A stretch of DNA of 36,871 nucleotides, from the IMG/VR virus record IMGVR_UViG_3300045988_105062. The stretch is one strand, 5' to 3'. The translations under genes and the position numbers were made by a program. Positions within the stretch are counted from its first letter, which is position 1, and the number at the start of each line of letters is the position of its first letter. Positions 1 to 36,871 of this stretch are shown here, in pieces. The notes beneath the pieces are model-generated. The model searched no databases, was not told the DNA's origin, and saw only the letters and a list, made by a program, of their open reading frames with translations. The stretch is from a virus.

Positions 1-72
1 GTTGTTAATCCAGCAAAGGTGTTATCACAAATGCCAGCAGATACAACAAGCTATGAGGAGTACATGCAGATG
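1..72. repeat. 72-bp terminal direct repeat, identical to 36800-36871 (circular contig overlap)
   Basis: GTTGTTAATCCAGCAAAGG...GTACATGCAGATG occurs at both window ends; an ORF is continuous across the junction. Confidence 0.95.
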
Positions 73-198
73 TCTATTATGATGTTAAGTATGTGTTCAC
101 ACATATATATGCTTAAAGGCTGGGAAAAGTCCCCAGGAGCTAATAGGGAGTTCGGATATGCGTTAGCAAGCGATATGATAATTATGAGAGAGTTTTGA
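1..198 (+). CDS. 3' part of wrap-around DUF4406-like (nucleoside deoxyribosyltransferase-like) protein; 5' part at 36671-36871
   Basis: Frame 1 is open from base 1 to TGA at 196-198. Joined product MDDSRIQAMRDNRVYISGPITG...NPAKV...MLKGWEKSPGANREFGYA resembles the DUF4406 family. Confidence 0.7.
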   Translation, partial: VVNPAKVLSQMPADTTSYEEYMQMSIMMLSMCSHIYMLKGWEKSPGANREFGYALASDMIIMREF

Positions 199-202
199 AA
201 CA

Positions 203-430
203 ATGTATAGTCAGTTAAAGTTTGAAGAGTGTATGACATTTAAAGAAAAAATGGAAGCACGAGGGTGGCATAATTGCTATGATGCAGAACCAGATAAACC
301 AGGAATATATCAGATATACAGACGTAACGGAGGTAAAGGAAAGGCATATTACAAAGGCAATCATATATGGCAGCAGTTAACTAATAATGGCTGGGATTTT
401 AATTGGTGGAGAGAGACGAAAGGAAGGTAA
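203..430 (+). CDS. hypothetical phage protein (75 aa)
   Basis: ORF tightly packed in a same-strand gene train; Trp-rich with no firm motif. Confidence 0.5.
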   Translation: MYSQLKFEECMTFKEKMEARGWHNCYDAEPDKPGIYQIYRRNGGKGKAYYKGNHIWQQLTNNGWDFNWWRETKGR

Positions 431-435
431 TTATA

Positions 436-642
436 TTGAAAGAAGTTAAACATTACATATGTGAGATATGTGGAACAGAATACAATGATAAAATCAAAGC
501 ACAGCATTGTGAAAAAGGACATTGTAAGCCATTGGAAATAATAAAGGAACGTTATTTAAGTGTAGGTAATAACGCTAAGGGGTATCCATTAGAAATAACA
601 GTAAAGATGGCGGATGGCACAGAACAGAAATATAAGAGATAG
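436..642 (+). CDS. small CxxC zinc-binding phage protein (68 aa; alternative start at 403)
   Basis: TTG at 436 lies 8 nt after AGGAAGG; motifs CEICG and HCEKGHC. Confidence 0.5.
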   Translation: MKEVKHYICEICGTEYNDKIKAQHCEKGHCKPLEIIKERYLSVGNNAKGYPLEITVKMADGTEQKYKR

Positions 643-655
643 GCAGGTGTAGCGA

Positions 656-1108
656 GTGGAAGAACAGTACAATATCAAAGAAATATTGATACAGTATGAA
701 GACTTGGTAAAGGAGAGAGAATCATTAAAAGAATCTATATCTCAGATAGAGAAAAGGATAAGTAAGATGGAGCAGGAAGGATATACTGTAATAGATAGTG
801 TATCAGGCGGAAATGGAGGCAAGCAGCATTTCAAGATAGAAGGTTTCCCATATTCGGAATATGATAATCAGATGGCATTATTGATGTTAAGAAAGTCGCA
901 GCAGGAAGATGTTCTTGAAAAGATAGAACAGCAGATAGCACTTGCAGAGCATTACATATACCAGATAAAGAGCAGCACTATGAGGAGGATGATTACGTAC
1001 AGATACATTAACAAATATTCCTGGATAAAAGTTGCACACAGTATGGGAAAGCATTATACTGCAGATGGATGCAGGATGGCAGTTGAAAGATTTTTGAAAG
1101 AAAAATAA
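656..1108 (+). CDS. late-gene transcriptional regulator, RinA/ArpU/sigma-70 region-4-like
   Basis: C-terminal HTH-like MRRMITYRYINKYSWIKVAHSMGKHYTADGCRMAVERFL; last gene before the packaging module; GTG start after AGGTG. Confidence 0.65.
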   Translation: MEEQYNIKEILIQYEDLVKERESLKESISQIEKRISKMEQEGYTVIDSVSGGNGGKQHFKIEGFPYSEYDNQMALLMLRKSQQEDVLEKIEQQIALAEHYIYQIKSSTMRRMITYRYINKYSWIKVAHSMGKHYTADGCRMAVERFLKEK

Positions 1109-1112
1109 AAGT

Positions 1113-1139
1113 CTGTTCGTTTTGTTCGTTCTGTTCGTT
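1113..1139 (+). repeat. three tandem 9-bp repeats YTGTTCGTT
   Basis: CTGTTCGTT TTGTTCGTT CTGTTCGTT, occupying the -35 position of the promoter at 1147-1155. Confidence 0.9.
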
Positions 1140-1146
1140 TTATATG

Positions 1147-1155
1147 TGGTAATAT
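1147..1155 (+). promoter_or_regulatory. extended -10 element TGGTAATAT (putative late promoter, no canonical -35)
   Basis: TGnTAATAT lies 8 nt downstream of the 9-mer repeat array and just after the regulator gene. Confidence 0.45.
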
Positions 1156-1161
1156 TTATCG

Positions 1162-1314
1162 TGGAACAGATGTAAGGTGCATTGTTTCACAGACATACGC
1201 AAGTCTGAATTCAATAATATCCCCGGTGGTGCCGGCGAGAGCTGGCACCATTACTCCTAAATTGATAATTATCCCCTCTTAAGGCACTGACGAAAGTTGG
1301 TGCCTTATTTTGTT
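1162..1314 (+). ncRNA. putative ~150-nt structured leader or small RNA ending at an intrinsic terminator
   Basis: No ORF. 10-12 bp GC-rich stem 1225-1252 is capped by a GAGA (GNRA) tetraloop; CU-rich tracts CTCCT and CCCCTCTT; terminator at 1281-1314. Confidence 0.4.
1281..1314 (+). terminator. intrinsic terminator
   Basis: AAGGCAC-12 nt loop-GTGCCTT followed by ATTTTGTT. Confidence 0.6.
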
Positions 1315-1341
1315 GAAATAAATATAAAAATGTTTTATTAT
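1313..1341 (+). promoter_or_regulatory. sigma-A type promoter of the AT-rich moron
   Basis: TTGAAA, 17-nt spacer, TATTAT; about 30 nt upstream of the ParA-like start. Confidence 0.5.
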
Positions 1342-1356
1342 ATGATTATTATAATT

Positions 1357-1365
1357 GGGGGGGGG
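1357..1365 (+). repeat. G9 homopolymer serving as, or overlapping, the ribosome-binding site
   Basis: ATTGGGGGGGGGAATGATATG; the only long G run in a very AT-rich block. Confidence 0.9.
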
Positions 1366-1371
1366 AATGAT

Positions 1372-2229
1372 ATGAATAAAAATATAATTTCTTTTTTAAA
1401 TATGAAAGGTGGAGTATGTAAAACTACTTTATGTAAAGAAATTGCGTTACATTTATCTAATAATATGAATAAAAAGGTATTAGTTATAGATATAGATCCT
1501 CAGGCAAACTGTACACAATCTTTTTTTGAGCATTTCAAAGTGATACAAATAAAAGATGATGAAATAATTACAGACATTAATTCATTACCGACAATTCAAA
1601 ATTTGTATAGAACTTCTGGTTCAATGTTAGAAGGTGCAAATACAGAAAAAATTGTATATAAATTAACAGATAATTTGCATTTAATTCCGGGAGAATTAAA
1701 TGTTTACTTTATGGATAGAGAAATAGGATCTGGGGCAGCAGAGCATATATTGTGTAATTTTGTAGAAGATAGTGATTTTAGAAAAAAATATGATTATATA
1801 TTTATAGACTGTCCTCCAACATATTCATTTTATACAATAACAGCGTTACTGACGAGTGATTTTTATTTAGTACCTGTTGTTCCAGATGCATATTCTATGT
1901 TGGGAGTAAGTATGTTGGATAGTGTTGTTGATAGATTAAAGGGAACATATAGAAGAGATTTTGATAGTCATTCATTGGATTGTTTAGGAATAATATTTAC
2001 CAAAATAGATTCAAATCCGTCCAAAGGAATAAAAAGAAATATGAAAAATATTTCAAAAGCATTTAAGGATACAAAGATATTTAATACTGTATTTCCGAAT
2101 TCTCCCAAATTAATTACATCAGATATGTCAAAGTTTATTTCTGATAGACAAGATACAAATTTAATAACATCTTTAGAAGATATTTGCATAGAATTTGATA
2201 AGGAGGTTACTATTAGAAATGAAGAATAA
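1372..2229 (+). CDS. ParA/MinD-family P-loop ATPase (285 aa)
   Basis: Deviant Walker A NMKGGVCKTT, A' box VLVIDIDPQAN, Walker B YDYIFIDCPP. Confidence 0.85.
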   Translation: MNKNIISFLNMKGGVCKTTLCKEIALHLSNNMNKKVLVIDIDPQANCTQSFFEHFKVIQIKDDEIITDINSLPTIQNLYRTSGSMLEGANTEKIVYKLTDNLHLIPGELNVYFMDREIGSGAAEHILCNFVEDSDFRKKYDYIFIDCPPTYSFYTITALLTSDFYLVPVVPDAYSMLGVSMLDSVVDRLKGTYRRDFDSHSLDCLGIIFTKIDSNPSKGIKRNMKNISKAFKDTKIFNTVFPNSPKLITSDMSKFISDRQDTNLITSLEDICIEFDKEVTIRNEE

Positions 2230-2596
2230 GATATATAAAAAAATAATGATAACACAAGGAATAAAAGATATTGATGAATTCAAGATGGAAATGTATTCTA
2301 TTTTAACAAGTATTGTATATGATAGAAATATATATAAACATAATAAGGAATTAGAAGAATTATTTTTAAAATTAAATATTCCATGTAAGCCGTATTTGTT
2401 AAAAAGCAGAAATCAATCAATTATAAAATTTTTAAGTGTAATACATAAATCAACTTATGAAGAGTTAGTTGAACAATTACAGATATTAAAAAAAGTGATG
2501 ATAGAAAGTATGGAAGAAGATAATAAAGTAGAAACAAATGAAGAAAACAAAGAAAGTGATTATGACATATTGGTGAAGAAATATGGAAAAAAATAG
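2219..2596 (+). CDS. hypothetical protein, 125 aa, acidic C-terminus; translationally coupled to the ParA-like gene
   Basis: ATG overlaps the upstream stop by 11 nt; AAGGAGG upstream; no recognisable motif. Confidence 0.65.
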   Translation: MKNKIYKKIMITQGIKDIDEFKMEMYSILTSIVYDRNIYKHNKELEELFLKLNIPCKPYLLKSRNQSIIKFLSVIHKSTYEELVEQLQILKKVMIESMEEDNKVETNEENKESDYDILVKKYGKK

Positions 2597-3254
2597 TCAA
2601 TTAGGCGAATATGAAGAGTTTTTAAAAAAAGTATTTCCTGAATGTCAATATAATAAAGAATATGATTTGTTATATAAAAGAATATGTAGTTTTAATATTT
2701 TTATAGAAATATTAAAAAATTACATAAATGATGAAAAAGTAGAATTTTTTATTTCTAAAATAATATATGGATATAATATGTTATTAATGTATGTACCATT
2801 AAGTGATAGTATGGGAATAACAGCGTGTATGAGATATATTACTGAACAAACACTTAAGTGTTTTTATTCATATATTTTTAAAGATAAATCAATAAAGAAA
2901 ATTAATGAAACATCATACAGAAATATTAAAGAAGATATAAAAAGCGAATATACAGATAAAGATTATTTAAATAGGTTGTATTCTCAATATGCAAAATATT
3001 CTAATGAAGTTCATGATAAGTTGAAATTAGAAAATAAAGAGATAGAATATATATATGATATATTATCAAGAGAAAATACAATGATTGAATACATAAATAA
3101 AGATGTTTATACATTGATGAAAATATTATTTAAGTTTTTAATACATAATTATGAAATTAAATATAAGTCGTTTAATATATCTCAAAGGATAAATTATGAA
3201 AAAATATTTTCAAGTAAATTTCATAAGGAATTTGATGAGTTATTAGGAGGTTAA
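2583..3254 (+). CDS. hypothetical protein, 223 aa, helical and Lys/Tyr/Ile-rich
   Basis: ATG overlaps the upstream gene by 14 nt; no recognisable motif. Confidence 0.7.
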   Translation: MEKNSQLGEYEEFLKKVFPECQYNKEYDLLYKRICSFNIFIEILKNYINDEKVEFFISKIIYGYNMLLMYVPLSDSMGITACMRYITEQTLKCFYSYIFKDKSIKKINETSYRNIKEDIKSEYTDKDYLNRLYSQYAKYSNEVHDKLKLENKEIEYIYDILSRENTMIEYINKDVYTLMKILFKFLIHNYEIKYKSFNISQRINYEKIFSSKFHKEFDELLGG

Positions 3255-3285
3255 AAAAAGGCAACTATATAGTTGCCTTTTTATT
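3255..3285 (+). terminator. intrinsic terminator closing the moron
   Basis: GGCAACTAT/ATAGTTGCC perfect stem followed by TTTTTATTT. Confidence 0.85.
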
Positions 3286-3308
3286 TATGCCAGAAAGGAG
3301 CTGATTGT

Positions 3309-3899
3309 ATGGCATTAACAGATAAACAGAAGCGATTCTGTGAAGAATACCTTATAGACCTTAATGCCACACAGGCAGCTATCAGGGCAGGGTATTCACC
3401 GAAAACAGCAGAACAGACGGCATCAAGACTGTTAAGAAATGTTAAGGTGCAGGAATATATAGCAAAAAGACAAAAAGAGCTATCAAGGAGCACACAGATA
3501 ACCCAGGAAAGAGTTATCAAGGAGCTTGCCCTGATAGCTTTTTCTAATAATGCGGACTATGCACGTGTAGTAGAGAAAAAGATGCAGACAGAAGTTGATG
3601 GAATGCTGGTTGATGTTCTTGGTGAAGATGGCAAGCCTATAATGTATAGGACGGTAGAGCCAGTACTGACAGATGAACTTACAGAAGAACAGAAGAGAGC
3701 ATTGGCAGTTATCAAGAAGGGTAGAGATGGACTGGAAGTGAAATCTTTCGATAAGGTCAGGGCATTGGAACTGCTTGGTAAACATCTGGGAATATTTACT
3801 GAGAAGATAGAGGCTAATGTAAACGATACAACCAGGAGTGAATTACAGGAGCTTCTTGCACAGCGTAAAGCAAGAGGTGAGCCAGATGCTTCTAAGTGA
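3309..3899 (+). CDS. terS: terminase small subunit (P27/Terminase_2 type)
   Basis: MALTDKQKRFCEEYLIDLNATQAAIRAGYSPKTAEQTASRLLRNVKVQEYI; AAAGGAG lies 9 nt upstream. Confidence 0.9.
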   Translation: MALTDKQKRFCEEYLIDLNATQAAIRAGYSPKTAEQTASRLLRNVKVQEYIAKRQKELSRSTQITQERVIKELALIAFSNNADYARVVEKKMQTEVDGMLVDVLGEDGKPIMYRTVEPVLTDELTEEQKRALAVIKKGRDGLEVKSFDKVRALELLGKHLGIFTEKIEANVNDTTRSELQELLAQRKARGEPDASK

Positions 3900-5274
3900 T
3901 AAATACTGGGATTACATAGACACACCTGCAAGAGCAGAGTTCTTAGAGGGTTCAACTGCATCAGGAAAGACAACAACAGTAGCTGTTAAGTTCATTATGA
4001 ATGTAGCTGAATCAGATATGAAGCTGCACGTTATAGCAGGTAATACAACAGGTGTTATTGAGAAGAATATAATAAATGCTGATATGGGATTGTTACAGAT
4101 ATTCCCCAATCTGGAATACTGTGGTAATGGCGATAAAGAAAATAAACTTCCGCACATTAAATTCAAAACTGGCAGCAGTACTAAGATAATATATATTCTT
4201 GGCTATGATAATGCCAGTAAATGGAAGAATGCCTTGGGTTCACAGTTTGGATGTGTGTGGGTAGATGAGTGCAATACAGCTAACATAGACTTCATACGAG
4301 AGATATTCGGACGTTCTGAATACTTTGTAGGTACGCTTAATCCGGATGCGCCTACACTTCCTATATATTCAGAATACATCAATCATGCAAGGCCTATAGA
4401 TAAGTACAGGGCAGATGTGCCGGAAGAAATATGGAAGGACCTTAACGGTTGTGAGCCTATTAAAGGCTGGGTGTACTGGTTCTTTAATATGACAGACAAT
4501 ATATCTATGACACCAGAGAAGATAGAACAGAAAAAAATGAGCTATCCTCCTGGCACTAAGATATATAAAAACAAGATATTAGGATTACGAGGCAAGGCTA
4601 CCGGTCTTGTCTTTTCTAATTTCTGCAATAGGCATATCATTACTAGAGATCAGGCAAAGTCATACATCAGACGTGAGGTTGATGAAATGCAGGGCGAATA
4701 TTTCATAATATTCACCAGCGGACTTGATACAGCTTATTCAACCAAGAGCCCGGATACGATTGCTATGTCCTTTGTGGGAATAACAAACAAGGGCAAGCTG
4801 ATAGTGCTGGATGAAAAGGTGTATAACAATGCAGAACTTGATATACCAATAGCTCCGTCTGATACGGTAAGGAATTACATTGACTTCCTGGAGCGTAACA
4901 GAAAAGAATGGGGTGGAATGTCAAAAAATGTGTTTATAGATAACGCTGATCAGGCAACGATAACAGAGTTTGCCAAGTACAAGAGAGAACACATTGACTG
5001 CCAGTATATATTTAATAATGCGTATAAGAAAGTAACCATAATAGATAGAATTAACTTACAGCTTGGCTGGATGTCCTTTAATGACGAAAAGGGCAGAGAG
5101 CCAAGCTTTTATATTGTCGATACTTGCACGAATTACAAGACAGAGTTAGAAACGTATTCGTGGCTTGAAGATAAGGACTGTGAGCCTGAGGATGGCAATG
5201 ACCATATGGTAAACAGCGTACAGTATGGCTGGATTCCTTATCGAAGCAGGATAGGTATAGAGAATAAGAAATAA
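3886..5274 (+). CDS. terL: terminase large subunit
   Basis: Walker A GSTASGKT, Walker B-like VWVDEC; start overlaps the terS end after AGAGGTGA. Confidence 0.9.
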   Translation: MLLSDKYWDYIDTPARAEFLEGSTASGKTTTVAVKFIMNVAESDMKLHVIAGNTTGVIEKNIINADMGLLQIFPNLEYCGNGDKENKLPHIKFKTGSSTKIIYILGYDNASKWKNALGSQFGCVWVDECNTANIDFIREIFGRSEYFVGTLNPDAPTLPIYSEYINHARPIDKYRADVPEEIWKDLNGCEPIKGWVYWFFNMTDNISMTPEKIEQKKMSYPPGTKIYKNKILGLRGKATGLVFSNFCNRHIITRDQAKSYIRREVDEMQGEYFIIFTSGLDTAYSTKSPDTIAMSFVGITNKGKLIVLDEKVYNNAELDIPIAPSDTVRNYIDFLERNRKEWGGMSKNVFIDNADQATITEFAKYKREHIDCQYIFNNAYKKVTIIDRINLQLGWMSFNDEKGREPSFYIVDTCTNYKTELETYSWLEDKDCEPEDGNDHMVNSVQYGWIPYRSRIGIENKK

Positions 5275-5297
5275 TTCCAGATAGGAGAGTGAGAGAG

Positions 5298-6815
5298 GTG
5301 AACATATTTACAAGTATGGCAGAGAAGATAAAAACAGGAATAAGAACGTGGCTGCACATCCAGCCGGCTGTTAATGGATCCATAAGCATACAGGAAACTC
5401 TTGATTACGAGGGAAATGCCATAAAGAACAAGATATGGTACAGAGGTGAGAGTGAAGAATTGTCACAGCTATACAGCCAGATAGATGGTGACAAGACAAG
5501 GTTCTGGTCTGCATCCTGTACAATAGGTATGGAGATAAGAAAGATACACGTAGGTCTCCCTGCTATGTTATGCGATATGCTGGCCAGTATAGTAACAGAT
5601 GATATGAATTTAATAGATGCTGGCAGCAGGCAGACAGAATGGGATAAGATAGCAGAGGAAAATGATTTCATTGAGCTTGTTAAGCAGGCAATAACAGAAA
5701 CACTTTATATCGGTGATGGAGCATTCAAGATATCGTTCGATACGAACCTTAGCAAGTATCCTATATTGGAATTCTACTCTGGTGATAAGACAGAGATTAT
5801 CAAGGACAGGGGAAGAGTTAAGGAGATAGTGTTTAAGACTGTGCATAACGTGCAGAGACAGGAATATGTATTACTTGAACATTATGGCATAGGCTACATA
5901 CATTATGAGCTTACAAGAGGCGGCAGGGAATATGATTTAAGTGTTATACCGGAGCTGGCACATCTTAGTGATGTTACCTGGAATGACAAGTTTATAATGG
6001 CTGTTCCTCTTCTGTTTTATAAGTCAGCCAAGTATAAAGGACGAGGCAAGAGCATATTTGATGCAAAGATAGATAACTTTGATGCGCTGGATGAAGCATG
6101 GTCACAATGGATGGATGCCTTAAGGAGGAATAGAACAAAGGAATATATACCGGAGAATATGTTACCAAGGAATCCCCTGGATGGAAAAGTGCTAAAGCCT
6201 AATGCTTTTGATAATGCCTATATAAAAACAGATGGCAGCATGGCAGAAGGTACAGTTAATAAGATAGAGCTTGTACAGGGCAATATCCCACACGAAAGCT
6301 ATCTTGCAACATATATCACAGCGTTGGATCTTTGTTTACAGGGGATTATGAGCCCATCAACATTAGGCATAGATGTTAAGAAACTGGATAATGCGGATGC
6401 ACAGAGGGAGAAAGAGAAAGCAACGCTTTACAGCAGAGATAACATTGTAGAGCGGCTTCAGAAGGTTCTTCCAAAGCTTGTTACAGCAACATTTAATGCC
6501 ATAGACACGCTTAATAAGACAGCTATTAAGGATATAGATATTGATGTGACATTTGGCGAATATGCTAACCCATCTTTTGAAAGCCAGGTAGAAACAGTCA
6601 GCAAGGCAAAGCAGGGCGGTATTATGAGCATAGAGGCATCTGTTGATGAGCTGTATGGAGATACTAAGGATGACGAATGGAAGCAGGAAGAGATAGCAAG
6701 ACTTAAGGCTGAGCAGGGTATATCTGATATGGAAGAGCCGGCACTTAATATGCAGGCAGATGGCTTTACAGTTAATGGCGCTGATAACAGTTTTACAGGT
6801 TTTGATAACAAGTGA
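5298..6815 (+). CDS. portal protein (start uncertain: 5289, 5298 or 5316)
   Basis: About 505 aa ORF directly after terL with an acidic C-terminus; SPP1-like module order. Confidence 0.8.
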   Translation: MNIFTSMAEKIKTGIRTWLHIQPAVNGSISIQETLDYEGNAIKNKIWYRGESEELSQLYSQIDGDKTRFWSASCTIGMEIRKIHVGLPAMLCDMLASIVTDDMNLIDAGSRQTEWDKIAEENDFIELVKQAITETLYIGDGAFKISFDTNLSKYPILEFYSGDKTEIIKDRGRVKEIVFKTVHNVQRQEYVLLEHYGIGYIHYELTRGGREYDLSVIPELAHLSDVTWNDKFIMAVPLLFYKSAKYKGRGKSIFDAKIDNFDALDEAWSQWMDALRRNRTKEYIPENMLPRNPLDGKVLKPNAFDNAYIKTDGSMAEGTVNKIELVQGNIPHESYLATYITALDLCLQGIMSPSTLGIDVKKLDNADAQREKEKATLYSRDNIVERLQKVLPKLVTATFNAIDTLNKTAIKDIDIDVTFGEYANPSFESQVETVSKAKQGGIMSIEASVDELYGDTKDDEWKQEEIARLKAEQGISDMEEPALNMQADGFTVNGADNSFTGFDNK

Positions 6816-6823
6816 GGTAGCTT

Positions 6824-8422
6824 ATGGCACTTAATACAGAATATGACATAGAGAAAGCCTTTAGAGCCATAGAAGATGAGCTGATTGCTTCTATGATACG
6901 AAATCTTGACAGACACAGAGCAGAAGAAGATGAACTTGGATTCAACTGGGCACAATGGCAGGTAGAACAGCTTAAAGCCTTAGAAAAATATAAAGCAGAT
7001 AACAAGACACGTTTTGCGGGCAGATTCAGTGATATAAACAGTTCAATTGATGCAATGATATTTACAGCAAGGCAGACAGGCGGCACAGAGCAGGAACAGA
7101 AGATATTAAGAGTATTGAAAAAGGGATTAAAAGCATCCAAGGTGTCACAAGGCACTGAGGGTGCTTTTTTCAAGCTTAACACAAGAAAGCTTAATGCCCT
7201 GATTAAAGCTACGAAGTCAGATTTTAACAGGGCGGAAAAAGCAATGCTTAGAATGTCGGAAGATAAATACCGGCAGATAATATTCAATGCTCAGGTGTAT
7301 GCGAATACGGGTGCAGGAACATATGAGAAAGCAGTTGATATGGCGACAAAGGATTTCCTAAAAGCAGGTATCAACTGTATTGAATATGCGAATGGCGCAA
7401 GGCATACTATGAAAGATTATGCTAAGATGGCAATTCAGACAGCCAATAAGCGTGCATATCTAACCGGAGAGGGAGAGATGAGACAGTCCTGGGGAATTAG
7501 TACAGTTATTATGAATAAGCGTGCGAATGCCTGTCCTAAGTGTCTTCCGTTTGTTGGAAAGATTCTTATAGATGATGTGTGGAGTGGCGGTAAGGCATCT
7601 GATGGTCCTTATCCGCTTATGTCATCTGCAATAGCTGCGGGGTTGTACCATCCAAATTGCAAAGACGTACATACAACATACTTCCCTGAGCTGGATGAAG
7701 AGCCAGACAGTAAGTTTACCAAGGAAGAGCTTGAGCAGGTTAAGGAAGATTACAAGCAGGACCAGAAACAGCAATATGCTGGAAGAATGGTTGAGCAGTT
7801 CGATAGGATGTCGAAGTATTCGCTGGATACGGATAATAAGAAGATGTATGAGGTAAGGAAGGAACAGTGGAAGAAAAATGTATCATTTGATAATAGTAAA
7901 TCTGAAAAGCATATTGAGGATTTATGTGATAGTGATATAATTCAATTATCAGATAAAGAATTGCAAGCTGTTATTCAATATAAGAGTTTTGAGTCATATA
8001 TTATAAATGATATGTTAAGAAATGCAAATGATTTATCAAAATTAAAGCTAGAAGATAAACAGCTTATAAATAATTTAGATAAAGCATTGTCAAAAATACC
8101 GAAATATCAAGGCAATTTAATAAGAATGGTCGATTTTACGGATAGATTAGATGAGCAAGATATGATTAATGATTTTGTGAGTGAGTTTGTAGTAGGAAAA
8201 GTAGTAATAATCAGACAGTATTGGAGCACATCAAAAAAAGAAGGATATAATGATTCAGCAAAAATAAAAATTTATATACAAAATTCCAAGAATGGACGAG
8301 ATATAAGTTCTATTGGTTTAAATGAAAATGAAGTGCTATATGAGCGAAATAGTAGATTTAAAGTTGTTTCAAAATTGTTGGTTAAAGATATTTGGAATAT
8401 TCTTCTAGAGGAGGTGGATTAG
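6824..8422 (+). CDS. minor head morphogenesis protein (SPP1 gp7/Mu F-like) fused to a C-terminal ADP-ribosyltransferase domain
   Basis: HPNCKD motif in the N-terminal two-thirds. C-terminal R-S-E triad: LIRMV, WSTSKK (STS at 8225-8233), ENEVL (ExE at 8324-8332). Confidence 0.85.
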   Translation: MALNTEYDIEKAFRAIEDELIASMIRNLDRHRAEEDELGFNWAQWQVEQLKALEKYKADNKTRFAGRFSDINSSIDAMIFTARQTGGTEQEQKILRVLKKGLKASKVSQGTEGAFFKLNTRKLNALIKATKSDFNRAEKAMLRMSEDKYRQIIFNAQVYANTGAGTYEKAVDMATKDFLKAGINCIEYANGARHTMKDYAKMAIQTANKRAYLTGEGEMRQSWGISTVIMNKRANACPKCLPFVGKILIDDVWSGGKASDGPYPLMSSAIAAGLYHPNCKDVHTTYFPELDEEPDSKFTKEELEQVKEDYKQDQKQQYAGRMVEQFDRMSKYSLDTDNKKMYEVRKEQWKKNVSFDNSKSEKHIEDLCDSDIIQLSDKELQAVIQYKSFESYIINDMLRNANDLSKLKLEDKQLINNLDKALSKIPKYQGNLIRMVDFTDRLDEQDMINDFVSEFVVGKVVIIRQYWSTSKKEGYNDSAKIKIYIQNSKNGRDISSIGLNENEVLYERNSRFKVVSKLLVKDIWNILLEEVD

Positions 8423-8740
8423 TTGACGTTAACAGCAAGGGAATGGCTTTTATTACCTAAATCAGAACAAATGCAAAGAGGAAAAGAACTTTCTCCAGAA
8501 GAATGTTTTAAACTCAGAATGGAATTAAGTGAGATTCATTTCACGGAAGAAGAAAAACAAAAAATGACAAAAGAAGAACGTGAAAGATTTATAAATCCAC
8601 CAAAGAAAACAGATGAAGAACTAGAAAAATATAATAGGTCGACATTTAAAGTTTTACAACAATATTTTAAAATATTACCCGAAGATATTACTTATGAGGA
8701 ATGGATAAAGGAAGGGAAGCCACTTAACAAAAAAGAATAA
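8423..8740 (+). CDS. hypothetical protein (105 aa, TTG start) abutting the ART domain
   Basis: ORF starts at the base after the upstream stop; AT-rich like the ART segment; Glu/Lys-rich. Confidence 0.5.
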   Translation: MTLTAREWLLLPKSEQMQRGKELSPEECFKLRMELSEIHFTEEEKQKMTKEERERFINPPKKTDEELEKYNRSTFKVLQQYFKILPEDITYEEWIKEGKPLNKKE

Positions 8741-8781
8741 AAGATATATAATATACATACAGTAAGGGAGAAACTATTTGA

Positions 8782-9003
8782 GGTGGTAAAGACAGTAATG
8801 CTTATCACGATAAGTCATTAAGCGGTAAGGTATACACAGATATATACAGAGAGCTGAAGAGACAGTTTCAGGTTACTTCCTACAAGTCAATTAAGCGCAG
8901 ACAGTGTGATACAGCAATATCCATAATAGAAGGTTATAGGTTGCCTGTGGTTCTGAAAGAACAGATACAGAACACTAACGCACAGATGAATATGGAGGTG
9001 TAA
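8782..9003 (+). pseudogene. start-less ORF6C-domain remnant (C-terminal fragment of an antirepressor/Bro-type protein)
   Basis: Open frame from TGA (8779-8781) to TAA (9001-9003) has no ATG/GTG/TTG start before codon 70. Encodes VYTDIYRELKRQFQVTSYKSIKRRQCDTAISIIEGYRLP. Confidence 0.5.
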
Positions 9004-9004
9004 T

Positions 9005-9205
9005 ATGTCTGCTAAAATTGATTTTGAGAATGCTTTGTATGAACTGGAACAGACAACAGCAACATTAGGATTTGTTCAGACAGCATTTGCAGAGGGCGAA
9101 TCTCTTATAGATAATGACGAATCTGCAGCAACTATATATATGTTATATTCAAGACAAAGGTCTATAGTGAATAAGCTCAAAGAAGTATTGAATACAATAA
9201 AATAG
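9005..9205 (+). CDS. hypothetical small protein (66 aa)
   Basis: ATG follows GGAGGTG; followed by a terminator. Confidence 0.55.
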   Translation: MSAKIDFENALYELEQTTATLGFVQTAFAEGESLIDNDESAATIYMLYSRQRSIVNKLKEVLNTIK

Positions 9206-9225
9206 ATAATATCATATTGAAATCT

Positions 9226-9253
9226 GGGACGTTCAGCAATGGACGTCCTTTTT
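9226..9253 (+). terminator. intrinsic terminator
   Basis: GGACGT-10 nt loop-ACGTCC followed by TTTTT. Confidence 0.6.
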
Positions 9254-9329
9254 ATATGCCCAAAACTTAATGGCAATAAACTTTAGGAAAATGCCGACGG
9301 GCGGTAAACGGAAGAAAGGAGATAGAGTG

Positions 9330-9986
9330 ATGAGAAAGACATTACCTATGAATTTACAGTTCTTCGCTGAGGGCGGAGATGGTAACGGCGACCAGAACGC
9401 TGGAAGTAACAATAATGGACAGGCAGGACAGCAGGGTGGTCAGAATAATCAGCAGGCGGCTGGAATTGACTATGACAAAATACAGAGCATGTTAGACACC
9501 GCAACTGCCAAGAAGGAAAATGCTGTGCTTAAAAGCTATTTCCAGCAGCAGGGACTATCCGAGGAGGAAGTAAGCCAGGCTATTGCAACATTTAAGCAGA
9601 ATAAACAGCAGCAGGTAGAACAGCAGCAGAACGCTAATGCTAATCTTCAGAATGAAGTAACAACAGCGCAGAAAGATGCTGAACAGGCTCGTATAGAGCT
9701 TGCGGCTACACAGGTAGCAATGACACTTGGTATTAATGCCAAGACACTTCCATATGTGCTTAAGATGGCTGATTTCAGCAAGGCAAAGGGCACAGATGGA
9801 AAGATATCAGAGGACAATGTTAAAGCTGCACTTGAACAGGTTCTAAAGGATGTACCTGCACTTAAGCCAAGCACAGAGAACAATGAGGGATTCCAGATTG
9901 GCGCAGGGCAGCAGACTAATGGCCAGCAGTCTTCTGCAGGTAACAATGTAAACGTTCCTACAAAGAGATGGAACAGATTCAATTAA
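9330..9986 (+). CDS. capsid scaffolding protein
   Basis: N-terminal MNLQFFAEGG motif typical of processed head proteins; Gln/Ala-rich coiled-coil region; directly upstream of the capsid gene. Confidence 0.8.
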   Translation: MRKTLPMNLQFFAEGGDGNGDQNAGSNNNGQAGQQGGQNNQQAAGIDYDKIQSMLDTATAKKENAVLKSYFQQQGLSEEEVSQAIATFKQNKQQQVEQQQNANANLQNEVTTAQKDAEQARIELAATQVAMTLGINAKTLPYVLKMADFSKAKGTDGKISEDNVKAALEQVLKDVPALKPSTENNEGFQIGAGQQTNGQQSSAGNNVNVPTKRWNRFN

Positions 9987-10010
9987 GAAAGGTTAAAAAG
10001 GTAAAATAAT

Positions 10011-11087
10011 ATGCCAAATTTAAATTATGCAGAACAGTGGAGTCCTGAATTATTAGCAATTCTTATTCAGGGCACACTTACATCACCATTTATTACAAAC
10101 AATGTCAGATGGTTAGATGCCAAGACCTTCCATTTTACACAGATGAGTGTAAGTGGTTATAAGAACCATAAGAGATCAGGTGGATGGAACACAGGAGAAT
10201 ATAACCAGAAAGATGTTCCTTACACAGTAACACATGACAGAGATGTACAGTTTATGGTTGATAAGGCAGATGTTGATGAAACAAATCAGACAGCATCTAT
10301 TCAGAATATTTCACACATATTTGAACAGACACAGGTAGTACCAGAGACAGATGCATTATTTTTCAGTAAGGTAGCACAGGCTGCACAGAAGACAGAATTA
10401 TATCATACTGAAACAGCTTCCACAGAATATACATCAGAGAATGTATTTGCTAAGCTTAAGCATATTCTGGCAGCAGGCAAGCTTAGAAGATATAAGGCAA
10501 ATGGAAGCCTCATTACGTATGTATCTTCTGACATTATGGATAAGCTTGAGGTATCAAAGGAATTTACACGTAAGATTGAAATGACACAGATTGCAGAAGG
10601 TGGTCTTGGCATTGAAACACGTGTAACTGATATTGATGGCGTGACACTTATGGAAGTTGTGGATGATGAAAGATTCTATGACAGATTCGATTGGGATGTT
10701 GCAGAGGGCGGCTTTGCTCCGCTTAAGTCAAAGTATACCATAACAACTGATACAGATGTGGTAGAAGCAAAGACATACTACACTAAGAGCGACAGCGCTT
10801 ATACAGTTGTGGCAAAGCCTACAAAGACTAATATAGCCACATATTATGAAAAGACTGTTCAGGGTTCACGCAAGATTAATGTACTTGTTGCATGTGGACA
10901 GACCTGTAAGACAGTACCTAAGATTTCATCTATTTATTTCTTCGCACCAGGAGCACATACAGAAGGAGACGGATATCTTTATCAGAATCGTCAGTTAAGT
11001 GATACATTTGTATTCCCTAATGGCAAGGATGGTAAGGTTGATTCTGTATTCGTTGATGTAGATCCTGCAGAAGAGATTGCAGAGTGA
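10011..11087 (+). CDS. major capsid protein
   Basis: 358-aa ORF after the scaffold gene, with strong RBS context and expected position. Confidence 0.8.
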   Translation: MPNLNYAEQWSPELLAILIQGTLTSPFITNNVRWLDAKTFHFTQMSVSGYKNHKRSGGWNTGEYNQKDVPYTVTHDRDVQFMVDKADVDETNQTASIQNISHIFEQTQVVPETDALFFSKVAQAAQKTELYHTETASTEYTSENVFAKLKHILAAGKLRRYKANGSLITYVSSDIMDKLEVSKEFTRKIEMTQIAEGGLGIETRVTDIDGVTLMEVVDDERFYDRFDWDVAEGGFAPLKSKYTITTDTDVVEAKTYYTKSDSAYTVVAKPTKTNIATYYEKTVQGSRKINVLVACGQTCKTVPKISSIYFFAPGAHTEGDGYLYQNRQLSDTFVFPNGKDGKVDSVFVDVDPAEEIAE

Positions 11088-11091
11088 GCCT

Positions 11092-11466
11092 ATGGTATAT
11101 GCAAGTAAAGAGCAATATCTAAGCGAACATAATACTATTCCAGAAGAACAGATTGAGAAGAGATTAAAACAGGCGAGCCGACACATTGACTCGCTTACTT
11201 TTAATCGTATAACTTCAAGAGGCTTTGATAATCTGACAGAGTTCCAGCAGGCAATAATAATTGATGTATGCTGTGATATAGCTGATTTTGAGTATGAGAA
11301 CGAGGATATGATTAATTGTGTTCTACAGAATTATGCTATTAATGGTGTGTCTATGCAGTTTGGCAGCAGTTGGAATGTGCTTGTACAGAATGGCATTGCT
11401 GTAAAGCGTGATACATACCAGACGTTATGTCAGACAGGCTTCTGTTGTTTAAGTCTGGGGGTGTGA
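11092..11466 (+). CDS. head-tail connector (gp6-like) protein
   Basis: Position and size; ASKEQYLSE...RLKQASRHIDSLTFNRI pattern. Confidence 0.6.
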   Translation: MVYASKEQYLSEHNTIPEEQIEKRLKQASRHIDSLTFNRITSRGFDNLTEFQQAIIIDVCCDIADFEYENEDMINCVLQNYAINGVSMQFGSSWNVLVQNGIAVKRDTYQTLCQTGFCCLSLGV

Positions 11467-11468
11467 GC

Positions 11469-11807
11469 ATGAAATATCCTTGTTTAGTATTAAAGCAGTT
11501 CTGTAAAACAGAAGCACATATTGAGATAGAGCAGGAAGGCAGAAATGTCTATGGAGAGCCTCTTGAACCTGTTATATGGGATGGCTTATGCAACTATCAG
11601 GATAGTGGAAAGACAGTATTAACGGCAGAAAAGGTTCTTATACAACTTGAAGGCTGTGCTTTGATACCTGGAGATATTGCACCAGAGATGTCTCTTATAA
11701 CCCAAGGAGATATAATTGTATCAGGTGAAAAAAGGCATATATATAAAGGCACAAAATGCCGCAATCCTGATGGAACAGTTAATTATACAAGATTGGACGT
11801 GATGTAA
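11469..11807 (+). CDS. head closure / head-tail adaptor protein
   Basis: Position in the connector gene train; abuts neighbouring genes. Confidence 0.55.
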   Translation: MKYPCLVLKQFCKTEAHIEIEQEGRNVYGEPLEPVIWDGLCNYQDSGKTVLTAEKVLIQLEGCALIPGDIAPEMSLITQGDIIVSGEKRHIYKGTKCRNPDGTVNYTRLDVM

Positions 11808-12226
11808 TGGCGAAGAATGTTAAGTCAACAGTTAAGCTTAATATGCCTATGGTAAGGAAGCTTACGGCAGCAGCACAAGTGTCATTAGTACAGACAGCAG
11901 AAGCAATACATACGAATGTAGTTCAAAGTCAGGTAATGCCTAGAGATACAGGTACACTGCAAAATGAAAGCACATTTGTATATACACAGGATATAGCCAA
12001 TGGCAAGGTAGAGCTTATATCAAGCACGCCATATGTAAGAAGGTTATATTATCATCCTGAATATAACTTCCATCAATCACCTTGGGTAGATGATAAAGGT
12101 AAAAGACACGAAGGAAATGCAAATGCCAAGGGCAGGTGGCTCGATGATTATCTTAAAGGTGGTAAGAAAAGAAATTTTGCTCCCGATACGTTTGCTAAGT
12201 TATACAAGAAGAATGCGGGGTTATGA
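11807..12226 (+). CDS. HK97 gp10-like tail/neck component
   Basis: Position; start overlaps the upstream stop (TAATG). Confidence 0.55.
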   Translation: MAKNVKSTVKLNMPMVRKLTAAAQVSLVQTAEAIHTNVVQSQVMPRDTGTLQNESTFVYTQDIANGKVELISSTPYVRRLYYHPEYNFHQSPWVDDKGKRHEGNANAKGRWLDDYLKGGKKRNFAPDTFAKLYKKNAGL

Positions 12227-12627
12227 TGTTAGGAATAGGTGATGTAAGAGATTATATAGCAGGTCTTGGCATTGCAGACAATAATAATGTATATTGCGGC
12301 AAGCTTGACAATAAAAAAGATAAGAGCATAGGAGTATATAATCTTAACAGACAAAGACCACCACAGACTGCTGTAGGAGGTTTAAATAACAGCTCTTATC
12401 GTGTTAAGTCTATAAGTATATTAGTTCATTGGAATACAAGTGTCAGAGACACCGAGAAGGCAGCAGAACAGCTCTATAATATGCTTAGGGATATGAACCA
12501 TATTACAATCAACGATACTAAAGTGTTCTTCACTAAAATGCTGGTTGATGAGCCTGTTGATGTAGGGACAGATGATAAAGGTATCTTTGAGAGTGTAATA
12601 GAATTAGATATTTATTATGAAAGGTAG
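12223..12627 (+). CDS. tail completion protein
   Basis: Position; ATGA overlap with the upstream gene. Confidence 0.5.
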   Translation: MMLGIGDVRDYIAGLGIADNNNVYCGKLDNKKDKSIGVYNLNRQRPPQTAVGGLNNSSYRVKSISILVHWNTSVRDTEKAAEQLYNMLRDMNHITINDTKVFFTKMLVDEPVDVGTDDKGIFESVIELDIYYER

Positions 12628-12635
12628 GTAAAAGT

Positions 12636-13133
12636 ATGGCACAGAATACTAAATTAGCTGGATATAATGCAGGAGCAACACCACTTACTGGCGTTAATCC
12701 GGTACATACAATTCAGTTCGGTGTATGTATAACAGGAAGAAAGAGTACAGATACACCGGAAACAGTAGAAACAAAGGTTGTAAAGGATGCAGAGAGTTTA
12801 AGCATATCTGTAGATGGAACAATTGAAGAATGGAATCCAATGGACCAGGCAGGTTGGACAAGAAGACTTACAACAGGCAAATCACTTGGTATGACTATGG
12901 GCGGCAAGCGCAATTATGGTGATGAAGGTAATGATTATATTGCAAGTCTGGCTTTAAAGACAGGACAGGAATGTAATACCTGGGTTTCAATTATTTTCCC
13001 AAACCTTGACCAGCTTCTTATCCCAGCAGTTATAAATGTAACTTCCCTTGGAGGAGACTCAACAAGTATTGATGCACTTGAATGGGAAGCACAGAGTGAT
13101 GGAAAACCGACATATATTCCATATACAGAATAA
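12636..13133 (+). CDS. major tail protein
   Basis: 165-aa ORF immediately upstream of the chaperone pair and tape measure. Confidence 0.7.
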   Translation: MAQNTKLAGYNAGATPLTGVNPVHTIQFGVCITGRKSTDTPETVETKVVKDAESLSISVDGTIEEWNPMDQAGWTRRLTTGKSLGMTMGGKRNYGDEGNDYIASLALKTGQECNTWVSIIFPNLDQLLIPAVINVTSLGGDSTSIDALEWEAQSDGKPTYIPYTE

Positions 13134-13156
13134 AAAAGAAAGAGAGAATTTGAATA

Positions 13157-13489
13157 ATGGCAAAGACGGATTTTAAAGTAATAGACATATCAATGAAGAT
13201 TACAAACAAGTTACCTATGGTTCGTATTACTGACGATTTAGTGGTAACTGTGAATAACAGAAAGAACACAATTCTTAATGTACAGGCTATGGCTGCTGAG
13301 GCTGAAAAGAAGAAAGATAGTGACAACGGAATGGGATTTATAACAAAGGCTCTTGAAATGCTTATTGGCAAAGAGGCAGCAGATAAGATAGAGGCTATGG
13401 ATTTACCACTTCCGGAATATAAGGAAATGTATAATGCAATAATGGGTGTTGCCACAGGTACATATGGAGAGGAGAATACACCCTCATAG
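13157..13489 (+). CDS. tail assembly chaperone (G-like)
   Basis: Position between the major tail and tape measure genes. Confidence 0.65.
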   Translation: MAKTDFKVIDISMKITNKLPMVRITDDLVVTVNNRKNTILNVQAMAAEAEKKKDSDNGMGFITKALEMLIGKEAADKIEAMDLPLPEYKEMYNAIMGVATGTYGEENTPS

Positions 13490-13823
13490 TGAAATATATT
13501 ACGACATATATGATGACTGGGAATTGATAGAGTCGAGCTTCCTGTCACAGTATGGCATACGATTGCGGACGGAGGATGATATGTCCTGGTCTGAATTCTG
13601 TTCTTTATTATCAGGAATAATGCCTGAAACACCACTTGGAAGAGTGGTAAGTATAAGGGCAGAGAAAGACATTAAAGTTATCAATAGCTTTACTAAGGAA
13701 CAGAAAAAGATACATGATGACTGGCTTCTGAAGCGTAATAGGAAAATGGTGGGAACACCACAGTATATAGAATATTGGACACGATTACAAAGAGATTTTA
13801 AGGCTGCTTACTCAAAGAAGTAG
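13446..13823 (+). CDS. Gp15-family / T-like chaperone extension, probably expressed by frameshift from 13157-13489
   Basis: YDDWELIESSFLSQYGIRLRTEDDMSWSEFCSLLSGIMPETPLGRVVSIRAEK; no SD before any in-frame start; +1 frame relative to the upstream ORF. Confidence 0.55.
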   Translation: MLPQVHMERRIHPHSEIYYDIYDDWELIESSFLSQYGIRLRTEDDMSWSEFCSLLSGIMPETPLGRVVSIRAEKDIKVINSFTKEQKKIHDDWLLKRNRKMVGTPQYIEYWTRLQRDFKAAYSKK

Positions 13824-13834
13824 GCAGTTTTTTT
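13804..13834 (+). terminator. intrinsic terminator overlapping the gene end
   Basis: CTGCTTACT-6 nt loop-AGTAGGCAG followed by T7. Confidence 0.65.
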
Positions 13835-13853
13835 GTGCCAGAAAGGAGGGAGA

Positions 13854-16580
13854 ATGTCAGATACAGTAGGACAGATAGCTCTGGAGCTTGGCATAGACAG
13901 CTCACAGATAGTTAATCAGCTTACAGGAGCTTCTAATAAGGCAGCTAAGCAGGCAACAACTATCTTTTCTGGGCTTGGTAAGAAGATAGCTGCAGGACTA
14001 AGTATAGCAGCAGTTACTAAGTTCACGAAAGACTGTATAGAAGTTGGTTCAAATGTCACAGAAGTGCAGAATGTAGTTGATACAGCATTTAAGGACTTAA
14101 GCTGGCGGGCAGACCAGTGGGCTTCCAATGCTATGACTAACTTCGGCTTATCGGAATTATCGGCTAAGAAGTACATGGGTGTGTTTGGCCAGATGAGTAA
14201 TGCTATGGGTATTACAGGTAAGGCGGCGCTTGATATGGCTGAAAATGTCACAGGATTAACCGGTGATGTTGCATCATTTTATAATCTTGGGACAGATGAG
14301 GCATATACAAAGCTTAAGTCTATATGGACTGGTGAGACTGAAACACTCAAGGACTTGGGCGTGATTATGACTCAGACCAACTTAGACCAGTATGCACTTA
14401 ATAACGGCTTCGGTAAGACCACAGCCAAGATGACAGAGCAGGAAAAGGTAATGCTACGTTATCAATATGTAACAAGTGCATTATCCAATGCTACAGGAGA
14501 TTTTGTTAAGACACAGGACTCTTGGGCGAACCAGACAAGAATACTTACATTAAGGTTTCAGCAGTTAAAGGCTAGTCTTGGTAAAGGCTTCATAGCATTG
14601 TTTACACCTATTCTGCGTGGATTTAATAGTCTGCTTGCAGGATTGCAGAAAGTGGCAGATGGATTTGCCAGTTTCGTGCAGATGCTTACAGGTGTCGATA
14701 TATCATCCTCTATGGGAAGTATAAGTGCTGATATAGCAGGCATAGGAGATGATGCTGGAGGTGCTGCAGATAATGTAAGTGGAATAGGAGATGCAGCTAA
14801 GAAGACAGCAAAGGATATTGAGAAGTCCCTTGCAGGCTTTGACCAGATAAATAAGCTGACAGAGCCGACGGATGATAGCAGTTCGTCTGGTTCATCAGGT
14901 ACTGGCACAGCATCGGGTTCAGTATCCGCAATGGGTACTAATGTATCTAATGAAATTGGAAAAGCAGGAGATGAACTTAATAAGTTCAAGCAGATAATAG
15001 AAGATATTGCTGCAACATTCAAGGAAGGCTTTAAAAAAGGTTTAGGTACTGACTTTGAGAAAAGCATCAAGAGACAGCGGAAACTGCTTTTAAGCATTAA
15101 AGATAGTCTTATAGATATATTTACAGATAGAAATGTAGTTGATTCTGCGAAGAATTACTTTGACAGCATAGTAATGAATGCCGGCAGGATAACAGGCTCT
15201 TTTGTGAATATTGGTACTTCGATAAGTGAGAATCTGTTAGGTGGAATAGATAAATATTTATCATCTAATAAGGATTTTATTAAGATAAGATTATCTGAAA
15301 TGTTTGATGCAAGGGCTGTATTGTGGAATAAGATTGGTGATTTTTCGGAGTTCCTTTCGCAAATATCTGAAATATTCAGAGGTGATGCAGCACAGGGAAT
15401 ATCTGCTGATTTGATAGGTATTTTTGTTAATCCATTTATAACAATAGTGTCTCTATGTAACCAATTCGTGGCAGATTTGATTTCAACGTTTGTGGACCCG
15501 GTTATCGAAAATACGGATAAAATCAAGCAGGCATTTGAATCAACGCTGGAACCTATTAGGAATGTATTAGATGAGATAACGGCTGTGATTGAAGAAACCT
15601 GTAATAAAGCTGTACAGATGTATGATGAGCATATCTCACCATTATTTGACACTGTAAAAACAGGTCTTAGCGATACATTTGGCAAGCTGTTAGATGTATA
15701 TAATACATATTTTGTTCCGGTACTTAACAACATAGCTGACAAACTAAAAGAAATATGGGGTTCACACATTGAACCTTTGATGACAAAAATAATTGACATT
15801 ATAGGTCATGTTGCAGATGTTATTAAAGTATTGTGGGAGAATATATTGAAACCGGTTATTGACTGGATTGTAGAAAATGTTATCCCTAAATTAGCACCAG
15901 TAATGGACTGGATATCAGATATTGCAACGGAAAAGTTTGGAAATGTAATAGATATTATCAAGGATGTATTATCAGTCTTTGATGATGTATTGGTATTCGT
16001 GAAAGATGTCTTTAGCGGAAACTGGTCGGATGCGTGGAATGATATTGTTAATACATTTAGCGATATATTCTCAACAATAGGCGATATTGCAAAGGGTCCT
16101 ATAAATATGGTGATTGGACTTATAAATGGTATGCTTGACGGATTAGAAAGTGGTATTAACTGGATGGTTCGTAAGGTAAATGGCTTAAGCTTTGATGTGC
16201 CTGACTGGGTACCGGTTATAGGTGGTGACCATTTCGGGTTTGATTTGCCGGAAGTTGGGTTTGGCAGTATTCCATATCTTGCAGAAGGTGGATATGTAAA
16301 ACCAAATACTCCACAGCTTGCAATGATAGGTGATAACAGACACCAGGGCGAAGTTGTAGCTCCAGAGGATAAGCTTATTGATATGGCACAGAAGGCAGCA
16401 GCTATGGCATCAAGTGCTGAATTGTTGTCTGAGGCTATAAGCATTCTTAAGCAGATACTTAAAGTGTTGGAAACATTAGATCTTGATATACAGCTTGATG
16501 GAAAGAGTCTTAAGAAATATGTAGTTGATAAGATAAATGAACATACAAAACAGACAGGAAAATGTGAGATTATAACTTAA
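13854..16580 (+). CDS. tail tape measure protein
   Basis: 908 aa, Gly/Ser/Ala-rich centre, long helical repeats; GAAAGGAGGG RBS. Confidence 0.9.
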   Translation: MSDTVGQIALELGIDSSQIVNQLTGASNKAAKQATTIFSGLGKKIAAGLSIAAVTKFTKDCIEVGSNVTEVQNVVDTAFKDLSWRADQWASNAMTNFGLSELSAKKYMGVFGQMSNAMGITGKAALDMAENVTGLTGDVASFYNLGTDEAYTKLKSIWTGETETLKDLGVIMTQTNLDQYALNNGFGKTTAKMTEQEKVMLRYQYVTSALSNATGDFVKTQDSWANQTRILTLRFQQLKASLGKGFIALFTPILRGFNSLLAGLQKVADGFASFVQMLTGVDISSSMGSISADIAGIGDDAGGAADNVSGIGDAAKKTAKDIEKSLAGFDQINKLTEPTDDSSSSGSSGTGTASGSVSAMGTNVSNEIGKAGDELNKFKQIIEDIAATFKEGFKKGLGTDFEKSIKRQRKLLLSIKDSLIDIFTDRNVVDSAKNYFDSIVMNAGRITGSFVNIGTSISENLLGGIDKYLSSNKDFIKIRLSEMFDARAVLWNKIGDFSEFLSQISEIFRGDAAQGISADLIGIFVNPFITIVSLCNQFVADLISTFVDPVIENTDKIKQAFESTLEPIRNVLDEITAVIEETCNKAVQMYDEHISPLFDTVKTGLSDTFGKLLDVYNTYFVPVLNNIADKLKEIWGSHIEPLMTKIIDIIGHVADVIKVLWENILKPVIDWIVENVIPKLAPVMDWISDIATEKFGNVIDIIKDVLSVFDDVLVFVKDVFSGNWSDAWNDIVNTFSDIFSTIGDIAKGPINMVIGLINGMLDGLESGINWMVRKVNGLSFDVPDWVPVIGGDHFGFDLPEVGFGSIPYLAEGGYVKPNTPQLAMIGDNRHQGEVVAPEDKLIDMAQKAAAMASSAELLSEAISILKQILKVLETLDLDIQLDGKSLKKYVVDKINEHTKQTGKCEIIT

Positions 16581-16595
16581 CAAGGATGTGATGAA

Positions 16596-16946
16596 TTGAT
16601 ATTACAGTGTGATGGACAGGAGCTACCGGCTCCTGTGTCCATCAAAGTGGATGATGAGATAATATGGTCTTCTTCAACCGGACGTGCACTTGACGGAACA
16701 ATGTTAGGTGATGTAGTTGCAAAGAAGAAGACATTATCTATTAGTTGGGGAGTGCTGCAGGAAGATGAAATGATACTTATTAAGAGTAAGCTTGTTGCAG
16801 GGTTCTTTCCTATAACATTCCACGATGATGGACAGGATATAACAATAACAAGTTACAGAGGCACACTAAGCAAAGACGTAATAGGAGAGTTAGATGATGG
16901 CATTTTCTATTATAGAAGTGCAAGTGTGTCAATTATTCAACAATAA
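16596..16946 (+). CDS. small distal tail component (116 aa, TTG start)
   Basis: Position directly after the tape measure gene. Confidence 0.5.
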   Translation: MILQCDGQELPAPVSIKVDDEIIWSSSTGRALDGTMLGDVVAKKKTLSISWGVLQEDEMILIKSKLVAGFFPITFHDDGQDITITSYRGTLSKDVIGELDDGIFYYRSASVSIIQQ

Positions 16947-16959
16947 GGAGAACTAGAAG

Positions 16960-17367
16960 ATGAAAAAGACATTTACAATTAAACAGATTGACAGAATTTC
17001 AGCAGAATTACAGAAGTTACAGAATTCAAAGAAACATTGGCCGGTTAAGGTTAATTATGCAGTTGCTAAAAACCTTAAGGCATTATTGGCAGAATTAGAG
17101 GTATATAATGCTGAAAGAACAAGAATATTAAAGGAAAATGCCTTAAAAGATGAAAGTGGAAACGAAGTTATAAAAGATGGTTCATATCAATTTGCAGAAG
17201 ATAAGGAGCAGGAGGTAATTAAAGAAATTGATGATATGTATAACATTGAAACAGAACTTGATGTGCATATGATTAAGCTGGAAGATGTTAATGAGTGCGA
17301 TTCAGAAGGATATGACGGAACTACATTAGAAGATATTACTGCAATAGAGTTTATGATACAGGAGTAA
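16960..17367 (+). CDS. hypothetical tail-module protein (DUF1617-like)
   Basis: AGGAGAA RBS; position; helical and acidic. Confidence 0.5.
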   Translation: MKKTFTIKQIDRISAELQKLQNSKKHWPVKVNYAVAKNLKALLAELEVYNAERTRILKENALKDESGNEVIKDGSYQFAEDKEQEVIKEIDDMYNIETELDVHMIKLEDVNECDSEGYDGTTLEDITAIEFMIQE

Positions 17368-17371
17368 GTGT

Positions 17372-20300
17372 ATGTATAACAATGTAACGGAAGCTTTTAA
17401 AGAAACAATAAGAAGTCCATCGAGGACTTTTGAAGCCAGATTAAGAATTAATGGAAAATGGTATAATTCCCGATTTAAAAAATTGGGCTATGAGACGTCC
17501 AGCACAGCAGATGAAGCATTACAGCTAGGGTCGGCGGTATCTGCTAAGATAGAGATTACTCTTAAGAAGATAGATGAATTATTTGAAAACACAGAGATAC
17601 CAGTAGAGATAGGTTTAAAGCTGCCAAGTGGAAAGTATGAATATATTCCACTTGGCTTTTTTACAGCAGAGCACCCACAAAGTGATCAGGCAACAACGAC
17701 ATTTACAGCATATGACAGAATGATGAAGACTACAGGACTATATATATCCAATCTGATATATCCAGCAAGTGCTGCTTCGGTTTTAAGTGAGATAAGTACA
17801 AGCTGTGGTGTTCCGGCAGACGTAAGTGGTCTGGATTACATAATGATACAGACTAAACCAGTTGGATATACATACAGAGAGGTGATAGGCTATATAGCTT
17901 CATTAGCTGGTGGATTTGCATGCGTGGACAGAGCCGGAACTATTGTTATTAAGTGGTATAAAGAATGTGAGTATTCTATAGATAAAACAAGAATTATGTC
18001 ATTTGAGCATAATGAAAGCAACTTTCATCTGGACTATGTTAACTGTAATGTGGATAGCCAGACTGAATTAACGCAGGGCGGTGGACAACTGGGAATAACC
18101 TTTTCCAACCCATTTATGACGTCAGACAGATTAAGTTATATATATCAGAGCATTAAAGGATTTACTTATAGAGGAGCTTCGTTAAAAACACTTGGAGATA
18201 TACGCCTGGATCCGTGGGATATCATAACTGTCAATGATGGTACTGGTGAATATAAAATGCCGGTTATGAATTTGGTACAGGAATATGATGGTGGTATGGC
18301 TATGACTGTTACATCTTATGGGAAGACGGAAACTGAGACTGAAACAGATTTTAAAGGTCCGACAACACAGCAGAACGAAAGAATATATTCTGATTTGATA
18401 TTAGCAAAGGAATTAATAGCAAAGAAGGTTGATGCCGACTGGGTTAAGGCTAATACAGTTACGGCAGAAAAAATCACCGCTGTAAATGCAGAGATAATTG
18501 ATATAAAGACTAATTATCTAAAAGCCGAGGATGCAGATTTGAAGTATGCTAACATAAAGCTTAGTAATATCGAGGCCGGCTCTATAAAGACAGCAATGAT
18601 AGACAAAGGTGCAGTTGGTACAGCTCAGATTGCAGATGGAAGCATAACAGATGCAAAGATAGTAGATTTAACTGCTAATAAAATAACAAGCGGAACTATA
18701 GATGCCGCTAATATTGAAGTAATTAACCTTAAAGCGGCTAATATTACAGTTGGTACTATTAATGGCAAGCAGATAGCTTCTGGCGCAGTAGATATGTCTA
18801 AATTTGATACAGATGTAACGCAATGGATAAGTGCGACAGATAAGGATGTGGAAAATGCAGCACAAAAGGCAGATACAGCTAATACAAATGCGGCGGGTGC
18901 ATTAAGCACGGCGGAAGCGGCTAAACTTTTATCAGCGGCGGCTTCTAAGACCGCGGAAGGAGCACAGCTTACAGCAGATGGCAAGAATACTGTATTTTAT
19001 CAGACAACAGCACCCTTGGCAGATGGTAGAAAAACTAATGATATATGGTTTAATACAGCAGATTCAAATAAGATGTATTACTTTAATGGTACAGGCTGGG
19101 TATTACGTCAGTTCGGAACTACTGCCATTGCAAATGCCTCTATAACTAATGCCTTAATAGCAGATGCAACAATACAGAATGCCAAGATTGCCAATATGGA
19201 TGCAGGAAAGATTACAAGTGGTTATATATCTGCAGACAGGATAGCTTCAGGTTCGATTGTAATTGGAAAACTTGATGCTGGTACGCAGAATGATATAGCT
19301 GCCGCCAAGAAAAGATATCAGATAACTGTAGATTTAAGAGACGCAAAATATAATACGGATACATATTATCCAGTATTAATAAATTCAGCTATACCATATA
19401 ACGGCTTACATAACTATGAATGTAATGTTCAGCTTAATAGCGGTTCTAAACCTGTATGGTCTAAGCACAATCAGGGATTTACCTGCAATCTTATACTTAA
19501 GGTTTTAGCAAGTGGTTGGGGAACAACGGATGCAAGTGGTTACTTAGAAGAAAACAATTATAGATACTGTAATAAAATGCCTGCGTTTGTAGGGCAGGTA
19601 CTACAACATAGCCAGATATATTTTATGTTGCGTGGTGGGGCACGATATTACCTTTATACACCTAATAAAAGTGACGTAATAATATATACGGCTAAAACTA
19701 ATATAGCAAGAAATACTTCATATACAGTGTATCTTGAACCTACCCAATCGCCAAAGAATGATTATGCGGAGGCTAAAGGATCTACAATTGCAAGCTGGTG
19801 TGCTGCAAATAATAAGACCCTTATTAATGGTGGAAAGATATATACAGGCAGTGTTACAGCAACACAGATAGCCGCAAATGCAATAACAACAGAAAAGATA
19901 GCGGCAAGTGCAGTTAATGCAGATAAAATAGCAGCTAGTGCTATAACTTCGGCAAAAATAGCAGCAAATGCAGTAACCTCGGATAAGATTGTTGCCAATG
20001 CAGTTACAGCCGCAAAGATAGCTTCAAAGACAATAACAGCCAATCAGATAGCTTCCAAGACAATAACAGCGGCAGAGTTAAGTGTATCTACATTGTCTGC
20101 AATATCCGCAAACCTGGGAACAGTTACAGCCGGAGTGCTTAAAAGCTCTAATTATGTTGCAAACAGTACAGGAATGATGCTTAACCTTGCAACAGGAACG
20201 TGGGACAGCAAGTATTTTAAAATATCCAGCACGGGAGATATAACAAGTACCAGTGGTATTATTGGTGGCTGGTATATAAACTCAACAGGGCTCAGTAGTT

Positions 20301-20896
20301 ACAAAAAAAATTCATCTGATGGAATAAAGTGCAGTATTAAAAATGCACTTTATATAACAGATAAAGATACGCAAAGTAATTTTATAGAACTTTGGCAACA
20401 AAACAGAAGTATTTTCAGCGTATCTTTTGGAGGAGCTGTGACAGCGAAAGTTTTATATACGGCTCAAATAGATATTGGAAAGATGGAATGCCTGAAAATC
20501 CTAGGAGACACAAGAGTTTCAGGCATATTAACAGTTGGCAATGATAAATATAAGGACTGCGATTTATCAGTGGTTGGAAAAGCAAGGATCAATGAAATAT
20601 ATACTAACTATTTTGAAAATTACGGAACCACGAAACTGAATTATATCAAGCAGAATACGAATTACTGGGCTGACTTGTACAACCTTCACGTTTATGGCGA
20701 TAGTTATTACGAAGGTCCTGCACAGTTTAATGCACGCTTATATGTAAATAATACAACGATGGGAAAAGTCGGAGTTGTGCTTAATAGAAATATCACACCA
20801 GACATTAGCTTTGGATGGGACGGGACATATCTTAGAATATATATAGATAATACTGTTATTGCCTCTTACCATTGGGGAAGTGCAAGCTGGGTATAA
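17372..20896 (+). CDS. tail-associated / tail fibre (receptor-binding) protein, 1174 aa
   Basis: N-terminal prophage-tail-like region, then multiple fibre repeats such as ITxxKIxxGxI and a 10-residue AxAVTxxKIA array. Confidence 0.8.
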   Translation: MYNNVTEAFKETIRSPSRTFEARLRINGKWYNSRFKKLGYETSSTADEALQLGSAVSAKIEITLKKIDELFENTEIPVEIGLKLPSGKYEYIPLGFFTAEHPQSDQATTTFTAYDRMMKTTGLYISNLIYPASAASVLSEISTSCGVPADVSGLDYIMIQTKPVGYTYREVIGYIASLAGGFACVDRAGTIVIKWYKECEYSIDKTRIMSFEHNESNFHLDYVNCNVDSQTELTQGGGQLGITFSNPFMTSDRLSYIYQSIKGFTYRGASLKTLGDIRLDPWDIITVNDGTGEYKMPVMNLVQEYDGGMAMTVTSYGKTETETETDFKGPTTQQNERIYSDLILAKELIAKKVDADWVKANTVTAEKITAVNAEIIDIKTNYLKAEDADLKYANIKLSNIEAGSIKTAMIDKGAVGTAQIADGSITDAKIVDLTANKITSGTIDAANIEVINLKAANITVGTINGKQIASGAVDMSKFDTDVTQWISATDKDVENAAQKADTANTNAAGALSTAEAAKLLSAAASKTAEGAQLTADGKNTVFYQTTAPLADGRKTNDIWFNTADSNKMYYFNGTGWVLRQFGTTAIANASITNALIADATIQNAKIANMDAGKITSGYISADRIASGSIVIGKLDAGTQNDIAAAKKRYQITVDLRDAKYNTDTYYPVLINSAIPYNGLHNYECNVQLNSGSKPVWSKHNQGFTCNLILKVLASGWGTTDASGYLEENNYRYCNKMPAFVGQVLQHSQIYFMLRGGARYYLYTPNKSDVIIYTAKTNIARNTSYTVYLEPTQSPKNDYAEAKGSTIASWCAANNKTLINGGKIYTGSVTATQIAANAITTEKIAASAVNADKIAASAITSAKIAANAVTSDKIVANAVTAAKIASKTITANQIASKTITAAELSVSTLSAISANLGTVTAGVLKSSNYVANSTGMMLNLATGTWDSKYFKISSTGDITSTSGIIGGWYINSTGLSSYKKNSSDGIKCSIKNALYITDKDTQSNFIELWQQNRSIFSVSFGGAVTAKVLYTAQIDIGKMECLKILGDTRVSGILTVGNDKYKDCDLSVVGKARINEIYTNYFENYGTTKLNYIKQNTNYWADLYNLHVYGDSYYEGPAQFNARLYVNNTTMGKVGVVLNRNITPDISFGWDGTYLRIYIDNTVIASYHWGSASWV
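19861..20070 (+). repeat. seven imperfect 30-bp in-frame tandem repeats inside the tail fibre gene
   Basis: Units such as AGAAAAGATAGCGGCAAGTGCAGTTAATGC / AGATAAAATAGCAGCTAGTGCTATAACTTC encode xxKIAAxAVT decapeptides. Confidence 0.85.
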
Positions 20897-20941
20897 AAAT
20901 AATATTAATAAATCCACAGAAGTGGTAGAAAGAGGTAAAAA

Positions 20942-21175
20942 ATGTTAAACGTAAACAAATCTATAACATTAAATGGAACAAGCAGTGTAGAGGAGAATGG
21001 TGCAGTTACAGATATTATGTATATGAATGCTACAATCTCCGCCAATGGAGGGTTGTCTATAAACCGCAACATAGCTAATGCACAGGCATATATAGCAAAT
21101 AAGGCAACATATACGAAAGATGTAACGGAATTTGAAAATAAATTAAATGAGCTTGTAACAGAATTTAGTAAATAA
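20942..21175 (+). CDS. hypothetical small protein between the fibre and lysis genes
   Basis: GAGGTAAAAAATG start context. Confidence 0.5.
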   Translation: MLNVNKSITLNGTSSVEENGAVTDIMYMNATISANGGLSINRNIANAQAYIANKATYTKDVTEFENKLNELVTEFSK

Positions 21176-21261
21176 AGGAGGGCAATAGAGATGATTAGAG
21201 CACCTAATATTAAAATGAATATTAATTAAAGAGTATATAAAATTCTAGGAGGAAAAAAGAA

Positions 21262-21741
21262 ATGATAACTTTAAAATATATATATGTAGAAGCAGCACAT
21301 AACAAATTGATACAGCTTGTTATAATAGCAATAATAACAGATACGGTCTTTGGTATGTTAAGAGCAATTAAAGATCACGATTTTAATAGCTGTTTTGGAA
21401 TTAATGGAGCAATCCGAAAATGTGCAATGATTTTATCTATAATATTGCTTGTTATTGTCGATTATATAACACAATTTAATTTAATAGGTTTCTTGCCTGA
21501 AGAAGTAAGACGTTTTTTTGGAGAAAGTATTGGTATCTCTGAATTTTTTGAAATTCTATTTTTAACCTATGAAGTTGTTAGTATATTAAAAAATATGGTT
21601 CTATGTGGATTGCCAGTAAAAAAAGTATGGCTGTATGTTAAGATGTTCCTGAGTAAATATACAGATGAGCTTCCAGATGATGATGAGCTTGCAGATACAA
21701 CAAGCAAAACAGAATTAGGCAATGAAAAATATATTAGTTAG
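21262..21741 (+). CDS. holin (phage_holin_4-like)
   Basis: ITDTVFGMLRAIKDHDFNSCFGINGAIRKCAMILSIILLVIVDYI, at least two TM segments, acidic tail, directly upstream of the endolysin. Confidence 0.75.
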   Translation: MITLKYIYVEAAHNKLIQLVIIAIITDTVFGMLRAIKDHDFNSCFGINGAIRKCAMILSIILLVIVDYITQFNLIGFLPEEVRRFFGESIGISEFFEILFLTYEVVSILKNMVLCGLPVKKVWLYVKMFLSKYTDELPDDDELADTTSKTELGNEKYIS

Positions 21742-21820
21742 TGAGCACGCATAGCAATACGCTGTGGGTGTTATTTTTATGTCCAAAAGAAATTTATAAA
21801 TTGAAAGAAGGAAAAAAATT

Positions 21821-22738
21821 ATGAATAAACAGGAATTTTTAGATTTAATTGTGCCACTTGCACAGACAGAAGCAGAAAGAAGAAAGATGGCAGGTACAGG
21901 TTTTGTACTTCCAAGCATATGTATCGGACAGGCTGTATTAGAGACAGGCTGGGGCGGATCTGCCTTAATGACAAAGGCTAATGCGTTCTTTGGTATTAAG
22001 GCTACTGAGAGTTGGAATGGAAAAGTATTTAGTTCCTCAACACAGGAGTGCTATGATAATGTTAATTATACTACTATTACAGCAGCATTTAGAGCATATG
22101 ATACTCCAGCTGATAGTGTAAGAGATTATTACGATCTTATCACAAATAATTCACGTTATGCAGCAGCAGTAAATGTAACAGATGCCCTTGAAGCTATTAC
22201 TGCGATTAAAAATGGCGGTTATGCTACAAGTCCTACATATGTAGAAAATGTTATGTCGATTATTAATAGCAATGACTTAACACAGTATGATAATGTAGTA
22301 ACAGAAAATACAGAGTCAAACTTACAGCCTGATATAGATACAACAAAGTATCACGAGGGTGATTTTGTGACATATGACACAATATATGCTTCATCAACAT
22401 CATCAGATGGACTTGTACCATCAAATGGCTTTACTAGTGGCACTATCACGAGAGTTCTTCCGGGTGCGGCAAATCCTTATCTTATTGATGATGGAACAGG
22501 CTGGATTAATGATGGCTGTATTACATCTGAAGATAATTCAAATACTGAAAGCTCTGATAATGATATAAATGTTGGCGATAAGGTGCGTGTGCTTGTTAAT
22601 GCTACTTACGATGGTGGTTCTTTTGCAATGTACTATGATGAATATGATGTATTAGAAGTTAAAGGAGACCGAGTAGTTATCGGTATTGGAGATGTTGTAA
22701 CTTGTGCTATTAATATTTGCAATATCGAAAGAGTTTAA
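21821..22738 (+). CDS. endolysin: GH73 N-acetylglucosaminidase with C-terminal SH3-like binding repeats
   Basis: QAVLETGWGGSALMTKANAFFGIKA glucosaminidase motif. Confidence 0.85.
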   Translation: MNKQEFLDLIVPLAQTEAERRKMAGTGFVLPSICIGQAVLETGWGGSALMTKANAFFGIKATESWNGKVFSSSTQECYDNVNYTTITAAFRAYDTPADSVRDYYDLITNNSRYAAAVNVTDALEAITAIKNGGYATSPTYVENVMSIINSNDLTQYDNVVTENTESNLQPDIDTTKYHEGDFVTYDTIYASSTSSDGLVPSNGFTSGTITRVLPGAANPYLIDDGTGWINDGCITSEDNSNTESSDNDINVGDKVRVLVNATYDGGSFAMYYDEYDVLEVKGDRVVIGIGDVVTCAINICNIERV

Positions 22739-22866
22739 TCTACATTGTACCTATATGAATTATGAATAAATCATCATATACAACTGCAAGGTGCTAATTC
22801 GCCGGGGTATTCAAAAATCCTATAGACAAAGTCCAGATGTGGGTAGAGTAATAACATAACAATTTT

Positions 22867-22891
22867 AAGAGGGGTTCGCCCCTCTTTTTTT
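22867..22891 (+). terminator. intrinsic terminator of the late operon
   Basis: AAGAGGGG-TTCG-CCCCTCTT followed by T6. Confidence 0.9.
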
Positions 22892-22916
22892 AATGCAAAA
22901 AAATTTAAAAATATGC

Positions 22917-22945
22917 TTGACAAAATAGTCGCAAACGACTATTAT
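22917..22945 (+). promoter_or_regulatory. consensus-like promoter TTGACA-17-TATTAT
   Basis: Exact -35 hexamer, 17-nt spacer, TATTAT. Confidence 0.7.
22926..22941. promoter_or_regulatory. operator copy 1: TAGTCGCAAACGACTA (6-bp inverted arms) inside the promoter spacer
   Basis: Identical 16-mer repeated 34 bp downstream. Confidence 0.7.
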
Positions 22946-22959
22946 ATAAATATAAAGAG

Positions 22960-22975
22960 TAGTCGCAAACGACTA
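22960..22975. promoter_or_regulatory. operator copy 2: TAGTCGCAAACGACTA, downstream of the -10
   Basis: Exact second copy. Confidence 0.7.
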
Positions 22976-23064
22976 CAACAAAAATAAAAGAGGATAAGAA
23001 GATGAAAAGAGAAGAAATGAAAAACATAAATAAATAGAGGTTAAATAAAGAAGGGAGAAGAATT

Positions 23065-23385
23065 ATGAAATACGAAATTGAAGAAATTGGAAGAGATAAG
23101 GGGTATAAAATCGGGGAGCAGGAACTCTATAGAATAATAGATACAGTATTCCCAACTCGCGACTTCGGCGAGGGCTGGCACGAGGAAACAAGTGGAAATA
23201 TCTGGGAGAAAGGAGATAAAAAAAGAAATTACCTTAAGTTAAAGAGGTATAGAAACTATAAAATTAGAGAGGAAGAAAATCTCGGCTACTACGACTATAT
23301 AAGAGAAGCTTACATAGTAACAAGCTACAGAATAGTAGTAACTGATGTGATAGAAAAATATAACGAAATGGAAAAGGAAAATTAA
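23065..23385 (+). CDS. hypothetical small protein (106 aa), first gene of the post-lysis moron
   Basis: GAAGGGAGAAG RBS; no recognisable motif. Confidence 0.65.
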   Translation: MKYEIEEIGRDKGYKIGEQELYRIIDTVFPTRDFGEGWHEETSGNIWEKGDKKRNYLKLKRYRNYKIREEENLGYYDYIREAYIVTSYRIVVTDVIEKYNEMEKEN

Positions 23386-23386
23386 A

Positions 23387-23959
23387 ATGAAAACAAATTT
23401 TAAAATGACAGAGGAAATAAGACTAGTTAAACAGTTGGCAAAATTAAATATATTAGGCGTAAGATACGCAGAAAGACACAAAGGCCTTATATACTCGACT
23501 TGGCGAGATGTTGAGCGCTTCATTACAGGCGGCAAACCAGCCTGTACATATGAGTACGCTGTAAATAAACTGTGCGAAAATGCTATGAAGCTGTGCGGAA
23601 ACAGCGATTACCTCGTAAGCGAAACACTTAAGCTTAAAGAGGAGATAGAAAACAGTGATATTAAAGAATTGAGGTTCGGGCTTGAACCTCGAAAGAAATT
23701 TACAGAGCTAGAGAATGAGTTAAATACAGAGCTGACAAAGTATCATCTATTGTATAACTCGGACACAGTAGAAATAAAGAAAGCGGCTGAGATACTTGAC
23801 GGTAAAGTGACAGAGAGTGCAATCAAGCAGGCTTGCCAGCAGGAGCGATTAATGAACACAAAAAAAGTAGGGAATGTGTGGTTGGTGAGCTTATCTGAGT
23901 GCCGCAATTATTGGGAAATACCAGACGATGACGAAAAGGCACTAAAATGGGAGTATTAA
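23387..23959 (+). CDS. hypothetical protein (190 aa) with a C-terminal excisionase/MerR-like HTH
   Basis: IKKAAEILDGKVTESAIKQACQQERLMNTKKVGNVWLVSLSECRNYW; start lies 1 nt after the upstream stop. Confidence 0.6.
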   Translation: MKTNFKMTEEIRLVKQLAKLNILGVRYAERHKGLIYSTWRDVERFITGGKPACTYEYAVNKLCENAMKLCGNSDYLVSETLKLKEEIENSDIKELRFGLEPRKKFTELENELNTELTKYHLLYNSDTVEIKKAAEILDGKVTESAIKQACQQERLMNTKKVGNVWLVSLSECRNYWEIPDDDEKALKWEY

Positions 23960-23981
23960 GATAAAAACACTAAGAAACAAA

Positions 23982-24013
23982 AAAGAGAGACTTAAGCTAA
24001 GTCTCTCTTTTAT
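23982..24013 (+). terminator. intrinsic terminator
   Basis: AAAGAGAGACTTA-AGC-TAAGTCTCTCTTT (13-bp perfect stem) running into TTTTAT. Confidence 0.85.
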
Positions 24014-24151
24014 CACGCCCTGGCGTTGCGGTTTAGAAATAAACTTAAAACATAATTAATGCAAAATCGTATATTTCAATACATATATATGTTACTGTTT
24101 ATGCAATGAAATTAGTATAAAACAAAACGCTATTACTGTCAATCTAAGTTA

Positions 24152-24340
24152 CTACCAACAGAGTGGGACTAATTCCTCAGTGCCGATATCTGTAAGCAGC
24201 CCGGCAACTTCCCTGTATGGCATAGAATATCTTTGCGAGATGTAACGCATAGAAGCACCAAGCTCGCCGTCCGGTCCACCATACTTCAATAAGGTATACT
24301 GCTGAAAAGCCAGCATATATGCGGGTTTGACAACTTGGTA
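24152..24340 (-). pseudogene. cotJC: fragment of a cotJC / manganese-catalase family gene (N-terminal region only)
   Basis: Minus-strand frame gives ...VVKPAYMLAFQQYTLLKYGGPDGELGASMRYISQRYSMPYREVAGLLTDIGTEEL, then VPLCW-stop. This matches the GGxDGEL...Y..Q...LLTDIGTEE core and breaks just before the conserved His. Confidence 0.7.
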
Positions 24341-24368
24341 AAAATATAGTAAGTAAAATGTTTGCTAT

Positions 24369-25835
24369 TTATTTTTGCAGGAAGAAGTACACTTCCAATT
24401 TATCATTTTCTTTATCATATACCATATGGTCAACAACACTTCTTATAGCATTAGCCCTTGTAAGAGTATTATTAGAGGTATCTTTTATAATGTCATATAC
24501 AGTTGATATACTCTTAAGCATGGCTGCATTAGAATCATCAGATGCTAAGCTGAAGGCTTCCAACTGTTTTTTAAGTGCTTTACGTTCGTCCTTAATCAGT
24601 TGTTTATTTTCTTTATATTCTTCTATTGTATCAATTCCATCCCGGTATGCTTGCTTTATTCTTGCTTCTTTATCATCAAGTTTAGATAATTTACTAAGAA
24701 GTATATCTCTGTCATCTGTATTAGCTTCGTTTGAAGCTTTTTTTAGTTCGTAATGCAATTCGGCAGTTCCATCAAAAACTCGTTCAAATGCGTTATATAC
24801 AGCCTGTTCAAGGGCAGCAGTTTTTATAAAATGGCTATGCAGACATTTGCCTTTGTTGTAGTTGCCGCATTGGTAACGTGTAGCATTAAGCCCAGCCATA
24901 AGAGAAGCTCCGCAGTCAGAACATTTCACAATTCCACCAAGCCAATGCTTCATATGTCCAGCGGCTCGTGCTTTGTATGGTTTGCTCCTTAAAGCCATAA
25001 GATGTTGTACCAAATCCCAAGTTTCTTTATTAATTATTGCTGGGTGTTTACCCATAACAATAATCCATTCACTAATGTCCTTTATTGTATGATTGTCGTG
25101 ATTTTGTCTATTCCAGCGGACGGCTCCATAATAAAATGGATTACTTAATATATATTCAACAGTACGTCCCTCAAATGCAGCCCCGCGCTTAGTTTTATAT
25201 CCAAGGGCATTAAGTTCCCTGGCAATTTCCAAGTAGCTGTGGCCGGCAATGTAGTCATTGTATATTTTTCTTACAATAACAGCTTCTTCTTCGTATATGT
25301 AAGGAATGCCAGTCTCTTTATTCATTCGGTATCCAAGAGGCAGAGAAGACTGGTAACCACCTCGTAAGGCTTTCTCAGTCATACCTCTTAGAACTTCGCC
25401 AGACAGACGAATAGAATAGTATTCATCCATCCACTCTATTATACGTTCTATTAAGGTACCAAAAGGACCATCAATAAGTGGCTCGGATACACTCACAACA
25501 TCAACACGGTTCTTTTTAAGTAAAGATTTGTAGACAATCGATTCTTCTTGATTACGCGCAAATCGGCTGAATTTCCATACAAGAATAACATCGAATGGGT
25601 GTTCTTTGCTTTTTGCCATTCCTATCATTTTCATAAATTCTGGTCGTTTGTCTGCTTTCTTGCCGGAAATACCATTATCAATGTAAATGTTTTCTGCCAG
25701 AAGTGACATATTATTCTTTTTTGCAAAGTCAATCAAAAGCCGCTTCTGTGCATCTGGTGAAAGTTCTTCCTGTTTATCTGTGGACACACGTATGTAGGCA
25801 CAAGCAGATTTCATATTAAGTATATCCCTAGCCAT
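24369..25835 (-). CDS. int: large serine recombinase (integrase)
   Basis: CAYIRVSTDKQ catalytic Ser motif, resolvase N-domain, recombinase domain, Cys-rich zinc ribbon CSDCG...CGNYNKGKC, C-terminal coiled coil; start MARD after AAAGGA. Confidence 0.92.
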   Translation of the reverse strand: MARDILNMKSACAYIRVSTDKQEELSPDAQKRLLIDFAKKNNMSLLAENIYIDNGISGKKADKRPEFMKMIGMAKSKEHPFDVILVWKFSRFARNQEESIVYKSLLKKNRVDVVSVSEPLIDGPFGTLIERIIEWMDEYYSIRLSGEVLRGMTEKALRGGYQSSLPLGYRMNKETGIPYIYEEEAVIVRKIYNDYIAGHSYLEIARELNALGYKTKRGAAFEGRTVEYILSNPFYYGAVRWNRQNHDNHTIKDISEWIIVMGKHPAIINKETWDLVQHLMALRSKPYKARAAGHMKHWLGGIVKCSDCGASLMAGLNATRYQCGNYNKGKCLHSHFIKTAALEQAVYNAFERVFDGTAELHYELKKASNEANTDDRDILLSKLSKLDDKEARIKQAYRDGIDTIEEYKENKQLIKDERKALKKQLEAFSLASDDSNAAMLKSISTVYDIIKDTSNNTLTRANAIRSVVDHMVYDKENDKLEVYFFLQK

Positions 25836-25865
25836 ATTAATCATCCTTTCTGTAAAATATATGCA

Positions 25866-25883
25866 AGTTGCACCGGTGCAACT
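25866..25883. promoter_or_regulatory. 18-bp perfect palindrome AGTTGCACCGGTGCAACT in the integrase leader
   Basis: Exact dyad about 30 nt upstream of the int start. Confidence 0.6.
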
Positions 25884-25926
25884 CAGTAAAAATGGGTATA
25901 AAAAATAACACCTACTTGCATAAGCG

Positions 25927-25980
25927 GTGCTATGAATGATATAATATGGCTTGTTCAGGGCGGTATTATATCATAAGCAC
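25927..25980. promoter_or_regulatory. inverted repeat whose arms each contain an extended -10 (TGATATAAT): face-to-face promoters
   Basis: GTGCTATGAATGATATAATA-17 nt-TATTATATCATAAGCAC; inner 10 bp perfect, outer GTGCT/AGCAC. Confidence 0.5.
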
Positions 25981-26050
25981 AGCTTAAGCTTATGTAAGTA
26001 TCGTGGTAAAAGCTCTTGTGTTGGTAGCACAGGGGCTTTTATTTATTTTT
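25952..26050 (+). ncRNA. putative ~95-nt plus-strand small RNA, antisense to the integrase promoter/leader region
   Basis: Plus-strand TGATATAAT (25937-25945) followed about 65 nt later by an 11-bp stem hairpin (26010-26038) plus TTTTATTTATTTTT; no ORF. Confidence 0.35.
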
Positions 26051-26081
26051 AAATCATAACGGCATTATCACCGAGATGGTA

Positions 26082-26114
26082 TAAAAAGACTCTGGGCCCG
26101 AAGGACACCAGAGT
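26082..26114 (-). terminator. intrinsic terminator downstream of the 533-aa gene
   Basis: Minus strand ACTCTGG-12 nt loop-CCAGAGT then CTTTTTAT; preceded by a second 10-bp hairpin at 26115-26142. Confidence 0.6.
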
Positions 26115-26205
26115 ACATTCAAGAGTAGTGTATCTTGAATGTATATTAGTGTCAATAGTCATTCCCACATCTCCAACACATAAAATGTTGGTTTAAAGCT
26201 GATAA

Positions 26206-27807
26206 TTATTCGTCTTCATCATCATCAAGAGAGTATGAGTTAGTATAGTTAGAATCAGAAGAAAGAGATTGACGATATTCGCCAGCTACCATTGTTTTGT
26301 TAAATTCTGCCGTTGGTTCTATTTCATCAACTATCTTTTCAAGCTCATCTATAGATATCTTGAAAAATTCCTTACGCATATTAACTTTATTTACACGTCT
26401 ATCATTAAGTATTTCGTGCATCTTATTTTCAAGAGCTACAGCATCTTTAGAGAATATGAAGCTATGTACATCAAATTTAAAAGGAACGCTGGCGTTTCCG
26501 AGCTCATTAATTCTGTCTTGAGGTTCAAGCCTACGTGTCATACCTACTTTAAATACATCTTCACCAAAAGCTCCTAAGTTACTTATTATATAAACAGTAC
26601 CGGCTTTACCATTTTGTAAGTTAGTTATTTCATCCTTTTTAATAATTACTTCACCTAATTGAGATTGAAGTTCAAGGATTCTTGCCTTGAGTTTATCAAT
26701 TTCTGATTCATCAGTAGTATTTAACATAGTATCTTGCAACTTACTAATTTCAGTATTGAACTTTTCTTCTTCCTGTTGAATATGTTTCTTTTCACGTTCA
26801 AGAGCTTTACGTTCTTCAGCTTCCTGTCGCATTTGTTCTTTAAGAGCCATCTGTTCTTGCTTAGCTTGCTCACGTTTAACATAGTAATTATATTCAATTT
26901 TAACAGCATTAATAAAGAGATATTCTAATTCGCCTATGAACTTTGTAAGAGTACCAGCAATAGTCTGATTGCCTTCGCCAGCAATCTTAAGGTATTTAGC
27001 AGAAATATCTTTTACATGTTCGATTGCAGTATCTAGCTTTTCATATTTTAGTGCATATAATACATTCTGTAATTCAGCTCTTAATGCTATTACCATTAGG
27101 TTGTAGATAGCTTTATTAGCTTTGGTTGTATATCTGGCAGAATATTGCTTTAAAAGATTGTCTATAAGCTTTTCATTATCTTTATAAGCTTTTCGCAGAC
27201 TCTTTATGTCCATACAATGTAATTTAAGAATTACTGAAGGAGCAATTTCTTCGGCATCTTTTAAATCACTTGTGCTTAATATGCAACTATTATAAGGGAT
27301 TTCTAAATTTATGAAGTTATCAAATGCATAAGCAAAACTTTTATACAATTCTTTGGAACGTGATATTTTACGCTGCTGGGTTGCAAGAGATTTTTTTAGT
27401 TTATCATCCTGTTGTTGCAATTCATTAATTTCAGTTCTCAATTTATCAATTAATACATTATTACTCTGTATTTCTTCATTGAGAGAATCAAGGTTAGCCT
27501 TTGCTTCGCTTTCAGCAGAAGCAATCTTTGTGGCTGATTCCTGTTCTATTTGTTCAATCTTTTTCTTTGTTTCTATATATTCAGTAACACCTAGCTCATC
27601 ACATGTTTGTTTCATTTCAGAATATTCCTGCGATAGTTGATTGTTCTGATTGAATGTTTGTGTAAATAGTTCTTTTTGTTTCTTATCATTTACAGCTTTT
27701 ATGATAAGAAGAATAATGCCGATTATAGGCGGAATAATAAGAAACCAGCATGCACATAAAAGTGCAATAAACCAAGTGCTTAAGTACCATTTGCTTTTAG
27801 TGTTCAT
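26206..27807 (-). CDS. membrane-anchored coiled-coil protein with a DUF4041-like region and a C-terminal T5orf172/MUG113 (GIY-YIG superfamily) domain, 533 aa
   Basis: N-terminal TM WYLSTWFIALLCACWFLIIPPIIGIILLII. About 350 aa of Glu/Lys/Gln heptad-like sequence. C-terminus GTVYIISNLGAFGEDVFKVGMTRRLEPQDRINELG...ALENKMHEILNDRRVN...KEFFKISIDEL. AGGAGG lies 9 nt upstream of the ATG at 27807. Confidence 0.8.
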   Translation of the reverse strand: MNTKSKWYLSTWFIALLCACWFLIIPPIIGIILLIIKAVNDKKQKELFTQTFNQNNQLSQEYSEMKQTCDELGVTEYIETKKKIEQIEQESATKIASAESEAKANLDSLNEEIQSNNVLIDKLRTEINELQQQDDKLKKSLATQQRKISRSKELYKSFAYAFDNFINLEIPYNSCILSTSDLKDAEEIAPSVILKLHCMDIKSLRKAYKDNEKLIDNLLKQYSARYTTKANKAIYNLMVIALRAELQNVLYALKYEKLDTAIEHVKDISAKYLKIAGEGNQTIAGTLTKFIGELEYLFINAVKIEYNYYVKREQAKQEQMALKEQMRQEAEERKALEREKKHIQQEEEKFNTEISKLQDTMLNTTDESEIDKLKARILELQSQLGEVIIKKDEITNLQNGKAGTVYIISNLGAFGEDVFKVGMTRRLEPQDRINELGNASVPFKFDVHSFIFSKDAVALENKMHEILNDRRVNKVNMRKEFFKISIDELEKIVDEIEPTAEFNKTMVAGEYRQSLSSDSNYTNSYSLDDDEDE

Positions 27808-27823
27808 AATTGTTAGCCTCCTA

Positions 27824-28648
27824 TTATAATAATTTCCAACTGTATCCACAATTTAAGCATTTAACTACACCTTGTTTGCTTGAAAGTCCGCCTATAATTG
27901 CTCCAGTACTTCCAAATGCAGCACCTCCAAGAAGAGCTCTTCCCAAACTTAATTTTTTAGTGGAATAGTTTATGCTGGTACTTCCACATTTAGGACAACA
28001 AGCTATTCCATTAGCTTTGTTTTCTTTTACTTTTTCTTTAATCTGTCCTTTTTTTGTAATTGATGGATTCTTTGTATTCCAAATAGGAGTGCCATTTTTG
28101 GGATGTGGCACATTTCCTATAATTGTATTTATTTTTTCAGTATCATTTTTATCTACAATATAAAATCCGGTATCCTTTTTTCCACAATAAGGGCATTTTT
28201 CAGCTTTTACTAGTAACTTATCACCGCAATTATTACAGATTTTTATTTTATTAGATAAATCATTACCATTGGAATCTGTAATTATATTTTTTTCTAAGAA
28301 TTGATGTACATCTTTTATATCAGAATTAACACCGGTATATAATAGTCCATCATATATTTTTTTGAGTTTTTTATCTGATGCAGACAAAACCCAGAAATTA
28401 TCATCAATAAATTCTATTACAATGTAAGGATTTGCTAAAAATACATTAGTAATTTCCTCGCTTTTATATAAAGATTTTGTATTACCTGTAACGTCGAGGA
28501 GTAATCCTGCGTTATATAGTCCAATACTACAATAGGTTTTTTCAGCAGATGATGTTCCATTTATATATTTTGCAGTAGTAAGAAATGTAAAACTTGAAAA
28601 CCCTCCTTCTTTTTTTATATTTTTGAATTGTTCCTTAGATATATCCAT
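27824..28648 (-). CDS. double zinc-ribbon protein with a C-terminal glycine-zipper segment, 274 aa
   Basis: CNNCGDKLLVKAEKCPYCG, and CCPKCG...GGAAFGSTGAIIGG...CLNCG; start lies 1 nt after the upstream stop. Confidence 0.7.
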   Translation of the reverse strand: MDISKEQFKNIKKEGGFSSFTFLTTAKYINGTSSAEKTYCSIGLYNAGLLLDVTGNTKSLYKSEEITNVFLANPYIVIEFIDDNFWVLSASDKKLKKIYDGLLYTGVNSDIKDVHQFLEKNIITDSNGNDLSNKIKICNNCGDKLLVKAEKCPYCGKKDTGFYIVDKNDTEKINTIIGNVPHPKNGTPIWNTKNPSITKKGQIKEKVKENKANGIACCPKCGSTSINYSTKKLSLGRALLGGAAFGSTGAIIGGLSSKQGVVKCLNCGYSWKLL

Positions 28649-28649
28649 A

Positions 28650-28880
28650 TTAAATATCCCTCTCTTCTCTATGTGCAAATATTTCAACTACCTGAACATC
28701 TTTGTCTGGCTTGTCGTAATCGCCATTTTCAATATGCTTCATCTCGTGATGATAAGCCAACATCAATTGTTCCATTGAGTGTCTGGCATTTAAGACTATG
28801 GTATAGGTATCATCATCACAGCAAACAGTATATGCCTTAATTGTAGTAGGCATATCTACATATAAAATATTAGTATCCAA
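28650..28880 (-). CDS. short ImmA/IrrE-family metallopeptidase (76 aa)
   Basis: HExxH motif in AYHHEMKHIENGDY; immediately downstream of the XRE repressor. Confidence 0.7.
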   Translation of the reverse strand: MDTNILYVDMPTTIKAYTVCCDDDTYTIVLNARHSMEQLMLAYHHEMKHIENGDYDKPDKDVQVVEIFAHREERDI

Positions 28881-28898
28881 TTTCTCACCCTCTTATCT

Positions 28899-29285
28899 TT
28901 AATCATTTTTGTTAGACATTCGGTCAATCATCTCCTTTACAAACTGAATATCTTCTTTCTTTACCTTGCGTGATGCATCAAATAATACTTTATAGTCAGG
29001 GTTCTCATATAAGAACTGAGCCATATCCCTTGCATCATCATTAAGGTAGTATGTATCGGGAATAACTTCTGTTGTTGGCTTTTTACCAAGAAGAAAATTC
29101 ATATCTACATTAAAAGTATCTGCTATTAATTCAAGAGTTTCAAAGTTGGGTTCTCTTTCTCCTTTTTCGTACATTCCAATGGCACTTCGGGATATGCCAA
29201 GTTTATCTGCCATCTGTTGTTGTGTTAAACCACTTTGTTCTCTTATTCTTTTGAATATATTAGGAAAATCGCCCATCTGTTTCAA
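28899..29285 (-). CDS. XRE-family lysogeny repressor (CI-like)
   Basis: IFKRIREQSGLTQQQMADKLGISRSAIGMYEKGEREPNFETLELIADTFNV HTH; divergent from the Cro-like gene. Confidence 0.85.
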   Translation of the reverse strand: MKQMGDFPNIFKRIREQSGLTQQQMADKLGISRSAIGMYEKGEREPNFETLELIADTFNVDMNFLLGKKPTTEVIPDTYYLNDDARDMAQFLYENPDYKVLFDASRKVKKEDIQFVKEMIDRMSNKND

Positions 29286-29313
29286 CTCCTTCTATTTAGT
29301 ATAGTTTAATAAT

Positions 29314-29358
29314 AACACGTTTTGTGGAAAAATCAAGAAAAATTCCACAAAATGTGTT
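29314..29358. promoter_or_regulatory. operator: 16-bp inverted arms AACACGTTTTGTGGAA / TTCCACAAAATGTGTT, 13-nt spacer
   Basis: 15 of 16 positions are complementary. The right arm overlaps the -35 of the rightward promoter; the left arm lies in the spacer of a leftward TTGATT-17-ATTATT promoter. Confidence 0.7.
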
Positions 29359-29385
29359 GACACAATTCGTGACGAGTGATATATT
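29357..29385 (+). promoter_or_regulatory. early rightward promoter TTGACA-17-TATATT
   Basis: Exact -35, 17-nt spacer, TATATT; about 40 nt upstream of the Cro-like start. Confidence 0.7.
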
Positions 29386-29425
29386 ATGGTTAAGCCACAG
29401 AACGTGGCACGAAAGGAGTGATAAT

Positions 29426-29623
29426 TTGAATTCTAAAAAAATTGGTAGCCGATTAGTTGAATTACGAGGAAATAAGTCACAATCAGAGGTTGCTAAGGCA
29501 GTTGGCATAAGTGACTCGGCATTATCAATGTATGAATGTGGTGAGAGAATACCAAGAGATTCAGTAAAAGTTAGATTAGCTCAATACTATGAAAAGACTG
29601 TACAGTCTATTTTTTTTGATTAA
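29426..29623 (+). CDS. Cro-like XRE-family HTH protein (65 aa, TTG start)
   Basis: GAAAGGAG lies 7 nt upstream of TTG; KSQSEVAKAVGISDSALSMYECGERIP. Confidence 0.8.
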   Translation: MNSKKIGSRLVELRGNKSQSEVAKAVGISDSALSMYECGERIPRDSVKVRLAQYYEKTVQSIFFD

Positions 29624-29672
29624 TAATGCCACATAACGTGACAAGATGTTGAGTGAGTAATATAACAAGGAG

Positions 29673-29897
29673 GTGAGAGCAATTGCGAAGAAAACATATA
29701 AGTACATTATCCGTTGCTATGAACCATTCATAGAAGAGAGAGTAAGAACATTAGTGCAGATGATATCAGTAGTAAGGAAAATGAAGAGATTGGGATTTGA
29801 ATATGTGATTGTGAAAGTACCATTCAGAGAACGACATCCTAATTTCCCATTATATTTTTCAATAGCTACGCTAGTGATTGTAATACTTTTTGGATAA
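29673..29897 (+). CDS. hypothetical protein with a hydrophobic C-terminus (start unclear)
   Basis: ORF present, but the GTG start sits inside the GGAGGTGAGAG SD box. Confidence 0.35.
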   Translation: MRAIAKKTYKYIIRCYEPFIEERVRTLVQMISVVRKMKRLGFEYVIVKVPFRERHPNFPLYFSIATLVIVILFG

Positions 29898-29931
29898 GAC
29901 AAGAAGTTCCAGCACGGAAAGAGGTGAGAGT

Positions 29932-30153
29932 ATGAAAGAGAGCGTAGATGAATTAATAGACAGACTTGCAGATAACATAGCAGACGAGGCTTTAAAAGGA
30001 ACGGATGCTGAAGAAGATGAACATAATGATTTATCTGAAAGTAGAACCACTCAGATTATTAAGGCATTGGAAGGTTTAACAATCCGAGAGGCGCAGGACT
30101 TATTAGATAAAGTAAGGAGTTATTTATTGAACGCTATAATTACATCGAGATAG
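29932..30153 (+). CDS. hypothetical acidic protein (73 aa)
   Basis: GAGGTGAGAG SD 2 nt before the ATG. Confidence 0.6.
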   Translation: MKESVDELIDRLADNIADEALKGTDAEEDEHNDLSESRTTQIIKALEGLTIREAQDLLDKVRSYLLNAIITSR

Positions 30154-30194
30154 ATGAGATAGCACAGAAAGAATTAGAACATAGGAGAAGAGAT

Positions 30195-30275
30195 ATGAAC
30201 ACAACAGCATTAGCGATAACAACGATTATCTGTGTCACAATATTAGTTTTATGCAGAGATGATAAGAAGAGGTGA
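30195..30275 (+). CDS. 26-aa hydrophobic micro-protein MNTTALAITTIICVTILVLCRDDKKR
   Basis: TAGGAGAAGAG SD 3 nt before the ATG (30195); single TM-like segment; its stop overlaps the next SD. Confidence 0.4.
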   Translation: MNTTALAITTIICVTILVLCRDDKKR

Positions 30276-30279
30276 GATT

Positions 30280-30504
30280 ATGGAGCATTTTAATTCAGAT
30301 GAGGCAAAGAAAGCACAGGAAAAGTACTGCGAAGAAAAGGGATATCCACATTTCGCACCATTAAACGGAAGGTGCTACTGCTGCAACAATGATATCTATA
30401 CACAGATAGATCGTGGCAGCTATAAAACCGGTATCTCTGTAGAAAAGGCAGGTTCAACACTGATTACTGGGTGTCCACACTGCAACAGGACATATTGTGA
30501 TTAA
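30280..30504 (+). CDS. Cys-rich zinc-binding small protein (74 aa)
   Basis: GAGGTGAGATT SD; CYCCNND...CPHCNRTYC. Confidence 0.6.
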   Translation: MEHFNSDEAKKAQEKYCEEKGYPHFAPLNGRCYCCNNDIYTQIDRGSYKTGISVEKAGSTLITGCPHCNRTYCD

Positions 30505-30568
30505 AAGATGTAATCAGGACATTCAGTGTAAGCATATAAGACAGTAACCACAAGTCAGAGGTGAGAGT

Positions 30569-30706
30569 GTGAACATAGTAATAAAGATTATAGATGGTGA
30601 CAAGATTATTGATTACGATTCACTGTCAGACAAAGAGAAGAAAGAGTACGGGCAGCGACTTAATGAACAGGCTTTGACTTCGTTAGGTTATGTCAGAAAG
30701 GAGTAA
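30569..30706 (+). CDS. hypothetical 45-aa protein (GTG start)
   Basis: GAGGTGAGAG SD 1 nt before the GTG (30569); below the ORF-track cutoff. Confidence 0.4.
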   Translation: MNIVIKIIDGDKIIDYDSLSDKEKKEYGQRLNEQALTSLGYVRKE

Positions 30707-30710
30707 CAAG

Positions 30711-30869
30711 GTGAGAACAACCGGGGAAATAATTGCATTCAACAAGAGAATCAATGCGGCTATAGAAGATGGAAGAATTGAAGATGCATCCAAGTGGATG
30801 TTAAGGCTTCACAGGTTGGAGTGTAAAGCAGGTGTCCCAATAGGTGATTATCGTATCAGAAACATATAA
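30711..30869 (+). CDS. hypothetical 52-aa protein (GTG start)
   Basis: Starts 5 nt after the previous stop; AAGGAG lies 9 nt upstream. Confidence 0.4.
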   Translation: MRTTGEIIAFNKRINAAIEDGRIEDASKWMLRLHRLECKAGVPIGDYRIRNI

Positions 30870-30952
30870 AAAGAGCTGCAGTGTCGCAACCACTGCAACT
30901 CAACTATGATAAAAAATCTATTATATTGTAGAACATTTGGGAGTAAAAAGCA

Positions 30953-31126
30953 ATGTGGAATTATGAGTGCCCTATATGTGGGGCTAATCTGGATCCTGGA
31001 GAGAAATGTGATTGCCAGGATGAAAGGCAACGTTATTTAAGACAATTCAGAGTGACAAAGAATGGACAGTATGAATTTAATCTGATTTATGAACAAAATA
31101 AAAAATCATTAGAAAAATTGGCATAG
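30953..31126 (+). CDS. 57-aa zinc-ribbon protein
   Basis: CPICG...CDC; TGGGAG SD. Confidence 0.45.
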   Translation: MWNYECPICGANLDPGEKCDCQDERQRYLRQFRVTKNGQYEFNLIYEQNKKSLEKLA

Positions 31127-31135
31127 GAGATAAAA

Positions 31136-32041
31136 ATGGATGAGATGGTTGTGTCTGTAGAGCAGACAAATGGAATTTTAAACATTAGTAACTTTGATGA
31201 TATTAAGGAAAATGTACAGGCATCTATGAATCTGTATAAAACAATGGTATTTACAGAAGATACTCTTATTGAGGCAAAGAGCACAGTTGCAACATTAAGA
31301 AAGCTTAGTAAGTGTCTTGATGATAAAAGAAAAGAAGTTAAGAAAAAATATATGCAGCCATATGACGCTTTTGAGGACAAAATAAAAGAACTTCAGCAGA
31401 TCATAGCTGAGCCAATAGAACTTATTGCAAAGCAGACAAAAGAGTACGAGGATAAGCGTATTGAACAGAAAAAAGAAGAAATACATCAGATATATGATAG
31501 CTGTATAGAAGGAATGCAGGAATATCTTCCGTTAAGTAAGATTTATGATAAAACGTGGGAAAATAAGGGAACATCTGCAAAAAAAATTAAAGAGGCTATA
31601 GAAACATATGTTAATAATGCCCAAATGTCGATAGAGACAATTAAGAATATGCACAGTGATGCAGAACAGAAAGCACTGGATACATTTAAGAAGACTCTTG
31701 ATTTGGCAATGTCTATTAATGTAATAACGAAGTATGAAGCTGAAAAAGCAGAGATATTAAGAAAAGAGCAGGAACGTAAGGCAGAAGAAGATAAAAGAAT
31801 ACAGGAAAAGGTTAGCAAGGATGATATAAAGCAGAATGTTAAAAGTGCAGATGAAGCCTTTGTTGAAGCTTGCAATAGTGTAGATGATGATATGGTAGCA
31901 TCCTTTGTTACAGGATCTAATGAACAGCAGAAGGAATTTATATTGAAGATATATTGTTCTGAAACTGAAAAAGATATGATTTGTGAATATATTGATAATA
32001 TTGGTGTGATGTATCAGGAGGTATGTAATGGCAGAGAGTAA
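31136..32041 (+). CDS. DUF1351-family protein (accessory to phage recombinases)
   Basis: N-terminal pattern ...LIEAKSTVATLRKLSKCLDDKRKEVKKKYMQPYDAFEDKIKEL; sits immediately upstream of Erf. Confidence 0.65.
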   Translation: MDEMVVSVEQTNGILNISNFDDIKENVQASMNLYKTMVFTEDTLIEAKSTVATLRKLSKCLDDKRKEVKKKYMQPYDAFEDKIKELQQIIAEPIELIAKQTKEYEDKRIEQKKEEIHQIYDSCIEGMQEYLPLSKIYDKTWENKGTSAKKIKEAIETYVNNAQMSIETIKNMHSDAEQKALDTFKKTLDLAMSINVITKYEAEKAEILRKEQERKAEEDKRIQEKVSKDDIKQNVKSADEAFVEACNSVDDDMVASFVTGSNEQQKEFILKIYCSETEKDMICEYIDNIGVMYQEVCNGRE

Positions 32042-32684
32042 AAGCATTTACGAAAAGCTTGCAGAGATGAGAGTGGAATTGCAGGCAAAGAAATTAATTA
32101 AGACTGGAAAAAATACATACAGCAAATATGAGTATTATGAACTTTCAGATTTCCTTCCATCCTGCAATAGTATTGCGGCACAGCATAAGACATTGTTTAA
32201 ATTTGCAATTAATGAGAACACAGCAAGTCTTACACTTATTAATCTTGAGAATTTAGAGGATGTAATTGAATTCAGCATACCTACCGCTAATGTAAGCATT
32301 CAGGGAGCTACTGCAATGCAGAATATTGGTGCGGTAACAACATATGCCAGAAGATACCTCTATATGATAGCGATGGAGATAAGCGAGGATGATAACCTTG
32401 ATACAGCAGATACAGCGGAAAAGGTTACAAAGGAACAGCAACAGCGGAAAGAAGAAGCTGAACGTAAAGCTCAGGAAGCAAAAGAAGCTGAAATAAAAGC
32501 TATGAAGATAACCAAGCCTAAGATAATGACAATTGAACAGGAAATTAAAAGAACAGGGGTATCCAGCAAAGTGATATGTGAGCGTTTCAGAGTTAATAGT
32601 CTTGAAGAAATTACAGAAGGAATGTTCCCTAAAGTAATGCAGGCTTTAAGGGCAACAGATTCAAAGCCGGTTATTGAAGAATGA
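32028..32684 (+). CDS. erf: ERF-family single-strand annealing protein
   Basis: IYEKLAEMRVEL...KNTYSKYEYYELSDFLP...GAVTTYARRYLYM. Confidence 0.75.
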   Translation: MAESKSIYEKLAEMRVELQAKKLIKTGKNTYSKYEYYELSDFLPSCNSIAAQHKTLFKFAINENTASLTLINLENLEDVIEFSIPTANVSIQGATAMQNIGAVTTYARRYLYMIAMEISEDDNLDTADTAEKVTKEQQQRKEEAERKAQEAKEAEIKAMKITKPKIMTIEQEIKRTGVSSKVICERFRVNSLEEITEGMFPKVMQALRATDSKPVIEE

Positions 32685-33226
32685 AATGCACAGGAAGATA
32701 TAAAGATGTATCAATAGATTTTCAGACAATGAAACAGATACTTATGTTAGAAGTAAATGATAATGTGGCTGGACAGTTTATTGAGCTTAAAGAAAAGGAA
32801 AAGCTGGATATAGAAATTAAGCCCCACAGGGAAAGGCGAAGTCTTGATGCCAATGCCTATTTTCACGTTCTTGTAGGCAAGATAGCTGATAAGCAGAGGT
32901 TATCTAAAGCCAAGGTTAAGAATATGCTTCTGGGACAATATGGACAGCCTATGGAAGTTGATACCGGTGTTGTGGCAGTAATAAAAACCAATATACCAAT
33001 AAATACAGCATATGAAATGGAAGAACCACATTTAAGATACATCAAATATGAAGTTGAAAATGGATTTGAAGTATATTTCTACAAAATCATAAGAGGCAGT
33101 CATACATACAATTCTTATGAAATGTCTGTATTAATTGATGGTACCGTGGCAGAAGCAAAAGATCTGGGAATAGACACAATATCTCCTGTAGAGCTGGCAC
33201 AGCTAAAAGAAAGGTGGAATATATGA
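32681..33226 (+). CDS. NinB/Orf-like recombination mediator (putative)
   Basis: RRSLDANAYFHVLVGKIA resembles the lambda Orf RSLDQNRKLWACLGDV segment; recombination-module context. Confidence 0.45.
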   Translation: MKCTGRYKDVSIDFQTMKQILMLEVNDNVAGQFIELKEKEKLDIEIKPHRERRSLDANAYFHVLVGKIADKQRLSKAKVKNMLLGQYGQPMEVDTGVVAVIKTNIPINTAYEMEEPHLRYIKYEVENGFEVYFYKIIRGSHTYNSYEMSVLIDGTVAEAKDLGIDTISPVELAQLKERWNI

Positions 33227-33513
33227 GTAAGAAACTTAAAAGTGTATTTACTGATAATATGGATGAATGTATATTCACAGGTTCAACTACAGTAGAACGG
33301 CATCATATATTCGGCGGATCTAACAGGAAGAAAAGTGAGAAGTATGGATTTGTAGTCCCACTTCGTCCAGATTTACACCCTAATGGAGTATATGCCGGAC
33401 AATCTGCCAATGTCATAGACTTAAGGCTTAAGAAAATGGCACAGAAGTATTATGAAGAGAATTATGGTACAAGAGAATATTTTATACAGGAGTTTGGAAG
33501 AAATTATCTGTGA
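33223..33513 (+). CDS. conserved phage protein with His-rich (HNH-like) motif
   Basis: ERHHIFGGSNRKKSEKYGFVVPLRPDLH; AAAGGTGG SD. Confidence 0.45.
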   Translation: MSKKLKSVFTDNMDECIFTGSTTVERHHIFGGSNRKKSEKYGFVVPLRPDLHPNGVYAGQSANVIDLRLKKMAQKYYEENYGTREYFIQEFGRNYL

Positions 33514-33597
33514 CATATAATATCACACAATCTACGTTGTCACAGAAATACATATAAGCCCTGTGGTACATACTTCCACAGGGCGGAAAGGAGCTGA

Positions 33598-33984
33598 ATG
33601 CTCTATACATTTACAATCAAGGGTACGCTTCCAGGATTAAACGAATACCTGAAAGCAGAAAGAAGCTTTCATAACCGGCATAGTACGGGCAACGATATGA
33701 AGCAGCAGTATCAGATGATCATATCTAACGCTATAAGGCTTAATCTTAAGCGTACCCATATAAATAATCCAGTCCGGATTAAATACACATTCTATGAGCC
33801 TAACAGAAAGCGTGACCTTGATAATATAGCAGGAGTTGCACATAAGTTCATACAGGATGCACTTGTTAAATGCAAGGTTATAGATAATGATGGCTGGAAT
33901 AACATAGTAGGCTTTGAAGATCATTTCTTCATAGATAAACATAACCCACGAATAGAAGTGGTTCTAGAAGAGGTGAAGCCGTGA
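33598..33984 (+). CDS. rusA: RusA-family Holliday junction resolvase
   Basis: RKRDLDNIAGVAHKFIQDALVKCKVIDNDGWNNI. Confidence 0.75.
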   Translation: MLYTFTIKGTLPGLNEYLKAERSFHNRHSTGNDMKQQYQMIISNAIRLNLKRTHINNPVRIKYTFYEPNRKRDLDNIAGVAHKFIQDALVKCKVIDNDGWNNIVGFEDHFFIDKHNPRIEVVLEEVKP

Positions 33985-34484
33985 TAACAGAACAGCGTAT
34001 AGACTATATAAAACAACTGAACGGGTTTGAAAGGTGGCTCGAAAGTCATTACTTGCCGAGTGCTGCGCAATTATTGTACTACAAATTATTAAGTATCAAT
34101 AATATGGCAGGGTGGTGCGAGTGGATACAAGTAGATAACCAGCGAGTAATGTCTCGTTGTCAGATGTCAAGAGAGGCTACGTTAGTCGAAAACAGAAATA
34201 AATTAATAGATGCTGGACTTATAGAATTCCAGAGAGGGAAGAAAGGAAGTCCTAATAAATATAAAATTTGTACTTTCAAATCCGTAGGGAAAAGCGTAGG
34301 AGAAACCGAAGTAGAAAGCGTAGTACAATCCGTAGGGAAAAGCGTAGGAGAAACCGTAGCCATATATAAACATAAACAAAAACTAAATAATATAGCGCCT
34401 GCGCGCGCGAACAACAAATTTAATAATTTTAACCAAAGACCAAAACATTCAGACGAGTTCTACAACTCTGTTCTGGACAACTAA
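33981..34484 (+). CDS. replication organiser / DnaD-like winged-helix protein
   Basis: N-terminal FERWLESHYLPSAAQLLYYKLLSINNMAGW...ATLVENRNKLIDAGLIEF; carries an internal iteron array. Confidence 0.55.
   Translation: MITEQRIDYIKQLNGFERWLESHYLPSAAQLLYYKLLSINNMAGWCEWIQVDNQRVMSRCQMSREATLVENRNKLIDAGLIEFQRGKKGSPNKYKICTFKSVGKSVGETEVESVVQSVGKSVGETVAIYKHKQKLNNIAPARANNKFNNFNQRPKHSDEFYNSVLDN
34282..34365. repeat. seven 12-bp periodic iterons (SCGTAG core), including two exact 30-bp copies 48 bp apart; candidate origin
   Basis: CCGTAGGGAAAA GCGTAGGAGAAA CCGAAGTAGAAA GCGTAGTACAAT CCGTAGGGAAAA GCGTAGGAGAAA CCGTAGCCATAT. Confidence 0.8.
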
Positions 34485-34501
34485 CGAAAGGAGTTATAGA
34501 G

Positions 34502-34933
34502 ATGATGGATTTAGAAGCTGTAAATCAGTTTAGTAAATCGCTTACGGAAGAAACTAACAGACTTATCAAAATTAGAGCCTTAGCCACAGATATAAGTGCT
34601 AAAGCCCTGTATAAGGCAGAATTTGAACCAGATGGGTCAGCGGCTCATTATGAGGCATTTGAGAATATACCAGTGCTTAATGATATAGCTGAGGAGACTG
34701 CACAGTTTATCAAGGACCGATTAGATAAATATCTTGAAGATAAAAGTGCAAAACTTGAAGATTGTGTTGCAGCTATGATGGCAGAATTTGGACTTGCACA
34801 GGGTAATGATTTGGGAAAAGTAACAGCTGGTTTAAATGGGCCAGGCAATAGCTTAAATAATTCCAAGCAGGCAAAGAACCAGCAGGAAGATAAGAAAATC
34901 TGTGCAACAGGAAAGGCGAATACTCCCAGTTAA
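34502..34933 (+). CDS. hypothetical protein (143 aa)
   Basis: AAAGGAG SD; gene-train position. Confidence 0.6.
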   Translation: MMDLEAVNQFSKSLTEETNRLIKIRALATDISAKALYKAEFEPDGSAAHYEAFENIPVLNDIAEETAQFIKDRLDKYLEDKSAKLEDCVAAMMAEFGLAQGNDLGKVTAGLNGPGNSLNNSKQAKNQQEDKKICATGKANTPS

Positions 34934-35132
34934 AAGAGGTATCTGCTGTGATAAGTGCGGAAAGACCATTGATACGCAAAAATACAGTTTAGAGGAATAT
35001 GTGTATAAGCGCATTATCCGTGGAAAGATGAAATATTATTGCTGCTATAACCATATGCGTGTTGCACAGCTCGAAGATGAAGCACAGAAGCAGGCAAAGA
35101 AGTTGGCACAGCGGAAAGCGGGGAATAAGTAA
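34902..35132 (+). CDS. hypothetical Cys-rich protein (GTG start; start uncertain)
   Basis: CCDKCGK...YYCCYNH. Confidence 0.45.
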   Translation: MQQERRILPVKRGICCDKCGKTIDTQKYSLEEYVYKRIIRGKMKYYCCYNHMRVAQLEDEAQKQAKKLAQRKAGNK

Positions 35133-35530
35133 TGGCTAAGTTAAGCAAAGAGGAGCAGGCACGAAGGGAAGGTATGTCATATGCCCTGAGAGTTGCCAGG
35201 GAAAAGGGTATAAATGGACTTGAAGAGGAGCTTAAGTTCAGACAAGCGTATGATGTACCACTTAAGATATCTCAGACAGAGCTTGAGCATTTTGCAGAAA
35301 CAATTAAACAGACAATAATGGACACAGTACTTCTGATGAGCGCATACGTCCTTAGGGATAATTTTGGATTTGGAACTAAGCGTATGAACAGATTTATCCG
35401 GAAATTCAACGAATATACAGAAAGTCTTGTTGGTGGATATGTGAAGTGGAAGGATATAGCAGAAGCTATGACAGCAGAAACCGGTATTGAATTCCACATA
35501 AGGTCTGATGATGAAGAACTGAGGTGCTGA
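35132..35530 (+). CDS. hypothetical protein (132 aa)
   Basis: TAATG stop/start overlap with the upstream gene. Confidence 0.6.
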   Translation: MAKLSKEEQARREGMSYALRVAREKGINGLEEELKFRQAYDVPLKISQTELEHFAETIKQTIMDTVLLMSAYVLRDNFGFGTKRMNRFIRKFNEYTESLVGGYVKWKDIAEAMTAETGIEFHIRSDDEELRC

Positions 35531-35531
35531 T

Positions 35532-35819
35532 ATGAAAGATGTATATGAATGTGAAGGTCAGATGAGCATATATGAGTTTCTGGATAAAGAACCAGAGGAG
35601 AGAAAGTGGAATCGAATCCCGGATACATTTCCCAAGGAGCTGGGATACCGATATGACCTAGAGATGAAGCTTGTTTACGCAGATGGTACAGAACTAATCA
35701 CAGCAGCGACATACAACAGGTTGTGTTTCATAATTCCAGGAGCAAGGAAGGACGAAATACCTGTGAAAAAATATTGGAGGTATAAGGATGAATTTAGAGA
35801 AACAGAAAGAACGTTTTAA
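35532..35819 (+). CDS. hypothetical protein (95 aa)
   Basis: Starts 1 nt after the upstream stop. Confidence 0.55.
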   Translation: MKDVYECEGQMSIYEFLDKEPEERKWNRIPDTFPKELGYRYDLEMKLVYADGTELITAATYNRLCFIIPGARKDEIPVKKYWRYKDEFRETERTF

Positions 35820-36384
35820 AAATCATATTGCCACATTTACAGATTACGGAAATATTAAAATCCTTGATTTTAAAGCTCTGAATACATCAAATTATAGAAT
35901 TAGATTTCTCTTTGAGGAAGATTACTGCCGGCTTCATATCAGCGGAGATTTAGGCGAGCTTATAGCTTCAAACTACGACAATATGACATATGAAAAATTC
36001 TCTGATTATGTTAATAATACAAGTTATTTTGAAGAAAAGATAGATTGTCATAATAGAGCTATATATGTGTATGACGAAGATAAAGCAAGAGCTGAATTAA
36101 TGCAGAGAGCTATTGATGATGGAGATTGGCTTATTGAATCGGACAGATATTCGTATGAAGATGATGATGAAAAAAGATTAGAATATATTATTGATGATAT
36201 TCTTGAAGAATTTAGCAATACAACAGGTATAAGCAGTAGTGGGTATGACGCATTAAGCGAAATAAATCCTGATGCCTGGGAGTTTGCGTATGATATAGGA
36301 AAGATTGAAACAGGTATATTGCATTTATACATGCTTGCTTTCAAGCTGGCACAGGAGCAGTTACAGAATACAGGAGTGTGTTGA
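35788..36384 (+). CDS. hypothetical acidic protein (198 aa)
   Basis: GGAGG SD upstream of the ATG. Confidence 0.6.
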   Translation: MNLEKQKERFKNHIATFTDYGNIKILDFKALNTSNYRIRFLFEEDYCRLHISGDLGELIASNYDNMTYEKFSDYVNNTSYFEEKIDCHNRAIYVYDEDKARAELMQRAIDDGDWLIESDRYSYEDDDEKRLEYIIDDILEEFSNTTGISSSGYDALSEINPDAWEFAYDIGKIETGILHLYMLAFKLAQEQLQNTGVC

Positions 36385-36386
36385 AG

Positions 36387-36671
36387 ATGAGATTAATTAA
36401 TGCGGATGTTTTTAAAAAATATATAAAGAATGGCTTTCGAGATGCAACAAACCTCTTTAAAAGTGAAGAATGCAAAGATGTAGCAAGACAGATAACAGAT
36501 GCTTTTTGCCGTGATATAGATGAGCAGCCAACAGCCTATGACATTGATAAGGTTGTTGAACAGTTGAAAGAAAGAAGCAAAGAGTTTAATTCTGGCTTGA
36601 GATTGCATGGGAAACCAGAAAAGATGCTTACTGATGAAGCAATTGAGATAGTAAAGGCAGGTAATAAATAA
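36387..36671 (+). CDS. hypothetical protein (94 aa; MRLINADVF... N-terminus common in phage early proteins)
   Basis: AGGAG lies 10 nt upstream of the ATG. Confidence 0.55.
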   Translation: MRLINADVFKKYIKNGFRDATNLFKSEECKDVARQITDAFCRDIDEQPTAYDIDKVVEQLKERSKEFNSGLRLHGKPEKMLTDEAIEIVKAGNK

Positions 36672-36871
36672 TGGATGATAGCAGAATACAGGCAATGAGA
36701 GATAACCGTGTATACATTAGTGGACCAATAACCGGCATTGATGATTATATGGAACGCTTCAGCAATGCCGAGAAAGAATTAAAAGAGCAAGGCCTTAGTG
36801 TTGTTAATCCAGCAAAGGTGTTATCACAAATGCCAGCAGATACAACAAGCTATGAGGAGTACATGCAGATG
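36671..36871 (+). CDS. 5' part of the wrap-around DUF4406-like protein (continues at base 73 after removing the 72-bp overlap)
   Basis: TAATG overlap with the upstream stop; VYISGPITG motif; frame stays open to the window end. Confidence 0.7.
   Translation, partial: MDDSRIQAMRDNRVYISGPITGIDDYMERFSNAEKELKEQGLSVVNPAKVLSQMPADTTSYEEYMQM
36800..36871. repeat. second copy of the 72-bp terminal repeat
   Basis: Identical to 1-72. Confidence 0.95.

Follow-up and report, generated by a model that had tools for sequence, protein, structure and literature searches.

A mobile three-gene cassette with a ParA/MinD-class ATPase upstream of terS in a Lachnospiraceae-type prophage is a candidate anti-phage system

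Between the late-regulator gene and terS of a temperate siphophage of the Lachnospiraceae type, a prophage of gut bacteria, lies a compact block of three genes that is flanked on either side by a hairpin (Table 1). The window, i.e., the whole stretch of 36,871 nucleotides that was analyzed (IMG/VR record IMGVR_UViG_3300045988_105062), contains this block at positions 1280-3288. The block is a mobile cargo cassette, or moron, in a variable slot. A preliminary description of this DNA, made from the letters alone, had already listed the three coupled open reading frames; their coordinates were right, and overlaps of 11 and 14 nt were obtained again when recomputed. Alignment with homologs places the start of gene 1 at the ATG at 1372 and not at the upstream TTG at 1297. 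The contrast between an AT-rich block and flanks of approximately 40% G+C was upheld as well. In windows of 400 nt, the G+C content is 0.19-0.29 over positions 1201-3200, vs. 0.34-0.38 upstream and 0.38-0.44 downstream. Nucleotide searches with the cassette among the phages in GenBank yielded a match only to the conserved terS part, and tblastn searches of these phages gave no matches for genes 2 and 3; other versions of gene 3 gave none or matched only themselves. Rfam recognized no RNA family in the whole window.

Table 1. Features of the cassette and its junctions (positions in the window).
Feature	Position	Strand	Remarks
Terminator-like hairpin with T-run	1280-1311	+	Arms 1280-1307; terminator scan; left junction of the cargo slot
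Sigma-70-type promoter-like site, TTGAAA-17-TATTAT	1313-1341	+	10/12 positions
G9 tract, Shine-Dalgarno region of gene 1	1355-1363	+	Read from sequence
Gene 1	1372-2229	+	285 aa; ParA/MinD-class deviant Walker A ATPase (predicted)
Gene 2	2219-2596	+	125 aa; small all-helical partner (model), charged tail
Gene 3	2583-3254	+	223 aa; all-helical protein (model)
Cassette terminator hairpin with T-run	3255-3288	+	Arms 3255-3282; right junction, 20 nt 5' of the terS start codon

The left hairpin folds with -17.6 kcal/mol (z = -5.7), and in three sister phages one of its AU stem pairs is replaced by GC, with a change in either arm. In a second phage backbone (L001), homology starts at exactly position 1280. 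This element, a putative terminator of the late-regulator transcript, lies directly 5' of the promoter-like site and was absent from the preliminary description. The right hairpin, described earlier as a perfect hairpin with T-run that closes the cassette (3255-3285), was found again as a perfect inverted repeat with arms of 14 nt (-14.9 kcal/mol, z = -5.5).

The promoter that had been proposed in front of gene 1 is present as a site, but a single match of this kind is not above chance in DNA of this AT content (19 promoter-like sites found vs. 21.7 expected). What does support the call is its position, since all six cargo modules of sister phages begin with a TTGnnn hexamer at one and the same junction. 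A recognizable TATnAT follows 17-18 nt 3' of this hexamer in five of the six, and an unrelated cargo (L139) carries a promoter sequence identical to that of the window. Flanked by hairpins and provided with a promoter position that is common to all variants, the cassette is predicted to be an insulated expression unit.

The slot was compared among 34 loci with a late regulator that is 94-100% identical. At the exact site, these near-identical phages hold nothing (236 nt), the trio, or another AT-rich module, of which there are at least five, in line with the earlier proposal of a self-contained, horizontally exchanged accessory unit. All cargoes have a G+C content of 25-28%, vs. 40% when the site is empty. 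The empty site and the cargo variant L135 have the right junction, TTTTATTnATGCCAGAAAGGAGCTGATTGTATG, in common, and its core, GAAAGGAGCTGAT, is present again in the remaining cargo variants. The cassette, then, shows the features that mark moron or hotspot cargo, i.e., replacement polymorphism, defined junctions, deviant composition, and a promoter and terminator of its own. Among the alternative cargoes, matches were found to PDC-M67A (1.5e-16) and PDC-M67B (1.7e-7) in the correct order, together with a weak match to RexA (6.7e-5), and to PDC-S02 (8e-14); these PDC entries of PADLOC, on which the hotspot argument draws, are themselves candidates and not validated systems. The remaining modules of the slot encode a soluble protein plus small membrane proteins. 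The RexAB-like PDC-M67A/B module has the slot, the composition and the promoter junction in common with the trio but consists of two genes for unrelated proteins, a sensor and a membrane protein.

As an arrangement, this slot resembles the hotspots of P2/P4 prophages and the moron slot of phage lambda after Q and tR', which holds stx, in that a fixed site, located between a late regulator with its terminator and the operon that follows, accommodates interchangeable AT-rich cargo with a promoter and terminator of its own, including some defense candidates. The slot described here differs from both in belonging to another phage lineage and host phylum and in being located directly 5' of terS. 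To our knowledge, this hotspot has not been described before. In Lachnospiraceae-type phages, which are abundant in the human gut, it holds further uncharacterized modules and is, as such, a source of candidates.

The three genes travel together. In all 51 distinct ParA clusters examined, the ATPase gene is followed by gene 2 and then by a third gene of 185-251 aa, a co-conservation that the preliminary description had made a touchstone for regarding the trio as one system. Gene 2 adjoins the ParA gene in each locus with enough sequence, and third proteins that fall outside the gene 3 profile retain the skeleton of its motifs, R..E and S/C...H. In prophages, the trio is located 5' of terS (in several backbones), 3' of the lysis genes toward the end of the prophage, or beside the integrase or repressor gene, whereas a chromosomal locus in Paenibacillus has no phage genes among the neighbors. 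The hosts, of Firmicutes prophages, include Lactococcus, Streptococcus, Lachnospiraceae, Paenibacillus, and Peribacillus. The prophages that carry the trio are integrated, possess integrases and lie on contigs with a length of 200-480 kb or more. Counts of neighboring genes gave terminases, integrases, lysins, and holins; neither Rep nor ParB families are among the top 25 neighbor families, and tblastn searches with two versions of gene 3 found no matches in the 72,556 plasmids of PLSDB. The possibility raised earlier that the trio occurs mainly near plasmid replication genes is not borne out by these data.

Gene 1 is predicted to encode an intact deviant Walker A ATPase of the ParA/MinD (SIMIBI) class. 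Its product matches the Pfam families AAA_31 (1e-36; 127 bits vs. a cut-off of 27) and CbiA (7e-15; 55.5 bits vs. 25.4) as well as PHROG 164, annotated as ParA-like partition protein (1e-46). Scores in NCBIfam are far under the equivalog cut-offs (PrgP, 71 bits vs. 400; ParA_partition, 70.7 vs. 180). The nearest solved structure is that of the delta protein of pSM19035 (2oze, 1.5e-15), and Soj is also among the best matches. The motifs KGGVCKT, DIDPQ and FIDCPP, which had been read from the translation, are present and, with the exception of Cys16, lie in invariant columns of an alignment of trio ParAs. In nine of nine sequences, K12, G13, G14, V15, K17, and T18 of KGGVCKT (residues 12-18), D40, D42, P43, and Q44 of the A' box, and D146 of Walker B are invariant; at position 16, Gly is found outside the Lachnospiraceae-type copies. 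Since the signature Lys and the Walker A, A' and B motifs are invariant, the ATPase is taken to be active. The protein has the fold class, the three motifs and the length (285 vs. 284-298 aa) in common with delta of pSM19035 and Soj, which represent type Ib partition systems of Firmicutes, and, by analogy, it presumably works like them as an ATP-dependent dimer switch.

Gene 2 is more difficult to place. Its sole match is PHROG 6264 (1.4e-7), a family of unknown function, and searches of Pfam, NCBIfam, and PADLOC gave no match. The AlphaFold2 model, built from 8 sequences, contains seven helices and no strands (pLDDT 81.6), and a Foldseek search of the PDB with this model gave no match (best E 3.4) and, in particular, no RHH, HTH or ParB. 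The protein thus remains as nameless as the preliminary description had it, and the idea considered there that it might be a centromere binder of the ParB, ParG or RHH type did not survive. Alignments revealed Y59 and R64 as invariant. The protein is proposed to be an adaptor or an activator of the ATPase.

Gene 3 has 99 cluster representatives in total among 1.84 billion proteins, and its closest variant was found on at least 144 public metagenome contigs. Here, too, no name could be attached, as stated earlier: among curated families, including NCBIfam, there is none, and the only PHROG is one of unknown function. No consistent family emerged from Pfam searches with 84 and with 49 members, from a comparison of the 49 members with PADLOC-DB v2.0.0, from sequence profiles against the PDB, or from Foldseek searches against the PDB and BFVD. 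The earlier impression of a helical protein agrees with the AlphaFold2 model, which is all-helical (pLDDT 91.9). The conservation pattern is striking: R84 and H144 are conserved in 100% and E88 in 95-100% of the sequences, position 140 is either Ser or Cys and nothing else, and basic residues are conserved at positions 92, 113, 116, and 146. R84, E88, and K/R92 form a polar set on one helix, and S/C140, H144, and K146 form one on another. This set is enzyme-like and suggests a nucleic-acid-directed or hydrolytic enzyme. Because of these conserved residues, gene 3 is proposed to encode the effector of the trio. The L125 contig has an intact gene 3 but has lost gene 2 almost entirely and gene 1 for the most part, an indication that gene 3 does not act as a free-standing toxin that is restrained by gene 2.

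Two assignments of gene 3 to known families were considered. The highest-probability Foldseek matches are HEPN proteins (3o10_C, TM 0.54; 2hsb, TM 0.61, target-normalized), albeit with E-values of 2.5-4.3, and the faint, sporadic profile matches included CARF_HEPN (0.006) and HEPN_STY4199 (0.01), none of which was significant. With HEPN RNases such as AbiV, Tha, and HepT, the protein shares its all-helical fold in the model and an invariant Arg on a helix. In contrast, its invariant His, H144, is located ~60 residues away from this Arg on another helix, and the HEPN motif Rx4-6H is present in 6 of 49 members and missing in the other 43, position 89 being His in these 6 and N, Q, S, or Y elsewhere. 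A DUF4145/HEPN identity, with no profile to support it, is therefore a weak lead. A RES domain, with its R-E-S residues, was ruled out by the residue spacing and the all-helical model.

ParA-type ATPases are best known for their role in the positioning of cargo. The genomic context of the trio, i.e., its location in accessory slots of prophages and the presence of defense candidates as alternative cargoes, inclines us to regard the cassette as a credible candidate for a prophage-expressed system of anti-phage defense or exclusion, in preference to a partition module. The working that we infer for such a system, including the parts played by genes 2 and 3, the trigger and the defense function itself, is as follows. 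Gene 1 would dimerize on ATP and act as a switch, probably on the nucleoid. Gene 2, as a helical adaptor with an invariant Arg, would couple the ATPase to gene 3 and/or stimulate the hydrolysis of ATP. Gene 3, the effector, would be active only once it is licensed by ParA and gene 2 during infection by another phage. A partition-type ParA/MinD ATPase might have been recruited as the ATP switch of an immune system that licenses, via gene 2 and upon infection by a foreign phage, a helical effector of an undescribed family with an R-E / S/C-H site, a more specific proposal that we put forward tentatively, as a possibility.

Consistent with the earlier statement that the trio belongs to no named defense family, a search of PADLOC-DB v2.0.0 with the three proteins matched no validated or candidate system model beyond a P-loop match of gene 1 (PDC-M28B, 7e-4, residues 5-42). 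In the literature that could be searched, neither the trio nor any ParA-based defense system was found, although systems named after 2023 may be missed.

An unlikely alternative to a defense role is that the ATPase and its partners form a host-physiology or addiction module, which would aid maintenance of the prophage by altering replication, division or sporulation of the host or by killing prophage-cured cells. The accessory position and the lysogen-type promoter would fit any function in lysogenic conversion, and many of the hosts, i.e., Lachnospiraceae, Paenibacillus, and Peribacillus, are spore-formers. Soj/ParA proteins are regulators of DnaA and of sporulation in Firmicutes, and the parA-shi-parB module of ICEclc arrests division of the host. 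However, the trio is also present in prophages of Lactococcus and Streptococcus, which do not sporulate, and the alternative cargoes at the same site resemble exclusion or defense modules rather than physiology genes. Moreover, the retention of gene 3 without gene 2 on the L125 contig argues against a simple toxin-antitoxin pair.

Improbable, in our judgment, is the competing explanation offered in the preliminary description, a plasmid-style partition cassette for which tandem 9-mers (given there as 1113-1139) would serve as centromere. In its broader form, the module would consist of the ParA protein, a new adaptor and a third component, and it would rely on a nearby centromere to segregate the phage genome, in its excised or episomal state, or to position it. 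The kinship of gene 1 to true partition ATPases (see above) and the location of a small gene directly 3' of parA, as in type Ib loci, speak for this explanation, and three tandem 9-mers are indeed present upstream, at 1113-1140. These 9-mers, however, also occur in sister phages whose site is empty, are missing from trios in other backbones and, therefore, are part of the phage backbone and lie outside the cassette. Nor is the trio accompanied by a repeat array: an 8-mer repeated at least three times was present in 9 of 100 trio flanks, with no motif in common. Unlike in the delta and Soj systems, the partner of the ATPase does not appear to be an RHH or HTH centromere binder, a conserved third gene with enzyme-like invariant residues is added, the NCBIfam scores are below the equivalog cut-offs, and the locus resides on integrated prophages and not on plasmids, two versions of gene 3 having no match in PLSDB and Rep and ParB families being absent from the top 25 neighbor families. 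Hence, of three hallmarks of type Ib partition, i.e., an RHH or HTH binder, repeats that move along with the locus, and a plasmid location near replication genes, none was found.

Quite improbable is a role in the lytic cycle of the phage itself or in counter-defense, e.g., positioning of factories for replication or packaging close to terS or neutralization of host immunity: the trio is directly 5' of terS in several backbones, and late transcripts probably read through the cassette, since the terminator of the empty site abuts the ribosome-binding site of terS, but near-identical phages do without the trio, so that the cassette is dispensable, and elsewhere it is found at a great distance from the packaging genes, beside the integrase or repressor gene or behind the lysis genes, or, in Paenibacillus, on a chromosome without phage genes nearby.

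If the cassette is, as we are inclined to think, a defense or exclusion system, it has relatives in design. ATPase-based defense as known so far mostly uses ABC/OLD, AAA+, STAND or helicase proteins. PrrC/RloC, PARIS (AriAB), Septu (PtuAB), Gabija, and Menshen (NsnABC) resemble the trio in their logic: on a mobile element, a compact operon pairs a nucleotide switch with an effector, either toxic or a nuclease, that is a protein of its own. They differ from it in that their ATPases are of the ABC/OLD type and not of the ParA/MinD (SIMIBI) class, and no sequence match to them was found in PADLOC. Menshen comes closest in having three parts, and its ATPase has been proposed to relay the signal to the effector (PMC12065111).

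A defense function would have wider consequences. Bacterial immunity would gain two undescribed protein families and, with ParA/MinD, another class of ATPases, and the trio would be the first defense system on this class of ATPases, spread over prophage hotspots of Firmicutes. It would also imply that DNA-positioning machinery can be rewired for conflict. Given the number of metagenome contigs with the closest variant of gene 3, the trio may shape phage-host dynamics in the gut.

A last observation concerns the G tract that serves gene 1 as Shine-Dalgarno region. It differs in length among otherwise identical copies of the cassette: it is G9 in the window and G6T or G5T in 32 related loci.

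The same three-gene order was found in seven of eight distant relatives of gene 3 that were looked up, i.e., wherever the contig reached upstream genes; the eighth contig, of only 1.6 kb, is uninformative on gene order. With the ParA alignment as query, viral contigs yielded 80 loci. In profile searches, gene 2 adjoined ParA in every one of these with sufficient sequence, and gene 3 was detected wherever the ParA was closer than ~40% identity; in the other loci, a third ORF of 220-245 aa retains the R..E and S/C...H skeleton. After clustering, the trio was present in 51 of 51 distinct ParA groups, which, together with slot polymorphism in the sister phages (see below), supports the accessory cassette proposed in the preliminary description. 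Named carriers include Lactococcus phage PLg-TB25 and Streptococcus phage Javan1 and, among bacteria, Blautia producta DSM 2950, a Ruminococcus MAG, Paenibacillus, Peribacillus, and Lactococcus petauri; the published PLg-TB25 paper does not discuss the trio genes. On the chromosome of the B. producta type strain (L013, 5811-6495), ParA and gene 2 are intact, the regulator-to-ParA spacer is unusually long (~800 nt), and gene 3, a 187-aa ORF matching residues 65-212 only, lacks the first ~40 residues; this copy may be decaying.

The cassette is a mobile, insulated three-gene accessory unit. It occupies a slot for prophage cargo where candidate modules for exclusion or defence are found as well. 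Searching viral contigs with the late regulator yielded 34 loci with 94-100% identity in the regulator and, if terS is on the contig, mostly 78-100% identity in terS. The content of the slot varies among these sister phages (see the table), and every cargo has 25-28% G+C vs. 40% at the empty site. In PADLOC (a version from 2023), the 327-aa and 189-aa pair matched the candidate defence entries PDC-M67A (1.5e-16) and PDC-M67B (1.7e-7), its RexA match being weak; the 389-aa protein matched PDC-S02 (8e-14). Several of the alternative modules are themselves uncharacterised candidates. In L124, L132, L135, L139, and L145, the AT-rich cargo lies at about 5650-7900; the ~210-aa protein is a multi-pass membrane protein, DUF4271-like (below the cut-off), the 338-aa protein has membrane helices at its C-terminal end, and no family was found for the set of 299, 180, and 198 aa in L145.

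Features of the window, and contents of the slot between the late regulator and terS (L-numbers are loci on other contigs)
Feature	Position or loci	Strand	Remarks
Late-type transcriptional regulator	656-1108		150 aa, upstream of block; PHROG 36, 7e-14
Left hairpin + T-run	1280-1307		-17.6 kcal/mol, z = -5.7
Promoter-like site TTGAAA-17-TATTAT	1313-1341		present
Gene 1	1372-2229	+	285 aa ORF
Gene 2	2219-2596	+	125 aa ORF
Gene 3	2583-3254	+	223 aa ORF
Right hairpin + T-run	3255-3282		-14.9 kcal/mol, z = -5.5
terS	downstream of block		Terminase_2, 2e-44
Large serine recombinase ORF	24369-25844	-	related to SPbeta YokA and TP901-1 integrase
Second large ORF	26206-27849	-	adjacent to serine recombinase
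Slot empty	L128, L131		236 nt
Slot: trio	window, L123, L126, L127, L129, L138		
Slot: trio with gene 1 mostly and gene 2 almost wholly deleted	L125		
Slot: membrane protein	L124, L134, L144, L149		~210 aa
Slot: one protein	L139		338 aa
Slot: protein pair	L135, L136, L146		327 aa + 189 aa
Slot: one protein + small membrane proteins	L132, L133		389 aa
Slot: three-gene set	L145		

Both borders of the cargo are well defined. At the sharp left junction, cargo starts at CTTATTTTGTTG, immediately 3' of the left hairpin; at the right, it stops just short of the terS ribosome-binding site, where the motif TTTTATTnATGCCAGAAAGGAGC is common to the window, the empty site, and L135. A TTGnnn hexamer occupies the identical position in all six cargo variants and is followed after 17-18 nt by TATnAT in five of them; the unrelated L139 cargo is preceded by the window's promoter sequence. 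Taken singly, the promoter-like match in the window is not above chance for such AT-rich DNA. In a second backbone (L001), homology to the window begins exactly at the first base of the left hairpin and continues at 89% identity up to 3796.

Within these borders, the layout described from the sequence was confirmed, i.e., the ORFs with their overlaps (11 nt between genes 1 and 2, 14 nt between genes 2 and 3), the promoter sequence, the terminal hairpin, and the low G+C (0.19-0.29 vs. 0.34-0.38 upstream and 0.38-0.44 downstream). Alignment of homologues places the start of gene 1 at the ATG at 1372. In its Shine-Dalgarno region, the poly-G tract at 1355-1363 is G9 in the window and G6T or G5T in 32 related loci, some with 100% identical cassette proteins; these length differences could reflect phase-variable translation or homopolymer sequencing error.

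Gene 1 encodes a ParA/MinD-class ATPase (Pfam AAA_31, 1e-36; PHROG 164, 1e-46); among solved structures, it is closest to the delta protein of pSM19035 (2oze, 1.5e-15) and then to Soj. The signature Lys and the Walker A, A', and B motifs are invariant in nine trio ParAs of 35-54% identity, among which Cys16 is restricted to Lachnospiraceae-type copies, with Gly elsewhere. Scores against the NCBIfam partition equivalogs were far under the cut-offs. The sole family match of gene 2 is PHROG 6264, of unknown function; Y59 and R64 are invariant in the family (motif K-x-Y-L-x-x-S-R), and the C-terminal tail is charged. Its AlphaFold2 model, from an alignment of only eight sequences (pLDDT 81.6), has seven helices and no strands, and a PDB structure search gave no match. 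Thus, gene 2 is not recognisable as an RHH/ParB centromere binder.

For gene 3, a word-indexed search gave only seven clusters, and a set of 1.84 billion proteins contained 99 representatives, almost all of 210-247 aa. Pfam, PDB, and PADLOC searches over 84 or 49 members gave no fitting family; 16 members belong to PHROGs 7540 and 22935, both of unknown function. The structure model is all-helical and confident (pLDDT 91.9). Foldseek returned no significant match, the highest-probability ones being HEPN domains (target-normalised TM 0.54-0.61, E 2.5-4.3). In 49 divergent members, R84 and H144 are invariant, E88 is conserved at 95-100%, position 140 is exclusively Ser or Cys, and positions 92, 113, 116, and 146 are Lys/Arg in most. 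The canonical HEPN motif is not matched, since only six of the 49 have a His at R84+5.

Most likely, the cassette would serve in defence or exclusion and be expressed from the lysogen. We infer each step of the following proposed scheme: ParA would act as an ATP-dependent dimer switch, gene 2 as an adaptor or activator, and gene 3 as the effector enzyme. The nearest known logic, an ATPase with an effector, is that of PrrC, PARIS, Septu, Gabija, and the three-part Menshen (PMC12065111); however, these use ABC-type ATPases, whereas that of the trio is ParA-type. In the open literature, no description of a defence system built on a ParA-type ATPase was found. The trio is prophage hotspot cargo that would pair an NTPase with an effector, and it is a good experimental candidate. 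In one natural deletion variant (L125, 5678-6690; its contig is also that of L018), gene 3 is intact, and ParA breaks off after ~68 residues, where an out-of-frame fusion joins it to the end of gene 2. That gene 3 persists here after the loss of gene 2 speaks against a simple toxin-antitoxin pair, albeit on a single metagenomic contig that may be an assembly artefact.

An ordinary partition system, previously put forward as the competing reading with tandem 9-mers as centromere, is unlikely. Right after the late-regulator stop codon, at 1113-1140, lie three 9-mers, TGTTCGTT[TC], with a -10-like TAATAT 3' of them at about 1150-1155. They are kept in all sister phages, including those with an empty site, but are absent at trios of other backbones. 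Together, they are probably the regulator binding site and late promoter rather than a centromere. Among 100 trio flanks, only nine contain any 8-mer at least three times, and no motif is shared. Besides the fold of gene 2, the genomic settings also speak against partition. A large serine recombinase gene in the window shows that the phage integrates. The trio lies directly 5' of terS in the window and in several unrelated backbones; it follows XhlA, holin, and amidase genes close to the prophage end in a Bacillus-like genome, lies between repressor and integrase in Javan1, abuts a tyrosine integrase beside the host gene lepA in another locus, and has neighbours without phage genes at a chromosomal locus in Paenibacillus. 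By Pfam counts, the 185 neighbouring ORFs include terminases, integrases, lysins, holins, and HTH regulators, and Rep or ParB families are absent from the 25 commonest families. A tblastn search of 72,556 plasmids with two gene 3 versions gave no match.

L001, in which the regulator is only 68% identical, has an arrangement resembling the 9-mers and -10-like element. Downstream of these, 1141-1312 forms a conserved structured leader, as in the empty-site loci. It includes a hairpin at ~1221-1257, the middle part of which is inverted in L139; the sequences are too alike to give more than weak covariation. At the empty site, the leader-end terminator abuts the terS ribosome-binding site and leaves no space for a promoter, so late transcripts must extend across the terminator and any cargo. 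This hints at an antitermination mechanism like that of lambda Q and tR'. AGCTATCA occurs three times, once in inverted orientation, in a 160-nt stretch inside terS (3377-3539); its genome-wide count is not significant (21 of 100 shuffles reach four copies). A fourfold 8-mer is found at the equivalent place in L004, and these terS-internal repeats may relate to a pac site.

Follow-up and report, generated by a model that had tools for sequence, protein, structure and literature searches.

What is the role of a compact two-gene unit with a promoter of its own and two identical dyads near the end of a prophage genome? The unit spans positions 22917–24013 of the virus record IMGVR_UViG_3300045988_105062, whose whole stretch of 36,871 nucleotides was analysed and is referred to here as the window. 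The original prediction, derived from the bare sequence, compared the unit with anti-CRISPR (acr) operons and their autorepressing HTH genes (aca), pointed to Listeria prophages as a parallel, and named as an alternative that the larger protein serves as recombination directionality factor (RDF) of the serine integrase. The source turned out to be a prophage of the gut bacterium Lachnospira which integrates in cotJC, and the setting is not the Listeria-like one.

Layout of the cassette in the window

The cassette is insulated by terminators on either side, as predicted and as confirmed by a consensus scan. Upstream, the intrinsic terminator of the lysis/late operon (22867–22891, plus strand) consists of an 8-pair GC-rich stem (22867–22886) followed by a T-run, and it shields the cassette from transcription entering from this side. 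It is identical in four related prophages (L001, L004, L005, L006) despite their differing endolysin genes and forms the left boundary of the cassette. The hairpin closing the cassette was found at 23981–24011 (no strand assigned; minus strand in the tool listing), with a stem of 14 pairs instead of the 13 bp given in the original prediction. Because an A-run precedes and a T-run follows this hairpin, it is probably a bidirectional terminator. The same structure is kept in L020, L037, L040, L041 and L046.

A sigma-A-type promoter on the plus strand (22917–22945) was recovered by the consensus scan as it had been described, with TTGACA at 22917–22922, a 17-nt spacer and TATTAT at 22940–22945, giving 11 out of 12 consensus matches. 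Transcription should start near position 22952. The dyad TAGTCGCAAACGACTA occurs in two exact copies, in agreement with the earlier description. The first copy, designated O1 (22926–22941), has the 6-4-6 structure TAGTCG-CAAA-CGACTA, is located within the promoter spacer and overlaps the −10 hexamer by 2 nt. The identical O2 (22960–22975) follows 34 bp downstream, counted from start to start, which corresponds to about +8 to +23 of the transcript. O2 could also fold as a hairpin of 6–7 bp at the 5′ end of the mRNA (potential at 22959–22976).

The 112-nt 5′ leader contains a mini-ORF of 11 codons (MKREEMKNINK; 23003–23038, plus strand) with a ribosome-binding site. This mini-ORF, together with the part of the leader in which it lies, is absent from the aligned leaders of L001, L004, L005, L006 and L020 and is probably without function; it was dropped as a candidate regulatory element as it is not conserved in these aligned relatives. 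The start of the leader in L019 apparently resembles that of the window. The leader is followed by the cargo gene (23065–23385, plus strand), which encodes a protein of 106 aa and is preceded by a GGGAG ribosome-binding site, and by the regulator gene (23387–23959, plus strand), which encodes a protein of 190 aa. Only 1 nt separates the stop codon of the cargo gene from the ATG of the regulator gene, confirming the proposed two-gene structure. The GC content of the cassette (35.8%) equals that of the phage (36.1%), therefore base composition gives no sign of recent import. An Rfam search of the window revealed no family.

Regulator, operators and exchanged small genes in related loci

Guilt-by-association searches with the HTH protein as bait, as proposed with the original prediction, yielded about 50 loci with homologues of the 190-aa protein (35–99% identity), comprising 25 distinct promoter-operator versions. 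These loci are located on prophages, phage-plasmids and plasmids of Lachnospira and Clostridium, and in them the regulator and the dyad pair are inherited together while the small genes are exchanged. The INPHARED collection contained no relative of the regulator (tblastn), no relative of the cassette at the DNA level and none of window positions 12000–36871 (megablast).

A pair of TAG[T/G]CG-N4-CGACTA dyads, with at most one mismatch per dyad, is present in all but 3 of the 25 promoter versions. The pairs sit directly 5′ of the operon, the second dyad being located 29–36 bp downstream of the first. The three exceptions (L010/L011, pCLK and L050–L053) each show two mismatches in at least one dyad, and in L050–L053 it is O1 that is degenerate. 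Wherever the hexamers of related promoter versions were read by eye, the −35 and −10 elements are separated by a 17-bp spacer enclosing the first dyad. The half-sites are conserved; the 4-bp centre of the dyad shows at least 12 different sequences across the loci. In pCLK of C. botulinum both operators read TAATCG-N4-CGATTA, so that the change is mirrored in both half-sites. Because the pair is conserved beside the regulator in about 50 loci, we regard the dyads as a real operator pair on comparative grounds.

The pair is also specific within the phage. Allowing up to three mismatches, the 16-mer dyad occurs only at these two sites in 36.9 kb, compared to 0.19 expected sites, and a search with free centre and at most one mismatch returned the same two sites only. 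The combined operator-plus-promoter pattern was detected in 14 of 2.9 million IMG/VR contigs; 13 of these were already known as carriers of the regulator, and the remaining one is cut by the contig end. A function as global phage regulator was rejected, since no further operator exists in the window. A MerR-type activator was likewise rejected, since the spacer has the optimal length of 17 bp here and in the relatives read by eye, whereas a promoter of the MerR type has an over-long spacer of 19–20 bp which must be distorted for activity.

The predicted HTH in the C-terminal part of the 190-aa protein was verified, although the match at the sequence level is weak (phrog_6401, "DNA binding protein", E = 1e-4, residues 126–175). 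The AlphaFold2 model of the whole protein (pLDDT 86.8) contains a winged helix at residues 127–175, for which Foldseek identified BldC (6amk, TM 0.70; 6ama, TM 0.62) and the excisionase RdfS (8dgl, TM 0.51) as structural neighbours. These are the only meaningful Foldseek neighbours of the protein and they are local, covering about residues 127–175 or one third of its length; no match with E < 0.01 was obtained against the PDB or BFVD. No Pfam or NCBIfam match was found, and a profile search of PDB sequences gave nothing below E = 0.1. The N-terminal domain (about residues 1–125) is predicted to be helical and confidently folded and, being without PDB neighbour, is new. It holds conserved motifs such as LRFGLEP. 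By Pfam, NCBIfam, PDB-sequence profiles and Foldseek the regulator belongs neither to a described Aca family (Aca1–14) nor to AcrIIA1. The PDB sequence set presumably includes the solved Aca and AcrIIA1 structures. The segment KQACQQERL is invariant in 20 of 20 aligned regulator sequences, and one plasmid homologue carries KQAAQQERL in its place; this segment is the predicted recognition segment.

At least six unrelated families of small cargo proteins surround the one regulator family, either upstream or downstream of it. The cargo comprises the 106-aa family, in which an N-terminal helical hairpin may be present or missing, a hairpin combined with a GSEKQIxWAxDIR module (phrog_6775), a family of 98–141 aa, a family of 72–79 aa, a 180-aa gene and a 162-aa gene. 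Genes of 142, 144 or 112 aa are found downstream of the regulator, and L023-type phages lack cargo altogether. Members of the cargo families were also seen without the regulator (L054). As already described, the 106-aa protein has no recognisable motif, and significant matches in Pfam, PHROG, NCBIfam, PADLOC and the PDB are missing. It is mildly acidic (pI 5.35) and beta-rich (AlphaFold2 pLDDT 88), and its family is rare, with 27 representatives among 1.84 billion proteins. Foldseek searches of the PDB and BFVD found no structural neighbour below E = 0.01, a profile search found no match among PDB sequences, and the protein does not resemble a solved Acr by PDB sequence or fold or by BFVD fold. 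The model gave weak matches to single-strand-annealing proteins of the Rad52, Mgm101 and ERF type (E 0.07–0.4, TM 0.2–0.3), which are a lead only.

For both proteins of the cassette and for nine cargo proteins, Pfam, PHROGs, NCBIfam and PADLOC produced only sub-threshold noise, apart from functionally uncharacterised PHROGs matched by some of the cargo proteins. The remaining cargo genes that were run gave no significant match in Pfam or NCBIfam, and those run against PADLOC gave none there. Searches of PDB, BFVD, Pfam, NCBIfam and PADLOC detected neither validated Acrs nor their homologues among the associated genes. In L017 genes located 3′ of the regulator were suspected to be CRISPR-associated; Pfam gave nothing for them.

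The genomic settings vary as well. The cassette is positioned after lysis genes (with at least three endolysin types), before terminase genes, beside hicAB or on plasmids, and it accompanies serine as well as tyrosine integrases, occurring also on plasmids and without an adjacent integrase. Judged from these comparisons, the cassette is almost certainly anchored by its regulator and swaps its cargo.

Proposed function and alternative explanations

The architecture put forward by the original prediction, an insulated moron with a strong, doubly operated promoter and an HTH autoregulator resembling acr/aca operons, is strongly supported by the comparison of about 50 loci. The 190-aa protein very probably binds the predicted operators and represses its own operon. 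According to the mechanism that we propose, the near-consensus promoter would be fired by host RNA polymerase once the DNA is in the cell and would show low activity in lysogens. Its transcript would encode the 106-aa cargo and the regulator, whose translation would be coupled to that of the cargo. The regulator would dimerise via its helical N-terminal domain, and its C-terminal winged helix would bind both palindromic operators. O1 would then fill the spacer between −35 and −10 and exclude the polymerase, and O2 would act as a second clamp or roadblock. Since the regulator made from its own operon would occupy both sites, expression is expected as a burst followed by tight autorepression. 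The variable distance between the two operators among the loci implies that their helical phase is not fixed, which weakens the case for rigid cooperative binding. The regulator with its promoter-operator module would represent the stable and mobile part, and the cargo slot would be the exchange site for unrelated small genes. The cargo itself would most probably hit a host function early in infection, either in counter-defence or in host takeover; this last step is one that we infer.

Taken together, we see an about even chance that the cassette is a self-contained accessory ("moron") operon of acr/aca-like build with cargo likely acting early on a host function. An anti-defence role of the cargo in particular is a serious candidate which we rate somewhat below an even chance. 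Since Aca-like regulators are frequent where acr genes are absent, too (PMC9410906), the architecture alone is no proof of anti-defence. A further-reaching proposal is tentative and rather doubtful: the 190-aa protein would found a new, structurally distinct Aca family with the operator TAGTCG-N4-CGACTA, marking at least six uncharacterised anti-defence families in mobile elements of Lachnospira and Clostridium, and at least one of these proteins (possibly the 106-aa protein or the N-terminal domain of the regulator) would inhibit the Cas12a of Lachnospiraceae (type V-A) or the clostridial type I-B system.

A Cas12a locus adjoins the integration site in some Lachnospira strains. One of the Cas12a spacers, with a TTTA PAM at its target, agrees at 32 of 32 positions with a sister prophage that carries the cassette. 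None of 170 distinct Cas12a spacers from 38 arrays of the host clade matches the window phage, and no match was found for the 7 spacers of the Cas12a array beside the L040 prophage. The spacers of the host clade did not identify any self-targeting lysogen. The window phage holds defence cargo elsewhere, namely PD-Lambda-1.

The RDF role named in the original prediction would make the 190-aa protein the excisionase of the neighbouring large serine integrase of 491 aa. Its excisionase-like winged helix, resembling RdfS over one third of the protein, would fit this role, as would the placement of gene and integrase on opposite sides of attP in the circular form and the presence of the regulator near the att site in all cotJC-integrating phages (the window, L040 and L008). 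Nevertheless, the only recognisable sites lie in its own promoter, with no operator-like site in the attP region (24014–24368), and the family is found with unchanged KQACQQERL beside tyrosine integrases (L012, L050) and in the early region before terminase genes (L010), and also on a 267-kb plasmid of C. botulinum and on phage-plasmids. RDFs of serine integrases act via protein contacts with their integrase, and a single partner would not serve integrases that differ so much. We therefore disfavour the RDF role and consider it highly improbable. The same holds in a weaker form for a cargo which benefits the lysogen, a reading that we regard as unlikely. The cargo would then be a superinfection-exclusion, abortive-infection or toxin-like protein with the 190-aa protein as its autoregulating partner, in toxin-first order as in higBA and mqsRA. 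The prophage-end position is typical of defence morons, hicAB adjoins the cassette in L008 and L029, the small first gene and the 1-nt gap suggest translational coupling, dual operators are present in the promoter, and PD-Lambda-1 shows that the phage carries defence genes. However, instead of a fixed toxin-antitoxin pair we found a constant regulator whose cargo may be swapped, multiplied, shifted downstream or missing, and cargo families which occur without the regulator. The N-terminal domains are 70% identical where the cargo differs, 49–63% where the loci share a cargo type and 94% where one locus has cargo and the other has none; on this sequence basis, similarity of the domain does not follow cargo type, and the domain does not co-vary with its neighbour. 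Nor was there any PADLOC match, Pfam toxin family or RelE/MqsR-like Foldseek match. The evidence thus argues against an RDF as well as against a toxin-antitoxin pair.

It is also conceivable, if quite unlikely in our view, that the 190-aa protein combines effector and repressor in the manner of AcrIIA1, with the 125-residue N-terminal domain acting on a target in the host or in a phage and the small genes as passengers. The regulator stands alone or is the first gene in L012, L017, L018, L023–L028 and L030–L031, and a domain so large, with its confident and new predicted fold and its conserved motifs, would suit an effector. Precedents exist in AcrIIA1 and in large homologues of Aca9 (PMC9410906). 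Where cargo is missing the regulator has been kept alone, and a function of its own would fit these loci at least as well. However, the cargo-less loci are closely related contigs, most of them from a single metagenome, and may for this reason reflect a single recent deletion. The N-terminal domain may also be a dimerisation domain only, because symmetric dyads need a dimer and BldC-like winged helices alone form no symmetric dimers.

If the preferred reading of an Aca-like repressor is true, the regulator and its precisely defined operator would serve as bait in guilt-by-association searches for counter-defence genes. Such searches would cover gut Lachnospiraceae and Clostridium, including plasmids and phage-plasmids of C. 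botulinum, C. tetani and C. sporogenes. In the literature searched almost no validated anti-defence proteins were found for gut Lachnospiraceae or Clostridium. An inhibitor discovered among these proteins could be of practical use, given the presence of Cas12a in the host clade. Whatever the cargo, the compact promoter-operator-repressor module would be an autoregulated expression part for clostridial genetics. Even if the cargo turns out otherwise, the cassette documents a site of gene exchange which is anchored by its regulator and common to phages and plasmids.

Comparison with known systems

In the higBA and mqsRA systems a small gene comes first, the second gene is larger and encodes a C-terminal HTH, and the promoter carries two palindromes to which the HTH antitoxin binds. 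The cassette has the gene order, the C-terminal HTH in the second gene and the two palindromes in common with them; it differs by a partner gene that is not fixed, by the lack of a toxin fold and by an N-terminal domain not co-varying with the partner. Residues 127–175 of the regulator share their fold with the MerR-like winged helices of BldC and of the excisionases Xis and RdfS. These are stand-alone domains of 50–70 aa, which bind to head-to-tail direct repeats or to att-site arms, whereas the winged helix described here forms one protein with a helical domain of 125 aa and is paired with symmetric promoter dyads. MerR-activated promoters have a spacer of 19–20 bp, in contrast to the optimal 17-bp spacer of the cassette.

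The AcrIIA1 loci of Listeria prophages reportedly follow the endolysin gene at the prophage end, as Rauch and colleagues are said to have described in 2017, and the cassette occupies a comparable position. A further probable likeness is an autorepressing HTH protein that controls an operon of small accessory genes (PMC9410906). The AcrIIA1-type regulator is also an effector (PMC9410906), which would explain the loci with a regulator only. In AcrIIA1, however, the HTH is N-terminal and the inhibitor domain C-terminal, the reverse of the order in the regulator, and the two proteins share no sequence or structural similarity (PDB-sequence profile, Foldseek).

From the acr-aca operons the cassette differs in its regulator. 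Most of the described Aca families are short HTH proteins of the Cro/C1 type, Aca14 being an RHH protein (PMC13551039), whereas the regulator of the cassette has 190 aa, a C-terminal winged helix of the excisionase/BldC type and a new N-terminal domain. Further differences are the lack of known-Acr cargo, the position of the second operator in the transcribed leader and the hosts, Lachnospira and Clostridium. Operons of Aca1–10 and AcrIIA1 as a rule have a consensus promoter whose core contains one inverted repeat; in several families another, similar repeat lies on the upstream or downstream side, and repression is mediated by these repeats (PMC9410906). The cassette shows the same features, a near-consensus promoter, one inverted repeat within the promoter core and a further one outside it, and an HTH gene accompanied by variable small genes. 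The likeness is apparent for acrIF1-aca1 of JBD30 and acrIF8-aca2 of ZF40, which combine a strong consensus promoter with a core-promoter repeat and a second repeat, and here as there unrelated small genes stand 5′ of a conserved HTH gene in one operon and are exchanged around it, the operons being present on phages, prophages and plasmids (PMC9410906, PMC6765145).

Layout of the cassette and its operator pair

The promoter of the two-gene cassette consists of a -35 box TTGACA (22917-22922) and a -10 box TATTAT (22940-22945) on the plus strand, separated by a 17-nt spacer, and matches the consensus in 11 of 12 positions in a consensus scan. The dyad TAGTCGCAAACGACTA, which has a 6-4-6 structure, is present twice. 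The first copy (O1, 22926-22941) lies within the promoter spacer and overlaps the -10 box by two bases, and the second copy (O2) is located at 22960-22975. An ORF for a 106-aa protein (cargo, 23065-23385, plus strand) with the ribosome-binding site GGGAG is followed by an ORF for a 190-aa protein (regulator, 23387-23959, plus strand), which starts one base past the stop of the first. Sequence inspection confirmed the promoter, the two dyads and the two ORFs exactly as claimed in the original prediction. The consensus scan also placed the late-operon terminator at 22867-22886 plus a T-run and a hairpin at 23981-24011; the latter had been predicted as well, but its stem has 14 pairs instead of 13. 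As an A-run and a T-run border it on opposite sides, termination is expected in both directions. No third copy of the dyad with up to three mismatches was found in the 36.9-kb window (0.19 chance matches expected), and a search of the window with the 4-bp centre left free and up to one mismatch allowed gave no site beyond O1 and O2.

A protein database, contig look-ups, GTDB genomes and IMG/VR, and PLSDB plasmids supplied homologues of the 190-aa protein with 35-99% identity, in total about 50 loci with 25 distinct promoter-operator sequences. In all but three of these 25 versions the operon is immediately preceded by a TAG[T/G]CG-N4-CGACTA pair in which neither dyad has more than one mismatch. 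The exceptions are L010/L011 with two mismatches in O2, L050-L053 with a degenerate O1, and the C. botulinum plasmid pCLK, where both operators read TAATCG-N4-CGATTA, a substitution shared symmetrically by the two half-sites of each. The dyads are 29-36 bp apart (start to start), and the first is always located inside the 17-bp spacer, either overlapping the -10 box by 2 nt or filling the spacer exactly (promoters read by eye). While the half-sites are conserved, the 4-bp centre shows at least a dozen sequences among the 25 versions. Judged from these alignments, conserved half-sites with a free centre are the signature of a dimeric DNA-binding protein and not of RNA structure or sequence inertia. 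When 2.9 million IMG/VR contigs were scanned, the operator-plus-promoter pattern matched 14 of them, 13 of which were already known for the regulator gene; in the remaining contig the operon is cut off by the contig end.

To the extent that comparison of sequences allows, autoregulation can be taken as established. Very probably, the 190-aa protein represses its own operon through O1 and O2. Repression is the likely direction of this autoregulation, since O1 lies in the core promoter, O2 at about +8 to +23, and the spacer is already optimal. A MerR-type activator was considered and rejected, as a 17-bp spacer needs no distortion mechanism.

The AlphaFold2 model of the regulator (pLDDT 86.8, pTM 0.82) predicts a five-helix domain (residues 1-125) and a winged helix (residues 127-175). 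Over its full length, the protein has no structural neighbour according to Foldseek. Its C-terminal domain can be superposed on BldC (6amk, TM 0.70; 6ama, TM 0.62) and on the excisionase RdfS (8dgl, TM 0.51), and residues 126-175 are weakly matched by phrog_6401 'DNA binding protein' (E=1e-4), so that the excisionase/MerR-type C-terminal HTH was recognised correctly beforehand. Comparison to Pfam, NCBIfam and PADLOC gave nothing above noise, and there was no sequence match in the PDB. The segment KQACQQERL is unchanged in 20 of 20 aligned regulator proteins; one plasmid homologue (L049) has KQAAQQERL. The N-domain is new and presumably supplies the symmetric dimer needed for palindromic sites.

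Exchange of cargo genes around the regulator

The 106-aa protein is mildly acidic (pI 5.35) and its predicted fold (pLDDT 88) comprises a beta-hairpin, a helix, a three-hairpin beta-meander and a final helix. Neither PDB nor BFVD contains a neighbour of this model with E<0.01. Rad52, Mgm101 and ERF-type proteins recur among the very weak matches, which is no more than a hint that the protein binds nucleic acids. A set of 1.84 billion proteins contains 27 representatives of this rare family, and many relatives carry an added N-terminal helical hairpin, e.g. ...AHKMAKEIKxEYPxVDY..LCLSYL or ...MKRAWEIKK..F.LCLKMAW. The exact 106-aa protein is on record in 398 contigs and the exact 190-aa protein in 106, which marks the two as a common gut prophage gene pair.

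With the HTH protein as bait, as suggested earlier, the small genes beside the regulator were found to vary across the collected loci. The regulator is accompanied by the hairpin plus the 106-aa-type domain in L007, L048 and L050, and by the same hairpin fused to an unrelated GSEKQIxWAxDIR module (phrog_6775) in L010, L034, L047 and L049. L047 and L048 additionally contain a 98-141-aa family. A 72-79-aa family is found beside the regulator in L015 and L036; a 71-aa gene of L048 occupies the same position and may or may not belong to it. Three genes precede the regulator in L036, the regulator is the first gene with others downstream in L012, L017 and L018, and it occurs without other cassette genes in L023-L028, L030 and L031. 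Cargo families are also found without the regulator, e.g. in a C. difficile element (L054), where they follow the lysis genes. Identity of the regulator N-domain is independent of cargo type: it amounts to 70% where the cargo differs, to 49-63% where the cargo is shared, and to 94% when a locus with cargo is compared to one without. According to the changing cargo and the kept regulator, the stable unit consists of promoter, operators and regulator, and the cargo position is an exchange site. The unit is very probably a regulator-anchored cargo cassette.

The helical-hairpin module (FKEAHKMAKEIKKEYPxVDYxxQFSLCLSYL or MKRAWEIKK...F.LCLKMAWEE) recurs in L007, L010, L034, L047-L050 and L054 and in proteins P0041-P0064. 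In small clostridial phage and plasmid proteins it is joined to at least three unrelated C-terminal modules, and L007 and L010 have near-identical hairpins with different C-termini. The hairpin proteins look like a polymorphic, domain-swapping family.

Genomic location, integration site and host

The window represents a circularly permuted temperate phage genome. Its late genes, a holin (21262-21741) and a glucosaminidase endolysin (21821-22738) precede the cassette, after which come the attP region, a large serine integrase of 491 aa (24369-25844, strand opposite to the cassette), the lysogeny module and the early genes. Alignment to the integrated copy L040 placed the crossover at ~24276-24283, so that the cassette is the final unit before attR in the prophage. 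The attP of the phage thereby falls within a reading frame for cotJC (Mn-catalase, spore coat), and a 54-aa ORF (24152-24316, minus strand) corresponds to positions 28-67 of Pfam Mn_catalase (E=2.6e-9). Window and L040 are identical up to 24283 and diverge beyond, which gives ~124 bp of cotJC-like sequence on the phage (24160-24283). Integration splits cotJC, leaving a 71-aa N-terminal ORF at attR and, at attL, probably a phage-started remainder (MLAFQQYTLLKY plus host part) just downstream of int. A second phage type (L008) integrates at the same Y-G-G position. The host is Lachnospira, as the neighbouring GroEL gene is identical to entries under the names Lachnospira pectinoschiza and [Lactobacillus] rogosae. 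In some Lachnospira strains a Cas12a-cas1-cas2 locus with array (repeat GTTAAGTAACYTAAATAATTTCTACTGTGTGTAGAT) is located between cotJB and the next host gene, adjacent to the prophage (L040 12006-17350).

Between integrase and repressor, a 547-aa T5orf172/MUG113 protein (26206-27849, minus strand) matches the PADLOC model PD-Lambda-1 (E=1e-82), so the lysogeny module contains a defence gene against phages of a known type. Seven of the ten long contigs (L037-L039, L042, L043, L045 and L046, at ~10775) cease to resemble the window at ~24160, and an FtsX-like permease of 778 aa plus an ABC ATPase directly follow in place of the cotJC/attP sequence. This end is either rearranged (grounded prophage) or has received further cargo. 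In L041 (= L005), a GH25-type phage whose integrase is 88% identical to that of the window, the attP-integrase arrangement is intact as in a free phage, yet lies within a 241-kb scaffold; possible explanations are a copy in tandem or not integrated, another mode of integration, or a misassembly.

A minus-strand promoter TTGACA-17-TATACT (24142-24114, 11/12 consensus) points toward the cassette, with the bidirectional terminator (24011-23981) ~95 nt beyond it. Within the stretch 23975-24142 (minus strand) they together predict a non-coding RNA of ~125-130 nt, which folds better than shuffled sequence (z=-3.9), has no Rfam family and no ORF by eye. This stretch accompanies the cassette in L020, L037, L040, L041 and L046.

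The cassette occurs after lysis genes with at least three endolysin types, adjoining hicAB, before terminase at the early-region end (L010), and beside tyrosine integrases (L012, L050) or a serine integrase (window, L041). It is also carried by phage-plasmids of C. tetani and Clostridiaceae and by pCLK, a C. botulinum plasmid of 267 kb. An identical 190-aa protein (P0006) is present in two prophage types with different endolysins. In L008-type phages (L008, L029) the regulator gene is followed by a hicA-hicB pair with a separate consensus promoter that carries the palindrome ATACGCATAATGCGTAT; this end of the prophage thus has two autoregulated morons in a stack.

Possible functions and comparison to acr-aca operons

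An anti-defence function of the cargo is possible, though somewhat less likely than not. It is favoured by the turnover of the cargo, by small cargo proteins without homologues, by the accessory-island location in phages and plasmids, and by a variable Cas12a locus right beside the integration site in the host clade (present in L040, lacking in L044). Furthermore, a Cas12a spacer from L088 (segment 1-170) matches the tape-measure region of a GH25-type sister prophage (L037 636-671) in 32 of 32 positions with a TTTA PAM, and this prophage carries the same cassette. On the other side, none of 170 spacers matches the window phage, no self-targeting lysogen was found, the cargo does not resemble any solved Acr, and aca-like regulators are known from loci lacking acr genes (PMC9410906). 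Of the acr/aca-like operon originally predicted, layout and operator pair are retained, and the anti-defence part stays a suggestion.

A lysogen-benefit or toxin-like moron appears rather unlikely. A fixed toxin-antitoxin pair was rejected, since the partner gene is exchanged around a kept regulator whose N-domain identity is not tied to it. That the regulator is itself also an effector, as in AcrIIA1, is improbable, though compatible with the main model. The excisionase-like fold would suit the alternative from the original prediction, that the 190-aa protein is the recombination directionality factor of the integrase. Nevertheless, the regulator is spread over serine integrases, tyrosine integrases, early regions and plasmids, and the attP region lacks an operator-like site. 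Both observations argue against this role, which we consider very improbable; in its usage the protein does not resemble an excisionase.

We class the cassette as a putative Aca-like, autorepressed accessory operon whose regulator family is new and whose operator is precisely defined. Regulator and operator provide a search handle for counter-defence genes in Lachnospiraceae and Clostridium, and Cas12a in the host adds practical interest. Membership in the acr-aca class cannot be claimed: with the libraries searched, the regulator did not fall into any Aca family described so far, and none of the associated genes corresponded to a known Acr. In acr-aca operons a consensus promoter carries an inverted repeat in its core and often a second similar repeat, the regulator gene closes the operon after a variable set of small genes, and regulators also occur alone (PMC9410906; see also PMC6765145). 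The layout of the cassette matches these published rules (PMC9410906). Host polymerase would drive strong, immediate expression of the cassette, and its product would then clamp this expression, the same functional logic of early strong expression and a product-imposed clamp as in acr-aca operons.

Follow-up and report, generated by a model that had tools for sequence, protein, structure and literature searches.

A segment of host cotJC probably trapped in the attachment site of a serine-integrase phage lineage of gut Lachnospira

Introduction

Serine integrases act only on attP and attB and need no homology between the two, and it is for these properties that they are prized for genome engineering. 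The sites of Listeria A118/LI, Bxb1 and phiC31 have inverted P and P' arms of about 24 bp around a central dinucleotide, share a short core with attB, and direct insertion into conserved coding sequence. Phages with tyrosine integrases carry the end of a tRNA or protein gene, which gives a long attP-attB identity, direct repeats that flank the prophage and a hybrid copy of the target; the part carried is a functional replacement end. Specialised-transducing phages of the lambda gal/bio type arise by aberrant excision, carry host DNA contiguous with one side of the att site, and are defective by-products. In the Firmicutes, skin (in sigK) and SPbeta (in spsM) are elements with a large serine recombinase that interrupt the coding sequence of a spore-coat or sporulation gene, of which an uninterrupted allele exists. 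Phage- or transposon-related insertions have been described as frequent in the gene cotJC (bioRxiv 10.1101/2021.11.22.469490), and in Laceyella sacchari this gene is interrupted by a skin-like element (bioRxiv 10.1101/2022.02.25.481979).

Here we describe a phage, contained in a stretch of 36,871 nucleotides (the window), whose host is a gut Lachnospira and whose target is cotJC. It resembles skin and SPbeta in interrupting a sporulation gene for which uninterrupted alleles are found, but its host is a gut bacterium, and the phage carries 110 bp of its target, with long direct repeats flanking the prophage. Relatives of its integrase use sites of the A118/LI, Bxb1 and phiC31 kind, whereas the site in the window has a P arm only, with the host B' arm and further host DNA in the P' position. 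As in lambda gal/bio phages, host DNA from one side of the core has been gained and the phage DNA of the other side (P') lost; however, only about 108 bp were gained and about 24 bp lost, and the derivative has succeeded in nature as a lineage that spans several phage types and host species. The long identity between phage and host, the flanking repeats and the hybrid target recall the tyrosine-integrase phages, but the integrase here is a serine integrase, which needs no homology, and what is copied is an internal 5' segment that has no translation signals. A literature search found no description of a serine-integrase phage with a long, host-matched piece of its target in the attachment site. 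cotJC itself is already on record as a target of intervening elements in spore formers.

Results

The two ends of the window overlap exactly (Table 1); it is a phage contig, circular or circularly permuted, of 36,799 bp. Genes for tail, holin and lysin are accompanied by a lysogeny module and a replication/recombination module. The integrase has the complete domain set of a large serine recombinase, with PF00239, PF07508 and PF13408 each above cut-off, and its relatives (47-97% identity) are found in genomes of Lachnospira and other Lachnospiraceae and in IMG/VR contigs. The homologous-recombination module is pertinent here solely as a possible route of exchange across a 110-nt identity with the host; its matches in PHROGs are to an Erf-like protein (phrog_155, 2.9e-24), NinB/Orf (phrog_72, 7.3e-18) and a RusA-like protein (phrog_1682, 1.4e-37).

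Several other features of the phage were observed. Adjoining int, positions 26206-27849 (minus strand) encode a large protein that is coiled-coil in structure and ends in a T5orf172/MUG113 (GIY-YIG-like) domain. In relatives this place is taken by Abi_2, SIR2_2 or Bro-N genes, which makes it a variable accessory slot, possibly for defence. Overlapping repeats with a 12-nt period (AATCCGTAGGGAAAAGCGTAGGAGAAACCG...) lie at 34279-34359 within the gene of a DnaD-like replication initiator and could be origin iterons. Five 30-nt repeats, 73-77% identical to the reference copy, are present at 19856-20065 within the gene of a 1174-aa tail protein, and the G+C content of positions 2001-3000 is only 21% over 1 kb, against 30-42% in the rest of the phage. 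A strong sigma-70-like promoter match (TTGACA-17-TATACT, 11/12; 24114-24142, minus strand) lies just past the phage/host junction described below and is directed away from the cotJC fragment; it is followed at 23981-24011 by a terminator with a 14-bp stem.

Table 1. Positions in the window of the attachment region and of the associated phage features.
Feature	Position	Strand	Remarks
54-aa ORF: phage leader, cotJC fragment and five phage codons (VPLCW*)	24152..24316	-	encodes MLAFQQYTLLKYGGPDGELGASMRYISQRYSMPYREVAGLLTDIGTEELVPLCW*
Host-identical cotJC segment, 110 nt	24174..24283	-	codons 29-65 and the first two bases of codon 66: YGGPDGEL...DIGTEE
Phage sequence past the host-identical segment (ATTAGTCCCACTCTGTTGGTAGTAAC...)	24145..24173	-	junction with host DNA in lysogens
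Putative central crossover dinucleotide GG (YGG codons of cotJC)	24276..24277	-	palindrome centre in L001, L023 and L077
P arm of the canonical attP of the integrase family (CAGTATACCTTATTGAAGTATGGT)	24278..24301	-	identical to the P arm at attR of L001
Large serine recombinase (integrase), 491 aa	24369..25844	-	Pfam: Resolvase 9.6e-28, Recombinase 6.1e-30, Zn_ribbon_recom 2.7e-7
Last phage gene before the non-integrase junction, 190 aa	23387..23959	+	no family match; bait for attL junctions
Homologous-recombination module	32028..33984	+	Erf-like annealing protein 32028-32684; NinB/Orf mediator 32681-33226; RusA-like resolvase 33598-33984
Exact 72-nt overlap	1..72 and 36800-36871		contig ends

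A 54-aa ORF begins 52 bases downstream of the integrase gene. It matches the Mn_catalase family (Pfam PF05067; E 2.6e-9, 36.9 bits against a cut-off of 27), with residues 11-49 aligned to positions 28-67 of the 284 in the profile, a span too short for a complete four-helix di-manganese domain with all its metal ligands. The uninterrupted target is a CotJC-type manganese catalase of 204-206 aa, homologous to solved Mn catalases, and is encoded by the final gene of a tightly packed cotJA-cotJB-cotJC operon; such alleles were found at L161, L162 and L179-L181 and at 15 native loci from a metagenome scan. The native protein starts MWNYEKRLEYPIKIKQTNPTLAAMIISQ-YGGPDGEL and the phage ORF MLAFQQYTLLK-YGGPDGEL, and from there the two are identical through DIGTEEL. 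The phage ORF stops ahead of the His in the TEExxH motif. The initial annotation, made from the sequence of the window, had recognised both the resemblance to CotJC and its abrupt end, and we agree on each count: the DNA is identical to host cotJC at 109-110 of 110 positions, and the limit of identity, at 24174/24173, falls between the EE and the His. A weak dyad that it reported near 24170 does not stand, as a direct count gave 7 of 12 positions complementary, which is not above chance.

The joint between int, the fragment and phage DNA is widespread. The exact 54-aa ORF, a product found solely on that joint, was present in 29 blocks of the contig collection, and 14 of these blocks include contigs of 20-50 kb. 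Among the ten places listed for this ORF, six contigs of the 20-50 kb class are 27-39 kb long and come from different samples, and across the ten the genes beside int vary (Bro-N, T5orf172, Abi_2, SIR2), as do the lysins. Matches to the pattern of the window-type phage arm were found in just two IMG/VR contigs. When positions 23000-26200 were compared with GenBank phages by BLAST, the sole match was 113 nt at 73.5% (window 24171-24283) to MT839831.1. This 'Bacteriophage sp.' contig, 4 kb long and unannotated, derives from human faeces and may hold another cotJC fragment or be host DNA.

Both junctions of integrated copies with cotJC were recovered, together with the uninterrupted alleles, which bears out the earlier proposal that the phage splits this gene. 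On the non-integrase side, the junction of phage DNA with a truncated 71-aa cotJC', next to host cotJB, falls at 24173/24174, close to the boundary first suggested; it was seen in eight L. rogosae-type contigs, and its equivalent in eight contigs of a second host species. The 190-aa bait protein, exact copies of which occur in 202 blocks of the contig collection, was followed on the opposite strand by the truncated 71-aa cotJC' and cotJB in eight of the ten places listed. In all 16 of these attL contigs (host-fragment-phage) the upstream site of the integrase is unoccupied, and an intact attB remains at the left junction. On the integrase side, the isolate [Lactobacillus] rogosae CLA-AA-H255 (L002) is 100% identical to the window over 327 nt, from 24500 down to 24174, past which host DNA continues in frame to give a 189-aa hybrid cotJC, followed by host genes. 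The arrangement is the same in L176, a contig with exactly the integrase of the window. Just past 24174 the phage reads ATTAG and L. rogosae GCTGG. The structure of the fragment-bearing prophage was assembled from separate contigs, no one contig with both ends being recovered. As assembled, the prophage appears to lie between two 110-bp direct repeats of cotJC, and to split the gene at about codon 66 on one side while leaving an N-terminally truncated hybrid on the other. Precise excision would rebuild cotJC, as uninterrupted alleles exist.

Window-type joints were also found within large contigs, of 171 kb (L171), 230 kb (L173) and 316 kb (L229), and these indicate tandem prophages. Such tandems fit the structure just described, since a fragment-bearing prophage leaves the attB of the integrase intact. 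We had considered a crossover at the right edge of the fragment, with attR regenerating attB, as an explanation for the tandems; it was dropped, as the canonical sites of relatives lie at the left edge. Two neighbouring sites, together with an attB that stays intact, account for the tandem cases.

The fragment is matched to its host. Positions 24174-24283 are identical at 110/110 positions to seven attL contigs (L166-L170, L172 and L175) and to L002 and L176, and at 109/110 to the attL locus L174 and the native gene L161, but only 79% identical to cotJC of the second host species, another Lachnospira (L162). In this second species, the fragment at attR (L177) is 110/110 identical to its own host, though the phage flank is 42/45 identical to that of the window. 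The eight attL junctions of that species carry a host-type segment with 0-2 mismatches, and a polymorphism of the host occurs at similar frequency in the attL junctions (2/8) and the native genes (5/15). Repeated exchange would explain why the fragment agrees base for base with the host species in which the phage is found.

The sequence that follows the fragment in the window (24145-24173) also follows the host fragment in the attL loci L166-L175 and is partly conserved across four fragment-carrying phage lineages. It showed no significant similarity to the P' arm or to downstream cotJC. Compared with the P' arm and with downstream cotJC as possible decayed sources, these approximately 28 nt did not beat shuffled controls in either case (p 0.07-0.98).

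The ordinary attachment site of this integrase family could be reconstructed from relatives. The metagenome scan of the second species gave six junctions of another kind, in which host cotJC extends as far as TATGGTGGA and then gives way to CCATACTTCAATAAGATATAC, the reverse complement of a conserved motif immediately upstream of the fragment in the window. Junctions of this canonical kind are present in L. rogosae-type hosts too, and a 35-kb IMG/VR contig (076957) has a canonical attL (L216) at one end and an integrase 87% identical to that of the window at the other. Where one locus holds both junctions, P agrees with the reverse complement of P' at 23/24 positions (L001, in which attL and attR are 8.7 kb apart), 20/24 (L023) and 17/24 (L077). 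The only sequence common to attL and attR in these three pairs is TAYGGNGGNCC. The arm sequences vary among lineages and co-vary within each, and all flank a central GG, which we infer from the symmetry to be the crossover dinucleotide. The P-arm motif upstream of the fragment is conserved in all relatives, and the P arm of the window is complementary at 22-23 of 24 positions to the P' arms at the canonical attL sites L214, L216, L184 and L193.

An attP of about 50 bp, with inverted P/P' arms around a central dinucleotide, is thus present at L001, L023 and L077, whereas the window site is symmetric at only 9/24 positions. The initial annotation had placed attP, and with it the integrase crossover, near 24170; this is most likely not the case, as the palindrome of relatives centres on the GG at 24276-24277, about 103 bp away. 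A scan for symmetric centres over the attP and attB sequences gave no clear peak. The AG centre at 24170/24169 averaged 8.75/24 and ranked eighth in the attP set, with about 6/24 expected at random, and the scan missed the true site because the window has no P' arm.

Two further observations concern the relatives. In L023, attL- and attR-type junctions at about 7890 (minus) and 11498 (plus) are inverted and lie about 3.6 kb apart around the integrase gene, with the cotJC halves facing opposite ways, which could reflect inversion or misassembly. In L001 (11480-12560), as well as L110 and L227-L233, int is separated from the P arm by an extra 254-aa gene, which is on the opposite strand and has no family match; in this sub-lineage neither the P arm nor the core has changed.

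In the window, the P arm and the GG are intact, and the P' position holds 108 bp of host cotJC. Host identity begins exactly at the integrase core, TATGGTGGACC, and the P' arm is absent, so the site reads P-GG-B', an attR-type arrangement. In the L110/second-species (species-3) lineage, colinearity of the phage DNA with canonical relatives starts immediately past the P' arm; just the 24-nt arm is replaced, by host DNA and about 28 nt. As in aberrant excision, the captured host DNA starts at the att core and the phage DNA of the other side is missing.

The hybrid cotJC on the integrase side arises at attR across the whole family, including canonical phages that have no fragment. It lacks the first 28 native residues and is uncoupled from cotJA and cotJB, and its phage-encoded leader, YTLLKYGG, is the P arm translated in frame. 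No Shine-Dalgarno sequence was found ahead of the hybrid in 25 phage-borne (integrase-side) lineages, whereas native genes have GGAGG. An in-frame start is absent, or a stop lies just upstream, in six lineages (L007, L014, L015, L016, L030 and L054), and a sigma-70 promoter scan found no promoter-like site between int and the fragment ORF. The hybrid gene does not offer the start codon, ribosome-binding site and full-length product of a functional replacement. The earlier suggestion that the gene might be restored at one junction therefore holds in part: an in-frame 189-aa hybrid is formed, but restoration is doubtful with the N-terminal residues and the Shine-Dalgarno sequence missing. Functional restoration seems unlikely, and the hybrid is probably a by-product, because it is without its 28 N-terminal residues and a ribosome-binding site.

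Other elements also use cotJC. In L009, L013, L064 and L077 an insert of about 7-9 kb separates the fragment that follows int from the remainder of cotJC. The insert was annotated in L009 (11560-20690), the other three being known from the same cotJC split only; it is an island of about 9 kb at the DIGTEE codons, adjoining the prophage and 10-15 nt from the right-hand boundary in the window. The island has its own palindromic site and encodes a large serine recombinase distinct from that of the window (533 aa; the two are 29% identical). Lachnospiraceae cotJC is therefore a hot spot for at least two unrelated serine recombinases. The island cargo includes two two-component systems and an AAA_14/DUF4143 protein, and its ends form an inverted repeat, GGAACATTT...AAATGTTCC. 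The cotJC products P0098 and P0101 are native up to ...HFQRFGEA and then have unrelated tails, suggesting a third insertion hot spot near the 3' end. At L233 (5480-7317), int and a truncated 86-aa Mn-catalase ORF are followed on the opposite strand by a 568-aa large serine recombinase, a second one at this locus that represents a further element in or beside cotJC.

Discussion

The initial annotation called the cotJC fragment unexplained, and it did need an explanation. We propose that it is probably host DNA trapped in the phage attachment site, with aberrant excision as its origin. A canonical ancestor with a palindromic attP (P-GG-P') would have recombined with cotJC at the GG of the YGG codons. 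Aberrant excision would then have linked the attL side of this prophage with cotJC at a position about 108 bp past attR, and the P' arm would thereby have been exchanged for the 108 bp of cotJC downstream of the GG. In some hosts a second GG followed by AC (TTA-GG-AC) lies at this point, where the phage variant L204 reads GG-ACCAC and other lineages have GA, GC or GT, so a secondary-site reaction by the integrase at the second GG is possible. Our structural conclusions on the site and on the prophage are drawn from sequence comparison.

Present-day integration and excision would take place within or at the edge of the 110-bp identity. One possible route is homologous exchange by host RecA or by the Erf/Orf/RusA proteins of the phage; an alternative or additional route is action of the integrase at the retained GG. 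Any crossover inside the 110 bp would give the same order: cotJB, cotJC codons 1-66, phage, int, P arm and cotJC from codon 29. That the fragment is matched exactly to its host in two species suggests that the segment undergoes homologous exchange, at least sometimes. Such exchange is also indicated by the identity with L. rogosae, which ends at the first mismatch between phage and host. The presence of Erf, Orf and RusA is weak evidence for the homologous route, such modules being common in temperate phages.

Could the integrase instead do all the work? It would then integrate and excise at the GG at 24276/24277 by a reaction between the attR-type phage site and host attB; as the right arms are identical, the substrate and product sites would be of the same kinds, the reaction could run in reverse with no need of a directionality factor, and attB would persist beside the prophage. 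An intact attB does persist at the left junction, tandem insertions do occur beside such prophages, and conservation of the integrase ORF and the P arm extends to fragment-bearing lineages with integrases of only 60-85% identity, which argues that the integrase still acts here. Action at the window site goes against what the canonical rules predict, however, as the published rules allow serine integrases no synapsis between attR and attB (PMC3783163). Moreover, a fixed crossover never swaps the fragment between phage and host, and alone it therefore leaves the exact match in two species unexplained. We consider this reading rather doubtful.

Two other explanations seem to us weaker still. In one, the free phage has an ordinary attP, and the joint exists only between tandem prophages in cotJC that assembly has collapsed into a 'circular' contig. 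Tandems do occur, to judge from the three large contigs with the joint, but an artefact of this kind is improbable: the 16 attL contigs with a free upstream integrase site require the left end of the phage to be joined past the fragment, many independent contigs of 27-39 kb with differing accessory genes carry the joint, and no canonical P' arm was found for the window lineage. These same phage-sized contigs and attL junctions argue for the derived phage being a genuine and widespread lineage. Even less probable is the other, in which the integrase crosses over at an attP near 24170 and the N-terminal copy of cotJC is selected to rebuild a working gene at the integrase-side junction. The exact position of the non-integrase junction, the in-frame hybrid and the insertion of an unrelated island 10-15 nt away would all suit it. 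Against it, the palindromic attP of the family lies at the opposite edge of the fragment, there is no significant dyad at 24170, and the L. rogosae exchange ends at the limit of homology and not at a shared core. Nor does the hybrid look selected, with its first 28 residues gone, no Shine-Dalgarno or promoter-like site ahead of it, starts missing or stops just upstream in several lineages, and the same product arising in canonical relatives without a fragment.

With host DNA trapped by aberrant excision as the preferred origin, we tentatively suggest that the lineage may cycle efficiently despite the loss of P' to 108 bp of cotJC, either by homology-driven Campbell recombination, in which the segment is re-matched to each host, or by a reaction of the integrase between the attR-type site and attB. 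A lesson for prophage prediction is that host-like sequence may end (here at 24174) somewhere other than at the crossover of the recombinase. The phage with the P-GG-B' site occurs both as a prophage and as phage-sized circles in many human gut samples, and it represents a common gut phage lineage with a natural site that breaks the serine-integrase layout, in which a single P arm is combined with a single B' arm and 108 bp taken from the host. Should the integrase prove active on such a site, serine integrases would follow looser pairing rules than has been thought; otherwise the phage would have gone over to homology-driven integration and yet have kept its integrase intact.

Follow-up and report, generated by a model that had tools for sequence, protein, structure and literature searches.

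Between the repressor and the integrase genes of the 36,871-nucleotide stretch of viral DNA analysed here (the window) lie two genes, encoding proteins of 274 and 533 amino acids, and the question raised by this locus is whether their products act together. The preliminary description read them as a sensor/effector pair, made by the prophage for superinfection exclusion or abortive infection, for which no characterised system was known. We arrive at a different reading, to which we assign a probability of roughly 80%: the locus is a lysogeny operon in which a SNIPE/PD-lambda-1 nuclease, the 533-aa protein, works alone, and in which the 274-aa gene is a separate piece of cargo (a moron). The features of the operon and its surroundings are as follows.

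29357-29385, plus strand: divergent, strong promoter-like site ahead of a Cro-like HTH open reading frame
29309..29336, minus strand: promoter-like site 5' of the repressor gene (TTGATT, 16 nt spacer, TATTAT, with TG), a consensus match only
28899..29285, minus strand: XRE/HTH_3 repressor, 128 aa, first gene of the operon (Pfam HTH_3, E 1e-19)
28650..28880, minus strand: 76-aa mini ImmA/M78-like protein with an HExxH motif (HHEMKH) (phrog_20886, E 6e-12)
27824..28648, minus strand: 274-aa open reading frame, ATG at 28648, stop codon at 27824-27826
26206..27807, minus strand: 533-aa open reading frame, ATG at 27807 after AGGAGG, stop codon at 26206-26208
26081..26143, minus strand: hairpin followed by an intrinsic terminator (GC-rich stem and U tract) closing the operon, from RNA folding
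24369..25844, minus strand: large serine recombinase (integrase), bounding the cargo slot on its downstream side (Pfam Resolvase, Recombinase and Zn_ribbon_recom)

The four genes from the repressor to the 533-aa gene are separated by 18, 1 and 16 nt, and the coordinates of both open reading frames and the operon arrangement given in the preliminary description were confirmed. A GTG at 27849 was considered as the start of the 533-aa gene but was dropped in favour of the ATG at 27807, which follows an AGGAGG ribosome-binding site and agrees with the starts of the homologues. The promoter-like site of the repressor is faced by the plus-strand site at 29357-29385, the number of promoter-like sites in the region being that expected from shuffled sequence. 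No terminator-like sites were found on the minus strand within the operon. RNA folding 3' of the 533-aa gene resulted in a small stem-loop (26191-26173), a hairpin (26143-26114) and a GC-rich stem (26113-26090) followed by UCUUUUUAU; the fold had a z-score of -4.5 and was equalled in none of 200 shuffles, in agreement with the tandem hairpins and terminator proposed earlier. The operon would thus run from the promoter through the XRE repressor, the mini ImmA-like gene, the 274-aa gene and the 533-aa gene to the terminator, with the integrase gene beyond, and its genes would be expressed in the lysogen. The stretch from the ImmA-like gene to the integrase would constitute a cargo slot that holds two independent morons.

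The repressor also matched the NCBIfam phage RstR-like family (E 5e-18), under the curated cut-off. The label "ImmA-like" given to the 76-aa protein draws on the HExxH motif and on metalloprotease matches that are all sub-threshold (M78, E 0.024; phrog_87, E 0.008); in related phages this gene is kept immediately 5' of SNIPE homologues. As had been observed, the region is AT-rich, with a GC content of 0.295-0.34 over 26-29 kb compared with 0.37-0.42 in most structural genes, and a megablast search of cultured phage genomes returned no match to the 5.2-kb region. The window represents a temperate phage of siphovirus type whose host is a human-gut member of the Lachnospiraceae, the host being assigned because a Lachnospira MAG carries a homologue of the 274-aa protein (98% identity) adjoining a SNIPE homologue (97%).

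Profile and pairwise comparisons identify the 533-aa protein, at the level of sequence, as a homologue of SNIPE/PD-lambda-1. It matched the PADLOC PD-Lambda-1 profiles PDLC03976 (E 1.9e-82) and PDLC03977 (E 8e-75) as well as phrog_1847 (E 3.5e-98, with residues 28-524 covered), and BLASTP against the annotated PD-lambda-1 of Escherichia phage PhiR26_1 gave an E-value of 1e-47, with 42% identity over the linker and nuclease (hhalign E 1.7e-46). The earlier statement that no characterised system with this pairing was known falls under a condition that the preliminary description had itself set, assignment to a named system: PD-lambda-1 is known as SNIPE, in which one protein suffices and phage DNA is cleaved while it is being injected (Nature 2026; PMC13190303). 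Three parts of the protein can be distinguished.

27697..27789, minus strand: N-terminal transmembrane helix, residues 7-37 (Kyte-Doolittle maximum 2.76)
26878..27126, minus strand: helical middle domain at the position of DUF4041, residues 228-310, where the PADLOC profile alignment begins
26320..26601, minus strand: T5orf172/MUG113 nuclease domain (GIY-YIG superfamily), residues 403-496 (Pfam T5orf172, E 5e-16; MUG113, E 7e-18)

The transmembrane helix is the sole strong hydrophobic stretch of the protein and is helical in the AlphaFold2 model, and hhalign pairs the N-terminus with the transmembrane helix and coil of E. coli PD-lambda-1 at E 7e-7; 59% of SNIPE homologues have one such helix in their first 70 residues. 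An N-out/C-in topology is predicted because the flank C-terminal to the helix is K-rich. In the alignment with PhiR26_1 PD-lambda-1, E460 of the window protein falls on the catalytic E414 of E. coli SNIPE, and this residue is invariant across 35 homologues; the protein is probably an active nuclease. The SNIPE profile match, the transmembrane helix and the nuclease domain all agree with the membrane-tethered, nuclease-type anti-phage effector put forward in the preliminary description, and such a role is probable.

The domain assignments made earlier held for the N-terminal helix and for T5orf172/MUG113; the assignment of DUF4041 was not supported by the searches. Pfam DUF4041 (PF13250) was absent from the 533-aa protein even at E<=10, whereas it does match E. 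coli PD-lambda-1 and ORF3 of phage EJ-1, and the isolated middle region reached an hhalign score of 16.0 compared with a column-shuffled maximum of 15.7, which is not significant. Because the Pfam search was negative and the hhalign score was no better than that of shuffled controls, we do not claim DUF4041 membership. The AlphaFold2 model shows middle-domain helices at 229-252, 258-278 and from 284 onward, and the approximately 350 residues described as coiled coil are indeed helical but include, besides coiled coil, a compact helical domain (about 172-278). The pLDDT of this model is low in the nuclease domain. For this reason, and on account of the elongated, helical shape of the protein, nothing could be learned from a Foldseek search with the model against BFVD, which gave one strong match, to an entry labelled "helicase." In SNIPE, the DUF4041 middle domain binds both DNA and the tape-measure protein; target recognition by the 533-aa protein may differ from that of E. 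coli SNIPE, since its middle domain is not recognizably DUF4041.

T5orf172 domains are also known from phage homing endonucleases (PMC10448857), and some homologues of the 533-aa protein are labelled "helicase," "regulatory protein" or "chromosome segregation ATPase" in public records, which could suggest that the protein is a homing endonuclease of this type, or a DNA-binding regulator of the phage's own, rather than a defence nuclease. We consider this extremely improbable given that both the architecture as a whole (transmembrane helix, long helices and nuclease) and the profile match point specifically to PD-lambda-1, that the position in the lysogeny operon is fixed across many integrase and repressor types, and that no trace was seen of an intron or of intein-like insertion in a host gene.

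If the 274-aa protein were the sensor and the 533-aa protein the effector of an obligate, undescribed two-gene exclusion or abortive-infection system, the two genes would be expected together, as indeed they are in the window, where they adjoin in one operon 16 nt apart, and in about 15 near-identical viral contigs. Comparison across loci, however, showed that the genes are not co-conserved. In two loci (L009 and L019), SNIPE genes 100% and 98% identical to that of the window follow directly after the ImmA-like stop codon without a 274-aa gene, the junction being that found in the window ahead of its 274-aa gene, and none of nine viral loci with SNIPE 80-89% identical carries the 274-aa gene. 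Among SNIPE-anchored metagenome loci, 78 of 80 are without any gene bearing the C-terminal module of the 274-aa protein; an integrase lies just downstream in 56 of the 80 and ImmA-like and XRE genes lie upstream in most, the usual layout being XRE-ImmA-SNIPE-integrase. Downstream of the genes for 274-aa homologues with 73-84% identity lie other genes and not SNIPE, and in a further locus (L018) a 1-nt deletion frameshifts the 274-aa gene beside an intact SNIPE gene. All co-occurrences of the 274-aa gene and SNIPE fall in one lineage, at least 98% identical. Experiments in E. coli showed SNIPE to be protective by itself (PMC13190303), and in S. thermophilus a PD-lambda-1 homologue encoded by a single gene gave more than 3 logs of protection, one of two homologues with 98.5% identity being inactive (10.1101/2024.10.22.618286). 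Taken together, these results make an obligate pair very improbable, and the sensor/effector proposal did not survive the check for co-occurrence.

The 274-aa protein itself is composed of three parts.

28289..28648, minus strand: PH-like fold, residues 1-120, seven strands and a C-terminal helix (AlphaFold2, pLDDT 74)
28151..28249, minus strand: first zinc ribbon, CNNC...CPYC, residues 134-166 (motif, with sub-threshold Pfam zinc-ribbon matches)
27827..28054, minus strand: C-terminal module, CCPKCGS...glycine zipper...CLNCGxxWK, residues 199-274 (PF27000 PH_gly_zipper, phrog_3845, phrog_2546)

The preliminary description had recognized the two CxxC ribbons and the glycine zipper that splits the second, and had overlooked the N-terminal PH-like fold. 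The CxxC motifs are located at residues 138, 152, 218 and 264, the last two being separated by GGAAFGSTGAIIGG. In the AlphaFold2 model the strands lie at 20-89 and the helix at 92-104, and the best Foldseek matches of the N-terminus in the PDB are PH domains (CARMIL, E 2e-5; GRK2; Vav1; ArhGAP9); Pfam bPH families gave no match to the sequence. The protein matched phrog_3845 (E 5e-19) and phrog_2546 (E 3e-18), and the PF27000 match is a precomputed one, marked weak, on a protein 99% identical to it (P0001). In an alignment of the C-terminal module C218, P219, C221, G222 and C267 are invariant and the glycines nearly so. At E<=1e-3 the module matched 1064 representative proteins, and nearly all of the best 150 of these matches cover the module alone, at the C-terminus of the matched protein. 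Few proteins combine a PH-like domain, a zinc ribbon and the module in exactly this order: five 90%-identity clusters (73-99% identity) and one relative at 42%. Like members of Pfam PF27000 (PH_gly_zipper), the 274-aa protein has a C-terminal CPKCG...glycine-zipper...CLNCG module and, like gp26 of Clostridium phage CP51 (Pfam bPH_3, E 1.4e-9), it joins this module to a PH-type fold.

We rejected the glycine zipper as a classical transmembrane helix on the basis of its Kyte-Doolittle maximum of 1.35; monotopic membrane insertion is possible. A search of PADLOC v2, including candidate PDC systems, returned only PDC-S64 at E 0.032, which is noise, and the 274-aa protein appears to belong to no known defence family. 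A search of the literature on a glycine-zipper/zinc-ribbon/PH module in prophages found nothing relevant. With low confidence, we suggest that the protein is cytoplasmic, membrane-peripheral and made in the lysogen, and that it has an exclusion- or defence-type role of its own.

A looser relationship between the two proteins is conceivable, in which the 274-aa protein would be an optional and dispensable accessory of SNIPE, serving as an adaptor at the membrane or the injection site, or as a specificity module, and tuning which phages are hit. There would be room for such a functional link, as genes of the module family flank SNIPE homologues not only in the window but also in two other, divergent lineages, Clostridium merdae (L054/L110) and Clostridium sp. 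(L112). The SNIPE homologues of these two lineages are without a transmembrane helix, and SNIPE homologues of this helix-less kind are known to carry fused N-terminal PH or DUF4428 domains (Saxton et al.; PMC13190303). The PH-like fold of the 274-aa protein, with GRK2 among its matches, and the N-terminal zinc ribbons fused to some SNIPE homologues (P0114, P0118 and L054) are consistent with this reading, as is the adjacency of module-family genes to genes for the tape measure, a SNIPE target, in three further lineages. The window's own tape-measure protein is encoded at 13833-16580. Nevertheless, module and SNIPE genes seldom adjoin: they do so in 3 of 29 species-level module loci, in about 2 of 25 viral module lineages and in 2 of 80 SNIPE loci, and the gene order is inverted between lineages. 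An integrase-anchored control set, in which a SNIPE gene lay upstream of 19% of the related serine integrases sampled, contained both genes in one lineage only, and therefore no association statistic was drawn. Furthermore, both families independently prefer the repressor-to-integrase slot, so chance co-location is to be expected, and we regard an accessory role as unlikely.

A broader and speculative proposal, for which we see only a small chance, is that proteins with the PF27000 module form an unrecognized phage cargo family whose site of action would be the cytoplasmic side of the membrane as phage DNA enters, and whose members would serve there as exclusion factors themselves or as detachable adaptors of SNIPE, particularly helix-less SNIPE, with the 274-aa protein as the example that has a PH-like domain. 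The recurrent placement of module genes between repressor and integrase, their adjacency to tape-measure genes and their adjacency to SNIPE in three lineages fit such a family.

Under the reading that we prefer, a SNIPE nuclease beside an independent cargo gene, the 533-aa protein would, by homology, be held in the cytoplasmic membrane via its N-terminal helix. Its helical region and GIY-YIG-type nuclease would lie in the cytoplasm and there, alone and with no partner, the protein would cut the incoming DNA of superinfecting phages, chiefly those of siphovirus type, during injection. The resident prophage and the chromosome would be spared because neither is at the injection site. Like E. coli SNIPE/PD-lambda-1 (Vassallo 2022; Saxton 2026), the 533-aa protein is prophage-borne, is a single polypeptide in which an N-terminal transmembrane helix is followed by a long helical stretch and then by the GIY-YIG/T5orf172 nuclease at the C-terminus, and keeps the catalytic Glu. 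It differs in that its overall identity to the E. coli-type protein is about 28%, its middle domain is not detected by Pfam as DUF4041, its gene is embedded in a repressor operon whereas that of E. coli SNIPE stands alone, and its host, as a Gram-positive Lachnospiraceae, offers no ManYZ or LamB context. Streptococcus prophage EJ-1 (cI, DUF4041 protein, ORF2, integrase) likewise places its SNIPE homologue after the repressor and before the integrase. EJ-1 ORF3 and the S. thermophilus PD-lambda-1 homologues are, like the window protein, SNIPE homologues from Firmicutes prophages or chromosomes; unlike the window, they have no 274-aa-like gene upstream, and ORF3 differs from the window protein in being positive for DUF4041 by Pfam.

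Exclusion and defence genes that are co-transcribed with the repressor or lie beside it, between repressor and integrase, and that are expressed in the lysogen include lambda RexAB, lactococcal/streptococcal Sie2009 and Ltp. The cargo of the window shares this genomic logic, and the comparison with the position of lambda rexAB made in the preliminary description holds as an analogy of place. RexAB, which depolarises the membrane, is an abortive-infection system made up of two proteins, and Ltp and Sie2009 act at DNA injection, which they block without a nuclease. Searches of PADLOC, PHROG, Pfam and NCBIfam found no match of either the 274-aa or the 533-aa protein to the RexA, RexB or Sie families, and the likeness to RexAB and Sie is positional only.

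The locus thus yields a probable new member of the characterised SNIPE system together with an independent cargo gene, and the claim of a new two-gene system falls. The SNIPE mechanism would be extended to abundant human-gut Lachnospiraceae prophages, whose lysogeny operons very commonly carry the gene as cargo. The PH/zinc-ribbon/glycine-zipper family makes a reasonable, if unproven, candidate for later screens. The divergent middle domain of the Clostridia SNIPE subfamily may mirror a different tape-measure specificity, which would help to predict the host range of gut phages and the exclusion of phages by gut prophages.

The 533-aa protein matches the PADLOC PD-Lambda-1 model with an E-value of 1.9e-82, and phrog_1847 over its full length (E 3.5e-98). 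PD-lambda-1 was discovered by an E. coli pangenome screen (PMC9519451) and later characterised as SNIPE, a one-protein system in which an N-terminal transmembrane helix is followed by a DUF4041 domain and, at the C-terminus, a GIY-YIG nuclease. SNIPE resides in the inner membrane, cuts phage DNA during injection and is found in association with both ManYZ and the tape-measure protein; the E414A mutant no longer defends, and without its transmembrane helix SNIPE is toxic to the host (PMC13190303). As a single gene, a PD-lambda-1 homologue protects S. thermophilus (10.1101/2024.10.22.618286). The preliminary description had known of no characterised system with this pairing; given the PD-lambda-1 profile match, the 533-aa effector is, by homology, a new member of this recently characterised family.

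Linker and nuclease are 42% identical to the protein annotated as PD-lambda-1 in Escherichia phage PhiR26_1 (E 1e-47; hhalign E 1.7e-46), E460 aligns with E414 and is invariant across 35 homologues, and the N-terminal transmembrane and coil region is also alignable to PD-lambda-1 (E 7e-7). The protein has a single strongly hydrophobic stretch (residues ~7-37), flanked C-terminally by K-rich sequence, is helical from ~21 to 398 in the AlphaFold2 model, a compact helical domain included, and carries T5orf172/MUG113 at residues 403-496 (Pfam). The hydrophobic stretch, the nuclease domain and the SNIPE homology bear out the proposal of a membrane-anchored, nuclease-type protein. Of the proposed DUF4041-T5orf172 architecture, the T5orf172 part stood but the DUF4041 part did not: Pfam PF13250 had no match in the 533-aa protein, while matching the E. 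coli PD-lambda-1 and ORF3 of EJ-1, and when the middle region was aligned by itself, profile against profile, the score was no better than that of shuffled controls. These results suggest a Clostridia-type subfamily whose middle domain, in the place of DUF4041, is divergent. Two SNIPE homologues ~60% identical to the 533-aa protein, P0114 and P0118 (602 aa), have a zinc ribbon ahead of the hydrophobic segment. A central Pro/Gly kink in this segment (WP..GIP in P0114/P0118, PP in the 533-aa protein) makes it possible that the ~30 residues form a re-entrant hairpin instead of crossing the membrane as one helix.

The gene is the last of four tightly packed minus-strand ORFs between 29.3 and 26.1 kb. 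Coordinates and a motif scan confirmed the four-gene layout and the motifs described for it, with some descriptions corrected.

29336-29309, minus strand: promoter-like site upstream of the repressor
28899-29285, minus strand: XRE repressor, first of the four ORFs
28650-28880, minus strand: 76-aa HExxH protein (ImmA-like)
ATG 28648, stop codon 27824-27826, minus strand: 274-aa ORF
ATG 27807 behind AGGAGG, stop codon 26206-26208, minus strand: 533-aa ORF
26143-26081, minus strand: hairpin and GC-rich stem with U tract (fold z-score -4.5)
24369-25844: large serine recombinase, next after the operon end

The intergenic gaps are 18, 1 and 16 nt in order, and GC is 0.30-0.34, below most structural genes. 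The repressor's promoter-like site faces a strong divergent one ahead of a Cro-like ORF. RNA folding 3' of the 533-aa gene gives a small stem-loop, the hairpin and then the GC-rich stem with its U tract. At 76 aa the ImmA-like protein is only some half the length of a normal M78 domain, which runs to 149-173 aa in related prophages; this putative protease retains HExxH, and its place immediately before SNIPE is conserved within this phage group. The repressor matches the PADLOC capH model across its full length (E 3.7e-13).

The 274-aa and 533-aa proteins had been proposed as an uncharacterised sensor/effector pair, with co-occurrence as a check. Among viral contigs the two genes are found together in one lineage only, where SNIPE is at least 98% identical, and each family is also found alone. 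At L009 (SNIPE 100% identical) and L019 (98%), SNIPE directly follows the ImmA-like gene, the 274-aa gene is absent, and SNIPE uses the ribosome-binding-site/ATG junction found in the window ahead of the 274-aa gene; at L018 a 1-nt deletion lies within the 274-aa gene and SNIPE is intact. The 274-aa gene is also absent from nine viral loci with SNIPE at 80-89% identity, and downstream of its homologues at 73-84% identity come other genes and a Tyr or Ser integrase, in no case SNIPE. Of 80 metagenome loci with a SNIPE homologue (54-99% identity) as anchor, 78 lack any module-family gene (one with the zinc-ribbon/glycine-zipper module), the two carriers both being of the window lineage; an integrase comes shortly after SNIPE in 56, and ImmA-like and XRE genes lie upstream in most. 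In 79 contigs anchored on integrases related to that of the window, a SNIPE homologue lies upstream in 15 (at least seven distinct alleles) and a module gene is present in five, four of them of the window lineage. Together with prophage EJ-1 (cI, SNIPE homologue, integrase), these loci indicate that the usual arrangement is XRE-ImmA-SNIPE-integrase. On this distribution the two genes do not make up a system as claimed, and one lineage carries the 274-aa gene as an additional cassette. Locus L287 (3640-6581) carries tandem SNIPE homologues, 44% and 86% identical to the 533-aa protein, downstream of one XRE/ImmA pair.

PADLOC gave no match for the 274-aa protein, and Pfam only sub-threshold zinc-ribbon matches. 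Its AlphaFold2 model (pLDDT 74) shows an N-terminal fold of seven strands and a helix, then a zinc ribbon, and a C-terminal zinc ribbon split by a low-confidence glycine-rich insert; Foldseek matched the N-terminal part to PH domains (CARMIL, GRK2, Vav1, ArhGAP9). The glycine zipper falls short of the hydrophobicity of a classical transmembrane helix. Full-length relatives comprise five 90%-identity clusters (73-99% identity) and one 42% relative. The last ~75 residues, labelled PF27000 PH_gly_zipper in the protein collection, match 1064 representative proteins (E<=1e-3), and nearly all of the 150 best-scoring matches listed share the module only, at the C-terminus of the matched protein behind varied N-termini. 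The family is uncharacterised; for the 274-aa protein we suggest, with low confidence, a cytoplasmic, membrane-peripheral, lysogen-expressed function of exclusion or defence type, independent of SNIPE. A second gene follows the 274-aa homologue, with SNIPE absent, at L076 (5840-6087; its translated 5' end resembles, by eye, the PH-like N-terminus) and at L002 (7050-7790; 246 aa, precomputed PF27000 match), so that the family appears to duplicate within the cargo slot.

Two other divergent prophages also have a module-family gene adjoining a SNIPE homologue, in the order opposite to the window's, and in three further, unrelated phage lineages such a gene is the immediate neighbour of the tape-measure gene.

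L054:4695-7313 (= L110), Clostridium merdae: XRE, ImmA, SNIPE with N-terminal zinc ribbon, 318-aa module protein, serine recombinase
L112:3958-6225, Clostridium MAG: LexA-like repressor, SNIPE, 308-aa module protein, serine recombinase
L087:5001-5459: module gene (phrog_2546/3845) beside tape-measure gene
L194:5707-6267: module gene (phrog_2546/3845) beside tape-measure gene
L162:5479-6213, antisense: module gene (phrog_2546/3845) between tape-measure and chaperone-like genes

The SNIPE homologues of L054/L110 and L112 have no transmembrane helix, and their 308-318-aa neighbours consist of a zinc ribbon, a middle domain and the C-terminal module; the two could form a recurrent pair, unlike the window's arrangement. 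The antisense gene of L162 looks like a cargo-gene (moron) insertion, and in phage CP51 the module gene comes after the endolysin gene. Adjacency to SNIPE, window lineage included, accounts for 3 of 29 species-level module loci, and ~13 of the 29 are closely followed by an integrase. That the module protein serves as an optional adaptor of SNIPE is a reading we keep, though as an improbable one, because Saxton et al. reported SNIPE homologues that lack a transmembrane helix and are fused to PH or DUF4428 domains (PMC13190303); coincidence is the simplest reading, since the two families tend to occupy the same cargo slots.

Two other stretches of the window may hold cargo; they are listed with the lysis genes that adjoin the second.

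1297-3254: most AT-rich stretch (GC 0.21-0.25), just upstream of the small terminase gene
21262-21741: holin
21821-22738: glucosaminidase
23065-23959: two ORFs (106 and 190 aa) without a Pfam match, between the lysis genes and the integrase, a typical cargo-gene position

The first holds the gene of a ParA/AAA_31-type ATPase (310 aa) and two further ORFs (133 and 223 aa) without a family match, and may be another cargo cassette. Additionally, the phage group's serine recombinase adjoins host cotJ/Mn-catalase (CotJC) genes at L001:10340-10711 and L003:9407-10189, which suggests that the phages integrate into a sporulation-gene locus in a Lachnospiraceae host.

Homology and operon structure together point to a mechanism in which the prophage would express SNIPE from the repressor operon; kept at the membrane, SNIPE would destroy the incoming DNA of superinfecting phages, and the integrated prophage, unexposed to it, would be spared.
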